Shown one piece after another: positions 1 to 64,000 of a stretch of DNA of 64,000 nucleotides (position 1 is the first letter of the stretch; every line of letters begins with the position of its first letter). The notes below the pieces were generated by a model. The model was not told where the DNA came from. It did not search any database and worked only from the letters and a program-made list of their open reading frames with translations. The translations under genes were made by a program, and so were the position numbers. The stretch is taken from assembly GCA_963667175.2 (NCBI GenBank), contig CAXXXF010000006.1, forward strand, positions 320,001 through 384,000, given 5' to 3'. This DNA is from Candidatus Latescibacterota bacterium. GTDB lineage: Bacteria > Latescibacterota > UBA2968 > GCA-2709665.

Positions 1-530
1 TACCGCTGGTCAACCTGATCTTCCATGACGAATTCCAGGTCTATCGGATCGTTTGTCTGGCGGGAATAAACCAGGTTGCTGTTGATCGCGTAGTAGCGAT
101 AGAGACCGCCACCGACCAGGATGTAATACCTGTAATCCTTTGCCTTGAATCCGTGCGTGGCGTTCTCTTCGCCGACGAAAAGCAGGCCGTTCACGATCAG
201 GTTGTTCCACGTAATCTCCGACTTGCCGTTCGGGTGGGTGTACTCCTGCTCGTCGATCGCGTATACCCACGGATCGGATGCCGGCTTCCCGTCGGTGAAC
301 TTCGAGTAATTGTACTCGATTTCAACAACGGTGCGCTGGCTCGCCACATAGCTCAAGGTTGCTCCGAATTTGCCGGTGGCGCCCCAGCGCTCGCCGAGCC
401 GATGCATCGGGATGTTGTAATCGGCGATCCCGCCGACGGCCCATCTGCCTTCCTGGGCCCATGCGCCGTCTGCAAGACCCGCTGCGGTCAGCGCAAAAAC
501 AGCCAGAAAAGCAAAACGCACAACTTTCAT
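1..530 (-). CDS. Outer-membrane beta-barrel (OmpA/porin-like) protein, truncated by window start
   Basis: Not in the ORF track. Open frame from ATG at 530 (RBS GGAGGTGAG) to the window edge: MKVVRFAFLAVFALTAAGLADGAWA|QEGRWAVGGIADYNIP...VVEIEYNYSKF...YYILVGGGLYRY. Signal peptide followed by amphipathic beta-strands. Confidence 0.75.
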   Translation of the reverse strand, partial: MKVVRFAFLAVFALTAAGLADGAWAQEGRWAVGGIADYNIPMHRLGERWGATGKFGATLSYVASQRTVVEIEYNYSKFTDGKPASDPWVYAIDEQEYTHPNGKSEITWNNLIVNGLLFVGEENATHGFKAKDYRYYILVGGGLYRYYAINSNLVYSRQTNDPIDLEFVMEDQVDQR

Positions 531-730
531 CTACTCACCTCCCTCATGAGAGTGAATGATGCGGAAACTCCCTTCCTCCCGTCCCTGCGTCCCACGTACG
601 AAAATTGCGAAACTGTCTTCTCTTCGTTCGATAGACGACCTCCTTTCGTCAGGATACCGCGATAATTACGGTGAAAAACTCTATGGATACATGGATACAC
701 AGAATAGACAGGATTAAGTCAAAACCGGAT

Positions 731-781
731 AAACAAAAAGGGCGTATTGATAGCACGAGAAAGCATCATGCCATTACGCCC
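731..781 (-). terminator. Intrinsic terminator-like hairpin in the leader upstream of the OM protein gene
   Basis: Minus strand GGGCGTA-a-TGGCATGA-loop-TCGTGCTA-tcaa-TACGCCC followed by TTTTGTTT. Confidence 0.55.
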
Positions 782-880
782 GGGCGTTCAGCAAATATCG
801 ACCTGTTAAATAAATGGAACATACAAAACCTTCAGCAGTTGACGTATAGCACACTTCCCCCGTTTTTGCTAATCCCACGA

Positions 881-909
881 AATTTAGCTGGCGCAAACGA
901 ATTTGTCAA
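881..909 (-). promoter_or_regulatory. Sigma70-type promoter
   Basis: Minus strand TTGACA (909-904), 17 bp, TAAATT (886-881), with an upstream A-tract (911-918). Confidence 0.6.
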
Positions 910-927
910 GTTTTTTTTATCCTCATT

Positions 928-2737
928 GAGTCCCCTCCGAAAACGGTGTCACAAGAGTCTGGTGTAAGTGGTCAGCGTTGGAGCTTGTGATTTAGTGTGT
1001 GGCGCCGAGATAAGGTGTAGGTGCGGCGTACCCACTCAGGGGCGACCTTCGAAGGTGCTGTGGGTCTGTGGTAAGGGGGTTTTGGGCAAGAAAGCCCCTC
1101 TTATGCGGGGAGCATCGAGGGTGTTGTGAGGTAGTTCTGGATGCGAACGAGGTTGACCCAAAGGCTACGACAGCGCGCCCACAATTGGTGTGGCCTTTCT
1201 CCGCGATAGCGCGTCTTGCCATCTTTGGTGTAGTAGCTCAACTGAAAGATGCTGGCTTCGACGTTATTGCGTCGTTTTCTGATGTAGTCAGGCAGGGCTT
1301 CAATCTGTTTGCGTTTGAGGTAAGTGTCGATGTGATGTTCCTGAAAGTATCGGGCTTTGCCATCGATGATGATTTTGTATTTTCCCGGTTTGTATTCCTG
1401 GGCGATGTGAACCTCTCCGGTTTGTTGATCGGTGACGGCGACGCCTTTTGCTGTGCGTTCATAACGGAAACGCCCTGGCTTTCCTTGCAGGCCACTGTAA
1501 AAGAATCGCTTGTCGTTTTCGTCGGCATACTCGGTGTTGGATTGATCATTATAGGCCCCATCCATTGACACTTCCGCGACGTCATTCACCACCTGTAGCG
1601 TCCGCTGTATGGCATCTTGGACAAACGCGTTGTCGGGATGCGTCGCGGGTTTGACGTCAACGTCCGTGATCAAATTGAGGCCCTCTTCATCGCAGGTCTC
1701 GGTGAGGTTGACACTATATCCTTTCACCTTGTCCTTCCCTTTCTTGCGAAAGGCCGCCTCTTCATCATGGGCAGACTGCAACGAGGATGAGGTGATCTCC
1801 TTGGGAGGCTTGGGCAGCACCTCCTCGGGGGAAGATGAAACCGTATAGTGGTCGCCAAAAACACGCACGATCAGATCGTATTGGTCGCTGTCTTTCTCGG
1901 TATAGGTCTCTTGTAGCCTGCTCAACAACAGCCCCAATTCCCGCAGCTTCTCGCCTTTTTCAGTCGGAGTGAGACGGTAGACAACCTGATGAGGCTTCGC
2001 CTGAATCAGAGCCTCCAAAATCTGCTGATCCGTTGCCGATGATCGTTGTTTTTGGTCCTGGTCCAAGGACCTCCAGAACCCTTGTACGCAACCCACCACC
2101 AACTGCAACCGACAACACAAGGCAATGTTCGAGCCGATCAACTTACTGTCCATTCGTATCTGCTGACCCAACACACCAAAGGCGTTGGCCTGCGTCTTCG
2201 TTAAGCTGGCAAAGGCCTCGCCGATCAGATCGCGACCCGTTTTTAGTTGATACGCATACAACGCCTGCTTGAACAGATAATACGTGGACTCGACAGGCAC
2301 TTCATCCGTAAGATTCATCAACCCCAATGCCCCCATCACCAACACGTTGAATCGACATTGATCGAAAAGGTCGGCATCGCTCCACCCAAAACCCTCCTTG
2401 ACGATCATCATCGACACCAACTGACGAATCGGCGCATTGGGACGACCTACGTCAGCGGCAAACATCACACGGAATAGATCCTCATCCACCTTTGACGTGA
2501 TGTGCTCGTAAAACAGATTATGCCAGCACAACGGATCATTGAGCCGGTTCAGCTTACGACCTTCGAAATGAGACTCAAAACTGCGAAACAGATCCGGCGG
2601 ACTTGAAGGGGCACTCCTTCTAAACATATCGCCCTCGCCTTCTTTTCGATTCTACGTCAGGGACTCTGAAACCTGTCGATACCTCCAATTTAGTACTTTT
2701 TCGCCAATAAGTAAACTCGACTTTTCGGAGTGGACTC
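928..2737 (-). mobile_element. Insertion sequence, IS1182/IS5-like (DUF772 + DDE), 1810 bp
   Basis: Terminal IRs GAGTCCCCTCCGAAAA (928-943) and rc GAGTCCACTCCGAAAA (2722-2737), 15/16 identical. 6-bp target duplication CTCATT at 922-927 and 2738-2743. Single transposase inside. Confidence 0.93.
1101..2627 (-). CDS. DDE transposase (DUF772 N-terminal domain)
   Basis: GRPNAPIRQLVSMMIVKEGFGWSD N-terminal motif. Catalytic-looking RMDSK, SMDGAY and RNNVEASI. Lies between the IS IRs. Confidence 0.93.
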   Translation of the reverse strand: MFRRSAPSSPPDLFRSFESHFEGRKLNRLNDPLCWHNLFYEHITSKVDEDLFRVMFAADVGRPNAPIRQLVSMMIVKEGFGWSDADLFDQCRFNVLVMGALGLMNLTDEVPVESTYYLFKQALYAYQLKTGRDLIGEAFASLTKTQANAFGVLGQQIRMDSKLIGSNIALCCRLQLVVGCVQGFWRSLDQDQKQRSSATDQQILEALIQAKPHQVVYRLTPTEKGEKLRELGLLLSRLQETYTEKDSDQYDLIVRVFGDHYTVSSSPEEVLPKPPKEITSSSLQSAHDEEAAFRKKGKDKVKGYSVNLTETCDEEGLNLITDVDVKPATHPDNAFVQDAIQRTLQVVNDVAEVSMDGAYNDQSNTEYADENDKRFFYSGLQGKPGRFRYERTAKGVAVTDQQTGEVHIAQEYKPGKYKIIIDGKARYFQEHHIDTYLKRKQIEALPDYIRKRRNNVEASIFQLSYYTKDGKTRYRGERPHQLWARCRSLWVNLVRIQNYLTTPSMLPA

Positions 2738-2784
2738 CTCATTTATTGCATAACCTGAATAATTCGCCCTAAAGCATGAATTTA

Positions 2785-2809
2785 CATGGATGGACAGGAT
2801 GAGCAGGAT
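2785..2809 (+). repeat. 9-nt-periodic triple repeat CATGGATGGACAGGATGAGCAGGAT (vacant copy)
   Basis: Identical 25-mer at 4931-4955; degenerate copy at about 690-715. Confidence 0.85.
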
Positions 2810-2876
2810 AAAGACCAAAAGGCGCGAGAACGGCACGAGAAAACGAGAAATACCGAAAAGCACGACAAATCGTACA

Positions 2877-2913
2877 TCAGAAACTACGAAACACGCGAAA
2901 AATCACGAAAAAT
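2877..2913 (+). repeat. Left arm of a 26-36 bp inverted repeat (TCAGAAACTACGAAACACGCGAAAAA...)
   Basis: 2877-2902 is the exact reverse complement of 5854-5879; the match extends further with one indel. Confidence 0.85.
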
Positions 2914-2951
2914 CCGCGGTTGAACCCCTTTCATTCAAAACACAAAACTCA

Positions 2952-4930
2952 GTAGAGTCGAGATGTGGCGCGGTGGTTTAGGAGTGGCCTATCTGTTTCC
3001 GCCCCTTTCGTCTGGCGGTGCCTCAATAGCCGCTCCGTGCTCCGTTTCCACGTCCCGCTCATCGAACCGGACGTGCGGATTTACCGCATCCGGCTCTCGG
3101 ACAAGGAGTCATGCGTTCGCCCACGGAAGGTTGCGCGCCTGTACTTCCAGCCGGGTCAGGCCCAACGTGTTGTAGAGGACCTGGTCATGGAAGCGTGACC
3201 TTCCCTTTCCCGGTATTCGGTACTTGTTGCACAACCACCAGCGGAGCCGTTTCCGGGTGTGGCTGTCCACACTCCGATAGGCTTTGCTGGCCAGACCAAG
3301 ACGGAAGTAGTTGCCCCACCCTGCCAGCTTTCGGTTCAGGTGGGCAATCCGTTCTTGATGGTCTTTCAGCAACCACCGTCGCGCCGTTGCCTCGCTGATG
3401 GCCCGGCAGATGTGCCGGATGGCCTTCTTTGACGGGCGCGTGCCGATATAGGCCTTTCCCGTCTTTGGCGAGTAACAGCGGCCGATGGTGTAGCCCAGAA
3501 AGTCAAATCGTCCTTCCGGGAGCGTGCATATGCCCGTCTTCTGCTCGTTCACCGTCAACTTAAGCGCTTTCATGATGGATCGCATCGCACGCATCGCTTC
3601 TTCTGCACTGCCGCGACAGCAGATCACAAAATCATCCGCGTAGTTGACAATATGAGCCTCCAGACGTTGCTGATGTCCCCGAAATTTCCATCCCAGAATG
3701 AACCGCCGCATATACAGGTTCGCCAACAGCGGGGAGATTGGGGCGCCTTGCGGTGTCCCCCTTCCCTGATCCTTGTTCGGCGTCGCTCGACGTTTGCGGC
3801 CCCGCTTGTCGGTCTCCTCAATCGGCGCGGTCAGCCACAGCTTGATCAGGCGCAGCATTCGCCCGTCACTGATGCGTCGCGCCACCGATTTCATCAACTC
3901 GGCATGCGGGATCGTGTCGAAGTAGCCGCTCAAGTCGGCGTCGATCACCTGCGTATGGCCGCGGCTCACCAGACTGTGAACCGCATTGATGGCGTCGTGC
4001 GCACTCCGTTTCGGGCGATACGCATACTGTTCCGCTGGCAGGTCCGCCTCAAAGATCGGCTCCAAGACCAGCATCGCCGCGGTTTGCACCACCCGATCCT
4101 TCACCGTCGGGATGCCCAACGGCCTTTGCTTCCCGTTCGGCTTGGGGATATATACCCGACGGATCGGAGACACCCGATACGATTTGCTCCTTACGGCTTC
4201 CGACAGTTCGCCTAACCACCGCTTTTGCCCGTATGACTCGATATCCGCAAACGTCTCGCCGTCCACGCCCGCCGCGCCGCCGTTGGCCTTGCAGCAGCGG
4301 TACGCATAAAGCAGGATGTCCTCGCGATACACTTTGTCATACAGCGCGTAGAATCGGTAGCCGGGCGATTCCTTCGCTTTGGCATGCAACGTCTTCCGCA
4401 ACTTCCGAACCTTCTCCGGAGGTCTTAGGCTCATACCAATCTCCAGGCTCTCGCTCCTTTGACGTTGCCCTTGAACCAAGGCCCCTTCCCTCCACCGGCA
4501 TTACCCGGCTTCCCGGGTACTACGGGCCTCTCCGCCACCCCACACGGCCCGGCCTGACCCTCACGGGCGTCCGGTTGGTGTCTATACACCACCGAGGGGG
4601 GCTTCCCGTGTTGCGTCGGAACTCCTTGTATACGTGCCTTCGCCATTACCCCGGCGGGACCGTTGGATGCGCGCGTTGCTCTCTTTTTCCAACGACGGCG
4701 GCCTTCCCCGATCCATGGGCGGGTCGGCTCCCGCATTACCTTTTTCGAGGCCTGCTCAGCGTTCACTCACGTTTCGGCCCGCATACTCGCCAGGTCGCCT
4801 TGCGACCCTCTACACCGGAGGCTTCGGAGATGTCGTTGCCTACGTCCCCGCTCCGGTTGCTACCGACCGCAGCAACATTTGTCGGGTGGGACTCTCACCC
4901 ACTGAAGTTCCGCGCCTTTTCACGGCGCAC
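2952..4930 (-). mobile_element. Group II intron, 1979 nt, IIB-like (class E/F-type RT without endonuclease)
   Basis: 5' end GTGCGCCGTG at 4930. Domain V GAGAGCCGGATGCGGTAAATCCGCACGTCCGGTTC at about 3064-3098. Domain VI ends CTCGACTCTAC at 2952. EBS1 CATGGAT (4717-4711) is complementary to the 5'-exon end ATCCATG. Confidence 0.93.
3109..4434 (-). CDS. ltrA: Group II intron reverse transcriptase/maturase
   Basis: RT motifs GAAGVDG, RPLGIP, DADLSGYFDTIPH, GTPQGAPISPLLANLY, YADD, FDFLG, then the X domain GWGNYF. No HNH domain. Likely start ATG 4434 (MSLRPPEK) behind GGAG. Confidence 0.96.
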   Translation of the reverse strand: MSLRPPEKVRKLRKTLHAKAKESPGYRFYALYDKVYREDILLYAYRCCKANGGAAGVDGETFADIESYGQKRWLGELSEAVRSKSYRVSPIRRVYIPKPNGKQRPLGIPTVKDRVVQTAAMLVLEPIFEADLPAEQYAYRPKRSAHDAINAVHSLVSRGHTQVIDADLSGYFDTIPHAELMKSVARRISDGRMLRLIKLWLTAPIEETDKRGRKRRATPNKDQGRGTPQGAPISPLLANLYMRRFILGWKFRGHQQRLEAHIVNYADDFVICCRGSAEEAMRAMRSIMKALKLTVNEQKTGICTLPEGRFDFLGYTIGRCYSPKTGKAYIGTRPSKKAIRHICRAISEATARRWLLKDHQERIAHLNRKLAGWGNYFRLGLASKAYRSVDSHTRKRLRWWLCNKYRIPGKGRSRFHDQVLYNTLGLTRLEVQARNLPWANA

Positions 4931-4955
4931 CATGGATGGACAGGATGAGCAGGAT
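4931..4955 (+). repeat. 9-nt-periodic triple repeat; forms the 5' exon (IBS1) of the group II intron
   Basis: Identical to 2785-2809 and directly abuts the intron 5' end. Confidence 0.85.
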
Positions 4956-5188
4956 CATAACATGATGCAGGAAAAAGCCTGGAGCGGGATAAATGCTCAC
5001 AATTCCGGGCCAAAGCGATGGATCCTTAACCCCTTTAGTTCGCCTGGCGCGGCTCTGCTATGCCCAGCCGCAACCAAATATCACGGGGAGCACGGTATTG
5101 TTTACATCCTCCCACTCTTCTGTGGTGGGGCCTGAATGTCGACTATTTGCTGCTTCTGAAAATAAATGGAAGCTGACAACTGTTCTTC

Positions 5189-5212
5189 CTGACCACTGGC
5201 CACTGGCCACTA
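5189..5212 (+). repeat. Short heptamer tandem repeat (CTGRCCA)x3
   Basis: CTGACCA CTGGCCA CTGGCCA CTA. Confidence 0.55.
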
Positions 5213-5323
5213 TTTACTGCTCCTGGTAATGACATTTCCCTTGACACGTTGGACATTGCACGCTTCCTTTACATAAATGGATCAATGTTAAAGTAAAGCC
5301 GAAATTCAACCGGAAAGTGCGCA

Positions 5324-5593
5324 ATGTTACGGAAAATTCTCAGGAATGATTACTTCCAGATGCTCACCTTTCTGGTGGCCCTCGCTGGTACAGTCTGGGG
5401 CGCTGTATGGACGCTTAACACGAGACTCGAAGACAGGCTGACTCAACTAATAAACAATCTCGAAAGCAGAGTTACACAACGGATAGACAGACTCGAAGAC
5501 AATATGAATAATCGCTTCGGGGAAATCGAAAAACGCCTGGATTCCTTCGGCGAGCGTATTGCCAGAAACGAAGCCAGATTAGACGCACAGTAA
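5324..5593 (+). CDS. Small membrane-anchored coiled-coil protein (89 aa)
   Basis: One hydrophobic helix (MLTFLVALAGTVWGAVW) then heptad-like repeats (RLEDRL, RIDRLED, RIARNEARLD). Confidence 0.75.
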   Translation: MLRKILRNDYFQMLTFLVALAGTVWGAVWTLNTRLEDRLTQLINNLESRVTQRIDRLEDNMNNRFGEIEKRLDSFGERIARNEARLDAQ

Positions 5594-5608
5594 ACGCCTA
5601 CCGAATGC

Positions 5609-5698
5609 CAGTCCGTTGATAGAGTCCATCCGGGCTGCCTGCCTTGCCGGCAGACAGGCGTCCGATCCTTGTGACTAGATGGCGCCGTTGCGCTTCCC
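5609..5698 (+). repeat. MITE/REP-like dispersed repeat, copy 1, with palindromic insert at 5637-5659
   Basis: CAGTCCGTTGATAGAGTCCATCC...GCGTCCGATCCTTGTGAC...CGTTGCGCT aligns with 12084-12170. Confidence 0.65.
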
Positions 5699-5842
5699 CC
5701 CTGCATTTCAACCAACGCAGCCACGACGTTTCGATCCCTCGCCCTTGCCCGACTTCAAAACGGGAGGGACGCCAGTAATCAACGCGCTGGCGACCTCTTT
5801 CCAATTCACGTACCCCCTTGCGGCAATTGACTTCTGCCACGT

Positions 5843-5879
5843 ATTTTTTCGTGTTTTTCGCGTGTTTCGTAGTTTCTGA
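5843..5879 (-). repeat. Right arm of the inverted repeat matching 2877-2913
   Basis: TTTTTCGCGTGTTTCGTAGTTTCTGA is the reverse complement of 2877-2902. Confidence 0.85.
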
Positions 5880-5900
5880 CGTTATCTTCCAGTTCGCTTC

Positions 5901-8306
5901 CTACTTCTCCAGTATCTGAAACCGCCCCTCGCGAACCGTCTGCTGACCGCTCACCAGGTCCTTTACCGTCATTTTCACCCGGTAGCGCCCGGGCTTGCCC
6001 TTTCGCAGGTCCAATTCGACGTAATCGGATTCGTCAGGCGAAGTACCCGCCTGCTGATAGCTTACCGTAACCATTTCACCCGATCCCTTACGGGCCAGCG
6101 TTTTCAGTTTCTTACGCCCGCGGCGCACCTCGTACCCCACTTCGTACCGGGTGTTGCCGAAGGAATCCCTCGCCAGGTTGTAAATCTCGAAATACACGTA
6201 AACCGGATCGCCGGCGCGAAACGCCCTGGACGGCGCCGCGGCAATCTGCCAGTTCCCCCGGACCGATTTCGGGTCTGCGTCCGGGCGCGCCTCGACGACG
6301 CGGTACGCCACCTGGAGATCGCTCAGGAGCAGCCGCCCGCTATCGTAGTCGGGCACCTCGACCTCCTGGTGATACGCCTGCAGCCGGTTCGTATTCAGCC
6401 TGGACATCTGCAATGCAAGCCGATAGGCGCCCGGCGGCGCGGTCAGGTCGACCCGGTCGACGGCCAGAAGCCCCTTACCCTTTGCCGAAGGCGATAATCG
6501 CACCTCCAGCCGGTCCCGCGTTGTCCGCGCCTGCTCCGTCCGGTTTTCGATCAGGGCGATGCGCCGGTCGAGCGTGACCGTGGTGTCAGTGTCTCCCTTC
6601 ACCAGGACGTTGTCCAGCGGCAGTCCCAGATTCAGCTGAAGATCCGCCTCTCCGTTGCGGCCCCGGAACGTCAGGGCTTCGTAGTAGAACTCCATGGGAT
6701 CCAGGTGAGAAAGATCGTACCGCTCCGGCAGATCCTTCGAGATTCGCGCCACCCGGGCGCCCGGCGCCAGGTTGGGCAACCGCGTCATCAGGCGGCGCAT
6801 GGGGCCCTGGCGCTGCATGGAGAGTTCGTCCAGATCGTACCCGTCCGGGGTAGGCTCCGGAGCGAAATCGTAGATGCCGCTGTATAATTCGTCCGTAAAT
6901 ACCACTTCGAGGCCATTCCCGACGTCGGTATAGATCCAGACTTCCCATCCCACTTTCGAGTAATCCATCGCCGTGGTCACCGGCTTGTAATACGTGAGCC
7001 CCACGTCGATTTCTTCCGGGCCCGGCACGGGCTGATGGCTGGTCCGCCAGTCGGTGTTGGAAAGCGTCCGTTCTGCCGATCGGTCCGACCGGATGGGGTA
7101 CACCGGACCTATGAAGTTCATGTTGTGCCCGCGTTTTCCGTACAGCTGAAACGCCAGCTTTTCCTGCACGCGCTGCACCTTGAGCGGCACCTGCGCGTTG
7201 ATCTTCCTCCAGTTCGACTTCCAGTCGGGCTTGCCGTACCTGACGAACACCCGGCCCCTGGCGTCGAAGGGCCACTTGATTTCACCGTAAAGGGTCATCG
7301 CCCGCCAGACGCGGCGGTAGTGCTCCACGCGCCGCATCGCGCCGCCGGACGTCTGGAACGGGTCGCGCGTCAGCCAGAACCGCCGCAGGAAGGCTTCCCT
7401 CTCTTCAGGCGGTGTATTCCGGAAGGCCTGGACGTCGTCCGGCCCGGCCACGATGGAAACGTCGTGAAAGACCGACCGCGTCTTTGCCGGTTGAAGTAAG
7501 ATATACTGCTCAAACGCCGCAAGGGCCTCTTCGTGATCGCCCCAGGCGGCCAGGACCTGCGATTCGAGGGGCAGCCCCCGCCGCGGACCCATCAGCGCCG
7601 CCAGCTGCATCACCTCGTCGTACCGGCCGATTTCCAGAAGGTACAGCGCAAAGTCAAACGCGGATTCCTCGTCGTCCGGGTCGCGAGCGAGGAACTCCTG
7701 AAAATACTTGATCGCCTCGCGCGAATTTCCCTGCGATAGATGGTAATCGGCAAGCAGCATGTAGGAAGGCGCATGGTCCGGGTCGTATCGGAGCGCTTCC
7801 CGGGCCGCGGCCAGGACCTCTTTCTTCTTTCGCAATTTCAGATATGCCCGTCCCATCAGGTGATGGGCGTCGACGTAGGCGGAGTCGGCGCCGATGGCGC
7901 GTTCCAGGTTACTCAGCGCACGTTTTGGGTTGTTCATCAACTCGAGATAAACGCGACCCAGCCCGTATCGCGCCGCCACCAGCGTGGAATCCTCAATGAG
8001 CGCGTCGCGAAAACGCGCCCTCGCCCGCTGTGCGTCCCTTGCCTTGAGATAGAGCATGCCCAGGCGCACGCGCAGCAGGGCGGGGCTGGGGTACGCTTTC
8101 AGGGCGCCCTCCAGCTGACCGATCGCCACCCTGATGGAGTCCGGGTGCTCGGACTTCATCGCGCGGACGTAGACCGCGTTCACCTCGGCGGGCGAAAGCG
8201 CGTCCGCCCGCGCCGATGCGGCGCCCCAACCGAAGATGCAGAGGACCAGAACCGAAAGAAACGCCTGCCGGCGCCGGTACCCGCGGTCGTCTACCAAGTA
8301 ATGCAT
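5901..8306 (-). CDS. Secreted TPR + GWxTD-domain protein
   Basis: Signal peptide (..ASARA), multiple TPR helices, then FLRRFWLTRDP...EHYRRV...WPFDARGRVFVRYGKPD and a C-terminal Ig-like region (YVYFEIYNL). GGAGG 9 nt before ATG 8306; the ORF track starts at GTG 8312. Confidence 0.85.
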   Translation of the reverse strand: MHYLVDDRGYRRRQAFLSVLVLCIFGWGAASARADALSPAEVNAVYVRAMKSEHPDSIRVAIGQLEGALKAYPSPALLRVRLGMLYLKARDAQRARARFRDALIEDSTLVAARYGLGRVYLELMNNPKRALSNLERAIGADSAYVDAHHLMGRAYLKLRKKKEVLAAAREALRYDPDHAPSYMLLADYHLSQGNSREAIKYFQEFLARDPDDEESAFDFALYLLEIGRYDEVMQLAALMGPRRGLPLESQVLAAWGDHEEALAAFEQYILLQPAKTRSVFHDVSIVAGPDDVQAFRNTPPEEREAFLRRFWLTRDPFQTSGGAMRRVEHYRRVWRAMTLYGEIKWPFDARGRVFVRYGKPDWKSNWRKINAQVPLKVQRVQEKLAFQLYGKRGHNMNFIGPVYPIRSDRSAERTLSNTDWRTSHQPVPGPEEIDVGLTYYKPVTTAMDYSKVGWEVWIYTDVGNGLEVVFTDELYSGIYDFAPEPTPDGYDLDELSMQRQGPMRRLMTRLPNLAPGARVARISKDLPERYDLSHLDPMEFYYEALTFRGRNGEADLQLNLGLPLDNVLVKGDTDTTVTLDRRIALIENRTEQARTTRDRLEVRLSPSAKGKGLLAVDRVDLTAPPGAYRLALQMSRLNTNRLQAYHQEVEVPDYDSGRLLLSDLQVAYRVVEARPDADPKSVRGNWQIAAAPSRAFRAGDPVYVYFEIYNLARDSFGNTRYEVGYEVRRGRKKLKTLARKGSGEMVTVSYQQAGTSPDESDYVELDLRKGKPGRYRVKMTVKDLVSGQQTVREGRFQILEK

Positions 8307-8346
8307 CTTCACAATCCTCCCGCGCCAATTTGATACATCAGATATG

Positions 8347-8365
8347 TTGGTAAACGCGTTACCAA
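8347..8365. promoter_or_regulatory. Palindromic operator-like site TTGGTAA-ACGCG-TTACCAA
   Basis: Perfect 7-bp inverted repeat about 40-60 bp upstream of the GWxTD gene start. Confidence 0.4.
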
Positions 8366-8657
8366 AACGTTCAACTCCGCGACGTCGTAAACGTAACTGG
8401 CTGATCGAACGACGTTCCGCCCCATCCGTCGCACCCGCGCCGGCGTCGCGGCGAGTGCCGCGTCAGCGACGGTAAAATGGAAACCCTGCCCGTGTCTGCC
8501 ATTTTAACGAATCAGCGCCTGAAAAGATCACGTGAATTTACGACATTTCCGACAGATCGCAAACGACGTCGCCAAAAAGCCCCCGGAAGTCCTCCGAAGG
8601 CGTTTCGCTGGTAGGTACATCCATCTGGAAGCGGCCTGCAAGCGGCAGACCCCTTAC

Positions 8658-9881
8658 TCAGTGAATGCCCAGGTTCTGCCAGAACGTGCCCCATGCGAAC
8701 CAGAACCCATTGTGCGAGGGCAACTGGGTCAGCTTCCTGCCCTGGTGCGTGCCGGCGACGCCCACTCCCTTCAGGTTCCAGGTGGTTCCGGTCTCCTCGT
8801 CTTGCAGCAGGAACGGATAGGCGGGCAGCGTCGAATCCATCTTCTCGAACGTGAGCGTGGTTGACTGGCCGTTGACGCTGATCTCACGCGAGAAGGGAAT
8901 GGCCAGCTGCGCATCCCGATAGTGGACGACGACGATGGGATGTTGTATCGGGCCTTCAGATATCACGTCGTTGATGACGTCTTGGGCGTGCATGGCCTGG
9001 AAGGGATAGGCCTTGACCAACTCGCCGAAGCGGACGCCCATCGCCAGGTCCTTGGCGCCGAACAGGGCCGACGTGGATGTGTCCATATTCGGAAATATGA
9101 TATACGAGTGCGACATCCGATAGTCCTGGGCGCCTGAAATATATGGATACTGGGTGTATTGGTTGAGGGGGTAGCTGGTCGAGTTCCCGTCGATGACCCT
9201 GGTGTCGGGGTGGATCCGTTTCCAGTACCCCCACATGCACTCGGTCATTGGCAGCAACTCCAGTTCCTCGCCCTGTCGCGGCCCGAGTACCGCCTTGTAG
9301 ATCATCTGCGGGTAAAGCGACTGCCTGTCACGCCGGTCGTACATGATCAGGTTGTTGTTGAAAAGCAGGCCGGACACGCCCAGGTGTATGCGTTCGCCAT
9401 CGTCGGCGACACCGTTGAATACCATCCCGGTGCCGGTCAGGGGGCACAGCGTCACGATCACGCTTTCGTCGCCGGCCGTATCGTTGATGATCTCGTGCCA
9501 CCAGCCGATATTGTGGGGATAGGCCCTGGGCTCCCCGTTGATCACGATCCCCATGACGATGTCGTCGTCCCGAAGATACCCCGCGCCCGAAGCGCCGGCG
9601 CTGACGAAATCGGGATCGGTGACCGCCGGAATACAATCGGCGCCGTTGCATCCGATGGCGATGTCATCAATCGGAAACGACGACACGTCCAGGAAGTTAC
9701 CACCGGCCATCGGGGGGCGGGCATGCTCGCTGCGGCTGTCCGATGAAGCCGACCCGCCCGTGCCCGAACCCGATCCACCGCCTCCGGTACCGCCGGATGG
9801 GCCGCTAACGGTGTTCCCGCCGCTTCCGCACGCCGCGAATGCAAGAGCGACGATCAAGGGTAACGAATAGAGACGGTTCAT
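8658..9881 (-). CDS. DUF3179-family lipoprotein
   Basis: Lipobox FAAC and a Gly/Ser linker, then DCIPA..P, RAYP...WHEIIND, CPLTGTG, GVSGLLFNNNLIMYDR and FWFAW motifs. Confidence 0.88.
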   Translation of the reverse strand: MNRLYSLPLIVALAFAACGSGGNTVSGPSGGTGGGGSGSGTGGSASSDSRSEHARPPMAGGNFLDVSSFPIDDIAIGCNGADCIPAVTDPDFVSAGASGAGYLRDDDIVMGIVINGEPRAYPHNIGWWHEIINDTAGDESVIVTLCPLTGTGMVFNGVADDGERIHLGVSGLLFNNNLIMYDRRDRQSLYPQMIYKAVLGPRQGEELELLPMTECMWGYWKRIHPDTRVIDGNSTSYPLNQYTQYPYISGAQDYRMSHSYIIFPNMDTSTSALFGAKDLAMGVRFGELVKAYPFQAMHAQDVINDVISEGPIQHPIVVVHYRDAQLAIPFSREISVNGQSTTLTFEKMDSTLPAYPFLLQDEETGTTWNLKGVGVAGTHQGRKLTQLPSHNGFWFAWGTFWQNLGIH

Positions 9882-10007
9882 TCCTGGCCTCAGTCGGGTC
9901 GCGTAAAGGACTTGAGCGTTCAGGGCGAACTTAATGGATTCCGATTTCCGGGAATAAATATACCGGATACGGGATGTAATGTAAACAGTACAAAGTTAGC
10001 GCGTTCC

Positions 10008-10036
10008 TTGACTAAATTCCAACTTCCATATATTTT
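10008..10036 (+). promoter_or_regulatory. Sigma70-type promoter
   Basis: TTGACT, 17 bp, TATTTT, upstream of ATG 10092. Confidence 0.55.
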
Positions 10037-10091
10037 ATGCCTCGCCCGCAGAGCGACTTTATCAACGGACTGCCAACAACGTTCCCGCCAG

Positions 10092-12083
10092 ATGGCACTG
10101 CCAAAACCGCAAGCGACTTCCCCTGAATCGGAAGCCGGCCTCCAGGATCGGGGAATTACCCTCCGTTCCGTGGGGATGGGCGTGCTCGTGTCGGCCCTGA
10201 CCAGCGGCTGGGTCGCCTATTCCCGCACGGCCGCGGACACGTCGTCGGTCAATATCACCCACCTGCCCGTTTCCTTTCTCGGCGTCTTCCTCGTTGTCCT
10301 CACGATCAACCTGATCCTCCGCGCGCGGCCCGGGTCGACCGGTCTGGGTCCATCCGAGATGCTTGTGATCATGGCCATGGGCCTCGTCGCCGCGATGATC
10401 CCGGCACGCGGGCTGACCGGCATCTGGCTGGGACTGATGGCCGTCCCGTACTACCGCAGCACCCCCGAAAACGGCTGGATCGACTATATCCAGCCCCATC
10501 TTCCGGACTATCTGTTCCCGACCAACGACGGCCGGCAGACGTCTCTGCTCTACGAGGGCCTGCCGCCGGGCGCCGATATTCCCTGGAACGTCTGGTACCT
10601 CCCGCTGTTCTGGTGGCTCACGCTCATTCTGGCGGGATTCACGGTTTGCGCGTGCATCGCGGCGATCCTCCGAAAACAGTGGGTTGAGTACGAACGCCTC
10701 GACTATCCCCTCCTGGCGCCGATTCTGGAAACCATCGACGACGTCCGCGACCCTTCGGGTAAGAACAAGTGGCCGGACTACTTCAAGGGGCGCCTCTTCT
10801 GGATCGGATTCGGAATCGCCTTCGGAATCATTGGCTGGAACATGATCTCCTATTTCCAGCCCACGTGGCCGCGCATCAGCATGAGCCCGAACAAGGGCCT
10901 GTTCTACTTCGCGCGGGTCTTTCCGCCCCTGCTCACGCATATCAATACGTACACGATCGGCTTCGGGTATTTCGTGAAGCTGGAAATCCTCTTCTCCATC
11001 TGGTTCTTCCACTTCCTGCTGATGTCCGAGATCGCCCTGATCAGAAAAACCGGCTTTCAGTTCGGCCGGATGCACAAGTCCGGCGGCGGATGGGGCGATC
11101 CGCTCGTGCAGTGGCAGTGTCTCGGCGCGCTCTTCGTCTTCGTCGCGTGGGGGTTCTGGGCCGCGCGGCGCCATCTCAGAGACGTGATCCGCAAGGCATT
11201 CTTCAATGAACCCGGCGTGGATGATTCCAACGAAATTCTCTCGTACCGCACGGCCGTCATCGGGTTTATCGCGGGAAACCTCTACATTGTCGCCTGGCTG
11301 CACCAGGCGGGTATCGAACTCGCATTGATGGCCATCACCGTTCCGGCGTCGATCATCATCTATATCGCGCTGGCGAGATTCGTGTGCGAGTCCGGCACGC
11401 TCTACCTGGGCCTGCCCACCAGCCCCCTGGATATGGGCTATCAGATCCTGGGCACCGAGACCATTTCCGCAAGGGTGCTGACCGCATCGGCCACGTCGCA
11501 CGCGCTCCGGTGGATGTATTTCATGCCGGCGCTTTCCCAGGGCGTCAAGGCCATCGACCGCGCGCGGGGCAACCGCCGCATGTTGTTCTGGGCCGTGCTG
11601 GGCGGACTCCTCACCGCGTTGGCCGTGAACGTCTGGATGGTGCTCTATCTCGGATATAAATACGGGGCGTTCAACTTCACGGAATATCCCTTCACGAGGT
11701 ATGCGCCCCGCCTTTACGATGCCGTCGTGTCGAACATAAAATCGCCGGAACCGGCCTCGTGGGAACGACTCGTGCTGTTCGGATTCGGCGGACTCATCAT
11801 GGCCGCGCTCACGCTTTTGCGATACCGTCTGCCGTGGTGGCCGCTGCACCCCGTGGGATTCATCGTGACCACGACCAGCCTGCTTCACGAAATCACCGCC
11901 ATCCTCATCGTCTGGCTGTTCAAAGCCATTGTCATGCGCGTTGGCGGCGTGGGACTGTATCGCTATTTCCTTCCGCTCTTCTTCGGAATCATCGTCGGCC
12001 GGGCCACGGGTGTCCTGGTCTCGTTTCTGGTGGATCTGATCTGGTTTCCCGGAGGGGGCCACCACGTCCATGGATGGGCTTAA
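10092..12083 (+). CDS. Polytopic membrane protein, DUF6785/DUF6784-type (putative OPT-like transporter)
   Basis: Many TM helices; motifs TPENGW, IPW..W..PL.WW, LRKQWVEYERLDYPL and WWPLHPVG. Start moved to ATG 10092 (MALPKP) because of the promoter position. Confidence 0.8.
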   Translation: MALPKPQATSPESEAGLQDRGITLRSVGMGVLVSALTSGWVAYSRTAADTSSVNITHLPVSFLGVFLVVLTINLILRARPGSTGLGPSEMLVIMAMGLVAAMIPARGLTGIWLGLMAVPYYRSTPENGWIDYIQPHLPDYLFPTNDGRQTSLLYEGLPPGADIPWNVWYLPLFWWLTLILAGFTVCACIAAILRKQWVEYERLDYPLLAPILETIDDVRDPSGKNKWPDYFKGRLFWIGFGIAFGIIGWNMISYFQPTWPRISMSPNKGLFYFARVFPPLLTHINTYTIGFGYFVKLEILFSIWFFHFLLMSEIALIRKTGFQFGRMHKSGGGWGDPLVQWQCLGALFVFVAWGFWAARRHLRDVIRKAFFNEPGVDDSNEILSYRTAVIGFIAGNLYIVAWLHQAGIELALMAITVPASIIIYIALARFVCESGTLYLGLPTSPLDMGYQILGTETISARVLTASATSHALRWMYFMPALSQGVKAIDRARGNRRMLFWAVLGGLLTALAVNVWMVLYLGYKYGAFNFTEYPFTRYAPRLYDAVVSNIKSPEPASWERLVLFGFGGLIMAALTLLRYRLPWWPLHPVGFIVTTTSLLHEITAILIVWLFKAIVMRVGGVGLYRYFLPLFFGIIVGRATGVLVSFLVDLIWFPGGGHHVHGWA

Positions 12084-12170
12084 CAGCCCGTTGATAAAGT
12101 CCATCCTGCCAGCGTCCGGCCCTTGTGACCGAACTACGGCGTTGCCTGCCTGCAGCAGGCAGGCGCTCCC
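12084..12170 (+). repeat. MITE/REP-like dispersed repeat, copy 2, with palindromic insert at 12144-12164
   Basis: CAGCCCGTTGATAAAGTCCATCC...GCGTCCGGCCCTTGTGAC...CGTT[GCCTGCCTGCAGCAGGCAG]GCGCT aligns with 5609-5698. Confidence 0.65.
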
Positions 12171-12243
12171 TTGACAGGTCTCCTCGTTTCCGCGTTATTT
12201 TTCATTCAACCTGCACCGTGTCGTCTCTCCGGAGGAATTGCCC

Positions 12244-14016
12244 ATGACAAGATGCGTATTGATTTCAATTGCTGGTGTCGTGATTTTCAGTTCTGTCGCC
12301 GCCGCGCAGGATGGGACCCTGCTGTACAGTTTTCCCCATGAATTCACTCCATTTGACGAAATGGGCGGGTTGCCGGGCGCCGCGATGTTCGACTACGACA
12401 ACGACGGCGACCTGGATATCTACGTGGCGAACGGACATGGCTATCGCAACTACCTTCTCGAGAACGACGGGGAAGGCGATTTCAGGGACGTGAGCAGGGA
12501 GGCGGGGGTGGCCGTCACGGTTGAAACACACGGCGTGGCGAGCGCCGATATCGACAACGACGGCGACGCCGACCTGTTTGCGGCCACGGACGGCCGGAAT
12601 TATCTCTTCCTGAACAACGGCGACGGGACGTTTGACGACATCACGGAATCCGCGGGCATCGTCTCCCGCTATTTTTCGTCGACCGTTGCGTTTGCGGACG
12701 TCGACAACGACGGGTACGTGGACGTTTACGTGGGCGGCGCAGGCGGCGAGGACGGCGTGGAGCGTAACAGAATCGTGGGCACGGGCGAACTCTATCTCAA
12801 CAACGGCGATCTCACTTTCAGGGACATTACCGATGAAACCGGCACCGAAGCGACTTACACATGGTCCGTCCGCTTCTGCGACTACGACGACGACGGAGAC
12901 CCCGACCTGTTTACCGCAAACGACCAGGGGATTGCGCTTGCAGGTGAATGGTCTCCGATCCGATTATATCGTAATGACGGCAACCTGAGGTTCACCGACG
13001 TCACCCGGGAGGCCGGCCTAGGCATCACCGGAAGCTGGATGGGGCTCGCGTTCGGAGACTACGACCAGGACGGCGACTTCGACTTCTTCGCGACCAACGT
13101 GGGCGGCTCCTTCGTGGACAAGAAGGGGCACCAGGAGTACGATCTGCACGGGTTCTTCCGCAACGACGGCGGCGTATTCAGAAATATCGCGGAGGAACTG
13201 GAAGTCTCGGAGAACCTTACACTGGCCAAGCTGGAGTTCGGATGGGGCACGGTCTTTACGGATTTCGACAACGACGGCGACCTGGACCTGTACTACGTGG
13301 GAAACTACGATATGCTCCAGGCGTATAACAACCCCGGACACCTTCTGATCAACGACGGCGCCGGAGCGTTCAGGGATTCCACGGCCCGCTATGGTCTGAG
13401 GACGATCGATGGTACGGGCACACCCTCCATTGCGGTGGGCGTTGCTACCGGCGACGTCAACAACGACGGCCACGTGGACATTTTCGTCGCCAACGCCGGG
13501 ACGAATTTCCGAACGGGCTATCCAATGCTGTTTACGAAAAAATTCGACGACAACAACTGGATTCGCCTGAAACTCGAAGGCGCCGAAAGCAACCGGTCGG
13601 CCATCGGCGCCAGGATCCGGCTTACAGCCGGCGGAAAGACCCAGATCCGCGACGTGGCCAGCGGAGGCAGCAGTTTCTCTCAGAACAGCCTGTGGCCCAC
13701 GTTCGGCATCGGCGAGAGCACGGTGATCGACGACATCGAAATCCGCTGGCCCAGCGGGATCGTACAGACGTTCAAGGAGGTCGAGCCCAACCAGACGCTG
13801 GAGATCCTGGAGGAGCGTCCGCTCCCCGTCGTCGTCTACGCCAACCCCCGTGCCGACTTCAACGGCGACGGCGCGGTCGACTTCGGCGATTTCATCGCCA
13901 TCGCCGGCGCGTTCAATACGAATGATTCAATCTATGATCTGAACGGGAACGGCGTGGTTGACTTCAACGATTTCATCGAATTCGCGAAGTCGTTCGGGCG
14001 ACCGCTGCCACCATGA
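12244..14016 (+). CDS. Secreted CRTAC1-like protein: FG-GAP/VCBS repeats, ASPIC/UnbV domain, C-terminal dockerin/EF-hand pair
   Basis: Signal peptide; repeated D(Y/F/I)DNDGDxD motifs; SNRSAIGARI...IEIRWPSG; tail DFNGDGAVDFGDF...DLNGNGVVDFNDF. RBS GGAGGA. Confidence 0.9.
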   Translation: MTRCVLISIAGVVIFSSVAAAQDGTLLYSFPHEFTPFDEMGGLPGAAMFDYDNDGDLDIYVANGHGYRNYLLENDGEGDFRDVSREAGVAVTVETHGVASADIDNDGDADLFAATDGRNYLFLNNGDGTFDDITESAGIVSRYFSSTVAFADVDNDGYVDVYVGGAGGEDGVERNRIVGTGELYLNNGDLTFRDITDETGTEATYTWSVRFCDYDDDGDPDLFTANDQGIALAGEWSPIRLYRNDGNLRFTDVTREAGLGITGSWMGLAFGDYDQDGDFDFFATNVGGSFVDKKGHQEYDLHGFFRNDGGVFRNIAEELEVSENLTLAKLEFGWGTVFTDFDNDGDLDLYYVGNYDMLQAYNNPGHLLINDGAGAFRDSTARYGLRTIDGTGTPSIAVGVATGDVNNDGHVDIFVANAGTNFRTGYPMLFTKKFDDNNWIRLKLEGAESNRSAIGARIRLTAGGKTQIRDVASGGSSFSQNSLWPTFGIGESTVIDDIEIRWPSGIVQTFKEVEPNQTLEILEERPLPVVVYANPRADFNGDGAVDFGDFIAIAGAFNTNDSIYDLNGNGVVDFNDFIEFAKSFGRPLPP

Positions 14017-14043
14017 AAGAGCCCGGCGGAGCTTTCGCCGGGC
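14017..14043 (-). terminator. Hairpin between convergent genes
   Basis: GCCCGGCG-loop-CGCCGGGC with a short U-tract on the minus strand. Confidence 0.45.
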
Positions 14044-14073
14044 CTCGCCTGTCGTGTCCACCTCGTCAACGTC

Positions 14074-15006
14074 TCAGGGTTCCTCCACCACGACGAAACC
14101 CAGGGAGTCCACGGATGCGGACCCGAAGAGGCCGATCCCTCCCTCCACGTGGAAGAGCGGCCGCCGGAAGTTCTCGCCGGCCAGCCCGCCGAACCAGCCC
14201 TCCTGTGCCTGTGGCCCCGAGCGGACGTAGTCGTACCAATTCCGGTCCACCGCGTAAATCCGCATCAGGTGACGCCCGGTGAAATAGATCGCAAACCACG
14301 GCAGCCTGACGCTTCCTTCGGTAGACTCGATCGCCGGCGAACTTCCCGTGCGGTCCGGGCTTCCTTCAGATAGTTCTCTGTCGACCTCATCGGCTTCCCC
14401 GTCCAGACTCACGATACCGACCTGATAGCCCGGTACGTCGATCGGATCGAACCTGGCCTCGAGAAATCCAGTCTTGTAAACCACCCTGTTCTCCGGCGCA
14501 AGAAAGACCCCGTCCGCCGCTTCGGCAAACGTCTTCAGTTTCTGCAGCACCTGCTCGGTCTCCTGATTCAGAACGAGGCCCTCACGCAAACGGAACGGGC
14601 CGGGGGTGACCGTCGTCGCGCGCGCCGTCCTCCCCTTTGCGGTGACGACGAGGGCATACTGCGTTTCGGGGGTGACGAAAGGAGGGTCGGGCGGCGGCGC
14701 ATACTGAAACGGACTTGCATCCGGATCCCGGACGTACCGGAAGACGCGGTCGCCCTGATGGATCTCCACGACGGCGTCCGATACCACGACGTGTCTGAGG
14801 CTGTCGCGGTCGCCTGCAGCCACGGTCCGCGTCACGAAGACCGGGGGAAGCGGCCGTCCCACAATCAGCAGTCCGTCCAGCACCAGTTCGCCGCCGGCAT
14901 CCGGGCCGAACAACGATTCGGGCGTCCGTTCGGCCTGACATGCCGCCGTCAGCAGGCCGAAAACGACAGCCAGGATCTTTCGGACGGTAATCGGCGATTT
15001 CATCAA
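14074..15006 (-). CDS. DUF4249-like lipoprotein accompanying the TonB-dependent receptor
   Basis: Lipobox LTAAC; ELVLDGLL, YALVV and the C-terminal HVEGGIGLFGS motif; lies directly downstream of the TBDR. Confidence 0.75.
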   Translation of the reverse strand: MMKSPITVRKILAVVFGLLTAACQAERTPESLFGPDAGGELVLDGLLIVGRPLPPVFVTRTVAAGDRDSLRHVVVSDAVVEIHQGDRVFRYVRDPDASPFQYAPPPDPPFVTPETQYALVVTAKGRTARATTVTPGPFRLREGLVLNQETEQVLQKLKTFAEAADGVFLAPENRVVYKTGFLEARFDPIDVPGYQVGIVSLDGEADEVDRELSEGSPDRTGSSPAIESTEGSVRLPWFAIYFTGRHLMRIYAVDRNWYDYVRSGPQAQEGWFGGLAGENFRRPLFHVEGGIGLFGSASVDSLGFVVVEEP

Positions 15007-15087
15007 AGGGATCTCCCGGAACGGGATGCCGGAAGCCGTGACAAGCGCATCGAAGGCACATCCGGACGGGTCAGAGCCGTTGGGATA

Positions 15088-17325
15088 TCAAAATGCATAG
15101 TTGATGCCCAGCGTGGGCACGACCGGCAGCATCTTCACGACCTCGGGATCGGCATGGACGGCATCCGGATCGAACTGGACGAACCACTCGTTGCGGCGGC
15201 TGTAGACGTTGAACACCTGGATATAGGCCTCCGCGTCGGTTCCGAAAACCCGGAATCCACGTTTGATACTCACGTCCAGCCTGTGATACGGCAGCAGCCG
15301 CGCGCTGTTCCGGTCGGCCGGCAGCGCATAGTTCTCGATTCCCGCGTCCGGCTCGGCGGGCGTCCTCAGCCTGTATACCGCCGAGGCCGGCGTAAACGCC
15401 TGCCCCGTCGCGTACAGCAGATTGGCGCCGAAGGTCCACCTGCCCACCCGCCAGTTGCTCACGAAAGAGAGATCGTGCCGCCTGTCGTACTTGGGCGGAA
15501 ACGTCTTGCCGCCGTTCAATTCCGCGAACCGCCGCCGCGTCCATCCCAGCGTATATCCGATCCATCCGGTGACCGACCCGGTGCGCCTCTGCAGGAAGAA
15601 TTCAACGCCGGCGGCGACGCCGGTCCCGCCGCTCACGAAGGTGTCTTCGGAGGTGCCCGCATCGGCGCCGACGGCAACGTTGTTGTCGAACAGCACCAGG
15701 TTCGCAAAGTCCGTACAGTACCCTTCCAACGTCAGTTGATACCGCTTCGAGGGTTCCCATTCCACGCCGGCGACGCCCTGCCAGGAACGGCCCGGCGCCA
15801 CGGTCCGGTCGAGAGGGACCCAGACGTCTCCGCCGCTGAAAACCTCCGTGGTCACCAGCTGGATGTACTGCCTGTATGATCCGACGCCCAGCTTCAGCTT
15901 CAACGCCGGCGTGAACCCGTGGCTGAGGGCGAACCGGGGTTCGGCGTGAAACCGGTTTCCCTCGCTGAAATAGCTGGCGCGCGCGCCCAGCCTGACGCTG
16001 GTCTCCGCGCGCGGCTGCCACAGGTCCTGCGCATACGCCGACAACAGGATCGGCCTTTCGCGGATATCCAGCTGATCGACCCGATTGAAACTCTGCCGGT
16101 AAGCAAAGTCGTACCAGGTGGCAAGGAATCCGGAATTCAGGGAATGCCGGCTGCTCGCGAAAAAGTCCAGATCCCCTTTTATGGTCATATCCCGGATCCC
16201 GTTGGAAAACAGGATCGGGGTCTCGATTGCGCGCACTTCAGTGTAACTGTCGTATTTGCTTCCCGACACCACGAGATTTCCGAACACGGCAGGAGAAAAC
16301 ACGTGGGTCCATCGTCCCGTGAAGGCCGTATTTCCCCACCGTACGTTGAAAAAACTCCCATCCTCGAATTCGAAATTCAAGTCGTCGCGTCCGAAGTATC
16401 CACTGAGCATCAGCCTGTCGCCGTCCGCGAAATCCTGGTTGAACTTTGCATTCGTATCGTAGAAATAGTAGGACGGCACTTCGGTGTCTTCGTCCTCGAT
16501 CAACGAGAGTACCGGTTCCAGATACGTCCGCCTTCCGGAGACCATCCAGGAACCCCTCCCGGCCGGTCCCTCCAGGGTCATTCGGGCGGAAATCAGGCTG
16601 ATCCCTCCCGTTCCCTCGAACCCCTTCCGGTTGCCGTCGCGGTTGCGCACGTCCAGAACGGCCCCCAGCCTTCCACCGTATTGTGCAGGGTAGGCGCCCT
16701 TGTGCAGGCTCATATCCTTGATGGCGTCGGGATTGAACGTGGAAAAGAAGCCGAACGCGTGCGTCGGGTTGTACAGGGGGATCTGATCCAGCAGGATCAG
16801 CGTCTGGTCCGGTCCGCCGCCCCGGATATACAACCCGCTGCTGAAATCCGAAGCCGCCTGGATTCCCGGCAGCAGCTGAAGGCTGCGAAGGAGGTCGGTC
16901 TCACCGACGGCGGGCAACTCCTGCAGCTGCGCGGTTTCCAGCGTCACAAAACCCGTCTGCACGTTCCGCTCCGCCTCGTACGGGTCCGCTTCAACCACGA
17001 TCTCCCGGGTCAGAATCGGTTCGGGGACCAGCTGCACGTTCAACTCCCGAAGCTCTGTCCCGGAAAACCGAAGTGTGTCAGCGTAACTCCGGTATCCGAT
17101 GTAGGAGACGATGAATAGGTACTCGCCGGGGGGGATATGCCGAATCGCGTAGTAAGCGTCCACGTTGCTCAGCGCGCCCAGCGGCGAGTCGCCCCCTTTG
17201 AGAACCACGTTCGAGTAGGGGAGCGACTCGCCGCTCGTGCCGTCCGTGACGAATCCGCTCAACGTGGCGGCCCACAAGCTACCGGGAAAGAGAAGAGCCA
17301 GTATCAGAATGCGCATTGTGTACAC
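15088..17325 (-). CDS. TonB-dependent outer-membrane receptor with carboxypeptidase-regulatory-like N-domain
   Basis: LSGFVTDGTSGESLP N-domain; plug LQLLPGI..GLYIRGGGPDQTLILLD..YNP.H; AQYGGRLGAVLD; YHRLD; terminal F. Confidence 0.93.
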   Translation of the reverse strand: MYTMRILILALLFPGSLWAATLSGFVTDGTSGESLPYSNVVLKGGDSPLGALSNVDAYYAIRHIPPGEYLFIVSYIGYRSYADTLRFSGTELRELNVQLVPEPILTREIVVEADPYEAERNVQTGFVTLETAQLQELPAVGETDLLRSLQLLPGIQAASDFSSGLYIRGGGPDQTLILLDQIPLYNPTHAFGFFSTFNPDAIKDMSLHKGAYPAQYGGRLGAVLDVRNRDGNRKGFEGTGGISLISARMTLEGPAGRGSWMVSGRRTYLEPVLSLIEDEDTEVPSYYFYDTNAKFNQDFADGDRLMLSGYFGRDDLNFEFEDGSFFNVRWGNTAFTGRWTHVFSPAVFGNLVVSGSKYDSYTEVRAIETPILFSNGIRDMTIKGDLDFFASSRHSLNSGFLATWYDFAYRQSFNRVDQLDIRERPILLSAYAQDLWQPRAETSVRLGARASYFSEGNRFHAEPRFALSHGFTPALKLKLGVGSYRQYIQLVTTEVFSGGDVWVPLDRTVAPGRSWQGVAGVEWEPSKRYQLTLEGYCTDFANLVLFDNNVAVGADAGTSEDTFVSGGTGVAAGVEFFLQRRTGSVTGWIGYTLGWTRRRFAELNGGKTFPPKYDRRHDLSFVSNWRVGRWTFGANLLYATGQAFTPASAVYRLRTPAEPDAGIENYALPADRNSARLLPYHRLDVSIKRGFRVFGTDAEAYIQVFNVYSRRNEWFVQFDPDAVHADPEVVKMLPVVPTLGINYAF

Positions 17326-17500
17326 CAGGAGGCCTCCATGCGCGTTTTACTGCCGAGCACCTGCAGGACCGGGACCGCTCAGACCGAATCCCGGCTTCGT
17401 GCGTGTTCATTCAGCACTTCACGGGCTGAATTGATTTCTTTTGTGTTTTCGTGCCTGTTGCGGCAATTGCATTTTGCGCGTCAAACGGGTTCAGGCGCAG

Positions 17501-17527
17501 AAAAGCCCGGCGTTTTCGCCGGGCTTT
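17501..17527. terminator. Intrinsic (bidirectional) terminator
   Basis: AAAAGCCCGGCG-TTTT-CGCCGGGCTTT downstream of the SDR operon. Confidence 0.7.
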
Positions 17528-17651
17528 GTATTTCGGAACCCGTGCGCAGTCCGTCAGGTCCGCTTCTGGAACGACCGGATCCCGATTGGAGTTCCCGAAT
17601 TCCGCGTCCACGCCGCCCCTTCGGATTCCTTTGCGGCAGACATGGCCATGG

Positions 17652-18683
17652 TCAGGACAACCACTTCAGCAGGCGTAGCACGCCCTGTTTCACGGGATCC
17701 CGGTGGAGAGACCTCGCGCGCGCCGGGCCCGCCTGAGATCCGTGCTCGATAAACCAGTCGTAAGCCTCGATCAACGTCTCCACGTTGCCGTACCTGGGTC
17801 TCCAGCCAAGCTGTTTCTCGGACTCTGAGAGGTCGAAATAAAACGGCTTGTGGTACGTCAGGTAATGCCACGGGGCGAGCGGGCAGATTCTCAGAACATC
17901 CAGGACCTTCAGGGCAGACACGGTCAAGCCAACCGGCAGCCCCACGATTCCGGTCCTGCTGCCGGCATGCATGACGGTTGCGGCCAGGTCCTCGCGCAGC
18001 GTCGAATACCTCTCGGCGCCGACGTTGAATACCCCCTGCGTCTCCCGCTCCGCGCCCAGCAACGCGGCCGTCACGAGGTCGTCGACGTGAATGAACTGGA
18101 ACGGATTGTCACCCTTGCCGATGACGTAGATATTCCGGTTGTCGCGAATCCATTCGAACAGGATCTGAAAAATGCCCAGCCTGCCCGGTCCGAGGATGGT
18201 CCGCGGGCGAAGAATCAGGCTGGGCAACCCCTTTCGCGCGGCTCTCAGGACCACCTGCTCCGCGGCGAGCTTCGCACGGCCGTAAACCTCGACCGGCGCC
18301 GGCGGCGTGGCGCTTGTAATCGGACACGCGTCGGGGATGCCGAAGACCGCCGAGGACGACATGTGGATGAAAAGCCGGACACCGGCGTCGAGCGCGGCGT
18401 TTGCGGCGATCCTCGTGCCATTGACGTTGACGCCCCGGAATGCCGCGCCCGCCTTCGCCAGAGGCACCAGGGCGACGTTGTGGTGCACAAAGCGCACGCC
18501 CTTCATTGCGTCTCGCACGCCGCGCTCATCGCGTACGTCGCACGCCACAAACTCCGTGCCGGGCGGACGGTCCGGAGAATCGATGACGTCCAGAACCCGT
18601 ACGCTCTCACCCTCGGCGCGAAGCCGGCGGACGACGTGGCTTCCCAGAAAGCCCGAGCCGCCCGTTACCAGATGCATCGCCAT
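17652..18683 (-). CDS. NAD-dependent epimerase/dehydratase (extended SDR, 3-beta-HSD-like)
   Basis: TGGSGFLG, SSSAVFG, YGRAK, LRPRTILGPG, FIHVDDL. Confidence 0.9.
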   Translation of the reverse strand: MAMHLVTGGSGFLGSHVVRRLRAEGESVRVLDVIDSPDRPPGTEFVACDVRDERGVRDAMKGVRFVHHNVALVPLAKAGAAFRGVNVNGTRIAANAALDAGVRLFIHMSSSAVFGIPDACPITSATPPAPVEVYGRAKLAAEQVVLRAARKGLPSLILRPRTILGPGRLGIFQILFEWIRDNRNIYVIGKGDNPFQFIHVDDLVTAALLGAERETQGVFNVGAERYSTLREDLAATVMHAGSRTGIVGLPVGLTVSALKVLDVLRICPLAPWHYLTYHKPFYFDLSESEKQLGWRPRYGNVETLIEAYDWFIEHGSQAGPARARSLHRDPVKQGVLRLLKWLS

Positions 18684-19270
18684 GCGCCAGACCTGCCTGT
18701 GCCGACGCCGCGAACGACCTCCCGCGCCAGCGCGAAAATTTCGTAGACCACGTGCGCGGGTTTGATCCTGTAGTACCAGAGGCGGTCGACGATTCGTTCA
18801 TTGAAAAAAACCTTGAAGGGAACCCGGTGGACTCGAGCAATTCTGAAGCCCGACCTGGCGAAGCAGTAACGCGCCCGGTACGAGTGGATATCGGCGCAAA
18901 TCAGGTCGATGGGGCCCAGCGGCCATCGCCTGCGGTCGAGAAGGTACCTGCGCAGCAACTGCGCATTGCCGAACGTATCGACGTAGGCGGGTGACGCATA
19001 GACGGGACAGTGAATCTGCAGGCAATCCGACCTGGCGTTCAGATAATCTCGCGCGGCCTCCTGCTCATGGACGTCGCCGCCGAACCGGTTCGCCGGCGCC
19101 AGATACACGACGGAGCCCGACGCCGCAATCGACGCGACGTAGTCCAGCACCTGGCGAAAGAGAAAACTCGGCTCGGGAAGGGTCCTTCCATGGGCGTCTT
19201 TGGCCAGGCCTTCCGGCACGACAACCAGGGGCCTTCCCGTCAAGGCAGGAATCCCCGTTCGATACACCAT
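18665..19270 (-). CDS. YdcF/DUF218 (ElyC/SanA)-like protein
   Basis: EQEAARDYL...DTFGNA...LICADIHSYRARYCF...YE resembles the DUF218 core. Overlaps both neighbours; start uncertain (ORF track 19351). Confidence 0.6.
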   Translation of the reverse strand: MVYRTGIPALTGRPLVVVPEGLAKDAHGRTLPEPSFLFRQVLDYVASIAASGSVVYLAPANRFGGDVHEQEAARDYLNARSDCLQIHCPVYASPAYVDTFGNAQLLRRYLLDRRRWPLGPIDLICADIHSYRARYCFARSGFRIARVHRVPFKVFFNERIVDRLWYYRIKPAHVVYEIFALAREVVRGVGTGRSGAWRCIW

Positions 19271-20283
19271 TTGATGGACCGTCGCATGCCCTCCTCCAGG
19301 CCGATCCGCGGACAATAACCGAGTTCCCTTTCGGCCTTTTCGATCGAACACGCAATCGTCTTGTTCATCTCGGACAGGACGTGCACCTCCTGCCAGTAGA
19401 ATCCGGCGCGCTGTATCATCCAGTCGCAGACGGCGGCAACCTCACTGGCGATGGCGGGCAACCTCATCCGCCTGTGCGCCACGGGCAGATTGAATTCATG
19501 CTCCAGAAGGGTTTCAATCGTGTCAACCGTCTGGTTCATCGTGTAGGGCGTCCGGTCCGCGATCCAGTAGGTCTGACCGTTCGCTTCATCGATGCGGCCG
19601 GCGAGCAGAATGGCCTGGCAGAGATTGTCAATATAGGTCATCGAACGCCGGTTCTCTCCCCCGCCGACGACGGGAACACGCCCGTCCCGGATCATCTTGA
19701 AGAACCGCGTCTGACGCGGCGGCTGTCCCGGGCCGTAGAACCAGCAGGGACGGAGAACCGTGGTTTCCAGTTTTCCCGACGCGTGCGCCGCATTGACGAT
19801 ATCCTCGGCCAGCTTCTTCGACTTGCCATAGCTCAAGTATGGTCGATTCGGCGAATTTTCGTCGAACAGGCGATCGTTATCGGAGTGATGACCCGCCGGG
19901 CTGTTGGACGAAATCATCACCAGCCGTTTCACGCCCCGCTCCAGGGCGCCGTTGACGACGTTGCGTGCGCCGTCCGTATTCACGTCGTAAAAATCCCTGG
20001 CCCGCCTGGGATGAATGACACCGATGAGGTGAAAAAGCGTGGCGCCTTCGCATTCGGAAATAAACGGTTCGAGAGATTTCGCGTCGCGCACGTCACCCTC
20101 GACCACGCTGACCCTCCGGGAAAATCCTCGAAGCTCGTCCGAGTTCACGCCGTTCAATACCAGACATCGGACGTGGCGATCAGAATAGGGTTCCGTCAGC
20201 GACGGCATGCACGGCAGTCCATTGACGATCGCATCGACCAGACGCGTGCCCAGCCATCCGGGGGCGCCGGTAATCAGGATCAT
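19240..20283 (-). CDS. NAD-dependent epimerase/dehydratase (extended SDR)
   Basis: ITGAPGWLG, SSNS, YGKSK, LRPCWFYGPG, RSMTYIDNL. Confidence 0.9.
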   Translation of the reverse strand: MILITGAPGWLGTRLVDAIVNGLPCMPSLTEPYSDRHVRCLVLNGVNSDELRGFSRRVSVVEGDVRDAKSLEPFISECEGATLFHLIGVIHPRRARDFYDVNTDGARNVVNGALERGVKRLVMISSNSPAGHHSDNDRLFDENSPNRPYLSYGKSKKLAEDIVNAAHASGKLETTVLRPCWFYGPGQPPRQTRFFKMIRDGRVPVVGGGENRRSMTYIDNLCQAILLAGRIDEANGQTYWIADRTPYTMNQTVDTIETLLEHEFNLPVAHRRMRLPAIASEVAAVCDWMIQRAGFYWQEVHVLSEMNKTIACSIEKAERELGYCPRIGLEEGMRRSIKWCIERGFLP

Positions 20284-20349
20284 GCGCGAGACTTCCTTCC
20301 ATCCTTCACGTCCGGACCGTCCGATTTCACGGTCGGGCGGCAGGAGGCG

Positions 20350-20766
20350 TCAATCAACACGGGTCCCCACCCACTCGCTCCTGTTGCCGGTGATGTCCAC
20401 GACGTTTCCATCGGGATCAAGCACCTTGAACGAGACCGGCGGACGCACGTCGGGGTCGAACGGGTTGCGTTCCTTCACGTTTTCTCTCACGACTTCAGCG
20501 CCCCACGCCAGAATGCGTTCCCAGGTCGCGTCCAGGTCTTCCACGACCACGCCGAAATGGATATACTCATCTCCTTCCCGGAGCATGGGCCGATTCGAGC
20601 CGTCCGGCTGCTGGATCAGGGTGACGTTGTTCGTTCCGTCGCTCATATCCAGCGCGTCGCCGTGTGCGCGCCGCGCGATGAAACGCCAGCCGATCACTTC
20701 CTCGTAAAACCGCTTGGACCGTTCCATATCGGCGCAACGGAGCGCCAGGTGTCTCAACAGACCCAT
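20350..20766 (-). CDS. VOC/glyoxalase family protein
   Basis: LRHLALRCADMERSKRFY, HFGVVVEDLD, DPDGNVVDI. RBS AGGAGGA before ATG 20766. Confidence 0.88.
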   Translation of the reverse strand: MGLLRHLALRCADMERSKRFYEEVIGWRFIARRAHGDALDMSDGTNNVTLIQQPDGSNRPMLREGDEYIHFGVVVEDLDATWERILAWGAEVVRENVKERNPFDPDVRPPVSFKVLDPDGNVVDITGNRSEWVGTRVD

Positions 20767-20828
20767 GGTATCCTCCTGATTGGCAATTAGCGGGTCGAAT
20801 TTTCCGTGCGCTCGTGGCCGGGCGCCGC

Positions 20829-21821
20829 TCACCGGGCATCCGGAAGTACGCCCGCCGCCCTGAGAACGGTTTCCTGAACGATCAATTCATGGTCCAGTGA
20901 CCGGACCCTCGGTTTCCGGCCCCTGATCTCGGCAACCATCGAGCGCAGGCTTCCCACGTACCTCGGTTCGTTCGCCACGGGTACCGACTGCCATCCCTCG
21001 CTGAAGCCGTCGCGGGCCCGGTCCAGACAGAGGCGGACCTCGGGATCGGGCTCGAGCGGCTCCATGACGATGCTCCCGCGCGTGCCGTAGACTTCGAACC
21101 GGCGCGACGGAAAGGCGGACACTTCCAACGAGGACGACTCGACGATCGCCATCGCGTTGTCATATTCGAAAACCGCCGCCGTATTGTCCCTGAAAGCGGG
21201 CACGGCCCCCCGCTCGTTCCTGAGGAACGACGTGACCCTGTCGGGCCGTCCCAACACCGCCACGACGATATCCATGAGATGGCACAATAACTCGAACAGT
21301 ATGCCACCCTTGTGTACCGCCAGCGCCTCGCGTCTGTCATCGTCAACCAGCGTGGACATCCGCCCCCGAACGGAGAAAACGTCCCCGAGTCTGCCGGATT
21401 TCACGCAGTCCAGGATGAACTGAAACCCGGCGTTGTACCGGAACATATACCCCAGCTGCAGCAGCAGTCCCTTCTTCCGGGCCAGGGCGACCAGCCCCTG
21501 GAACGCCTCCCAGTCGTCACCCGCCGGTTTATCCAGCCAGACGTGCTTGCCGTGCTCCAACGCCTCCCGGGCGAATCCCAGATTCTGTGCGATCGCCCCT
21601 TCCACCGCAATCGCCGCGATCGAGTCGTCCTCGAGCATGTCCTCGCGGGTGGGGTACCAGTTGACATCCGCGTACGCCTCCCGCGCGCCTCTCGCGGCCG
21701 TTACGGTCGGGTCCGGCTCATAGACGCCGCAGAAATCCACGGCCGGATTCGCCTTCAGTACCGCCGCCTTTCCCGCGGCGTGCGAGTGCTGAATTCCGTA
21801 TTGCGCAAACCTGATTTTCAT
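20829..21821 (-). CDS. Gfo/Idh/MocA family oxidoreductase
   Basis: GKHVWLDKP, GYMFRYN, GGILFELLCHLMD. Confidence 0.88.
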   Translation of the reverse strand: MKIRFAQYGIQHSHAAGKAAVLKANPAVDFCGVYEPDPTVTAARGAREAYADVNWYPTREDMLEDDSIAAIAVEGAIAQNLGFAREALEHGKHVWLDKPAGDDWEAFQGLVALARKKGLLLQLGYMFRYNAGFQFILDCVKSGRLGDVFSVRGRMSTLVDDDRREALAVHKGGILFELLCHLMDIVVAVLGRPDRVTSFLRNERGAVPAFRDNTAAVFEYDNAMAIVESSSLEVSAFPSRRFEVYGTRGSIVMEPLEPDPEVRLCLDRARDGFSEGWQSVPVANEPRYVGSLRSMVAEIRGRKPRVRSLDHELIVQETVLRAAGVLPDAR

Positions 21822-21944
21822 GGTTCCCCCTGCCCCGTCAAATCGACTCGATTTCCGAAATGCTCCGCGCAGCTTGCTCCGGGAGCACCGGGACGTTCCA
21901 GCGTGTTGGATCCCGGCGGAACGGCAACGGCCCCGGAAGCCGTT

Positions 21945-22919
21945 TCAAAACGGCGTCTCCACGCCCAGTTCCGCCGCAATCCTCGCCAGATCCCTCTGGT
22001 GGTCCGGACCGATAGGAATCCCCTCCACGGCCCAGCTGTGCTCCCGTTCCCATTCCAGCGCCCCCGGAAGCAACGCGCGGTCCTCACCGGGAAACGGCCG
22101 GAGTCCTCGCACGCCAGCGATAAAGTCATCCATCTGCCGTTGAAACGCTTCCGTCGGCGCAAAACCGGAAATATCCACGGCCAGGATGAACGACCCCTGG
22201 TTCACGGCCGGCCATTCCGCGCCCTGCTCGTCGAACGTCTGAATTCCGGCCAGCAGGCCTCCCAGTGCGTGGCAGACGGCGCCCAGACCGAGACTCTTGA
22301 AGAACGACGAGGGCATGCGTTGAAAAACCGTTTCGAAGTCCGCGTCTCCGCCCAGCGCGACACCGGTTGACATATCCAGCACGAGCGGATGCTCCCCGCC
22401 CGATGGAATCGCAAAACTCATCGGCGACGCGCCATTGGCCAACATGATTCCCTGTCCGGACGGGAGGCGCCGGACGTGCGACGACACCACAAAGCCGGCC
22501 ATTCCTGCGGCTGAAATGACCCGGGAGTACTTGCCCGCAGCCCCGAAATGGAAATGGTTGCGCGTGACCACCGCCGCCAGTCCCGAGGCTCGAGCCTTTT
22601 CCACGGCGAGGTGCGCCGCCCGCCAGGAAGCAAAATGACCCATCCCGCCGTCGCCGTCGATCGTGCCCGTGGCCGGGGTCTGGCACACGACGGACACGTC
22701 CGGGTTCGGATTCAGGTCTCCATCGCGCAGGAGAGGCAGGTAGCGCGCGGACTGCCGCGTGCCGTGGCTGAACACGCCGCGAATATCCGTACCCACAAGA
22801 AGCGCCGCCATCAGCCGCGCCCGGTCCACGGACATCTCCACCTGCCGATACATCTCGAACACGAACTCGCGCATGCGCTCCGGCATCACCCGTACGAATT
22901 CCGCGGGAACGACGTTCAC
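21945..22919 (-). CDS. Ldh_2 (malate/L-lactate dehydrogenase-like) oxidoreductase
   Basis: DIRGVFSHG, DGDGGMGH, HFGAAGKY, PLVLDMST, LPGALE. Confidence 0.88.
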   Translation of the reverse strand: MNVVPAEFVRVMPERMREFVFEMYRQVEMSVDRARLMAALLVGTDIRGVFSHGTRQSARYLPLLRDGDLNPNPDVSVVCQTPATGTIDGDGGMGHFASWRAAHLAVEKARASGLAAVVTRNHFHFGAAGKYSRVISAAGMAGFVVSSHVRRLPSGQGIMLANGASPMSFAIPSGGEHPLVLDMSTGVALGGDADFETVFQRMPSSFFKSLGLGAVCHALGGLLAGIQTFDEQGAEWPAVNQGSFILAVDISGFAPTEAFQRQMDDFIAGVRGLRPFPGEDRALLPGALEWEREHSWAVEGIPIGPDHQRDLARIAAELGVETPF

Positions 22920-22967
22920 GCCATCTCCCTCCTGGTAGCAGCCGCGAGAGCAGGCGGAGACTGAACA

Positions 22968-23654
22968 CTACATGATTCCGAACCGGTCGAACGCTTCTCT
23001 CGAGGACATCCCGCCTTCAATCGCCTCCCGGACCCGGTTCTCACCCCTCACCTTGTCCAGCGCCCGGTGAATGACGTCGGGCACGGAACCGGACGGGACG
23101 ATCACCACGCCGTCCAGGTCGCCGAATACGATATCGCCGGGTGAGACCGCGGCTCCGTTTGAAAACTCAAGTGTACAGCGGTAGTCGACCACGCGCCCCC
23201 GAACCCGCTGGTCCTGCGCGTACCGACCGGCGCAGAACGTCGGAAAGTTCAATTCCAGGATGCCCCTGGTATCGCGGCTGAATCCGTCCAAGACGGCGCC
23301 CGCCGCGCCCAGCTTCAACGCTCTCGTACTCAACAGTTCACCCCAGAGCGCGTAGGTGGGCGACGCCCCCGTACAGATATAGACGTCGTTCGCGCCCAGA
23401 TCGTCGAGCGCCTCGAACATCAGGCCGAACGCCCGGTTGCCTTCCGCGGAACGGTCGTCCGGGTCCGTATAATCGGCCTCCAGGACCGGCATCGCGCGCC
23501 CCGCCACGACCATATCTTCTCGCAACGGCTGAATCTCCGGCGGCAGGAACTGCCTGACCAGGCCCGCCTTGTCCATCACGTCGCCGACCACGGCGGTGAA
23601 CAACTCCCGCTTCATCAACTCGAAAAGACCGGCGTCGTCGCGCCACTCCGCCAT
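22968..23654 (-). CDS. RraA/HMG-CHA aldolase family protein
   Basis: AVVGDVMD, ALWGELLS, GAVLDGFSRD, PGDIVFGDLDGVVIVP. Confidence 0.9.
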   Translation of the reverse strand: MAEWRDDAGLFELMKRELFTAVVGDVMDKAGLVRQFLPPEIQPLREDMVVAGRAMPVLEADYTDPDDRSAEGNRAFGLMFEALDDLGANDVYICTGASPTYALWGELLSTRALKLGAAGAVLDGFSRDTRGILELNFPTFCAGRYAQDQRVRGRVVDYRCTLEFSNGAAVSPGDIVFGDLDGVVIVPSGSVPDVIHRALDKVRGENRVREAIEGGMSSREAFDRFGIM

Positions 23655-23802
23655 AACGTGTCTTCCTTTACTCCGCGTTTACTCAAGCTTGCCGCACGGG
23701 GACCGAATGATCCGGCGATTGGAAGATACGCGCCACCGGCCCGATGATCAACGGTTTTGTGACCGCGCGCATCGTGACGGCCCACGTCCCCGTTGATAGG
23801 GG

Positions 23803-23831
23803 TTGACTTGCGGTTCCGGCCCGCCTATCAT
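23803..23831 (+). promoter_or_regulatory. Sigma70-type promoter
   Basis: TTGACT, 17 bp, TATCAT, upstream of ATG 23870. Confidence 0.6.
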
Positions 23832-23869
23832 ATCGCCCGTCGGTCGCCCCCGCCACAGAGGAACACCCC

Positions 23870-25276
23870 ATGTCCCACAGCAGCCTCTTCACGTACCGTA
23901 CCCACGGCGGTGTCTGCGCCGGCGAGACATGGATTTACGATCACGACGAGCCCATCGCGCGCCTTGAAGACAAAGTGATCGAACAGCCGGAACAGAACCT
24001 GCGTTATTTCAACGGAAACGCCAAACCCGTCAATTTGCGGGACCTGAAGCTGGCCCCCGGCGGGCGTCCTCTCGTGTGCGGCGTGCAGATGTTCTGGGTA
24101 TTCCAGCACCGTGTGCTTGCCACCACGAATCTCATCGATATCCGGGTGGCGGGCCAGGAAACCGACCGCCTCGTCCTCACGGTGATCACCGCGGACCCGG
24201 GCGGCGTGGCCACCTCGCGCCGTGTGCTCACGTTAACCTACGACGCCGAACTGGCATCGTATATCTACGACTTCAAAGCCCATCTGGATATCCACAGTCC
24301 GGAAGCGCTGGACGGTGACGAGAACGTCCATTTCGAGTATTGCGACCCCTGGTACAACGACGTCCCCGGACCGACCGTCGAGTTCCCGGGGATGTGGCGG
24401 AAACGATACTCGCGTCTCCTGGCGGAAACAGGAGACGGGTCCATCTGGCAGATGCCGCTCAACCACATGGCGACCGGCATTCCGGGCCCCCGATCGCTCA
24501 AGCCGGACGGGGTTCTCGTTCTGGCCGACGATCCGGGAAACAATCCGGCGTTCGAGTTTTCGGGCGACACCGCCGCACGCACGACGGTTGGCGTGTGCAA
24601 CTGGGGATACGACGTCCATTTCGCCGGTCACTACACGCGCGACGAACTCTACGCGCCTCTGTGTGAGCGCTTTCGCATCCGACTCTGTCCGGACAGGAAC
24701 GTGGCGCAGATGATGGCTCGGGCGGAACCCGTTCCCAAAGTCGCGTACAACGGCTTCGAGGAACTTCCCCTTTACGAGCGCAAAACCAGTTTCTCCAACG
24801 GACTGCAACTCAACAGACCCACCACGGGCGACACCGATCCCTGGCCCTGGCTTCCGGAGGGAGAGGGCGCGGAATGGTGCAGGGATCACGGCCGCGCCGA
24901 CCTTTTCTCACTTAAAGTCAGCAAACGGTCGGACGGGCCCACCGAGTGGGTCATGGACCGCGAAAGCGACGGCGCCTGGACCGATCGATGGACCCTTTCA
25001 ACCGGCTTTCGCGTAACCGTGTACATCAAAACCGAAAACGTCCGGGGGCGCGGCGCCTTTCTGGCCTTGCGCTGGGGCATCTTCAACGAACCCGAAAAAT
25101 ATCCGTACGTCTGCTCGCGTAAGCTCACCGGTACCCATGACTGGACGCGGGTCAGCGTAGAGATCCGCGGACCTTCACCGCCGGACAGCGGCGCCGTCTA
25201 CCTCATCCTGCGCCAGGACGGCAGGGGCACAAGCTGGTTCGACGATCTGGAAGTCGAACCCCTGCGGGCCCGTTGA
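23870..25276 (+). CDS. Hypothetical protein with C-terminal CBM4/9-like jelly-roll domain
   Basis: RBS GAGGA; C-terminal YIKTENV...GTHDWTRVSV...GTSWFDDL; N-terminal part unrecognised. Confidence 0.7.
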   Translation: MSHSSLFTYRTHGGVCAGETWIYDHDEPIARLEDKVIEQPEQNLRYFNGNAKPVNLRDLKLAPGGRPLVCGVQMFWVFQHRVLATTNLIDIRVAGQETDRLVLTVITADPGGVATSRRVLTLTYDAELASYIYDFKAHLDIHSPEALDGDENVHFEYCDPWYNDVPGPTVEFPGMWRKRYSRLLAETGDGSIWQMPLNHMATGIPGPRSLKPDGVLVLADDPGNNPAFEFSGDTAARTTVGVCNWGYDVHFAGHYTRDELYAPLCERFRIRLCPDRNVAQMMARAEPVPKVAYNGFEELPLYERKTSFSNGLQLNRPTTGDTDPWPWLPEGEGAEWCRDHGRADLFSLKVSKRSDGPTEWVMDRESDGAWTDRWTLSTGFRVTVYIKTENVRGRGAFLALRWGIFNEPEKYPYVCSRKLTGTHDWTRVSVEIRGPSPPDSGAVYLILRQDGRGTSWFDDLEVEPLRAR

Positions 25277-25376
25277 AAGCTCCAAACGGGGCTGCGGCCG
25301 GCATTGGGCGTCGGAGTCCGGAAGGATTCCCGGCGCCGAACCCGGGCAGTCCGACGGCAAGGGAACCTTCAATCCC

Positions 25377-26645
25377 ATGAAGACCAGCACCGACGTCCTC
25401 ATTATCGGCGGCGGCTCCATCGGCGTCTGCACCGCCCACTATCTGTCGGAAGTGGGAAGGGACGTAGTCCTCGTCGACAAAACCGACGTCTGCGCGGGCA
25501 GTTCTTACGGCAACCAGGGCCTGATCGTTCCCAGTCACAGCATTCCGCTTGCCGCCCCCGGGGTTATCGGGAAAGCGCTCAAGTGGATGTTCGATCCCGG
25601 GAGCCCGTTCTACGTCAAGCCACGGCTGGACCCGGACCTTATCGCATGGCTGTGGCAGTTTCAAGCCGCCTGTACCCCGGCGCGGATGCAGCCGTCCCTG
25701 GCCGCCTTGAGAGACCTCAACCTGGCCAGCGTACAGCTCTTCGCGGAAATCGCCGCCATCGACGGCCTGGATTTCAGCTTCAGGGAAAATGGCGGCCTTA
25801 TGGTTTACGGGACCGAAAAGGGACTTGAGGGTGGCATCCGGGAGGCCGGCCTCCTGTCTGAAAGAGGCATCCGTACGGAAATCCTCGACACGGACGGCCT
25901 CCGAAGGCTGGACCCCGCGGCCAACTACAATGCCGCGGGCGCCGTGTACTATCCGCAGGACGCCCACCTCGTTCCCTCAAAATTCGTTACGGAACTCGCC
26001 CGGCACGTTGCCGAAGACGGCAAGCGCGTCAGGATTCATCCTTCGACGGAGGTCATCGGCTTCCAGGGACGAAACCGCAGGATCCGGACGGTCATAACCA
26101 CGCGGGGCGAGTTCAGCACGAAGGAAGTCGTACTCGCCGGCGGCGCGTGGTCGCCGGGCATCGCCTCGGAACTCGGCATTAAACTGCCGATCCAGGCGGC
26201 CAAAGGCTACAGCGTCACTTTCGAACGACCGGACCGGTGCCCCTCGATTCCGGCCTCGCTCTCAGAAGCCAAGGTTGCCGTCACGCCCATGGGCGACATG
26301 CTGCGGTTTGGCGGCACCCTGGAACTGGCCGGGATGGACATGTCCATCAACAAACGGCGCGTGGCGGCCATCCTCGACGCCGTACCACGCTATCTGCCCG
26401 ACCTGAATCCGAACAGACTGAAACACATCGAAACATGGCGCGGCCTCCGGCCCTGCACCCCGGACGGCCTGCCTTTTCTGGGACGCAGTCCGACGTACGA
26501 TAACCTCACCATTGCGGCCGGACACGCCATGATTGGAATCTCGCTGGGACCCATTACCGGAAAACTCGTCTCGCAGGTGGTCACAGGCCGGACGCCCTCC
26601 ATCGACCTGGCACCCCTGCGGGTGGACAGATTCGCCAATTATTAG
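25377..26645 (+). CDS. FAD-dependent D-amino acid dehydrogenase (DadA/DAO family)
   Basis: IIGGGSIG, SSYGNQG, AKGYS, WRGLRPCTPDGLP, AAGHAMIG. Confidence 0.9.
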   Translation: MKTSTDVLIIGGGSIGVCTAHYLSEVGRDVVLVDKTDVCAGSSYGNQGLIVPSHSIPLAAPGVIGKALKWMFDPGSPFYVKPRLDPDLIAWLWQFQAACTPARMQPSLAALRDLNLASVQLFAEIAAIDGLDFSFRENGGLMVYGTEKGLEGGIREAGLLSERGIRTEILDTDGLRRLDPAANYNAAGAVYYPQDAHLVPSKFVTELARHVAEDGKRVRIHPSTEVIGFQGRNRRIRTVITTRGEFSTKEVVLAGGAWSPGIASELGIKLPIQAAKGYSVTFERPDRCPSIPASLSEAKVAVTPMGDMLRFGGTLELAGMDMSINKRRVAAILDAVPRYLPDLNPNRLKHIETWRGLRPCTPDGLPFLGRSPTYDNLTIAAGHAMIGISLGPITGKLVSQVVTGRTPSIDLAPLRVDRFANY

Positions 26646-26756
26646 ACCTGCGGGGGAGAACAAGGGCACACAGACGCAGGCGCCCCGCAACCGGCACAGC
26701 GCCCGCGCGATCGCTGAATCGCCCGTCCGAACCGGAAAACCAACGAAAGGTCGCGT

Positions 26757-28235
26757 ATGCCCGATTTCATCCGTTCCGACAAACCCAATGTACTGCTGAT
26801 CTGTACCGATCACTGGAGCGGGATGCTCACCGGCGAGGCGGGCCATCCCGTCGTCTCCACGCCGACGATCGACCATCTGGCCAGGTGCGGAGTCTCCTAC
26901 ACGAATGCCTATTCCGCATGCCCCTCCTGTATACCCGCCCGCCGCTCCCTGTTCACCGGCATGAGCCCGAAGGCAAACGGCATGCGCTCGTTTGTCGACG
27001 GCGTTGACTTTCCCGATGCGCCCACGCTCGCTCAGTGCTTTCGCGACGCGGGATATCAGGCCTACGCCGTGGGGAAACTGCACGTCTATCCTCAGCGCCA
27101 CCGGATCGGCTTCGACGACGTCCTCGTGGAGGAGCAGGGCCGCCACATTCATCACGACGTTCCGGATGGCATGGCCGACGACTATGAGCTCTTCCTGGCC
27201 GAACAGGGGTACGGAGGACAGGAGTACGCCAGCGGGATGACACAGAACGAATACATCGCCCGCGCCTGGCACCTGCCCGAGTACTGCCATCCGATAAACT
27301 GGGCGGCCAGGGAAATGTGCAAGACCATCCGCAGGCGGGATCCGCGAAAGCCCGGCTTCTGGTACCTCTCCTTTTCGGCGCCGCATCCGCCCACGACGCC
27401 GCTGCAAACCTACCTGGATCTCTACCGGGATGCGACCCTCGACGAACCGGCCAACGGTAACTGGTCGGAGAACTTCGATGACCTTCCCTACCATATCAAG
27501 ACACTCAGCAACCCGGACAACCTTGCGATGGCGCGCGCCAAGCGCCATGAGTGGGAATTCTCGCGCCGCGCCTATTACGCAACGCTCACCCATATCGACC
27601 ATCAGATCCGGATCGTCATCGGATACCTGCGGGAATGCGGGCTCCTTGACAACACGATCGTCGTCTTTACGAGCGACCACGGCCACATGGTCGGAGAACA
27701 CGGACTGTGGTGTATGACGCCGTTTTACGAAATGTCCGCCAAAATACCGCTGGTCGTCATGCCCGTGAAGGGAGACGCTCGTCTTCCCGCCGGAACACGT
27801 GACGGCCGCCTGGCCGAGTTCGCCGATATCATGCCGACCCTGCTGGACCTGACGGGCGTTCCCATCCCGGACCAGGTCGACCGGCAGAGTCTGGCAGGCG
27901 ACCGGCGCCGCGACGAACTCTACGGCGAACACGGAGAAGGGTCAGCGGCGATGCGCATGGTACACGATGGACGATTCAAACTCATTTACTATCCCGTAGG
28001 AAACCAGGCTCAGCTTTTCGACGTCGAAAATGACCCGCGGGAAACGCGGGACCTCGCCGGGGATGCCGGCCACGCCGGCATCCTTGTCCGATTAAAGAAT
28101 CGTCTCGTCGGGAACCTCTACGGCGAAGATCTCAACTGGCTCGAGGACGGCGAACTCGTCGGCCTTCCCGCCAGGGAATACGTACCCTCGGCCAAGCGTG
28201 CGATGCGCGGCCAGCGCGGCCTTCGGTATATGTGA
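26757..28235 (+). CDS. Formylglycine-dependent sulfatase (S1, choline-sulfatase-like)
   Basis: KPNVLLICTD, CIPARRSLFTG (CxPxR), GKLH, APHPP, SDHG. Confidence 0.93.
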   Translation: MPDFIRSDKPNVLLICTDHWSGMLTGEAGHPVVSTPTIDHLARCGVSYTNAYSACPSCIPARRSLFTGMSPKANGMRSFVDGVDFPDAPTLAQCFRDAGYQAYAVGKLHVYPQRHRIGFDDVLVEEQGRHIHHDVPDGMADDYELFLAEQGYGGQEYASGMTQNEYIARAWHLPEYCHPINWAAREMCKTIRRRDPRKPGFWYLSFSAPHPPTTPLQTYLDLYRDATLDEPANGNWSENFDDLPYHIKTLSNPDNLAMARAKRHEWEFSRRAYYATLTHIDHQIRIVIGYLRECGLLDNTIVVFTSDHGHMVGEHGLWCMTPFYEMSAKIPLVVMPVKGDARLPAGTRDGRLAEFADIMPTLLDLTGVPIPDQVDRQSLAGDRRRDELYGEHGEGSAAMRMVHDGRFKLIYYPVGNQAQLFDVENDPRETRDLAGDAGHAGILVRLKNRLVGNLYGEDLNWLEDGELVGLPAREYVPSAKRAMRGQRGLRYM

Positions 28236-28289
28236 CCGGCTTCGCCGCGAGACGCACACAACGCGGTCGCCCACCGGAAGGAGCCCTGC

Positions 28290-30650
28290 ATGCCTTCATC
28301 CGCAGCCGAAACGTCCGCCCGTGCGGTCACGGTGATGATCTACACCCGTTACGAATATCGCAAGGTGTACGCCCGGGTCCACCTGCTCGGCGAAACCCAT
28401 CTCGCGCCAGGGGGCAAAGTGGAACTGGTTCTGTACAGCACGCGTTCCGGGGAGACAAGAGAAAGCAGAGACGTCGGCGCTGTCGGACACGACGAAGTCG
28501 CCTTCGACACCGGGGAAATCCCGTCGGGCTGCTGCGACTTCAAAGCCACGTTTATCGACCGGTTCGGTACCCGCTTTACCACCCGTACGCTGCAGGACAA
28601 GTGGCCGGGCGACTTTCCGTGGCTGGGGTCCCGCGAGGGCATCACCCGTCGGGTACCCGGACCATGGACGCCGCTGAATGCGACCGAAACCGGAGACGGC
28701 CTGGAAATCACCTGCTGGGGCAGAACGTACACCTTTTCGACAACCGCCTTCGCGGCGCAGGCGACGTCAGCCGGCAGCCAGCTGCTTGCCGGTCCCCTGA
28801 GGCCGGTCGCCCGTGTCAACGGCAAAAAGGTCCGCTGGACCGGCGGCCGTCTCGAACTGATCTCGGCGGAGAAAGACCAGGCGGTGTTTAACGTACGTTT
28901 CGAATCCTCCTCCAGCCTGACCGTGTCGGCCAGACTCGAGGTCGACTTCGACGGGACGGCGCGAGTCGACTGGTCCGTCACCGCCGGCACGATCCTGCGC
29001 CTCGACGCGCTCTCGGTTGAAATGCCCGTTGTGAAGGACCACGCGAGATACCTGTACCACTTTCCCGGAAGCTGGGGTGAAGCCAGAAACGTCGGCGCGC
29101 TGCCGAAGCGCGATCTCAAGCTGGGCTTTCGCCCGTACATCTGGCTGGGGGACGAGGACCGCGGCATCTCGCTGTTTGCGGAATCAGACGCGGGCTTTCA
29201 CGTCCGTAATCCGGGGAAAGTGACAGAAATCGTCCGCCGCAAGAACCGGGTACGGCTGCGCGTCAACTGCGTCTCGACGCCAATAAAGCTTCTTCCCGGC
29301 AGCCGCCGGGGCGGGCAGTTTACAGGCTTCGGAACCGAAGACCTCAAGCCGCTCACGCCCGGTGGGGTCGTCACGGACAACCTTCGCTACACCTTCGGAT
29401 TCCAGGCCACGCCCGTCAAGCCCGTTACGGAGGACGCCTGGGACCAACGCGTCTTCTGCATCGGCCAGTCCACAACAGGTTTCAGTTTCCGATTGGACGT
29501 GTCCGACGCCCTCCTGGACAGGTGCGTCGAGTCCGGCGTCCGGGCCGTCGTCCTCTTCGAACACTGGGCCGACGCCGAAGCGTACACCCGAACGCCCCAC
29601 GCCGCCGAAGTCCGGAAGATCGTCAGGGCCTGCAAGGAACGCGGACTTCAGATTCTGCTCTACTTCGGTTTCCTGATCTCGGACATCATCGACGAATGGC
29701 AGGCCGTGGGCAAGGACGCGCTCATCCTGCCCAAGGGCGGATATCCCGTCTTCCACTACCAGCCGCAACCCGAACAATCCGCCTGGCGGGTCTGCCTCAA
29801 CAGCCCTTGGCAGGACCTGCTCGCCGACGGCATGGCGAAGATCATGGATGAATTCGACGTCGACGGCGTCTACCTGGACGGGACCGAATATCCGTTCGGC
29901 TGCTGCAACACCGAGCACGGATGCGGGCACGTAAGGGCTGACGGCAGCATCGCCCAGACCTATCCGATCTTCAGTACGCGATCGGCGATGCGGCGCATCT
30001 ACGACGTCGTAAAGTCCCGCAAGAAAGACGGCCACGTCAACGTGCACAACTCCACCTGCATGACCATGCCCACCCTCGGATGGGCGACCGGCTACTGGGA
30101 CGGCGAGCAATTCCAGGGTGTCGGCGGCGGGGTCGACGTTGCCAAACTTCTGCCTCTGGATGCCTTCCGCGCCGAATTCATGGGCCGGCAGTGGGGCGTT
30201 CCCGCCGAATTCCTCCACGCGGGCGCCGCCTACACGTATGAACAGGCCTGGGCGTTCACGCTTCTGCACGACGTTCCCGTCCGGCCGCACAATGCGGACG
30301 ACGACCTGGATCTCGCCGCCCGGATCTGGAGGGTCATGGACGCATTCGACCGCAGAGCCGCCGATTGGATTCCCTATTGGCGAAACAAGGACCGGATCGG
30401 CGTTTCTCCAGGGAACGCACACGCCAGCATCTATCGCCACCCGGAAAACGGCGTCCTTGCGGCGATCTCCAATATGAGCGGCAAACGCCGGACCGTCACC
30501 GTCAGGTTAGACCGGAAAAAGCTGGGACTCGGGGGAACCTTGAGCGCAATGGATACACTGAAAGAAAAAACCGTCCCGATCCGGGACGGTGTCTTGGAAT
30601 TTTCTCTTTCCAGCCTGGAGTGGAAACTCATCCGGGTGGTCGATGGCTGA
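28290..30650 (+). CDS. Putative glycoside hydrolase (DUF6067/GH123-like TIM barrel)
   Basis: VPGPWTPL, WLGDEDRG, FGFQATPVKP, DGVYLDG, WDGEQF, LLHDV, WIPYW. Confidence 0.7.
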   Translation: MPSSAAETSARAVTVMIYTRYEYRKVYARVHLLGETHLAPGGKVELVLYSTRSGETRESRDVGAVGHDEVAFDTGEIPSGCCDFKATFIDRFGTRFTTRTLQDKWPGDFPWLGSREGITRRVPGPWTPLNATETGDGLEITCWGRTYTFSTTAFAAQATSAGSQLLAGPLRPVARVNGKKVRWTGGRLELISAEKDQAVFNVRFESSSSLTVSARLEVDFDGTARVDWSVTAGTILRLDALSVEMPVVKDHARYLYHFPGSWGEARNVGALPKRDLKLGFRPYIWLGDEDRGISLFAESDAGFHVRNPGKVTEIVRRKNRVRLRVNCVSTPIKLLPGSRRGGQFTGFGTEDLKPLTPGGVVTDNLRYTFGFQATPVKPVTEDAWDQRVFCIGQSTTGFSFRLDVSDALLDRCVESGVRAVVLFEHWADAEAYTRTPHAAEVRKIVRACKERGLQILLYFGFLISDIIDEWQAVGKDALILPKGGYPVFHYQPQPEQSAWRVCLNSPWQDLLADGMAKIMDEFDVDGVYLDGTEYPFGCCNTEHGCGHVRADGSIAQTYPIFSTRSAMRRIYDVVKSRKKDGHVNVHNSTCMTMPTLGWATGYWDGEQFQGVGGGVDVAKLLPLDAFRAEFMGRQWGVPAEFLHAGAAYTYEQAWAFTLLHDVPVRPHNADDDLDLAARIWRVMDAFDRRAADWIPYWRNKDRIGVSPGNAHASIYRHPENGVLAAISNMSGKRRTVTVRLDRKKLGLGGTLSAMDTLKEKTVPIRDGVLEFSLSSLEWKLIRVVDG

Positions 30651-30658
30651 ACGGCGTT

Positions 30659-31639
30659 TCAGGATTCATTGACTGCCTGCAACAGGGCGTGGATGTACCC
30701 GTAGGTATAGGCGAATGCGACTTGAGCCGATGCCTCGCCCGATATTCCGGGGACGTGATCCGGCATGATCATATACTCGTAACCCACCTCCCTGAACGTC
30801 CGCAACGCTTTCAGCATGTCCACGTCGCCTTCGTCGGGAAATACCTCCACAAAGTCCCGGAATCCGCCCCGTATATTTCGAAAGTGCAGGTTGAAGATTT
30901 TCTTGCGGCGGCCGAACCAGCGGATAATCTCGTAGATTTCCTCGCCGGGGTCTTCGAGGCTCTCCGAAATCGTGCCGAGACAGAAATTCAGACCATTGTA
31001 AGGGCTGTCGTATGTCTCGACGAACCTCTTCAACCCGTCCACCATGCCCATCACCCGGGCGACGCCCCGGTACGTGACGTCCCCTATTCCCGGGTCGGAT
31101 GGATGACAGGCCATCTGGATCCGGTATTCTTCGGCCACCGGCATTATACGTCCGAGCCAGTATTCGATACGTTCCCACATCGTATCGGCATCGGCCGCCC
31201 CGCCTTCGAACGCTCCCAGCGTCTGGTCCAGTTTTGTGTATTCAAACGAGGATAGCCGCGCCCCGCCGCGGCCGGTTCTGGACCCGGTCCGGAGGTGACC
31301 GAGTATGGTTACGTTGTAGTTCAAGCCGCGAAGCCCCGCTTTCGAGGCCATCCTCACGATTTCGCACAGGCGGTCGATCTGCCGTTCCCGTTCATCGCTC
31401 GGGCCCAGGAAGACGGCGCCCGCCGGATTCCTGAAGGCGCTGCCCGATCCGAGCGGGATGTGAATCATCTCGAGATTGATGCCGTACCTGTCAAATCGCT
31501 CGCGCATCCGGATGAGCATCTCCGCCGACCAGTCGGTCCATGGCGCCGACGGCGTCTGGTCTACGTGATACACACCCAGTTGCGACAGGACTTCGATGTC
31601 GGTATCATGCCGGCATCCGACTTGCGTCCCTATGTACAT
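30659..31639 (-). CDS. Mannonate dehydratase (UxuA)-like protein
   Basis: MACHPSDP, NGLNFCLGT, HFRNIRG..FVEVFPDEGDVDM, MPDHVP, FAYTYGY. Start ATG 31639 behind GAGGA. Confidence 0.85.
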   Translation of the reverse strand: MYIGTQVGCRHDTDIEVLSQLGVYHVDQTPSAPWTDWSAEMLIRMRERFDRYGINLEMIHIPLGSGSAFRNPAGAVFLGPSDERERQIDRLCEIVRMASKAGLRGLNYNVTILGHLRTGSRTGRGGARLSSFEYTKLDQTLGAFEGGAADADTMWERIEYWLGRIMPVAEEYRIQMACHPSDPGIGDVTYRGVARVMGMVDGLKRFVETYDSPYNGLNFCLGTISESLEDPGEEIYEIIRWFGRRKKIFNLHFRNIRGGFRDFVEVFPDEGDVDMLKALRTFREVGYEYMIMPDHVPGISGEASAQVAFAYTYGYIHALLQAVNES

Positions 31640-31676
31640 TCTTGAATCCTCTCGATGGAATCCACAGAACCTGGCA

Positions 31677-32555
31677 TTACAGCACGCCGATCGTCGGGCG
31701 GGACGGCATCGCAGCGGCAAACTGCGCCACGCTCTCCCATGGCGGTTTCAGCGCATGCCGGGAGGCGACGGGCTCGGGCTGCCGATAGCGCACGTGCACG
31801 GTGTGTCGTGGACGGGACGTGTGCCTGACGGATCCGCAGTGGTAGCTGCAATTGTTGAACAACACAGCCGTTCCCGCGCGACCGTATATATCGACACGAC
31901 CCGTGCGCCGGGTCAGTTCGCGTCCGAAAGCATCCACCCAGACGGGACGCTCCGGATCGACGTAACTCACGTCGGCGTCGTCGATGCGCAGCCGATCCCG
32001 CGCGCCCCAGCCGCTGCTGCCGGTATGCGTTTTCGGCAGACTTCGCTTGGTCTCGACGCTTTCCGGAATGATGCTGAAGCAGTGGGATTCGTCGTCGACG
32101 TCATCCATGTAGAAGATCGCCTGGAGCGCCGGGACGAAAAACTCGTTCTGGTCTGCGCCTTCCACGTTTCCGCTGTCTTCACGATGCCACACGCGCGTGA
32201 GACACAGCGGGTCGTCACCGTCCGGATCGTCGGTGGGGTTGACGTCACAGGGTTCACGCCTGAGAAACGTCAAACCGGACAGCCCGGCGCCCGGACCCAG
32301 GATACGTCGGACAAGGGGCGCGATTGAGGGATGGCAGACCAGCCCGTCCAGGGCCTCCGTCCGGTGGAGGAGTTCGGGCGCGTCGCAGCCCACGGACAGA
32401 TGACCGGACGCGGTGGGAGACGGCTCCCAGAATTCCGGATGCGCGTCGCGGTCCGCGGCGATTCCCTCGTTGACCCGGGCAACCTCTTCATCGGTCAGTG
32501 CGTCCGGGACGACGATATAACCGTTTTCTCTGAAAAACCCGATCGTTTCTTCCAT
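31677..32555 (-). CDS. Phytanoyl-CoA dioxygenase (PhyH) family Fe(II)/2OG oxygenase
   Basis: FRENGYIVVPDAL, WHRED, IIPES, AGTAVLFNNCSYH. Start ATG 32555. Confidence 0.82.
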   Translation of the reverse strand: MEETIGFFRENGYIVVPDALTDEEVARVNEGIAADRDAHPEFWEPSPTASGHLSVGCDAPELLHRTEALDGLVCHPSIAPLVRRILGPGAGLSGLTFLRREPCDVNPTDDPDGDDPLCLTRVWHREDSGNVEGADQNEFFVPALQAIFYMDDVDDESHCFSIIPESVETKRSLPKTHTGSSGWGARDRLRIDDADVSYVDPERPVWVDAFGRELTRRTGRVDIYGRAGTAVLFNNCSYHCGSVRHTSRPRHTVHVRYRQPEPVASRHALKPPWESVAQFAAAMPSRPTIGVL

Positions 32556-32768
32556 GGATATCTTCCCTCTCGCTACCGGTTCAGCCCGGAGCATCCAGGG
32601 GTTCGTCCCCGAACGTTCGTTCTGAGCGTTCCGACCGTTGGAGGAACCGCAACCCGTTTATTGAGAGCCTTCGCCCGTTACAACCACGGGTGCCAACGAG
32701 ATGAATAGATAACAACGAGCGGGCATAAGTCAAGGCAAAAACCGCTGCAGCCGCCGTGCGCAAGGATG

Positions 32769-32797
32769 TTGCCGGGTGGTCATGCGATGGATATATT
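32769..32797 (+). promoter_or_regulatory. Sigma70-type promoter
   Basis: TTGCCG, 17 bp, TATATT, in the divergent intergenic region. Confidence 0.45.
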
Positions 32798-32916
32798 GTA
32801 CGCCGCTCAGCCATCACTGACCGCCATTCTCAAAACCAAGGCGGTGGAAGCACAGTAGGACCACCGGGCAGCCTGTTATTCGACTCCGATTGCCCGAAAC
32901 CGCAAGAGGGGCCCCG

Positions 32917-34479
32917 ATGTCCAGACTTCGGAACGTCAACACGACCGATATCGCGGATGCCATCCGCCTGGGCTGCCGCACGATGTGCAACGTGTTCAAC
33001 GCGGATGACGACAATGTCCCCTTCTTCGGTTCCAGGGTGCTCCCGGAAGCGCGGTTGAGCTTCAGTCCCGTGCATTCCGAATCACACGTTCCCGGGCGCC
33101 ACCTGAACGCATTGCTCAACGCCGAAGATGCGATCGGGATCGAACTGGACGAGCGCTGCATCGACAACCACGCCAGCGCCGCCTTTCTTGCGTACAGCGG
33201 GCCCGTTGCCCTGCCGATCAACCGGGACGAGGCTGGGGGACCGCCAGTCAACTTCACGCCGCATAACTGCCGGGAAGGATTCCATGCGTTGTACCCCCTG
33301 GTCCGTTTCAGACATTCCGAACGCGCCAGGGAGTTCGCCGAAGCCAGTATCCGCGCAATTTTGAAAACCTGGAGTCCGATGGCCGGCTGGGACTACGATA
33401 CCCTCGAAGACGAACTGGGACTCCGTGTCCACCGCTCCACCTACGTCGTCGGGCTCGGACGTTCCATCGGACCACTGATGAAATACTATAAGGCGACGGG
33501 ATACGGCGCCGCACTCGACCTGGCTATCGTCCTGAAGGACAAGGCGCTGGAGTTTTTCACCGAGAGCGGGGACTACAACCGCGAGACCTTCGGTTCGCAT
33601 ACGCACTCCACCACGTGCGTGATGTCTTCCCTCGCCCAGTTCGCCGAACTGACGGCTGACGCCCACCTGATGCGCCGTGTAAAAGCCTTCTACGACAACG
33701 GTCTCCGCGAATTCACCGATCCGCTCGGTTGGGTCATCGAAAACAGCGGAGACGAAGCGCCGGCCGACCGGGGAGAAATCAACAACTCCGGCGACATACT
33801 GGAAACCGCGCTCATCCTCGGCCGATGGGGATATCCCGAGTATTATGGCGACGCGGAACGCATTCTTCGGTCCCATATTCTGCCTTCCCAGCTGCGCGAC
33901 GTGTCGTTTATCAGTGACCAGCCCAATCCCGAGGGTGAGGACGGCAAACGGGCCGTGGCCGATCGTCACCTGGGAGCTTTCGGCTTTCCTGCCCCCTACG
34001 GGCACCATCCGATCGACGTGGAAACGATCAGTTTCAACATGGACATCGTGGGCGGCGGTGTGGCCTCACTCTGTGAGGCCTACCGGGAAATTGTTCGTAC
34101 CGACGGAGCGGGCCACCGCGTCAATCTGCTGTTCGATCACGATTCGCCGGCACTGAGGATCGAATCCCCCTATACGCATCCGGCGCTGCGCGTCCGCGTA
34201 AAACGCGCCGGGCCACTGTTCGTACGTATCCCCTCATGGGTGGATGCATCACAAATCAACGTTCGCGGCGCGCGGGAGGGGCCGCGGCAAACGAACGGCT
34301 ATCTCTATATCGCCCGCCCTCCGCTCAACCGTACCATGACGTTCGAGTTTCCGCTCACCGAACGGGAAATCGTCCTGGACCACCGTACCCGGCAAATCCG
34401 CGCGAGGCTGCGGGGAGACGAAGTCGTGGCGATGGACAACTTCGGCGCGGACCTGACGTTTTTCGATCCGTACGAGTAA
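32917..34479 (+). CDS. Hypothetical (alpha/alpha)6-barrel protein, GH127-like
   Basis: HTHSTT, RGEINNSGD, DAERILRSH, C-terminal beta-sandwich VNLLFD...LFVRIPSW. Start ATG 32917. Confidence 0.6.
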   Translation: MSRLRNVNTTDIADAIRLGCRTMCNVFNADDDNVPFFGSRVLPEARLSFSPVHSESHVPGRHLNALLNAEDAIGIELDERCIDNHASAAFLAYSGPVALPINRDEAGGPPVNFTPHNCREGFHALYPLVRFRHSERAREFAEASIRAILKTWSPMAGWDYDTLEDELGLRVHRSTYVVGLGRSIGPLMKYYKATGYGAALDLAIVLKDKALEFFTESGDYNRETFGSHTHSTTCVMSSLAQFAELTADAHLMRRVKAFYDNGLREFTDPLGWVIENSGDEAPADRGEINNSGDILETALILGRWGYPEYYGDAERILRSHILPSQLRDVSFISDQPNPEGEDGKRAVADRHLGAFGFPAPYGHHPIDVETISFNMDIVGGGVASLCEAYREIVRTDGAGHRVNLLFDHDSPALRIESPYTHPALRVRVKRAGPLFVRIPSWVDASQINVRGAREGPRQTNGYLYIARPPLNRTMTFEFPLTEREIVLDHRTRQIRARLRGDEVVAMDNFGADLTFFDPYE

Positions 34480-34569
34480 ACCCACCGACGATAAACCGGA
34501 TAGCCGTCGTCGCGACGCCAACGTCCCTGGCCTACCGGGACAGGACCGCGCCACGGAAAGGAGCAAGAT

Positions 34570-35664
34570 TTGAAGATTACCCACGTCAGCGCCACCCCGA
34601 TCCGCGTACCGCGCCCGCAGACCTTCAGCAGCAGCCTCGGGCGCAGCCAGGAGACCGAGAACGCGATCGTCGAAATACAGACAGACGAAGGCATTACCGG
34701 GGTTGGCGAAGTGTGCAGCATCTGGGACCGCAAGGGCCGCGGTCAGGCCGAAGATATCAACGACCTGCTCGCGGCGGCGCTCTCGGGCCGGGACCCATTC
34801 CGCATCGCTGAGATCCACGCGCTGATGAACAGCCTGTTGCATCGCTCCGAACCGGCGAAGGCCGGTGTGGACATGGCCCTGTACGACATCGTCGGCAAAG
34901 CGCTTGACACGCCGGTCTACAACCTGCTGGGCGGGCTGGTGCGGGACCGCGTCCTGCTCAGCCATTCGCTGTCCATGGGCGAACCGGATCAGATCGCCGA
35001 ACAGGCCGCCGCGCTCGCGAATCGGGGATACCGGACGCTCAAGGCGAAGATCGGGATGGACCCGGAAGCCGATCTCGCCACAGTCAAGGCCATTCGCGAG
35101 GGCGTGGGAAACGACGTCGTCCTGCGCGTGGACGCCAACATGGGCTGGCGCAACGCCAAAGAGGCCGTCCGAAACATCAAGAGCATCGAACCCTTCCGGC
35201 TCGAACTGGTGGAGCAGCCGCTTCACTTCAGCGACCTGGAGGGTCTGCGGCACATCCGGGATCACGTAGACACACCCATAATGGCGGACGAGAGCGTCTG
35301 GACGCCGACCGACGCGATGGCATGCATCAAGGCCGCAGCCGTGGACGTCTTCAATGTCTACGTGGCCGAAGCCGGAGGCATCTATCCCGCCGCGCAGATC
35401 TTCGCCATTGCCGAAGCCACCCGGCTGCCCTGCATCATCGGGAGCATGCCCGAACTGGGTATCGGGACCTCCGCCCAGGCTCACCTCGCGTTTGCCATGC
35501 GAAACCTGGGGTACGCCAGCGACGTGAACGGCTTCGTGTACCACGCGGACGACGTCATCCTCGAAACCCTGAAGATAGAGGACGGCCACCTTCTGCCGCC
35601 GCCGGGACCGGGGCTGGGCGTGAGCCTGGACCGGGATAAAATGGAGAAATATCGGATCGTGTGA
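34570..35664 (+). CDS. Enolase superfamily, mandelate racemase/muconate lactonizing (MLE subgroup) enzyme
   Basis: TDEGITGVGE, DMALYDIVGK, LKAKIG (KxK), metal ligands DAN/EQP/DES, GPGLG. TTG start with RBS AAGGAG. Confidence 0.9.
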   Translation: MKITHVSATPIRVPRPQTFSSSLGRSQETENAIVEIQTDEGITGVGEVCSIWDRKGRGQAEDINDLLAAALSGRDPFRIAEIHALMNSLLHRSEPAKAGVDMALYDIVGKALDTPVYNLLGGLVRDRVLLSHSLSMGEPDQIAEQAAALANRGYRTLKAKIGMDPEADLATVKAIREGVGNDVVLRVDANMGWRNAKEAVRNIKSIEPFRLELVEQPLHFSDLEGLRHIRDHVDTPIMADESVWTPTDAMACIKAAAVDVFNVYVAEAGGIYPAAQIFAIAEATRLPCIIGSMPELGIGTSAQAHLAFAMRNLGYASDVNGFVYHADDVILETLKIEDGHLLPPPGPGLGVSLDRDKMEKYRIV

Positions 35665-35706
35665 ACCCGTGTCCCGATCTCCTTCAAATGAAACCTGGAG
35701 CACGCC

Positions 35707-37041
35707 ATGACAAACGCCAGAGCCGGATGGGCCGAAGTAGAAACCACACCGCCACTCGGATTGCCCATGGGAGGACGCGGCCCGCGTTTTACACCCGGCG
35801 CACACATCCTGGACCCGCTCTACGCACAGGCCACCGTACTGGAAGATTCCAGGGGAAAGAGGACTCTTTGGATATCCGCAGACCTCATCGGGCTCGCGCC
35901 GGTGATCGCGGAACCTCTCCGGTACGACCTCTCCGCGCTCACCGGGATTCCCATCGAAGCCGTTGTCCTGAATTTCTCGCACACCCACAGCGGTCCCATG
36001 GGCGGCTTTGAAGGCTACGCCACAACAGTGCCGAAGCCGCGCGAACTCCACGCGTATGACGAGTCCCTTTGCCGAAACATCGTTCGTGCGGCGCTCGAAG
36101 CGGCGGGCAACCTTCAACCGGTTGCTGTAACCGAGTACCGGGCCGCGTCGGCGGTGGGCATCAACCGCCGCGGGAAGAACCCGTCGGGTGAGATTCGGAT
36201 GGGGCCCAATCCGGATGGCGCGCACAACCCGGACCTGTGGCTGATCGACGTTTCGGCGACGGAGAGCGACAACCGGTGTGTTCTATTCAGCTACGGATGC
36301 CATCCGGTGATTGTCTACGGTTACGCCTGGGACGGCATCTCGGCCGACTATCCCGGGGTTTGCCGCGCCGCGCTCCGGTCGGAACTCGGCGCGAACGTCC
36401 AGTGCCAATTCATCCAGGGCCTCGCGGGAAATATCAGGCCCCGCGTTCTGGCCGATCCGGACCAGGGCACATTCCGAAAGTCAACGCCCGCCGACACCGA
36501 GGCCGCGGGAACTGAACTCGCACGCGATATTATCGGCGCACTTCGCAACAAGGGCACGCCGTTGGATCTGGACGTCGCGGCGGTTCAGGGACGATTCCTC
36601 GCCCCGCGCGATCAGACGAAAATACCGCCCGTGGACCACTGGCGGTCGCTCCTGGATTCGGAAGATGAACTCAGCCGGAATCTGGCCGGCTACTGGGTCG
36701 CGCGGCTCGAGAGCGGCGTTCCGCCGGTCAAGGTGGTGCCCTGGCCGGTGGGTCTGATAAGGCTCTCGGAAAGACGCCGGATCGCCTGGATCGCGGGCGA
36801 GGTCCTGGCCGAATGGCTGGACCTCGTGAGAACCTGGCTCAACGATCCCGACCTGATCGCCTGGGGCTACTGCCAGGAGGGGCGGGGCTATCTGCCCACC
36901 GACGAACTCCTGCCGGAAGGTGGATACGAGGTCGACCGTGCCAACACGTACACCGTCACCGGACCCGGTCCCTTCTCGCAAGGACTCGATGCGGCGGCGC
37001 GGGAGACCTTTCTTTCGCTGGCCCGTCAACTCCGGATCTGA
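35707..37041 (+). CDS. Neutral/alkaline ceramidase N-terminal-domain family hydrolase
   Basis: DPLYAQA, SHTHSGP, INRR, YGCHP, SADYPG, QGLAGNI, YLPT..GGYE. Confidence 0.82.
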   Translation: MTNARAGWAEVETTPPLGLPMGGRGPRFTPGAHILDPLYAQATVLEDSRGKRTLWISADLIGLAPVIAEPLRYDLSALTGIPIEAVVLNFSHTHSGPMGGFEGYATTVPKPRELHAYDESLCRNIVRAALEAAGNLQPVAVTEYRAASAVGINRRGKNPSGEIRMGPNPDGAHNPDLWLIDVSATESDNRCVLFSYGCHPVIVYGYAWDGISADYPGVCRAALRSELGANVQCQFIQGLAGNIRPRVLADPDQGTFRKSTPADTEAAGTELARDIIGALRNKGTPLDLDVAAVQGRFLAPRDQTKIPPVDHWRSLLDSEDELSRNLAGYWVARLESGVPPVKVVPWPVGLIRLSERRRIAWIAGEVLAEWLDLVRTWLNDPDLIAWGYCQEGRGYLPTDELLPEGGYEVDRANTYTVTGPGPFSQGLDAAARETFLSLARQLRI

Positions 37042-37120
37042 TTCTCCGCCGGAACTGTGTCCCTGAGCGGGCCGCCAGACAACGCGCCTTGAAGCGTTAC
37101 CAACACTCGCCGAAACAGAA

Positions 37121-39934
37121 TTGAAAGAACCTCGAATGGTGAACGACTGGCTCGAAACCTGGCACGGTGAATTCGATATCCCTGAAATGCAGGACCCGGG
37201 CCGATGGCGCCGATACCGGTCTCGCGTCCGCCATCCCGCAACCATCTTCTCACCGGAGGACATCGACCGCGCCCGGGAAAACGTCTCCCGGCACCCATGG
37301 GCCCGAAAGGCCCTGGAGACGCTTCTGGAGAGAGTCGACGCTGCCGGGGCGGTTTCCCGGGTGTGGGCGCGGACGTACGTGCCGTCAACGACACCCTATT
37401 CGCCCCATTTCACCATGTGTCCGAAGTGCGAGTTCGCGCCCATGCACGGCGCATACGACTGGAGTCCGGACGATCCTGCGCACATTCGATGCAAGGGTTG
37501 CGGCGCCGTGTATCCCAACGACGATTATCCGGAAGACGTGGTTTTCGAAAGTCGCTTCGACCCCCGGCAGAAAATCACGCTCTACGGCGGAAAGTCCTGG
37601 CAGGCCTATGGATATGCCGCCATCCGCTCCAGCTTTTCCGGCCATGCCCGCATCCACCGGTGCCGGCACGCCGCCAATACCGCCGAAGACCTGGCGCTGG
37701 CCTACGCCCTGACGGGAGAAAGGGAGTACGCGACGGGCGCCGCTCTGGTCCTGAAGCGGTTTGCGGACGTCCATCCCAAGTATCTCGTACATTCCTCGTA
37801 CGGCGACATCGCGGATCTGGATCCGAAGATCGCCGCCACCCGGGTCGACAATCTGCCCGAAGACGAGTGGTGCCCGCCGGGAAACCGGCCGAACCGGAAG
37901 CTCCATCCCGGATACTGGGCCGTACTGCGCTGGGGCTCCTCCGGAGGGATGGAAGGCGCCTCCCTCCAAAAACTCATCCTCGCCTACGACCTGGTCGCCG
38001 AAACCCTGTCTGACGCGGAAAAACGGCATATCGAGCACGACCTGCTGCTCGACGCGGCCGTGATGCTCTTCTCGGACAACGTCATCAACAACAAGACCGG
38101 AATGAACCGATGCGCCGTGGGCCTGATCGGAATCGTCTGCGGCGATCCGCTGCTGATCCGGTTCGGCCTCGACGGCTTTGTGAGGGCCGTGCGAGACTGG
38201 TGGCTGCCCGACGGCGGAACGCCTGAATCCATCGGGTACGCAGGAATGATGCTCTCCGGCATCTGGCGTCTCGCCGAAGCCCTCAGGCGCTATTCGGATC
38301 CGGATGGCGCCGGTTACCCGCCCGCGCAGCTGCATCGAGTAGACCTCTACAGCTGGCCGCGCTACCGTGCGGTCTGGCAGAACATGGCCCGTCCGCTCCT
38401 TCCGGATCTGGACTATCCGCTGCTGGCCGACAACCGGCTGCCCTGTCACCTCTCCGCCATGTTCGCCGACGTCCTCGCGCGCAATTACCCGTCCGAAAAC
38501 CACCGCATGCTTCAACGCGATATCGCGAAGACGGACCGCTGCTATGCCGGCCGAATCGCACAGTTCTGGTACGGCGGCAACCTGGACACGTCCGCCGCCT
38601 TCTACCGACGGCCCGTTTCACTGCCCGATCAGCCGCCCCGGTTCGCAGACGACCTGGGTCCCCACCTGAACGTCGGAACCCAGCGCACGGGGCGCAGGGG
38701 AAACGGCGCCGCGGTCATCCTTAACGGCGCAGACTTCAAAGGGCATCACCATCACGACCATCTCAATCTCTACTACTGGAAAGACCGGCGTGAACTGCTC
38801 ACCGATCTCGGCTATCTGTGGGACATGGAGGAACTCCGCTACGGCGTCAATCGCACCTTCGCGCACAATCTGGTCGTCGTGGACGGCAAGGAACAGATGA
38901 CGCGCGGCCGCCGTGCGACCTTTCACCTCTTTTCGGCATGTCCGCGGGCGAAGGTGATGGAGGCTTCGTCAAACGTCTACCCGGGCGCCTCGATCTACCG
39001 GCGGACCATCGCCACCGTCGGCAGCGGTCCGGGCGAGTACGTCGTGGATATCTTTCGCGTCAGGGGAGGCGAAAGACACGATTGGGTCATGCACGGACCG
39101 GACCGATCCATCGCGCTTTCCGGCATACGGACCAGGCCGGCAGACGAGGAAATTTACGATCTCACGCGGGTCCGGGCGGGCCGATCCGTGTCCCCCTGGT
39201 CGGCCGCGTGGACGCCCGGCAGCCGGAAGCCATTCCGTGTGCACGTCCCGGCGCACGAAGCCGAACAGGTCTATATCGGTCAGGGATTCGGCCAGCGCAA
39301 AGCCCGCGACAGGGGCGCCACCGTACCGTACATCGTGCGGCGTCGAGTCATCGGCGACAGCACCTTTGTTACGGTATATGCCGATGGTGAAGCCGTCACG
39401 TCCGTGCGCATCCTCTACCTGAACCCGGCCACCATGGCGACAGTCGTTGAGGTCGCAACGAACACGGGGAGGGATCTGTTGATCAGTGCAGGAGACGGAC
39501 AGACCCCGGAAACCGTCGAGCGACAGGATCCCGCCCTGCGTTTCAATGGCCGTTTCGGTTTGATTTCAGCGGGAGCCGCCTGGCTGGTGGGGGGCGCCTG
39601 TCTGCAACAGGGCGAAATCACACTCGGGAACGACTTCCCGGCGCAGTCGGGCCCGGTCCTGGAAACACGCATTGCCGAAAGGGAATCCGGCCTGGTGACC
39701 ACTGGCGACGCGAGCAGGTTGCGCCGTTTGGAGGGCGGTTACATCTTCGTGACCGACAGCCGGCGGATGGTCCGCGCTTACCCCGTTCTCGCGCTCGCCG
39801 AGTCCCGGGGTCATCCCATGCTGGTCACCCGACGCGGCGACAGGGGTTACGATATCCGCGCCGGCGAGACGTGGACGGCCTGGACGGAGACGTTCCGGAC
39901 ATTGAGAAGGACCGCGGAAACCTGTGTGACTTGA
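37121..39934 (+). CDS. Heparinase II/III-family polysaccharide lyase-like protein
   Basis: LALAYALTG..YA, DGGTPESIGY, GHHHHDHLN, DLGY, AHNLVVVDG. N-terminal CPKC...CKGC. Confidence 0.82.
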   Translation: MKEPRMVNDWLETWHGEFDIPEMQDPGRWRRYRSRVRHPATIFSPEDIDRARENVSRHPWARKALETLLERVDAAGAVSRVWARTYVPSTTPYSPHFTMCPKCEFAPMHGAYDWSPDDPAHIRCKGCGAVYPNDDYPEDVVFESRFDPRQKITLYGGKSWQAYGYAAIRSSFSGHARIHRCRHAANTAEDLALAYALTGEREYATGAALVLKRFADVHPKYLVHSSYGDIADLDPKIAATRVDNLPEDEWCPPGNRPNRKLHPGYWAVLRWGSSGGMEGASLQKLILAYDLVAETLSDAEKRHIEHDLLLDAAVMLFSDNVINNKTGMNRCAVGLIGIVCGDPLLIRFGLDGFVRAVRDWWLPDGGTPESIGYAGMMLSGIWRLAEALRRYSDPDGAGYPPAQLHRVDLYSWPRYRAVWQNMARPLLPDLDYPLLADNRLPCHLSAMFADVLARNYPSENHRMLQRDIAKTDRCYAGRIAQFWYGGNLDTSAAFYRRPVSLPDQPPRFADDLGPHLNVGTQRTGRRGNGAAVILNGADFKGHHHHDHLNLYYWKDRRELLTDLGYLWDMEELRYGVNRTFAHNLVVVDGKEQMTRGRRATFHLFSACPRAKVMEASSNVYPGASIYRRTIATVGSGPGEYVVDIFRVRGGERHDWVMHGPDRSIALSGIRTRPADEEIYDLTRVRAGRSVSPWSAAWTPGSRKPFRVHVPAHEAEQVYIGQGFGQRKARDRGATVPYIVRRRVIGDSTFVTVYADGEAVTSVRILYLNPATMATVVEVATNTGRDLLISAGDGQTPETVERQDPALRFNGRFGLISAGAAWLVGGACLQQGEITLGNDFPAQSGPVLETRIAERESGLVTTGDASRLRRLEGGYIFVTDSRRMVRAYPVLALAESRGHPMLVTRRGDRGYDIRAGETWTAWTETFRTLRRTAETCVT

Positions 39935-40042
39935 AACACCGCTCGGCGCGACTTTCCGTATCGCGGAACTTCGAACGGTCCGATGCGTTTCAGAGTTATC
40001 CCTCTTCAGCGTTCCTCCAATTTTCCGCAGGAGGCCTCACCA

Positions 40043-40459
40043 ATGACCGGCACTTCACTTCGCGCCCTTGCGGCTGTTGTCTTTCTCCACGTTTTCGCGG
40101 AACCGACTTCGGGAGGTCCGCCCGCGTCCGCCGACTCATTAAAAATCAGGCCGCCGCAACGCCTGCAGGTTTTGCCCGGTCCGAATAACCTGAAAGGCCT
40201 GCGTCAGAGGCTGAATCGAAAACGGCTGATCGAGAAAGAAGAAGCAATAATCGCATTTATGCTCCGGAACCTGGCGGTCCGGCGTTCGCCGCTGGATAAC
40301 ATGCCCCTCGTGAACCCCGGCGCCGGGCTTGCGTACAACATGCCCATTGCGAGGCCGAACCCTCTCATAGACTACAAGATGCTCTTCCCTGGAACGCCGT
40401 CCCTCCCGGACACCAGGGCGCCGGTCCAGCCCGGCACCTGGCGATTCAAGCAAAAGTAA
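40043..40459 (+). CDS. Small secreted hypothetical protein
   Basis: RBS AGGAGG; signal peptide; Pro-rich tail with DNMP/YNMP/DYKM repeats; followed by a terminator. Confidence 0.6.
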   Translation: MTGTSLRALAAVVFLHVFAEPTSGGPPASADSLKIRPPQRLQVLPGPNNLKGLRQRLNRKRLIEKEEAIIAFMLRNLAVRRSPLDNMPLVNPGAGLAYNMPIARPNPLIDYKMLFPGTPSLPDTRAPVQPGTWRFKQK

Positions 40460-40474
40460 CGCGTCGGAATCCAG

Positions 40475-40506
40475 AAAGGGCTCCGGGTTTTTCCGGAGCC
40501 CTTTTT
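40475..40506 (+). terminator. Intrinsic terminator
   Basis: AAAGGGCTCCGG-loop-CCGGAGCCCTTTTT. Confidence 0.8.
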
Positions 40507-40598
40507 GCCGTCCGATTCAATCGCTTACCGGGCTGGACCGACCCGGAACGACCCTGGATCGCGTCGCATCCGGCGCTGCTGGTTGCAGAGAATTACGC

Positions 40599-40627
40599 TT
40601 GACACCCACATATCGCTTTTGTATTTT
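40599..40627 (+). promoter_or_regulatory. Sigma70 promoter of the tRNA gene
   Basis: TTGACA, 17 bp, TATTTT. Confidence 0.65.
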
Positions 40628-40682
40628 ACACGCTCTCGATACTGAACGATAATGATCTGTTTTTCATTGCTTTAGCGCTTTA

Positions 40683-40758
<76 letters not shown>

Positions 40759-40759
40759 C

Positions 40760-40807
40760 AAAGAGAAAAGGGCTGGTGTGATTCGATACACAAGCCCTTT
40801 TCTCTTT
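40760..40807. terminator. Bidirectional terminator between the tRNA and transaldolase genes
   Basis: AAAGAGAAAAGGGCT...AGCCCTTTTCTCTTT, 15-bp inverted repeat. Confidence 0.75.
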
Positions 40808-40842
40808 GTCGGCTGAATCTGTTGGCCAGGTGTCGCTGCGGA

Positions 40843-41511
40843 TCACACGATAACCGTCTCCCGCTGGTTTTCCTTCCACGCGTTCCAATCGTCCAAAAAG
40901 CGCTCCAGACCGTCATCCGTCAGTGGATGCGCCAGCAGTTTCTTCAACACGTCCGGCGGCAACGTGGACACATCCGCCCCGTAGCGGGCGGCATCGATGA
41001 CATGCAGGGGGTGCCGCAAGCTGGCCGCAAGGACCTCGGTCCCGAATCCATAGTTGTCGTAAATCTGTCGTATGGTCTTGATCAACTCCATGCCGACGTG
41101 CCCGATATCGTCCAGGCGTCCGAGAAAAGGGCTGATGTAGGACGCACCGGCCTTCGCGGCCAGAAGCGCCTGATTCGCGGAAAAGCACAGTGTAACGTTG
41201 GTTCTGATCGCTTCATCGCTGCAGGCCTTGATCGCCTTCAGGCCGTCCAGCGTTATCGGGACCTTGACCACCACGTTGTCGTGGATGCTCGCAAGATGGC
41301 GTGCTTCCTGGAGCATCAATCTCCACTCGGTACTCACGACCTCGGCGCTGACCGGCCCGTCCACCAGCTCGCAGATTTCCAGTACGATCTGCTCAAACGC
41401 GCCTTCTTCCTTTGAAATATGCGTCGGATTGGTTGTCACACCATCCAGCACCCCCATCTCGTTGGCCTCACGTATCTCATCCAGATTGGCCGTGTCGATA
41501 AAAAACTTCAT
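40843..41511 (-). CDS. tal: Transaldolase (TalC/MipB type)
   Basis: FIDTAN, GVTTNPT, VSAEV (Glu), VVKVP (Schiff-base Lys), TLCFS (Phe, the transaldolase rather than FSA signature), SPFLGR, LAASLR. Confidence 0.93.
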
Positions 41512-41629
41512 CGCTCGCCCTCCTGCGGTAGGGTTGTCGAGGGAGACGGATCCTGTTGTGAAATCGGGGAATCGTCGGGTGATTGGCTGAAAAAGCCCGT
41601 CAATGTACGAGGCTTCGGGTCTCAGTGAC

Positions 41630-42673
41630 TCAAAATGCTCTATCTACCAGAAAACTGCACATCTCGCGCATCGTTTCCCTGGCCTCGGAAGGAGGAATCT
41701 CGTTCAGATGCGCTTCGGCGGCGGTCGCCCATTCACGGCACGCGTCTTCGGCGCGTTCAATGGAACCGTAGTGGTTCATCAGTGAAATTGTCCGCTCGAC
41801 CTCATCGATCCGCGTCTCGGATCGGTCCCGATTCAGAATGTCCCGCACCCACGCCTGTTCATCCGGGGAACATCTGTGAAAGAGGTCGATCACCATCAGT
41901 GTCCGCTTGCCTTCGGCGATGTCTCCGCCGCGTTCCTTGCCGTACCCGCCCGAAGTCGTCGCGGGAGCCTGATGCGCATCTTCGGCCCGTACGGTCAGGT
42001 TCAGCAGATCGTCTTTGATCTGAAACGCCACTGCCATTCGCTCGCCAAACGCGCCCACGGCCCGCTGGCGATCGGGAGACGCGCCGGCGACGATGGCGCC
42101 CGCCGTGCAGGGCCCCCTCCCGCTGTACCAGCCCGTTTTCAGACGCAGCATTTCCAGAAAATTCTCAACTCCGGGGATCTCGCCCGACTCGATCCATCCG
42201 ATATCGTATGCCTGTCCTTCGAATGTACGCTGGGCACCGTGAAGCATCTCCTGAATCAGGTCGAGCGCCACCGCGTCGCCGAGGATCTCCCGGTTGGTGG
42301 CGAGTATTTCGAATACCTTCGAATGCAGCGCGTCGCCCGCATTGACGCTCAGCGGCACACCGTGGAGATGGTGAAGACACGGTTTGCCTCTGCGCATTTC
42401 GGAACCGTCTTCGATGTCGTCGTGAACCAGTGCGAAAGACTGGAACATCTCAAACGCCGCTGCCGTCCTCAAGGCCCTGTGGACGTCACCTCCCAGGCCC
42501 TCGCACGCCAGCAGCACCAGCACCGAGCGAAATCGCTTTCCGCCCCGAATCGGATAGTCCCGCATGGGTTCGTACAGATAGCCGAGTGGCTCGGCCTGAG
42601 GCAGGAACTTGAATAGTTCCCCGTCGATGAGAGGCACATAGGAATCGAGATAGCTCTTCAGGCGGTCGTTCAC
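41630..42673 (-). CDS. Polyprenyl diphosphate synthase (short-chain GGPP/FPP type)
   Basis: [58 protein letters not shown]. Confidence 0.92.
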
Positions 42674-42995
42674 CTGCCGCTCCCTCGCGCGCTTCCCCGT
42701 CGTGTCGAATCCATGTCAACCTCGGGCGGCCGATCCGCGTGGGATAACGCCGCTTGCGTACTCAATGCCATGAACGGCAATTTCAGACGTCCAGGGGACA
42801 GACCCGATGCCGGAAAGCACCGGTTCGGGATTAATCGTTGAGAAGGAGTATTGCCAGGGAAGGAGGAGGTCGGGGAAGACTGTGCAAGAAAATATAGCGA
42901 CAAGCATGAATGCGGTCAACTGTTTTTGCATTCGATGGCGCGCCGTCCGCCGATTGCGCGCACGGACAGGTATCGGACCCGCCGGCGCGCCGTCG

Positions 42996-43931
42996 TTACC
43001 AGCGGTAGGCATCGAAGACGATTCTCAAATCCCGCCTCGCCTTCAGATAGTCCGAGTACGGCTTCCGGCTCCGGTTATCCACGCATCGCAGAAAATCCCG
43101 GGTCATCTCCCGATATCCCATCAGATCCGATATGCCGGGTACGTAAAGCCGGCAACCTTCATGAGCCTTCTGCAGGACATACAGGCCATTGCTCTCAAAT
43201 ACGATCTGTCCGTGCGTACCGTGAATGCGGGAGTGCTGAAAGGCGCCTTTCGTGCGGCTCTTCGTGTTCCAGGAATACCATATTTCAGCCTTTACGTCGC
43301 CGGGATAGGTCAATTCGGTTACCGATGACCGTTCCGGTTCTCCCTTTCGGCGTCCGGGAAAGCGCCCGACGACGCGTTCCGGCGCACAATCGAACATCGC
43401 GGAAATCAACGCGACAAAGTGGATACCGCCTTCGAGCAACGCGCCGTACTTTCGTTTCCAGCCGAATGTCGCCTGCGTGAACGTCTTTTTCACCTGTACC
43501 GACCTGATGTCTCCGATCCGGCGCTTCCCGGTCAAGGCCTTGATTCTCCTGAGCAATGGCTTGTAATAATAGTTTTCGGCCACCATCAGCAACGCGCCCG
43601 GATGCATGGCCAGTGCTGCGCCGACCTCATCCACCTCCTCCGGAGAAACGCACATGGGTTTTTCAACCATCACTGCCTTTCCCGCTGACAGAGCGCGGAT
43701 CACCTGATCTTTGTGATACGCGGGAGGGGATGCGATCACCACCGCGTCGAGGCCGGGCGATGCCAGCGCCTCATCCAGACGACTGAAGATGCCGCTGCCG
43801 CGAAAGTCAATATTGAATCGGCGTGCACTATCTTCGGAACGGCTGCAGAAAAACAGCTCGGCGGCGCCCGCCAGATTCTTCGCGTGCAGCCTTGCAATGG
43901 TCCCGCAGCCGACCAGACAGATTTTTTTCAT
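42996..43931 (-). CDS. Gfo/Idh/MocA family oxidoreductase
   Basis: ICLVGCGTIA, ASPPAYH, VEKP, AENY, GALLEGGIH. Start ATG 43931. Confidence 0.88.
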   Translation of the reverse strand: MKKICLVGCGTIARLHAKNLAGAAELFFCSRSEDSARRFNIDFRGSGIFSRLDEALASPGLDAVVIASPPAYHKDQVIRALSAGKAVMVEKPMCVSPEEVDEVGAALAMHPGALLMVAENYYYKPLLRRIKALTGKRRIGDIRSVQVKKTFTQATFGWKRKYGALLEGGIHFVALISAMFDCAPERVVGRFPGRRKGEPERSSVTELTYPGDVKAEIWYSWNTKSRTKGAFQHSRIHGTHGQIVFESNGLYVLQKAHEGCRLYVPGISDLMGYREMTRDFLRCVDNRSRKPYSDYLKARRDLRIVFDAYRW

Positions 43932-44049
43932 ATTCCGGATTCCAGGGGAGGGGCGCCAGCGCCCTGCGAGCCGGGCGACTCGACGCCTGCCTGCCGCGAC
44001 GCACGCGGCGCTGGCAGGGCCGAATTCAGGCGATTTGTTTCCTGGACAG

Positions 44050-45546
44050 CTAGCGAAATTCCGCGTCAATGACGTCCGTCACCCTCAGCGCGTTGGCTGC
44101 GATGGTAAGGCTCGGATTCACCCCTCCCGACGTGGGCATGAAGCTGCCGTCGAGGACAAACAGATTGTCGATGCCGCGAAACCTGCAGAATTCATCCAGA
44201 ACGCTGTCTTCGGCGCGGCTACCGAAACGCAGCGACCCCACCGCGTGAGAGAACGTCTCCAGTTTGTATACGCGACGGAACAGGCCTCCCGCCTGCTTCA
44301 AGATGCGTTTGGCCCTGTCTGTCAGATATTCCCTGCGGAGGCGGTCTCCGTCCGAATAACGATGTACGACACCCGTAACCGAAATTCCGTAATCGTCCCG
44401 GCGGGCGGTCAGATGCACGCGATTTTCATATTGCGGCTCATCTTCCGCGATGCAAAGCAGATTCTGTACGTACTGCGCCACAAATGCGGACAGATTTCCG
44501 TATCCGAAGGGCGCGTAATGCTTCAGCACCTCCGGGGCGGGCGTGTAAATGTCCTGGATCGTACCCACCGAGGTGCCCGATCGACCCCTCATGTCTTCGT
44601 AGAAGTCCGTAAAGCACAACTGCTTGTGAAATGTACGGTCGGGATTGGTCCTGAACGGAAAGAGACCGGTGACGACTGCGTTGCAATGCCGCATCAGAAA
44701 TCGCCCCACCAGCCGGTGGTTGCCGAATCGCTCCAGGCCGGAACGCAACAGAATCGCCGGGCTCTGCAGGGCGCCTGCGCTGAGAATCACGATTTTTGCA
44801 TTGAAGTTCACCGCCCGTCCTGACGTCCCGTCGAGACATCGGACCCGTACCACCCTTCCGTTCCGGGCCTCCAGCTGCAGTACGATCATCCCGGGCATGA
44901 CAGTCAGGTCGAATGCCTGGGCTTTTTCCAGAAGTGTCATGGCCACGTCGTTCTTGGCTTCGATGCGGCACGGAAATCCATCGCATGTCGAACATCGGAT
45001 ACACAGCGGCCGCTCATTGTTCGTGAAATTGAGTGCGAGCGGTATCTTGAAGGGACGGTGGCCGAGCGCATTCCCGGCTTTGTATATCCGCTTCGCCGGA
45101 GCCGTGAGTTCGATCCCGCCGAATCGATAGTCCCCGGATCTCGACGGTTCATGCATATCCGCCCCCGCCAGACCATGTACCTCCAGCAGATGCTCAGCCT
45201 GCGTATAGTACGGCTCCATTGAGGCGTAATCGATCGGCCAACTTGAGAAATCCTTCTCACGCAACCGAAGCGACGCCCCACCGTAAAATACCGACATGCC
45301 GCCGACCGCTTCATTCGGATAGACGGATTGATGGCCTCCGTCACCTTCTACCTGTACCGGTGAGCGGCTTCGGTACCGTTGATCGATGAGGATCCCGCGC
45401 GGGCTCCAGTCCAGAGCATCCCGCTTTACCCACCCGCCGCGTTCCAGGAGCAGCGTCCGGAAACCCGCCCGGCTGAGCGCATAGGCCGCGGCGCCGCCGC
45501 CGAGACCCGACCCGATCACGATGGCTTCATAGGGTCGTGAGTTCAT
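44050..45546 (-). CDS. GMC family FAD oxidoreductase
   Basis: VIGSGLGG, VGGMSVFYG, CIRCSTCDGFPC, SAGALQSP, HAVGSLRFG, SGGVNPSLTIAANA. Confidence 0.92.
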   Translation of the reverse strand: MNSRPYEAIVIGSGLGGGAAAYALSRAGFRTLLLERGGWVKRDALDWSPRGILIDQRYRSRSPVQVEGDGGHQSVYPNEAVGGMSVFYGGASLRLREKDFSSWPIDYASMEPYYTQAEHLLEVHGLAGADMHEPSRSGDYRFGGIELTAPAKRIYKAGNALGHRPFKIPLALNFTNNERPLCIRCSTCDGFPCRIEAKNDVAMTLLEKAQAFDLTVMPGMIVLQLEARNGRVVRVRCLDGTSGRAVNFNAKIVILSAGALQSPAILLRSGLERFGNHRLVGRFLMRHCNAVVTGLFPFRTNPDRTFHKQLCFTDFYEDMRGRSGTSVGTIQDIYTPAPEVLKHYAPFGYGNLSAFVAQYVQNLLCIAEDEPQYENRVHLTARRDDYGISVTGVVHRYSDGDRLRREYLTDRAKRILKQAGGLFRRVYKLETFSHAVGSLRFGSRAEDSVLDEFCRFRGIDNLFVLDGSFMPTSGGVNPSLTIAANALRVTDVIDAEFR

Positions 45547-46327
45547 AGGCGTACAGGATCATCAATCCAATGATTATGATCCAGGCCATATAGTGGTATT
45601 TTTCGCGTGTCTCGATGTAGCGTGTAATCCGAGGCAGATCCGGCCGGAACTTGCCGGACATCGTGCGCTGCACGTAGGTCTTGTAATATTCAACCAGAAA
45701 CCGCTCCAGTCCGCCGTACATGAATATCAGATACCCGAGTGGCACGGGCGCTTCCGGATTGTTCGAAAAGAAAAACAGTGGAGAACAGATGGCCAGCACC
45801 GCTGCAGAACGAAGGAATTTCAGGGGGGCGAATCCTTCAAAGGGGGCGTCCTTATATGCGCCGCCCAGAGAAACCAGCATTCCCGTCGAAAAGGCGACCA
45901 CCGCGAACACCGGAAAGTCCACGATCGGCATTGAGAGAAACAGCAGGGCAAAGACCCCGGACACCAGAACGACGCCGGAGAAGAGGCGCAGCGGTTCGCT
46001 GGTAACCGGCCGGCCGAAGAACGTAATTCTGGAGGGCACGGCGTATTTTGACTGATCTTCCGCTCTGAAGAATCCCTTGTACAGCTCCGCGAGGAACCGT
46101 TCCAGGCCCATGACGGCGAAGAAAACCTGGAAAAGGCTTAGACTCCGAAAACTCTCCTGGAAGGCGGGCAGACCGTAGAGCGCAACGAAGATGACGGCAT
46201 GGAAGTAGATGCTGCGGGGAAAGGTTGGCAGTTTCAGACCTTCATAGGGTGAGTCCTTGAAGGCGCCCCACAGCGACGTGTACAGACCTGAAATCAAGCT
46301 CACGAGAAGCGAGATCCAAAAACTCAT
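45527..46327 (-). CDS. Unrecognised membrane protein with two internal repeats (GAxKDxPxEG...RS...GLERF.E.YK)
   Basis: Several TM helices; repeats WGAFKDSPYEG/GGAYKDAPFEG and GLERFLAELYK/GLERFLVEYYK; overlaps the GMC start. Confidence 0.8.
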   Translation of the reverse strand: MSFWISLLVSLISGLYTSLWGAFKDSPYEGLKLPTFPRSIYFHAVIFVALYGLPAFQESFRSLSLFQVFFAVMGLERFLAELYKGFFRAEDQSKYAVPSRITFFGRPVTSEPLRLFSGVVLVSGVFALLFLSMPIVDFPVFAVVAFSTGMLVSLGGAYKDAPFEGFAPLKFLRSAAVLAICSPLFFFSNNPEAPVPLGYLIFMYGGLERFLVEYYKTYVQRTMSGKFRPDLPRITRYIETREKYHYMAWIIIIGLMILYAYELTTL

Positions 46328-46391
46328 GGAATGGCGCCCCGGCGGCTGGCATCACAGGGGATAATCGAACGGAATCCCGCCTCGTGCCGGA

Positions 46392-48839
46392 TTACGGCCG
46401 TGCGCTTCCCGCCCTGACCGCGTGCCGGTTCCGTTTCAATCGATCGAGGATCTCCAGTACGGCAGGCAGAACGACAACGGCGGCCACAAAACAGGTCAGA
46501 AGGCCGATCACAGCCAGTTTCCCGATGGAATTCAAACCGGGATGCCTGGCCGTGATGAGACCGAAAAAGCCGATCATCGTGGTCATCATCGAGACGAGCA
46601 TCGCGCCTCCCGTATTCCTGAGGATCACAGGCATGGAATCCGCGCCTTCCTCCTGGTACCGGTGGAAGAGATGAACGCCGTTATCGATACCCATCCCGAT
46701 GATGGTCGGCAGGGCAACCATATTGTAAAAGTTTAACTTCATGCCGGAAACAAACATGCTTCCACACATCCAGATCGCGCCGCAGATGAGCGGCAGCATG
46801 ACGAGCAGTCCGTTTCGGATGCTTCGAAAGTCGATAAACACGATCAGGAAAACGACCAGAAGCGTGATGCCGATCGCCCACCTGCTGTCCCGGATCATCA
46901 ACTTGAGCATATCCGCGAAAATTACGCTGGAACTGGAAGAATAGAAACGCTTCCCGGACTCGGTCGTTATCAGATGGGTGTCATCCGCGAACTCAATGGC
47001 CTGTCGTCCGTCTCGAAGTTGCACGCTGGGATAGATGAAGGCAAAATGGGCCCGGCTGCCGTCTACCGTTGAGAACTTGCGGAGGATGTTTTTCGGAAGG
47101 TCTTCCACGTCCAGCCTCTTCACGTCCATCAGTTCGCGCAACTCGTCCACTCGCTCCTTTTGATCGTCCTTGAGCAATTTCGCGCCGGCGCCGTCCACGA
47201 GTTCGCGAAGTTCGGCAATCAAAGTCAGCTTTTCATCTTCGCGATCGGGCAGGAAGGACCAGAGCGTCCTGATCTTGTCAATTGTGGGTGTCGGGTCGTC
47301 CGACGCGATCTTTCCGTGTACCGCTGCGACGATTTCATCCAGTTCCTCTTTGCCGTCGGCAAGGACCACGCTTGGCGAGTGCGACTCGCCCTTGAATTTG
47401 GAGAGCGAATTGATCTTGTCTTTCACTTTCTTGGACGTCGCAAGATTGGAACGCAGATTTGTGAAATCGTATTCGAACTGAATCCGATCGAGATTGTATG
47501 CCAGGTAAACCGTACCGGCAATGGCAATCGCGAACACGACCGGCGCCATGGGAAACCGGCCCTTTCTGGCGCCGCGTTCGTGTCCGAGAACGTGCCGCAT
47601 TCGCACAAGCTTCAGGCGCTCGTCGGCAAGAACGAGAAATGCAGGAAGCACCATGGTCATGGACACAAGGGACATGATGATCCCCGTGCCGACAATAAAG
47701 CCGAACTCCGAAAATCCCTTGAAATCCGTAATGGTCAGCGAATAGAACGCCATCGAAGTGGTCATTGCAGCGGTGAGGATGGCCTGCCCCGTCTGAATCA
47801 ACATCGTCTCGACCGACTGCCTGACGTCCATGTTCGCCATGCGGTCCTCGAGGTACCGGGAGAACATGTGAATCCCGAAGTCGATTCCAAGACCGAACAG
47901 AATCACAAACAGGAATCCGGTCATCGTGTTCAGGTTGCCGATCACCCAATAGGTAACCGCAAACGCCCACGTCAGCCCCATAACGAGCGGGATAGCAACA
48001 AAAAAGACAGCCAGCGGCTGCCTGAAATAGAACGTGAGAAGCAGGACGACACCTACAAATCCGAAGATTAGCGTTGACTCGATGTCGTCCAGAATGGTGT
48101 CATATTCATCGATCTTATTCTTGAACGACCCTCCGATCGAGACCAGCATATCGGGATGATAGGACATCGGTTTCAGTTTATGCACGGCGTCCTCGAGCAC
48201 GCTGTACATCTCTTTGCTGAAACCGATATTACTCACCGTTCCCGATGCCATGACCTCCACGGCCACGATGGTACTGTCCGGATTGGTATAATAGACTTCG
48301 TGTCCTCGGTCTCCGTTTTCCTTGTACTTCGCTTCAATATCCGAAAAATCCAGCGGCTCGTCGTCTTCCCCATCGTCCAGCCTGAAGAACATCGGCGACA
48401 ACTTCAGCTTTTCCTTCCGGATGCGATCGTCGATCCGAAATTGTATGTCTTCCAGATCCTCGAGATCCATATACAACAACGCGTTGTCTTTGAAGAAATC
48501 GACTTCACGCTTGTAATCGACGTAGTTTACGTATTTCCAGTACTGTTCGGCCTTCAGTTCAACAGCCAGATCTTCCACGAATTGCCGGGACGCCGTGAAA
48601 TCCCCGCATTCCGCCAGAACAACGAGACTACCAACGCCGCCAAGGCGCGCCTTGATATCTTCGAGCGTTCTCACGCTCGGATAGTGTTCCGGTATCAGAG
48701 CCGCGATATCCGTCTCGAGACGCTGAATCAGTCGATAGACGAAAAAGCTGCAAAAAATGGAAAGGAAGGTCGATACAACGATAATAATGGCGTATCGTCG
48801 ATAGACGAAGCCCGCCAAGATCCGCAACCTGTCCTGCAT
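46392..48839 (-). CDS. MMPL/RND-family transporter (HpnN-like)
   Basis: Two RND halves with LFGLGIDFGIH and IIGMGIDNGVH, large periplasmic loops, FKGFSEFG. Confidence 0.92.
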   Translation of the reverse strand: MQDRLRILAGFVYRRYAIIIVVSTFLSIFCSFFVYRLIQRLETDIAALIPEHYPSVRTLEDIKARLGGVGSLVVLAECGDFTASRQFVEDLAVELKAEQYWKYVNYVDYKREVDFFKDNALLYMDLEDLEDIQFRIDDRIRKEKLKLSPMFFRLDDGEDDEPLDFSDIEAKYKENGDRGHEVYYTNPDSTIVAVEVMASGTVSNIGFSKEMYSVLEDAVHKLKPMSYHPDMLVSIGGSFKNKIDEYDTILDDIESTLIFGFVGVVLLLTFYFRQPLAVFFVAIPLVMGLTWAFAVTYWVIGNLNTMTGFLFVILFGLGIDFGIHMFSRYLEDRMANMDVRQSVETMLIQTGQAILTAAMTTSMAFYSLTITDFKGFSEFGFIVGTGIIMSLVSMTMVLPAFLVLADERLKLVRMRHVLGHERGARKGRFPMAPVVFAIAIAGTVYLAYNLDRIQFEYDFTNLRSNLATSKKVKDKINSLSKFKGESHSPSVVLADGKEELDEIVAAVHGKIASDDPTPTIDKIRTLWSFLPDREDEKLTLIAELRELVDGAGAKLLKDDQKERVDELRELMDVKRLDVEDLPKNILRKFSTVDGSRAHFAFIYPSVQLRDGRQAIEFADDTHLITTESGKRFYSSSSSVIFADMLKLMIRDSRWAIGITLLVVFLIVFIDFRSIRNGLLVMLPLICGAIWMCGSMFVSGMKLNFYNMVALPTIIGMGIDNGVHLFHRYQEEGADSMPVILRNTGGAMLVSMMTTMIGFFGLITARHPGLNSIGKLAVIGLLTCFVAAVVVLPAVLEILDRLKRNRHAVRAGSARP

Positions 48840-48842
48840 GAA

Positions 48843-49466
48843 TCAATCCTTCCCTTTCCCGTCCGCCGCGTCCTCGTTCAGCTTGTCTCTGAGTTTCTTT
48901 ACAAGGCCCTCGTACGACGACTTGCGGATTTCCCTGTAGAACTGAGAACGATTACTTCTGGCAACGCTCAGATCGTCAATCACCATATCATATACCAGCC
49001 ACTCTTCGTTGACGGGGTGGAGCTTGTAGTCAATGTGGCTCTGTTCATCCTTATAGTGGACAATTGTCCGAACGACACCTTCCGTGCTGTCGACCTCCGA
49101 ACCCACGTACTCGATTTTCTCGGATTTCGTATACAGCTTCGGGTCCGCGTAATTCTTCACGATCAGGCGCCGGCACAGGTCCGCGAATTCATCCTGCTCG
49201 ATCTGGGTGCGCCGCTGCCAGTGTCGGCCCAGCGCGACCTCTCCGAACCGGCGGAAATCGAACATATTCTCGACGATCGCCCTCAGCTGCTCCCGCTCTT
49301 CGGCTGTCTCTCCCGCAGTTTCCGAATTTACAATCGCCTTTATTGACGCGTCCCGATTTCTCATCGTCCGGAGCAACCGTTCAGCCTGGCCCGCACTCAG
49401 GGCGACGCCATCACCCCAAAATCCGACAAAAGCATAAAACACAATAATATACGACAAGACTCTCAT
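48843..49466 (-). CDS. MlaC/Ttg2D (HpnM-like) periplasmic lipid-shuttle protein
   Basis: Signal peptide; FDF...ALGRHW, IDYKL..WLVYDMVIDDLS..NRSQF...LVKKL. Confidence 0.88.
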   Translation of the reverse strand: MRVLSYIIVFYAFVGFWGDGVALSAGQAERLLRTMRNRDASIKAIVNSETAGETAEEREQLRAIVENMFDFRRFGEVALGRHWQRRTQIEQDEFADLCRRLIVKNYADPKLYTKSEKIEYVGSEVDSTEGVVRTIVHYKDEQSHIDYKLHPVNEEWLVYDMVIDDLSVARSNRSQFYREIRKSSYEGLVKKLRDKLNEDAADGKGKD

Positions 49467-49581
49467 TTTATCCAGTTCCTTTTATGTTCAGAAACAAAAC
49501 GACCCGGCAAAGGAACACCGTTCCGGCCGGCTCGATACCCGTTCAATACTGCCGATAAAACCCCTGCAGCCATCTCTCTCT

Positions 49582-51021
49582 TCAATCCGCCTTTCCCGAA
49601 ACCAGCTTCTCCGCTTCCGTCGTTCGGGTCCGCATGATGTGTCCGATGAATCCGAAAACGGCGCTCACGACCAGGCCGGACCCGAGCACAAAGATCCAGA
49701 ATATCGCCTCGAGGCAGTTCAGAATTGCCAGAACGCAGAACAAAGCAGCGAAGAAGTCCCGGCGGCACGCGAACTTCAATCCGCAGTAGATCCGGTGCAA
49801 ATGTCCACGACGGTCCTCCGGTACCTCGCTCGAAAACCCCATATTGAAGCTGACGATGCTGCCCGATCCGCTATGCTTCAGGTACACGCAGATGAGCAGG
49901 ACAGCAAGCACGTTCAACACGAGGGCAATGAAACCCACCGCGACGACAACCGGCTCCGCCGTCAATTTGTACATCCCGTATATGACGCCTGAGAAGAATA
50001 CAAGATAGGAAACGTTGTCCGCGACCGTATCCAACCATTCCCCGAAGCGGGATCCCGCATATTTGAGCGTCGCGATCTCGCCGTCGCAACCATCGATAAT
50101 TGACGCAAACTGAAAAAGCAGCCCGCCCAGCGCTACGTAAAGGTGGCTCCCTTCCGCCATCGCCCAGCCGGCCAGAAAGGTCACCATCATTGCGGCAATC
50201 GAAATCTGGTTGGGGGTCGCCGGCGTCTTTACCAGGAATTTCGAAATCCAGGCGGAAACCTTCCTGTTGAAATGCCGCGACACCATTCCGTCGGTCGATT
50301 TACCCAGCATCCCGAACAACGCCATTTCTCCCTGGTGCAATGCGTCCGGCGTATCGACGTCCTGCCAGAACAGACCGTCGATTTCCACCGCGCGCATGTT
50401 CCCTTCGGAAGCCAGAATCCGCACCCCGCCCGAGAGTGATTCGTCGCCTTCGGCGATGGATCGTTCGATGCCGTCAAACAGCGCCGGTGTACAAAGGAAA
50501 ATGCCGGTATCCACCGCGTCGTACCGGTCCAGCCCTTTGCCGATACGCAGAATCCGCTCGCCTTCCAGGATGACTTTGGTGGCATCGTCCAGATCCTGAA
50601 CCCGATCCAACCGGGTGTCTACACACAGCGCCGACTCGCTGGCGCTCAACAAGAGGCGGCGCATACGGCTGATGACCCGCGGTTCAAACAGATGGTCCGC
50701 CATCATCAGGAGAAACTGGCCGTCCACAAAATCCCGCGCCTTCAGTACGGAAAGGCCGTTGCCGCGCGTCCATTCGTCGTTTTCAACCCAATCGATGGGT
50801 ACGTCGATCTGCGGATCGTTGGCGATCGCGGTCCGTATTTCATCACCCCGATAACCGATTACAATGGCAAACTCGGTGATTCCCGCCCGTTTTGCGGTCA
50901 GGATAGCGCGCTTCAGCAATCCGACGCCGGCCACTCTGACCAGCGGTTTCGGCCGGCCGCGCCCATGTCCGTTCAGACGGCTGCCCATACCGGCAGCAAT
51001 AATCACTGCCTTATCTGCCAT
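49582..51021 (-). CDS. Bifunctional NTP-transferase (cytidylyltransferase) / CDP-alcohol phosphotransferase (IPCT/DIPPS-like)
   Basis: IIAAGMGSRL..PKPL, GNGLS, MADH, DATKV, DTG, WQDVDT; then SRHFNR, TPNQIS, DGCDGEIA...GEWLDTVAD. Start ATG 51021 with RBS GGGGAGG. Confidence 0.92.
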   Translation of the reverse strand: MADKAVIIAAGMGSRLNGHGRGRPKPLVRVAGVGLLKRAILTAKRAGITEFAIVIGYRGDEIRTAIANDPQIDVPIDWVENDEWTRGNGLSVLKARDFVDGQFLLMMADHLFEPRVISRMRRLLLSASESALCVDTRLDRVQDLDDATKVILEGERILRIGKGLDRYDAVDTGIFLCTPALFDGIERSIAEGDESLSGGVRILASEGNMRAVEIDGLFWQDVDTPDALHQGEMALFGMLGKSTDGMVSRHFNRKVSAWISKFLVKTPATPNQISIAAMMVTFLAGWAMAEGSHLYVALGGLLFQFASIIDGCDGEIATLKYAGSRFGEWLDTVADNVSYLVFFSGVIYGMYKLTAEPVVVAVGFIALVLNVLAVLLICVYLKHSGSGSIVSFNMGFSSEVPEDRRGHLHRIYCGLKFACRRDFFAALFCVLAILNCLEAIFWIFVLGSGLVVSAVFGFIGHIMRTRTTEAEKLVSGKAD

Positions 51022-51034
51022 GAAACCCTCCCCT

Positions 51035-52414
51035 TTACTCCAGAATCGAACTTCCCGTCGCACGCCTCAATGCCACCCAGGCGAGATTAAACTCCAATAC
51101 AGCCTGATAGTACTTTGCGCGGATAATGCCATACTCCTTGACCGCATCGACCATCTCCCCCGCCTCCTCGAGACCGGCATTGAATCCATCTCTTGCGGAG
51201 ACAAACCACCGCCTTGTTGCCCGCCGGGCTTTTCGCGCCGCCTGGATATTCGCTTCAGCCTCAACGAGCGACCGATAGGCGCTTTCAATCTCAAGCCGTG
51301 CGCCCTGAACCGCCAGTTGCGCCTGATAGCTGAGTTTTTCATAGGCCAGCCGGGCTTCCTTCACCCTCGCAGTGGCACCCGCGAATGACAATGACTGCCG
51401 GAAACCAAGGACGGCGCCCAATTGAGTGACGTTGAACTCGTCATTCAGGAAGGGGTTCCGCTGGCGGTCCCTGTTCGGCGCAAGACCGTATTTGAACTGG
51501 CCGGCCAGGAATACCTGTGGAAACAGATCGGTCCGGACGGCGCGCACCTGCGCCGACCGCACCCGCAACCCTTCCCGAAGTTGCCCCACGTCCGGTCGTC
51601 CCTCCGCAAGCGACAGATATCGTTCCAGTGGACGGATCCGGACGTCTACCGGTTTCAGTCTCCCTTCAGCGAGAACGAGTGAGTCAGACTCGGAAAGCCC
51701 CATGAGAGCACGAAGCGCCGACCGTGCGAGCGCATGGCTCTTGACGACCTTATTTGCATTCTCCTCCACGTCGTACGAAAACCTGTCTATCCGGTGCAGA
51801 TCCGTATACGTAAAATCTCCGGTGTCGGCTTCGAGCTTTTCGGCGATCGTTCGCCTCGCCCTGTCAATCTCTTCCCTGGATTCATTCGCCAGGTCCAGGA
51901 GTTGATCTGCCAGCAGGAGCAGATAGTAGGCTCTGGCGACCTGCCGCTCCAGGTCGAATCGGGATCTCTTCAGTCCTGCGCGCTGCGCGCCGATGCCGCC
52001 GGATGCGGCTTCCAATGCCGCGTCGAGTTTGCCGAAGGTGAACAGCGGCTGGACCAGCGACAATTCGGTCCTGCTAAATACACCCATCTGCCGCCAGTTG
52101 CTGACCCCCGTAAGGGCGTCGCCCCGAGCTTCAGGCGAGGGCCCGAAAATCCAGGTGAAATCCAGACGGGGAAGAAAACGCGCGGCGTGTACCTGGCTGA
52201 GTCTATTCTGTGCGATCTCCAGATCGGTCTCGGCGGCCTGTATGGACGGACTCGACGCGAGCGCCATCCTTACGCACCCTTCAAGATCATATCGACCCAG
52301 TCCGGATTCGGAATAAGCGGGACCGACGCCGATTCCCGTCACGCAGATCAGAACAATCGAAACGGGGATCCGCACCCGGTGTGAACTTTTACCACATGTG
52401 TGGAAAAATTGCAA
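51035..52414 (-). CDS. TolC-family outer-membrane efflux protein
   Basis: Signal peptide; ALASSP, FLPRL, QPLFTFGK, VARAYY, RPDV, FPQV, FNAG. An alternative start at GTG 52375 is possible. Confidence 0.88.
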   Translation of the reverse strand: MQFFHTCGKSSHRVRIPVSIVLICVTGIGVGPAYSESGLGRYDLEGCVRMALASSPSIQAAETDLEIAQNRLSQVHAARFLPRLDFTWIFGPSPEARGDALTGVSNWRQMGVFSRTELSLVQPLFTFGKLDAALEAASGGIGAQRAGLKRSRFDLERQVARAYYLLLLADQLLDLANESREEIDRARRTIAEKLEADTGDFTYTDLHRIDRFSYDVEENANKVVKSHALARSALRALMGLSESDSLVLAEGRLKPVDVRIRPLERYLSLAEGRPDVGQLREGLRVRSAQVRAVRTDLFPQVFLAGQFKYGLAPNRDRQRNPFLNDEFNVTQLGAVLGFRQSLSFAGATARVKEARLAYEKLSYQAQLAVQGARLEIESAYRSLVEAEANIQAARKARRATRRWFVSARDGFNAGLEEAGEMVDAVKEYGIIRAKYYQAVLEFNLAWVALRRATGSSILE

Positions 52415-52523
52415 CGCTTCCTCCGAAGCCCTCCCTGACGTTCAGTATCCGAGTGCCCACAGAAAAATCCATCAATTATCTGGAAATACTATAGATATAT
52501 TCATCCGACCAGGATTTTTCCAA

Positions 52524-53843
52524 TCAGGGAATCTGTCTATTTACAGCGAATGCCGTGCCATGATACAGTGGACGTCGCGCACGGCTTTGGACCCGGAGCG
52601 CTTCAATAATGATGGCCTGCACACGCCGGGCTACCTCAATCGCGTCGTGCCGCTGAACGGCCGAGACGCGGGCGGCTGCACCCATTCGCTGTCGCAATTT
52701 CCGGTTCTCAACCACCCTGAGGATGGTGTCGGCAAGCCCGGCGTCGTCGTTCGGCTTCACAAGGAATCCGTTGTAACCATGCCGGATCAATTCAGGCACA
52801 CCGCCCGTCGCAGACCCAACTACCGGTGTGCCCAGCGCCAGAGATTCGATAACGCTTCGTGGACAGGGGTCCGGCGCAGCAGAAGGAACGAGTGTGACAT
52901 CCAGATCTTTCACAAACGGTCTGACGTCGGTCTGAAATCCTGTAAAATGGACGCGTCCCGACAAACGGCCGTTTGCGACCTTGCGGCGATAGCGGTCCAA
53001 CAGGTCCAACGACCGGCGAGGACTGCCACCGACGACCACCAGCACCACGTCCTTGCGCCGGACCAGGACCTGCTCCATCGCCGCCAGCAACGTATCGATG
53101 CCTTTCCACGCAACAATGCGACCGACGAAGCCAAGAACCACTTCGTCCGGTCCGATCCGGTACATCCGCCGCACGCACCCCCGGACGTTTGCCGGGTCAA
53201 AACTGACGAGGTCCGCGCCATTGTATACAACGCGAACCTTCTCCTTCACCGACGGGAAATTCCCCGCGCACGCCTCGGAGACGGCGATAATTCTCGTCAC
53301 GCAAGCACACCGCGCCAACCTGTGGAAGAACCAGCGTCTGAACGCGTTACTGTATAGTGTGCGGCAGTGCCAGACGACCGGAACGCCACAAACCATGCCA
53401 GCCACTGTGCCGATCGATTTCACCATCATCTGGTTGCAATAGACCATCCCGATACGCTCATGAGAGACCATGCGAATCAGAGCAAACGTAAACCGAACGA
53501 TGTCGAACGCATTCAGAAACACCGATGACATTCTGAACACGCGGTTCTGACTCCGGAACCGCATTTCCGCCAGGCGTTCCTTCAGTCGGGGCTCGATACG
53601 GTACGGGACCCGGATCGCCTCCAGCCTGCGTTTCAACACACCTTCGTTAGGCATCACGACCAGCGGCTCGATCAGCGAGGAATCGAGGTGCTTCAACAGA
53701 TAAAAGAGGCTGTTCCCGGCCCCTCCGCGCCCTGTGCATCCCGTCAGGAAAAGCACCTTGATCTTGCCGTTGTCCTTTGCGGCGCACAATACAGGCGACG
53801 ACACGTTGGCCTCGCCGCGCTTTTCCGAGAAACGCTTAAACAT
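52524..53843 (-). CDS. GT4 family glycosyltransferase
   Basis: GGAGNSL, VWHCR, AVSEA, VYNG, FVGRI..WKG, DPCPRSVIESLALGTPVVGS..GG.PE. ATG overlaps the upstream TGA. Confidence 0.92.
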   Translation of the reverse strand: MFKRFSEKRGEANVSSPVLCAAKDNGKIKVLFLTGCTGRGGAGNSLFYLLKHLDSSLIEPLVVMPNEGVLKRRLEAIRVPYRIEPRLKERLAEMRFRSQNRVFRMSSVFLNAFDIVRFTFALIRMVSHERIGMVYCNQMMVKSIGTVAGMVCGVPVVWHCRTLYSNAFRRWFFHRLARCACVTRIIAVSEACAGNFPSVKEKVRVVYNGADLVSFDPANVRGCVRRMYRIGPDEVVLGFVGRIVAWKGIDTLLAAMEQVLVRRKDVVLVVVGGSPRRSLDLLDRYRRKVANGRLSGRVHFTGFQTDVRPFVKDLDVTLVPSAAPDPCPRSVIESLALGTPVVGSATGGVPELIRHGYNGFLVKPNDDAGLADTILRVVENRKLRQRMGAAARVSAVQRHDAIEVARRVQAIIIEALRVQSRARRPLYHGTAFAVNRQIP

Positions 53844-55474
53844 CAGTTCAGCCGCCTGATGATGTGATATCCCAGCGGCGTCTGAACGATCCCGCTGGTC
53901 TCACCCACCCGCAATTTCAGCACTGCCTCCTCAAAGGCGGGATTTAGATCGCCAGGTGAAAAAAACCCCAGATCGCCGCCGATCTCCGCGGAAGAGTCAT
54001 TGGAATGTTCCCGGGCCAGCAACCTGAAATCCTCGCCCGCATTCAGTTTATTGAGGACTTCCTGCGCCTCGACTTCCGTTTCCACGAGAATGTGGTATAC
54101 CCAGAGCTTTCCTGACTGTATCCCCTCAATCTCGTCAATCTTCATCTGAGCCGCCTGCGCGATCTCTTCGTTCGGACTGAAGGTGACGGATTTTTCAAAG
54201 GCCTGCTTCGCCCGGTCAAACTCCCGCTTCGAGGTCCGGGCCAGACCAATATTGAACAGTACGCCCGCGTTGGTGGAATCCACTGCCAATGCTCTGTTGT
54301 AGACGACAAGCGCCGAGTCCAGATCCTGTTGTTGCGCGTGAATCAAGGCGAGATCTCCATACGGTTCCAGAACGTTCGGATTCGATTTTATGGTCGTCTC
54401 CAGAGCTTTCTTGGCCTGCTCCAGGTCTCCCTTCTGCAGATAGACCTGTGCGACGCCGTACTCGAGACGCGCTCGCTCGGACTCCGGCGCGATCTCCATG
54501 ATCAACCGATACTCGCCAAGCGCCAGGTCCCATTGCTGCAGAACGGTATACAGCCGTGCCAGCGCGGAACGGGTGTCCAGATCGCGCGGCTCCAGCTGCG
54601 ACACTTTCTCCCACGCTTTCCGGGCAGTGTCCAGCGAGTCCACCTCGGCCGCCATCTGACCCATGGACCGATGCACCTCGGGATCGTCCGGCGCTATGGA
54701 AGCCGCCCGCCGGTACGCGGCGAAAGCCTCCGGGGTTCGCCGCATCGAGTGGTAGATGGCGCCCTTGTTTACCAGCAGGGTGACGTCGTTCGGATTTTTC
54801 TCCAACTCCTTTTCAAGCACCGATATCGCGCGAACGTAGAGCCGATTCGCATCCTCAGGTCTGCCCAGCGCCCCGTAGATCTGGCCCTGATTGATCATCA
54901 GCACCACGCTTTCCGGGTTGTTCTTCAACCCCTGTTCGAATACCGACAGCGCTTTGTTGGGGTCCTTCAATGCGACGTGCAGGCCCGCCAGGGACTGGTA
55001 CGCCTCGATATTCTGAGGATCGAGCGAAACCGCGTCCCTGAGATCCTGAATTGCCAGACCCGGATTTCCGGCCTCCTGATACAGCAATGCCCTGTCCATC
55101 AGCAGGAGGACGGAATTCGGAATCGCTGTCAACCCCCGATTCAAGACTTCCAGCGCCTCACGGCCCCTGTTCAGCTGTGCGTGGATCCTGAAGAGCGCGT
55201 CGTAAGGCGCTTCGATTTCCGGCCCCAATTCGATCGCCTTCTCAAACGCCCGGATGGCGCCTTCCGGCTGACCCAACTGCGCGAATACCATCCCGAGGAC
55301 GCCTTGAGCATTCGCGCTGTCCGGAAATGTCTCCGCGAACTGCCGGGCCGTAACCAGTGCGGAATCGGCCCGGCCGCGGGCGCCGTGCTCGCCGATCTCC
55401 GCCAGGAAGTCCCGGGCCGTCGCTTTTTCGCTCCACAGTATCATACAACAGATGACAACAATCGTCCGTTTCAA
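53843..55474 (-). CDS. Secreted TPR-repeat protein with C-terminal PpiC/parvulin rotamase
   Basis: Signal peptide, many TPRs, then HILV..F..LAREHS.D.S..GGDLGFF..FEEA..GYHII. TTG 55474 behind GGAGG. Confidence 0.88.
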   Translation of the reverse strand: MKRTIVVICCMILWSEKATARDFLAEIGEHGARGRADSALVTARQFAETFPDSANAQGVLGMVFAQLGQPEGAIRAFEKAIELGPEIEAPYDALFRIHAQLNRGREALEVLNRGLTAIPNSVLLLMDRALLYQEAGNPGLAIQDLRDAVSLDPQNIEAYQSLAGLHVALKDPNKALSVFEQGLKNNPESVVLMINQGQIYGALGRPEDANRLYVRAISVLEKELEKNPNDVTLLVNKGAIYHSMRRTPEAFAAYRRAASIAPDDPEVHRSMGQMAAEVDSLDTARKAWEKVSQLEPRDLDTRSALARLYTVLQQWDLALGEYRLIMEIAPESERARLEYGVAQVYLQKGDLEQAKKALETTIKSNPNVLEPYGDLALIHAQQQDLDSALVVYNRALAVDSTNAGVLFNIGLARTSKREFDRAKQAFEKSVTFSPNEEIAQAAQMKIDEIEGIQSGKLWVYHILVETEVEAQEVLNKLNAGEDFRLLAREHSNDSSAEIGGDLGFFSPGDLNPAFEEAVLKLRVGETSGIVQTPLGYHIIRRLN

Positions 55475-55557
55475 CCGACCGCCTCCATTTGGAAAGTTGA
55501 TCCGAAGTCCTTCCGGATGCCCTCTGATCGATTCGTCTCTCCTTTTCCGCGAAACCC

Positions 55558-55586
55558 TTGACAAGCTCCGGGATTCCCGGTATTAT
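55558..55586 (+). promoter_or_regulatory. Near-consensus sigma70 promoter
   Basis: TTGACA, 17 bp, TATTAT. Confidence 0.7.
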
Positions 55587-55697
55587 CCAGAGGTTTTCGA
55601 CACGCCCGACGCAGCAGCGTCCGTCGAGATGCTTCCGAGCCCGTCATACTGCTCGTGGAGGGCTCGACTTCAGGGCGGCGATAATCCGCCTGAACCC

Positions 55698-56333
55698 ATG
55701 TTTCCTCGTATGAGCGTCCTTCAACGCGATCCCATCCCGGCCATACTGCTTTCGCTCGCGGCCAGCTATCTGGCGTACGAGCATCTTCCGGACCGGGTCC
55801 CGGTCCACTGGGACGCGTTCGGACGTATCGATGCGGAAATGCACAAGCGGGTCGGCGTCTTTCTGCATCCCGGGGCGATGACGTTCGTCTACCTCTTCTT
55901 TCGTTTGATCCCTTTTGTCGACAGGAACCGGGTGCGACAGTTGAAGGAGATCGGACTCTACGATCCATTCCGAAACGGCGCGGTTCTCCTCTTCGGATAC
56001 AGCCATCTTCTCCTGCTGGGCATCGGCCTGGGATGGGTAGACCGCGGCGCAAACCTCTTTGCGGGCCTGCTTTCGCTCTCCTCAATCCTCGCGGGTAACC
56101 ACCTCAAGAACCTGCGCTCCGCGCGGTTCGATCGTCTCCTTGGCCGGATCGGTGTTTCGAGCGCGCCGGATGCGCGGAACCTTACCTGCAATATCCTCAT
56201 CTTCTGCGGGGCATTCGGTCAGGCAGGCGCCGCAACCGGCAACCTGCAAGTGGCCTGGTTTCTGTTGCCGCTGGCCGTCGGTACCTTTCTCGTGCGTCGC
56301 CGCTTTCCCGTGAATCGGAAACCGGCGCCGTGA
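55698..56333 (+). CDS. DUF1648/SdpI-like membrane protein
   Basis: LPDRVPVHWDAFGRID motif plus several TM helices. The start must lie downstream of the promoter (ATG 55698 or 55710). Confidence 0.75.
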   Translation: MFPRMSVLQRDPIPAILLSLAASYLAYEHLPDRVPVHWDAFGRIDAEMHKRVGVFLHPGAMTFVYLFFRLIPFVDRNRVRQLKEIGLYDPFRNGAVLLFGYSHLLLLGIGLGWVDRGANLFAGLLSLSSILAGNHLKNLRSARFDRLLGRIGVSSAPDARNLTCNILIFCGAFGQAGAATGNLQVAWFLLPLAVGTFLVRRRFPVNRKPAP

Positions 56334-57217
56334 CCGTGCTCAACGAACGCCTGACCCTTCAGGCCGGCAGTCTCGCCCTGATAACGGCCGTCCTCTGGGG
56401 CGGCAACTCCATCGCCATCAAAATCGCCCTCGACGGCCTGCCGCCGCTCGCCCTTGCCGCCGCCCGCTTTCTTCTGGGCGGGCTGGCTGTAATCCCGTGG
56501 GCGTACCTTTCCGGCGTCCCGCTCCGGCCCGGATCCGGCGAAAGACGAGGTCTGTTTCAGCTGGTTCTGCTTTTTGTCGCGCAAATCTACCTGCTCAATG
56601 CCGGCACGAATATCACGACGGCCGGCAGGTCGACCGTCTTCATCTCCACGTATCCGTTTTTTACCGCCGTCTTCGCCCACCTGTTCATGCCTGGAGACCG
56701 GCTAAGCGGCCTTAAAATTTCAGGAATGACCCTCTCGTTTGCCGGTGTCGTGCTCGTATTCGTCGATAGTCTGGCCAGCGGACGCCTCGGCTATCTGCCG
56801 GGAGACGTAATGGTTCTGACGAGCGGCCTGCTGCTTGGCGCCCGGCAGGTCTATACCAAAAAGCTGACCCAAACCATCCATCCCGCCCGGCTTCTGTTAT
56901 GGCAGGCCGCGCTCAGCCTGCCGGTGTTCATTCTGTCGAGTACCCTGCTGGAGGACCTGAAACCCACCGTCATCCGACCGGGCATCGTCGGCGCCATCAT
57001 CTACCAGGGTCTCGTGGTTGCCGGGTTCTGTTTTCTGGTATCCGTCACGCTCCTGCGACGCTACAGAGCCAGCCGCCTCGGGGTGTTCGGTTTCGTTACA
57101 CCCGTTGTTGGCGTCGTGTTCAGCGACCTGCTGCTGGGAGAAGCTGTCTCGGCGACACTTCTCATCAGCGTGCTGATGGTCGGAATCGGCGTCGCCATTG
57201 TCAATACGGAGACCTGA
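56330..57217 (+). CDS. DMT/EamA family transporter
   Basis: LWGGN..AIK, AARF, STYPFF, two EamA halves, TPVVG..LLGE. GTGA overlap with the upstream gene. Confidence 0.92.
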   Translation: MTVLNERLTLQAGSLALITAVLWGGNSIAIKIALDGLPPLALAAARFLLGGLAVIPWAYLSGVPLRPGSGERRGLFQLVLLFVAQIYLLNAGTNITTAGRSTVFISTYPFFTAVFAHLFMPGDRLSGLKISGMTLSFAGVVLVFVDSLASGRLGYLPGDVMVLTSGLLLGARQVYTKKLTQTIHPARLLLWQAALSLPVFILSSTLLEDLKPTVIRPGIVGAIIYQGLVVAGFCFLVSVTLLRRYRASRLGVFGFVTPVVGVVFSDLLLGEAVSATLLISVLMVGIGVAIVNTET

Positions 57218-57294
57218 CCAACGACGGGCGACGCAATGCGTCCGTGCGTCCACGTCACGCAGCCGGGATGCCGTCCAATCGGCGTTCCGACGGA

Positions 57295-58638
57295 CTACGC
57301 CTCCCCTACCATGACGAACGCCACGTCCGCAACATTGGTTCCCGTCGGACCCGTCATCACCAGGTCGCCAAGCGGCTTGAAGAAGTGGTAGGCGTCGTTG
57401 TTCTTCAACGATTCAATCGCAGACAGTCCTGCTGATTCCGCTCGTGCGATCGTTTCGGCATCGGCGATCGCCCCCGCGGCGTCCGTCGGGCCGTCGGTTC
57501 CATCCGTCCCGCCGCTGAACAGAACCGTCCCCTCCCATCCGGACAGATGTATCGCGCCGGCCAACACCAGTTCCTGGTTGCGTCCGCCTTTGCCGTTTCC
57601 TCGAACGGTTACCGTCGTCTCGCCGCCCGCGATTACGCATGCGGGAGCGGTCACGGGCGCCCCGGATTCCAGGATTTCCTTGCCGATGGCCGAATAAACG
57701 TGTGCGACCTCACGAGCCTCGCCCTCCAGGCGCGTGGACAGCACCAGGGTATTATAGCCCAGATGCCGGGCGCGTTCGGCGGCAGCGGCCACCGCCAGAC
57801 CGTTGCTGCCGACAATCACGTTATGACATCTCTCCAGCACAGCGTCTCCCGGCTTCGGCGTTTCCGGAATCGCTCCCGCCGCGCCTGCCTCGAACCGCTC
57901 CCGAACCGCTTCAGGCAGCCGATCCGAAACGTCGTACTTCTGAAAAATTCCCATACAGACTTTGAACCTGGACGTATCGGGTACCGTGGGCCCCGATGCG
58001 ATCACGTCCATCGGGTCGCCGATGACGTCCGACAACATCAGGGATACCACGGTGGCCGGAAACGCCGCGCGGGCAAGACCCCCACCCTTGACCCTGGACA
58101 GATGCTTGCGGACCGCGTTCAACTCCACGATATTGGCGCCGCATTCGAGCAGCAATCGGGTTGTCTCCTGCTTCTCCGCCAGCGTAATCCCCTCCGAAGG
58201 CGCGGGCATCAGCGCCGAACCACCGCCTGAAATCAGGCAGATCACCAGGGTCCGGTCGTCGGTCGCGTCCAGCAGTCCAAGAATCTGACGCGTCCCGTCG
58301 ACACCGGCCTCATCCGGAACCGGATGTCCGCACTCGACGATTCTTATCCGGTCCAGCGGCTCCGCGTGCTCGTACTTGGTATTGATGACCCCATCCGAAA
58401 TCCGGTCGCCCAGCACGGATTCGAGCGCGACCCCCATCCGCGGCGACGCCTTGCCGGTTCCCACCACGAGCACCCTGTCGAACGCATCCAGGTCGTAATC
58501 CTTGCCACCGATACTGAGCGTGTCCCCGTGCGTTCTGACGAATCGCTTCACGCACTCCTGAGCGTCCACCGCCGCCACTGCCGATTCAAAGATCGACGAA
58601 GCATCGGCGCGCATTCCGGTTACGGTGAACTTACGCAT
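57295..58638 (-). CDS. Glycerate 2-kinase (TtuD/MOFRL, class II)
   Basis: VGTGKAS, GHPVPD, LISGGGSAL, RKHLSRVKGG, SDVIGD, GGETTV..GGRNQE, GTDGTDG, TGPTGTNV.D. Start ATG 58638. Confidence 0.93.
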   Translation of the reverse strand: MRKFTVTGMRADASSIFESAVAAVDAQECVKRFVRTHGDTLSIGGKDYDLDAFDRVLVVGTGKASPRMGVALESVLGDRISDGVINTKYEHAEPLDRIRIVECGHPVPDEAGVDGTRQILGLLDATDDRTLVICLISGGGSALMPAPSEGITLAEKQETTRLLLECGANIVELNAVRKHLSRVKGGGLARAAFPATVVSLMLSDVIGDPMDVIASGPTVPDTSRFKVCMGIFQKYDVSDRLPEAVRERFEAGAAGAIPETPKPGDAVLERCHNVIVGSNGLAVAAAAERARHLGYNTLVLSTRLEGEAREVAHVYSAIGKEILESGAPVTAPACVIAGGETTVTVRGNGKGGRNQELVLAGAIHLSGWEGTVLFSGGTDGTDGPTDAAGAIADAETIARAESAGLSAIESLKNNDAYHFFKPLGDLVMTGPTGTNVADVAFVMVGEA

Positions 58639-58711
58639 CCTGATCGATCCCCATATTTGCAGGCCGCCCGAGTGTTCTGCCCCTGGGCGGTCCACGGCAC
58701 TGGCGTGACGG

Positions 58712-60979
58712 CTACCTTCGAATGTCGAACGTGATGGCCGCCCTGCCGGTCTGCCCGCTGTTTTCATCCAGAACCAGGATTTTCAGGACCTGCCTCCCGG
58801 GTTCTGAGGCGCCCATATCCAATTCAAGGTAGGCCGGCTCGTCCGTAGCCGTGCCGACGTGTTCATATTCAATGCTGATGACGTTACCCTCTTCCCGTTT
58901 CCCGATCAGGCGTCCGAGTCCGCTCAATACACGCGCGCCCACGCTGGTTCGCCCCAACGATCGGATCTCGTACGAAATGCGATATTTCGTCGATCCGAAT
59001 TCATCCCGTTTCAGATTATAGATTTCGTAATAGATGAACACCGGTTCGCCGAAGCGGTAGGTCCTGGACGCCATGGGAATCACTTCGATATCACCCTTTA
59101 CGAAACGGCCCCGTTCCGCGACGTCGATTCTCGCCCCCATTTCAACTTCGCTCAACATCAGATTCATCCCTGAATACGCCTTCAGGTTGCGGTCTTCTCT
59201 GTATATCTGCGTCCTGCCGGAGTTTCGATCCATCACCTGCACGTCGACCCGGTAGACGCCAGCGGGCAACAGGATCCGGTCGATTGCAGGAATGAAGGTC
59301 CCGCCCGAAGTGTCCACGACACCCGAAGCGCGGAGGACCATGTCGTCGTCTATCCGGTAAACGGGCCGGTTCTCGTCGTCGTAGACCGCCACGCCGCGGA
59401 CGAGGTGCGCCAGCCGCCCCGCGTTCCCGTCCCGATACGTCAGATCCCGGGTAGGTATGCCGTAGTACACCTCCATCGCCGTCTTGTCATTGTCGCCTCG
59501 AAACGAGGCCGTATAGAAATAGAAGTCCAGCGGGCCCGTGGCGAACGTCGGTCGGTAGGTGGCCGGCTGCCGCGCCACCTGATCGAGCAAGACGGCCTTC
59601 GGGTTCATCCTCTGCCAGATTCTCGTGATCCGCCCCGTACCCAAGGGCATTCTCGCAAATTCGTACGGCCCGGGAAAATGCGGTTGAACGAAGGTCATTT
59701 CGATGCCCCGGCCCACGCTGGTATATATCCAGTATTCCCATATGCCGCCCACGGGATAGACCGGCCAACCCAGTATGGACGACTGGGCGACGTCTCCCAG
59801 GGACCGGACTTCTTCCTTCATGAGCTTCGCGGCAGCCGCCCCGGCCGACGCAATCAGGCGATCCTTGACCGCCAGCACCCTGGGGTCCGTCTCGAACCGG
59901 ACGTCGCCGGATCGGCTGACGTGATCCGGTTCGCCGAAGCGTATATAGACTTCCCCGCGGTCGTCCCAGGGGAATTTGTGCTGTCCGTGATTCTCCCTGG
60001 CCGTGGCCACGCGGCGATAGTGTTCAACCTGGCGCTCGTTCGCGGCCGATACCGGCGCCGGATCCTGCCCGACCCAGAACCCCTCTGCGGTCGCCTTCAA
60101 TTCCTCCAATGAAAGGTCGCCGGGATCTCCGGCGATTCTTGCAACCAGACTCAGGTCATAGTAGAGCCGTTGCTCCTCCGGATCCAGCAGCGCAATATAG
60201 GCTTCGAACGTGGCCTGCGCCCGGTCGAAGTCCCGCCGCCTCTGGTAGACGTCCGCCAGTTCCAGCACCGCCCGGCGCTGATGCGGGTTCCGCGTTCGGA
60301 TCACGGACAGCAGTTCATCGGTTGCCTGCTCCGTCCGATTCAGCAGCTTCAGTACGACCCCCAGCTGCAATCGTGCGCCGAAGTGGCCCTCGTTCACCGC
60401 AATCTGGTCCCGGTAGGCTCGTTCCGCCTTTCCGTACTCCCCGTCTGTCTCTTCAATTCTTCCAATCTGATAGAACGCATCCGGGTGGCGGGGGTCCATC
60501 CTGACTACCTTGCGGTAGGCCTTGTACGTCTCACTGCTGCCGAAACGCTGGTACGTCTGCGCCAGATTGTATTGCGCTTCGACGTATTGTTTATCCGCTC
60601 GCAGGGCGTCCCGAAACGCATTGATTGCATTGCGAAGCTGCTTGGGCCGGTCCCGATACGTGAGGCCCAGGCCGTTGAAGGCCGGCGCATACCGCTTCCG
60701 CTTCCTGAGCGCCTGCCGGAACATCACTTCGGCCGAATCCAATTCGCCGTGTTTCAAGAAAATATGACCGAGACCCACGTAGGACGGCGCGTGTTTGGCG
60801 TCAAGCGAAATTGCCGCCCTGAAAGCCCCGGCGGCCGCCTCAAGCGCCTCATCATTCAACAGGGCCATCGCACGGTCGTAGTGCGCCTCGACCCGACCGC
60901 GGCCGTCGCTCTTCGCCTGCGCCGGGCCGCTGAAGACGAGCGTCGTCAGGACCACCACGTGCCACGTGAATCGTTTCAT
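58712..60979 (-). CDS. Secreted TPR + GWxTD-domain protein (paralog of 5901-8306)
   Basis: Signal peptide, TPRs, FWVGQDP...EHYRRV...PWDDRGEVYIRFGEPD, C-terminal FIYYEIYNL. Confidence 0.85.
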   Translation of the reverse strand: MKRFTWHVVVLTTLVFSGPAQAKSDGRGRVEAHYDRAMALLNDEALEAAAGAFRAAISLDAKHAPSYVGLGHIFLKHGELDSAEVMFRQALRKRKRYAPAFNGLGLTYRDRPKQLRNAINAFRDALRADKQYVEAQYNLAQTYQRFGSSETYKAYRKVVRMDPRHPDAFYQIGRIEETDGEYGKAERAYRDQIAVNEGHFGARLQLGVVLKLLNRTEQATDELLSVIRTRNPHQRRAVLELADVYQRRRDFDRAQATFEAYIALLDPEEQRLYYDLSLVARIAGDPGDLSLEELKATAEGFWVGQDPAPVSAANERQVEHYRRVATARENHGQHKFPWDDRGEVYIRFGEPDHVSRSGDVRFETDPRVLAVKDRLIASAGAAAAKLMKEEVRSLGDVAQSSILGWPVYPVGGIWEYWIYTSVGRGIEMTFVQPHFPGPYEFARMPLGTGRITRIWQRMNPKAVLLDQVARQPATYRPTFATGPLDFYFYTASFRGDNDKTAMEVYYGIPTRDLTYRDGNAGRLAHLVRGVAVYDDENRPVYRIDDDMVLRASGVVDTSGGTFIPAIDRILLPAGVYRVDVQVMDRNSGRTQIYREDRNLKAYSGMNLMLSEVEMGARIDVAERGRFVKGDIEVIPMASRTYRFGEPVFIYYEIYNLKRDEFGSTKYRISYEIRSLGRTSVGARVLSGLGRLIGKREEGNVISIEYEHVGTATDEPAYLELDMGASEPGRQVLKILVLDENSGQTGRAAITFDIRR

Positions 60980-61219
60980 CTACCATCTCCTGCGAGGGGT
61001 CCTATCGACGTCCTGGCGCTAATCAACGGGGGTTCGAGGCATCTTCGCGAGACCGGAACGGCAAACGCGATTACAGTTTCGTCGGTTGCCACCGCTCTGA
61101 TCTGTTGCGGGGCGTTCCATGCGTCGCAAACAGGATTTAACCACAGAATACTAATGATACAAAAAAGGCCCGAAAAACACAAGCACGGGCAAGTCTTCCG
61201 GCCCGAAAATGCGCCACCG

Positions 61220-61447
61220 TTACCCCCAGTCGGTCCAGTCTGTCTCGCCACGTTCCATGCGTTCGAACGGGAGCCAGTATTCCCGTATCCACCGAAGTGC
61301 CGGATTGTTGGACCGGTCGTTGTACGCGATTCGCATCCAAAGAGTCACCTGACGAATGCCTTCCACCTGAACGCGCAGACCGTACCGATGCCGCACCATT
61401 TCCACGAACTATTCCAAAGGCATCCGCAGGCTACTCCGGTACGCCAT
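61220..61447 (-). pseudogene. Short ORF with strong RBS interrupted by an in-frame TAG at codon 13 (pseudogene or readthrough)
   Basis: GAAGGAGG-N5-ATG at 61447 overlapping the LysR end; MAYRSSLRMPLE*FVEMVRHRYG...DWG*. Confidence 0.4.
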
Positions 61448-62360
61448 GACCGCCTCCTTCGGGCACGTGGAGCCCGCTCGCTTCCAGATGCATTTGCAAA
61501 AACCTCAGAAACGCCGTGGCGGCGCGTGAAAGACGTCCGCCTTCGCGTCGCACCATCCCAACCTGACGCACGGGGAGCCCCGTCGCCCGAAGCGCGGTCA
61601 GCCTGCCCGATCTCACTTCCTCCCGGATCGCCACTTCGGGCACGATCGCGACACCCAGACCGATTTCGACAAATCGCTTGATGACTTCGATGCTGCCCAG
61701 TTCCATGCTAACTTGCGGGTGGAGTCCCGCGTCGGAGAACATCCGATCCATCAGTCCTCTGCTTGTGCTTCCCCGTTCAAGCATCAACATCGCGCTATCG
61801 CTCAGCGCGCGCAGATCCACCGTCTCCGCATGGGCCAGGGGATGCGTCGGACCGCAAACGGCGACGTCTTCCCGGATGAAGAGCGGCCTGGTCCTTACCC
61901 TGGGTTCGGTTACGGGAAGCGTGGCCAGTCCGAAATCCACCGCCCCCTCCAGAACCAGCCTTACGACCTCAGGAGACATCCGGTCCGTCAGGCGGATTTC
62001 GATTCCGGGGTACGCCTGGCGAAACGCCTTTACAGCGGGAGGCAGCACATAGGCGCAATTCGTATCGCTCGTGCCGATACTCAGCCGACCCGCGCGCAAT
62101 TCTCCGAGGGCCGCCATATCCTGCCGGATCTGCTCGGCCATCTCCAGAATCGCCTCGGCGCGCGCAAACAGAAGCCGCCCGGCCCCGGTCAACAGGATCT
62201 GCCTGCCACGGCGCTCGAACAGGGCTTCGCCGAGTTCATCTTCGAGCGCTTTCACCTGAAGACTCACTGCAGGCTGGGTGAGAAACAACTTCTCCGCCGC
62301 GCGGGTAAAGCTCTTCTCGCGCGCCGTTTCCACAAACCCCTTAAGCCGATCCAGATCCAT
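61431..62360 (-). CDS. LysR family transcriptional regulator (CysL/CbbR-like)
   Basis: SFTRAAEKLFLTQPAVSLQVKALEDELGEALFER HTH, substrate-binding domain, ERGSTSR, VEIGLGVAIVP. Confidence 0.95.
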   Translation of the reverse strand: MDLDRLKGFVETAREKSFTRAAEKLFLTQPAVSLQVKALEDELGEALFERRGRQILLTGAGRLLFARAEAILEMAEQIRQDMAALGELRAGRLSIGTSDTNCAYVLPPAVKAFRQAYPGIEIRLTDRMSPEVVRLVLEGAVDFGLATLPVTEPRVRTRPLFIREDVAVCGPTHPLAHAETVDLRALSDSAMLMLERGSTSRGLMDRMFSDAGLHPQVSMELGSIEVIKRFVEIGLGVAIVPEVAIREEVRSGRLTALRATGLPVRQVGMVRREGGRLSRAATAFLRFLQMHLEASGLHVPEGGGHGVPE

Positions 62361-62473
62361 ACGTCAGCTCTCCATCTCGCGATCGCGGCGCATGGCAGTA
62401 CCCTGGCGCATCATCTCTCCGTATCGTGAAATGGCCTCGTTGTTCATAAATATATAATATAACAAAAACGAAA

Positions 62474-62494
62474 TTGATAAATTTTCTTTATCAA
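62474..62494. promoter_or_regulatory. LysR-type T-N11-A operator palindrome TTGATAAA-TTTTC-TTTATCAA
   Basis: Perfect 8-bp inverted repeat containing T-N11-A, in the AT-rich region upstream of lysR. Confidence 0.6.
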
Positions 62495-62615
62495 ACAGGG
62501 TTCGTTATCCTTTCTTCGTGCCGCTCGATGGGGCTGCTCGAATTGAACGGACACAACAGGTTGGCGGCCACCGCCCGGCTGGAGGCCGACAAATGCCATG
62601 CGCGCGTGAATTAAC

Positions 62616-62645
62616 TTTACACGGGCCAGCCATCTCCCATATATT
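62616..62645 (+). promoter_or_regulatory. Sigma70-type promoter
   Basis: TTTACA, 18 bp, TATATT. Confidence 0.4.
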
Positions 62646-62807
62646 GGTTGTCAGCTCAGACCATTCATGGACGCTCGGGTACCGATGGATTTGATATGGG
62701 TTAGCGAACCGACAATCGGTACGCCTGGCCAACAGCAGCGGGCTTTGCCGTCGGGCAGACGCCGGCACTGAATTCCTTAAGATGCATTTCGTGAAAGGAG
62801 GTGTGTG

Positions 62808-64000
62808 ATGTACAGCTTGACTCGCAGTTGGTTCATTCTACCGGTCGCGGCGGGCCTGGCGTGGGGTTGCGGAAGCGATCGTCTGACGAAGCCGCAGGAT
62901 GCTCAGACGAATGGAAACGTCCGGCAGCCCTTGGCCAAACTGGCGGCGAACGAGCAGACGCCGCGGGCCGTGGTCGTCGCCCGCCTTCGACAGGCCGGCG
63001 CCCCTGTAAGCGGCGCCGCCGTTACGTTCTCACGGTCGGTCTCGGGAAGGGGCGCCAACTACGAGTGGGCCGGCACGACCGATGGACGCGGGCAGGCGCG
63101 AGTGTCGCTCGGAGGGACGCAGACGGGCGGATACTATCGCGCGCAGGCACGCAAGAACGGAAACGTGATCGGGTCGTGGTCGAGCATCCCGATAAACCGC
63201 GGCGTCCAGGTCACCGTTGAACTGTCCGTTGGCGAAAAAGCGCGCGTCACGGGTTCAATCGGACTGACACCGGGCGGTCTACCCGCAGAAATCCCGATTG
63301 GCGTCGTTGCGCCCCTGACGGTCAGACAGACCCAATACGGTGAGGGCATTGAAAGCGGCCTGGAAGTCGCACTCGAAGAGATCAACGGCACATCGGTGCT
63401 CGGGGGCGCTAATGTCGTTTTCAAGAGAGAGGACTCCCGCGGCATGGCGCAGGGCGCCGTCGACGCGTTCAACAAACTGATTTTTCGCGATTACGTCCCT
63501 GTCATCCTGGGCCCCGCCCTCTCCACCGAAGCCAAAGCGGCATTTCCGGTCGCACAGCAGAACCGGGTCGTCGCGTTCAGCACAACCTCCGCCGCGTCGG
63601 GTCTGAGCGCAATTGGCGACTTTATCTTCCGCGCAAGTCTCAGTGTAGACGTGCTCATCCCTGGCGGGGTCGCCAGGACACGCGAGAAACTGGGATACCG
63701 CAGGGTCGCCCTACTGGTGGACTCCACCGACGTCTATTCCCGCAGCAGCGACGATGCGTTGCGAAGCGCCCTCACCGAAAACAACGTCGAGATCCTGACG
63801 AGCGAGACGTTTGCGACTGACGATACGTCCTTTGTCGATCAACTTGCCAGAATCAGCGGCCTGAATCCGGATGCGGTTTTCGTTTCCGCTCTGTCCCGGC
63901 AACGCATTCAGGTCCAGGTCCAGGGCCGACGCCATGGCATCCCCGCCAACGTTCCCTTTATCGTGCCGGGGTTGACTCAGGACGAAGTTCGGGATGCAGG
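62808..64000 (+). CDS. Lipoprotein: N-terminal Ig-like domain fused to a LivJ-type ABC substrate-binding domain, truncated by window end
   Basis: Not in the ORF track. RBS AAAGGAGG; MYSLTRSWFILPVAAGLAWG|C lipobox; later IPIGVVAPLT, ALEEIN, EDSRG, VILGPALST, IGDFIFRA, NPDAVFVS. Confidence 0.88.
   Translation, partial: MYSLTRSWFILPVAAGLAWGCGSDRLTKPQDAQTNGNVRQPLAKLAANEQTPRAVVVARLRQAGAPVSGAAVTFSRSVSGRGANYEWAGTTDGRGQARVSLGGTQTGGYYRAQARKNGNVIGSWSSIPINRGVQVTVELSVGEKARVTGSIGLTPGGLPAEIPIGVVAPLTVRQTQYGEGIESGLEVALEEINGTSVLGGANVVFKREDSRGMAQGAVDAFNKLIFRDYVPVILGPALSTEAKAAFPVAQQNRVVAFSTTSAASGLSAIGDFIFRASLSVDVLIPGGVARTREKLGYRRVALLVDSTDVYSRSSDDALRSALTENNVEILTSETFATDDTSFVDQLARISGLNPDAVFVSALSRQRIQVQVQGRRHGIPANVPFIVPGLTQDEVRDA

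Follow-up and report, generated by a model that had tools for sequence, protein, structure and literature searches.

The window, as we call the whole stretch of 64,000 nucleotides analysed here, comes from an uncultured sponge-associated Latescibacterota bacterium and carries on its minus strand a complete group II intron of 1979 nt (positions 2952–4930) that opens with GTGCG at 4930 and closes with ...CTAC at 2952; the same ends are shared by three copies that are 100% identical and by one that is 99% identical elsewhere in the genome. The hallmarks of a group II ribozyme, namely a 5′ GUGYG start, a domain V and a bulged A located 7 nt from an AC end, are all present. The domain I core (4767–4904, minus strand) matches Rfam RF02003 (group-II-D1D4-4) with 102 bits, the gathering score of that model being 49, and a match to RF00029 at 3098–2952 scores 41.6 bits, likewise above the Rfam gathering score. 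Domain V (3064–3096, minus strand) displays an AGC triad, a 2-nt bulge and a terminal loop; it has one base fewer than the Rfam consensus in the tetraloop region, and folding yields a 5-nt loop, UAAAU. An extended domain VI (2952–3060, minus strand; MFE −62.2 kcal/mol, z −4.38) contains the bulged branch-point A at 2958. Without its open reading frame (ORF) the ribozyme measures 653 nt. An MFE fold of domains I–III was tried and proved uninformative. A candidate α′ is found at intron positions 251–256, in a loop enclosed by a covarying 6-bp stem (237–242/265–270), and its pairing with positions 55–60 is partly supported, the alignment of the loop being poor; a first α–α′ candidate turned out to be a local helix and was dropped.

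The ORF lies within domain IV and encodes a protein of 441 amino acids (3109–4434, minus strand; ATG at 4434, the frame being open from a TTG at 4479). RVT_1 (2.7e-36) and GIIM (3e-13) are its only domain matches, the YADD motif is present, and a domain search revealed no D/En (HNH) nuclease domain, with 32 residues following GIIM, in agreement with the earlier note, which had described a reverse transcriptase (RT) devoid of endonuclease. Attempts to assign a class through the protein left it unsettled. The closest relatives of solved structure are IIC RTs (GsI-IIC, 1e-53), a ranking to be read with the caveat that the PDB contains no protein of class D, E or F, and matches on plasmids comprise one of 62% identity (Planctomyces plasmid), every other being at or below 44%.

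The intron interrupts a unit of a dispersed repeat, hereafter repeat A. Its 5′ exon is the end of a repeat-A copy, a 25-mer (4931–4955, minus strand) that includes IBS1, ATCCATG, at 4937–4931 and a weak IBS2, CCT, at exon positions −14 to −12 (4944–4942). The downstream part of the same unit forms the 3′ exon (2915–2951, minus strand), whose first base, the T at 2951, is IBS3. A second, vacant repeat-A unit follows in tandem (2760–2914, minus strand) with the identical 25-mer at 2809–2785 and a T at 2784, the potential insertion point falling between 2785 and 2784. The 25-mer exon, the GTGCG start, the CATGGAT loop and the uninterrupted copy on which the earlier note was built are thus all present in the window; the distance of 167 bp that it gave for the vacant copy amounts by our count to 143 bases from the intron 3′ end. 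On the other side of the intron lies a vacant copy of a different dispersed repeat, the one targeted by subfamily C (see below), at 5121–5215 on the plus strand with its IBS1, GCTGACA, at 5172–5178. The repeat-rich gap is bordered by a transposase-like gene (DUF772; 1101–2627, minus strand), and a gene for a TPR protein lies beyond (5901–8312, minus strand). The transposase-like gene was considered as a repeated IS and discarded, as it is single-copy with one relative of 74.5% identity. Two relatives lack, at their orthologous site, the block of some 5 kb that here separates conserved genes (from about 920 to 5900).

Exon recognition

EBS1, CATGGAT (4711–4717, minus strand; intron positions 214–220), occupies a 9-nt hairpin loop closed by a 4-bp stem (208–211/221–224) with compensatory changes, and pairs 7/7 bp with the last seven nucleotides of the 5′ exon at this copy. 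As the earlier note had suggested, the 5′ exons of homologs were compared with their EBS1, using 76 non-redundant intron/site pairs from several phyla retained out of 84. Exon positions −1 to −5 pair with intron positions 214–218 in 72 to 74 of the 76, all four Watson-Crick types occurring at each position; pairing extends to −6/219 in 62/76 and to −7/220 in 51/76. The EBS1–IBS1 pairing far exceeds chance, and the complementarity of the loop to the end of the repeat proposed from this single copy is upheld.

EBS3 is A285 (position 4646, minus strand), which is separate from EBS1 and pairs with the T at +1; position 285 is paired with +1 in 72/76 (A:T 28, T:A 19, G:C 16, G:T 4, C:G 3, T:G 2). 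EBS2, AAGGT (4738–4742, minus strand; intron positions 189–193), is single-stranded and covaries at the level of the family with exon positions −14 to −10 (mutual information 0.4–0.55; 76–79% paired in a variable register), as exemplified by loci L016, L027, L043 and L052. The earlier note had seen no convincing EBS2, which is borne out at this copy, where only 3 bp form (AGG with CCT) in a register offset by one relative to most homologs; for the lineage, where EBS2 covaries, that reading does not hold. By its EBS1 loop and separate EBS3, exon recognition is of the IIB type, not that of a IIA-like intron with a δ base beside EBS1.

Intron copies and their targets

Twenty-six complete copies and two fragments of the intron, representing 14 distinct sequences, were found in the genome. 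They fall into three subfamilies with EBS1/EBS2/EBS3 sets of CATGGAT/AAGGT/A (subfamily A; four full-length and eight ORF-less copies), TGAATTT/AGGGT/G (B; six full-length) and TGTCAGC/ACGTT/T (C; eight ORF-less), each set being complementary to the exons of its own subfamily at a recurrent target of its own. Three full-length copies are 100% identical, as are five copies of 758 nt and three each of 761-nt and 762-nt forms, and the ORF is intact with its YADD motif in all ten full-length copies.

Repeat A is a non-coding dispersed repeat of roughly 100–130 bp. Three overlapping open frames run across the composite repeat; a gene was nevertheless ruled out, since substitutions by codon position (64/75/52) show no third-position excess and indels are mostly not multiples of three. 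The repeat has no match in Pfam or NCBIfam, and a known RNA was likewise discounted, there being no match in Rfam at E up to 1. The motif ATCCTGNNNATCCATG occurs 48 times in the genome, nine times with an intron and 39 times vacant (an occupancy of about one in five), a count that the earlier note had called for, and nine of the 12 introns with the CATGGAT EBS1 reside inside it. The remaining three lie at ATCCATG (one copy) or GTCCATG (two copies); they indicate that specificity is not absolute, and appear to be occasional ectopic insertions, not the general pattern. The observation that the earlier note had set against its own claim, copies at unrelated ATCCATG sites outside the repeat, is thereby encountered in part. 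ATCCATG sites outside the motif are occupied in one case out of 639 (Fisher p = 1.8e-10 against the motif sites).

The bases specified by the three pairings (CCT at −14 to −12, RTCCATG and T at +1, eleven in all) occur together at 54 places in the genome, of which 48 lie within the repeat, and none of the six sites outside it is occupied. Pairing alone can therefore account for the restriction of the intron to the repeat. The canonical repeat unit has no stable DNA fold (MFE −2.8 kcal/mol; 180 of 200 shuffles fold at least as well), and a structural hairpin target of the IIC kind was rejected. The suggestion that repeat structure or a protein context might be needed in addition to a short EBS1 is not called for by these counts and folds.

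A Latescibacterota relative (G001) has 31 copies of the motif, seven of them occupied, and all seven of its CATGGAT introns are located in the motif. Two further relatives carry the repeat (11 motif copies in G002 and 35 in G003), with no CATGGAT intron among the loci examined in either; the repeat is thus independent of the intron. A backwards control of the search in relatives returned nothing (0 hits). With 9/12 insertions inside the motif and 39 copies vacant here, and 7/7 in the relative, the central proposal of the earlier note, that the intron is programmed against a multi-copy intergenic repeat, is sustained.

Discussion

With the anatomy of the intron, its pairings, their covariation, the distribution of copies and the independence of the repeat established, the reading that we consider very probable is that of an apparently functional mobile intron with IIB-type recognition that retrohomed into the repeat by EBS pairing. 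The excised intron RNA would reverse-splice into DNA recognised by base pairing, with EBS1 CAUGGAU contacting the last seven nucleotides of the repeat, EBS3 A285 the T that follows and EBS2 the CCT through 3 bp. Since these 11 bases are almost exclusive to the repeat, the intron would in practice be confined to it, and the identical neighbouring copy would be a site not yet used. The family has proliferated and split into three subfamilies with co-ordinated changes of EBS1, EBS2 and EBS3, each homing to a recurrent target of its own, and the ORF-less forms presumably move with help supplied in trans. We further surmise that the intron may be active at present, that its cDNA would be primed without an endonuclease and that landing in the repeat, where insertion would do no harm, might carry a selective benefit (a "safe harbour" adaptation).

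The same distribution could in principle arise by selection only, if introns inserted at any (A/G)TCCATG and survived where they did no harm, the enrichment in the repeat then reflecting survivorship. The three ectopic A-type copies are compatible with such a scenario, as is the location of 482 of the 594 "other" vacant ATCCATG sites in coding sequence, according to crude gene calls. Yet when intergenic sites alone are compared, as labelled by the same crude longest-ORF calls, 9/39 are occupied in the repeat versus 1/132 elsewhere (p = 6e-6), and the CCT at −14 to −12 and the T at +1, common to all copies of the repeat, pair with an EBS2 and an EBS3 that covary across the family; we therefore hold survivorship on its own to be improbable. 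Still less do we favour the idea that the repeat and the intron travelled as a single unit, by duplication or through mobility of the repeat, the complementarity of EBS1 being inherited and not used at each insertion. Repeat A is itself dispersed and, since two relatives have no copy of it in the intergenic region orthologous to this locus, it moves or is moved. However, the three introns that are 100% identical sit in repeat copies whose flanks diverge within 45 nt on the upstream side and 30 nt on the downstream side, so that these are independent insertions; moreover, 39 of the 48 motif copies lack the intron and two relatives have the repeat without the CATGGAT type of intron, so that co-amplification appears very improbable indeed.

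Whether the family still moves was approached through sequencing runs X1, X2, X16 and X17, all compared as contigs and not as raw reads, so that a missing joint carries little weight. No joint of an empty site (2951 to 4931) was seen for this locus in the contigs of the two DNA runs, and this lack of filled/empty polymorphism would fit a relic, in which the pattern records past homing and the neighbouring copy is vacant simply as nothing moves any longer. The flanks of the intron are at zero depth in both RNA runs, where no contig joins 2951 to 4931 as ligated exons would. Against a relic stand the sets of identical copies described above and the preservation of the ORF in 10/10 full-length introns, to which the presence of intron sequence in contigs of the two metatranscriptome runs, including one contig with a head-to-tail junction, adds a weak hint. 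A family now immobile is thus quite improbable, and retrohoming into the repeat remains our preferred explanation. Introns without endonuclease are expected to use replication-fork priming. All four full-length A copies lie on the G-rich strand, the contigs being unordered, and 16 of the 26 introns do so when orientation is compared with local GC skew in 80-kb windows; the latter bias is not significant and leaves replication-fork priming unsupported here.

The features of the intron RNA are class E/F-like. According to the passages cited here, classes E and F are recognised by a 5-nt domain V terminal loop and an α′ that caps a stem-loop in DId3 (Nagy et al. 2013, PMC3753933), and their ribozymes measure 450–700 nt (PMC3753933; Toro and Martinez-Abarca 2013, PMC3552965). 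In the present intron, the loop of 5 nt in domain V points to class E/F rather than D. As far as those passages go, it further resembles members such as Cl.be.I2, Pe.th.I2 and Ge.ur.I1 in its small IIB-like ribozyme (653 nt), its lack of an endonuclease domain and an EBS2 that covaries in the family and is weak or dispensable at single sites, and its close homologs occur in Acidobacteriota, Planctomycetota and delta-proteobacteria, a host range that overlaps with the one listed for basal class F introns (PMC3753933, PMC3552965). The intron is a candidate member of class E/F. Homing to dispersed repeats, as seen here, is described for none of the E/F introns in the same passages (PMC3753933, PMC3552965). 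Membership of group IIC was ruled out on account of the 7-nt EBS1, the EBS2 of the family and the absence of a target hairpin. Introns of that group read a DNA hairpin, their targets being intrinsic terminators and attC sites; they share with the present lineage the lack of an endonuclease domain and the use of recurrent non-coding motifs as landing sites, and differ from it in the properties just listed, the target having no stable fold here. In PMC3753933, IIC introns are described as having an incomplete EBS1 and no EBS2.

The element is of a familiar kind: it was already known that group II introns move by pairing EBS with IBS, diverge in their targets, are accompanied by ORF-less riders and home to multi-copy DNA. 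The nearest parallels are offered by RmInt1 and by the intron family of Thermosynechococcus. The natural homing site of RmInt1 reportedly lies in the insertion sequence ISRm2011-2, whereas that of the present intron lies in a non-IS repeat. From what is described in the passages cited, RmInt1 of Sinorhizobium meliloti (class D, IIB3) is alike in its endonuclease-less RT/maturase, its use of EBS1, EBS2 and EBS3, its high copy number, the divergence of targets among relatives and homing outside functional genes (Toro laboratory; PMC4075523, PMC4615759, PMC4181065). In Thermosynechococcus elongatus, as related in part of Mohr, Ghanem and Lambowitz 2010 (PMC2882425), one TeI3/TeI4 lineage gave rise to more than 25 copies in families that differ in their EBS, thereby avoiding saturation of targets, with a preference for multi-copy DNA. 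The insertions described there lie in intergenic sites, in an IS200-family element or inside further introns. Proliferation, EBS-divergent families and multi-copy targets are common to both systems; unlike the TeI introns of those passages (PMC2882425), the present ones target short non-coding dispersed repeats, have no endonuclease domain, possess a class E/F-like RNA and show the same intron–repeat pairing in a second species. A limited literature search of main texts found no paper on group II introns homing to dispersed or extragenic repeats or on such introns in Latescibacter.

With three sister subfamilies in one genome that differ by co-ordinated EBS changes, and with occupied and vacant targets that can be counted for each, the family amounts to a natural experiment in the re-aiming of group II introns. 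It shows how about 11 paired bases can keep an intron within one family of non-coding repeats and how sister copies re-aimed at other repeats may spread while sparing genes, and it extends proliferation strategies of the Thermosynechococcus type to a compact, endonuclease-less and little-studied lineage of a candidate phylum. Compact lineages with such clear pairing rules may interest the builders of gene-targeting vectors. We note in this connection that all three exon-binding sites are contained in a segment of about 150 nt (intron positions 151–300). When the CATGGAT introns of two species are compared, this segment shows 98.7% identity, against 82–89% for the host genes that flank them. 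In one genome, the adjacent ORF segment instead has its closest match (97.8%) in a sister intron with a different target, and an ORF-less lineage that otherwise looks unrelated has the same 151–300 segment. These similarities raise the possibility, which we put forward tentatively and consider somewhat doubtful, that the segment may be an exchangeable targeting cassette in this compact endonuclease-less lineage of sponge-associated Latescibacterota.

The intron and its position

The window corresponds to G000:C6:320001-384000, G000 being the genome under study. On the minus strand, positions 4930 (GTGCG) to 2952 (...CTAC) hold a real, well-formed group II intron of 1979 nt. Its matches to Rfam RF02003 (domain I, 4904-4767, 102 bits) and RF00029 (domains V/VI, 3098-2952, 41.6 bits) are both above the gathering score; domain V (3096-3064) shows a 5-nt loop together with the AGC triad and a bulge of 2 nt, and in the long domain VI (fold, z = -4.38) the bulged A is at 2958, which is 7 nt from the 3' end. 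The ORF, on the same strand (open from 4479, likely ATG at 4434, end at 3109), encodes a 441-aa protein with RVT_1 and GIIM domains and a YADD motif, from which an endonuclease domain is absent and in which only 32 residues follow the maturase domain. According to Nagy et al. (PMC3753933), classes E and F are marked by a domain V loop of 5 nt and by a size of 450-700 nt. With its endonuclease-less protein and an RNA combining EBS2 and EBS3 with a 653-nt ribozyme (ORF excluded) and the 5-nt loop, the window intron can be called E/F-like, a label for its features and not for membership; support for an alpha' candidate, located in a hairpin loop, is only partial.

The earlier note, made from the sequence alone, had read this intron as one whose EBS1 is aimed at a dispersed repeat, with a vacant identical target next door, and this reading proved essentially right. 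The last 25 nt of the 5' exon (4955-4931) consist of two 9-nt units and ATCCATG; EBS1 (CATGGAT, 4717-4711, intron 214-220), the exact complement of ATCCATG, lies inside a 9-nt loop whose closing stem, of 4 bp, shows compensatory changes; and a second, uninterrupted instance of the 25-mer, again on the minus strand and followed by T, occupies 2809-2785. To this reading the present analysis adds the ORF-less riders, two further exon-binding sites (EBS2 and EBS3) and a division into three subfamilies re-aimed in a co-ordinated way.

The genes on either side of the gap that holds the intron encode a DUF772 transposase-like protein (1101-2627) and a TPR protein (5901-8312). The orthologues of the flanking genes in two related Latescibacterota genomes, G001 and G002, are 82-89% identical and only ~160-180 nt apart; the ~5-kb block at ~920-5900, which contains the transposase-like gene, two repeat-A units, the intron and a repeat-C unit, is therefore specific to the genome under study (G000).

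Exon recognition and subfamilies

A protein-query scan of the genome collection confirmed 441 relatives, from which the best 80 loci were retained; among these, the closest proteins (82-91% identity) belong to three MAGs titled Candidatus Latescibacterota and the next group (60-69%) to Planctomycetota, Acidobacteriota, Gemmatimonadota and others. It was possible to place the intron ends in 64 of the best 80 loci. Covariation was assessed in 76 non-redundant intron/site pairs out of 84, rows being removed if the last 16 exon bases, intron 151-260 and the +1 base were all the same, by an unbiased scan of each exon position against each intron column. Exon positions -1 to -6 partner intron 214-219 (paired in 72-74 of 76 at -1 to -5 and in 62 of 76 at -6), and exon +1 partners intron 285 (72/76); exon -13, -12 and -10 partner intron 190-192 more weakly and in variable register, the pairing being clear at loci L016, L027, L043 and L052. 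For exon -7, which was not singled out by the scan, pairing with intron 220 is seen in 51 of 76. Recognition in this lineage is therefore of IIB type, through EBS1, EBS2 and a distinct EBS3. The absence of a convincing EBS2 asserted in the earlier note thus holds for the window copy, in which AGG pairs with CCT and nothing more, and does not hold for the lineage.

A blastn census of the intron against the whole of G000 (5.52 Mb, 18 contigs) yielded 26 complete copies and two 5' fragments, with 14 distinct sequences falling into three subfamilies. Subfamily A, to which the window intron belongs, comprises four full-length copies (three identical, one at 99%) and eight ORF-less copies of 758 or 762 nt, with EBS1/EBS2/EBS3 of CATGGAT/AAGGT/A, 5' exons ending in ..TCCATG and T at +1 in 11 of 12. 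The six B introns, all full-length (1976 nt, 94.5% identical to A), have TGAATTT/AGGGT/G, exon ends ..ATTCA (5/6; ..TCTCA in the sixth) and C or T at +1, and the eight C introns, all ORF-less (seven of 761 nt, one of 1059 nt), have TGTCAGC/ACGTT/T, exon ends ..GCTGACA (one ..GCTGATA) and A at +1. The 441-aa ORF is intact in 10/10 full-length copies. ORF-less A and C copies share a domain IV filler of ~155 nt, unlike the ORF-containing form, and therefore represent one non-autonomous lineage. The 1059-nt C copy (G000:C13:175517-174459) has an extra ~298-nt insert in domain IV. The truncated 5' fragments at G000:C4:271815 and G000:C3:12656 (272 and 62 nt) lie at sites matching no subfamily target.

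In the whole-intron tree, A and B of G000 are sisters. Over intron 151-300 (window 4780-4631), which holds EBS2, EBS1 and EBS3, A of G000 is 98.7% identical to A of G001, and A and B within G000 are 88.7% identical; over intron 453-900 (window 4478-4031, the start of the ORF), the respective values are 90.2% and 97.8%. This suggests that the targeting segment may have been exchanged by recombination.

Target repeats and confinement

The repeat-A motif ATCCTGNNNATCCATG occurs 48 times in G000: 39 copies are vacant, and the 9 that are occupied all hold A-type introns. Alignment of all 48 delimits a conserved unit of ~100-130 nt (50-75 copies by blastn), often adjoining a second module of ~130 nt (15-22 copies) whose far end carries the B-type target and houses 4/6 B introns. 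Subfamily C targets a third repeat, of which 7 copies are vacant and 8 occupied, the upstream flank of one occupied copy being partly different; one of the vacant copies is in the window on the plus strand (~5121-5215), where insertion would fall after 5178, and it is oriented oppositely to the occupied repeat-A copy, ~220 bases away.

Several observations suggest that the repeat modules are non-coding: they match nothing in Pfam, NCBIfam or Rfam, substitutions are not enriched at third codon positions, and most indels have lengths not divisible by three. A coding reading of the repeat was rejected on these grounds. The composite repeat (L111 185-482, G000:C3, both strands) keeps three overlapping frames of >90 aa open (one starting MDGQDGQD, another MDRMDRM), and gene callers will probably predict spurious small proteins there. 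Crude gene calls, based on longest ORFs, place 30/39 vacant motif copies in intergenic positions, with no consistent orientation to neighbouring genes.

Outside introns, ATCCATG occurs 687 times in G000, with 9 of 48 sites occupied in the strict motif versus 1 of 639 elsewhere (Fisher p = 1.8e-10); for intergenic sites the figures are 9/39 versus 1/132 (p = 6e-6). A possible need for repeat structure or protein context beyond EBS1 had been proposed. When the EBS2 and EBS3 partners (CCT at -14 to -12, T at +1) are required along with IBS1, 54 sites remain in the genome, 48 of which are the repeat, so that pairing rules alone can account for the restriction; the six full-match sites outside the repeat are unoccupied (0/6). 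The target strand does not fold stably (MFE -2.8 kcal/mol; 180/200 shuffles fold at least as well). Occupied and vacant repeat copies do not differ at paired positions, which makes the vacant neighbour look like a site that has not been used. Nine of the 12 A copies lie in the motif; the other three run against a strict reading of the earlier note, being ectopic (two at GTCCATG, one at ATCCATG, with CC at -14/-13 in 2/3), and fit rare retrotransposition.

Probable homing and related introns

The distribution of A introns points to homing rather than co-duplication of intron and repeat. The three identical full-length A introns sit in repeat copies whose flanks differ, and the motif occurs without this intron type in G002 (11 copies) and a further relative, G003 (35 copies), against 0 for the backwards control, CATGGAT being found in none of the G002/G003 loci examined (one full-length G002 match, without a locus, lies outside this set). 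In G001, CATGGAT was found in 7 of 10 loci examined, and the motif occurs 31 times in the genome. All seven of these G001 introns sit in the motif. That the intron-repeat pairing recurs in a second species, and that base pairing alone is enough to explain confinement to the repeat, likewise go beyond the initial reading. The mechanisms match those already known from RmInt1 and from Thermosynechococcus introns (PMC2882425); novelty lies in the intron lineage and in the kind of target it uses.

The window stretch is present in sponge metagenome runs. Four runs were compared, all as contigs: the two DNA runs have contigs over the intron and part of its flanks, and the two metatranscriptome runs over the intron only. 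One metatranscriptome contig (run X17; depth 11.9, shorter side 54 nt) joins 4930 to 2952, the intron 3' end to its 5' end, a joint found in none of the contigs of the two DNA runs. This is as expected of a full-length intron circle or of a head-to-tail arrangement and, coming from a single contig placed at a 90% likeness threshold, is only a hint.

We note that seven 756-nt ORF-less introns of G002 (L091, L094, L097, L100, L102, L105, L108), with EBS1 TTGCGAA, share the same ~17-nt site followed by an identical 12-nt 3' exon, their flanks being otherwise unrelated; this site is another repeat-like target in a relative. Introns at L015, L016, L019, L021, L022, L026, L055 and L089, from several phyla, lie in unrelated places and have in common only a ~16-nt site, TA[AG]CC[CT]GGA[TC]TATTCA. 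A TA directly upstream of IBS2 is common in the homolog family and may be a candidate protein contact, by analogy with RmInt1, in which T-15 is such a contact.
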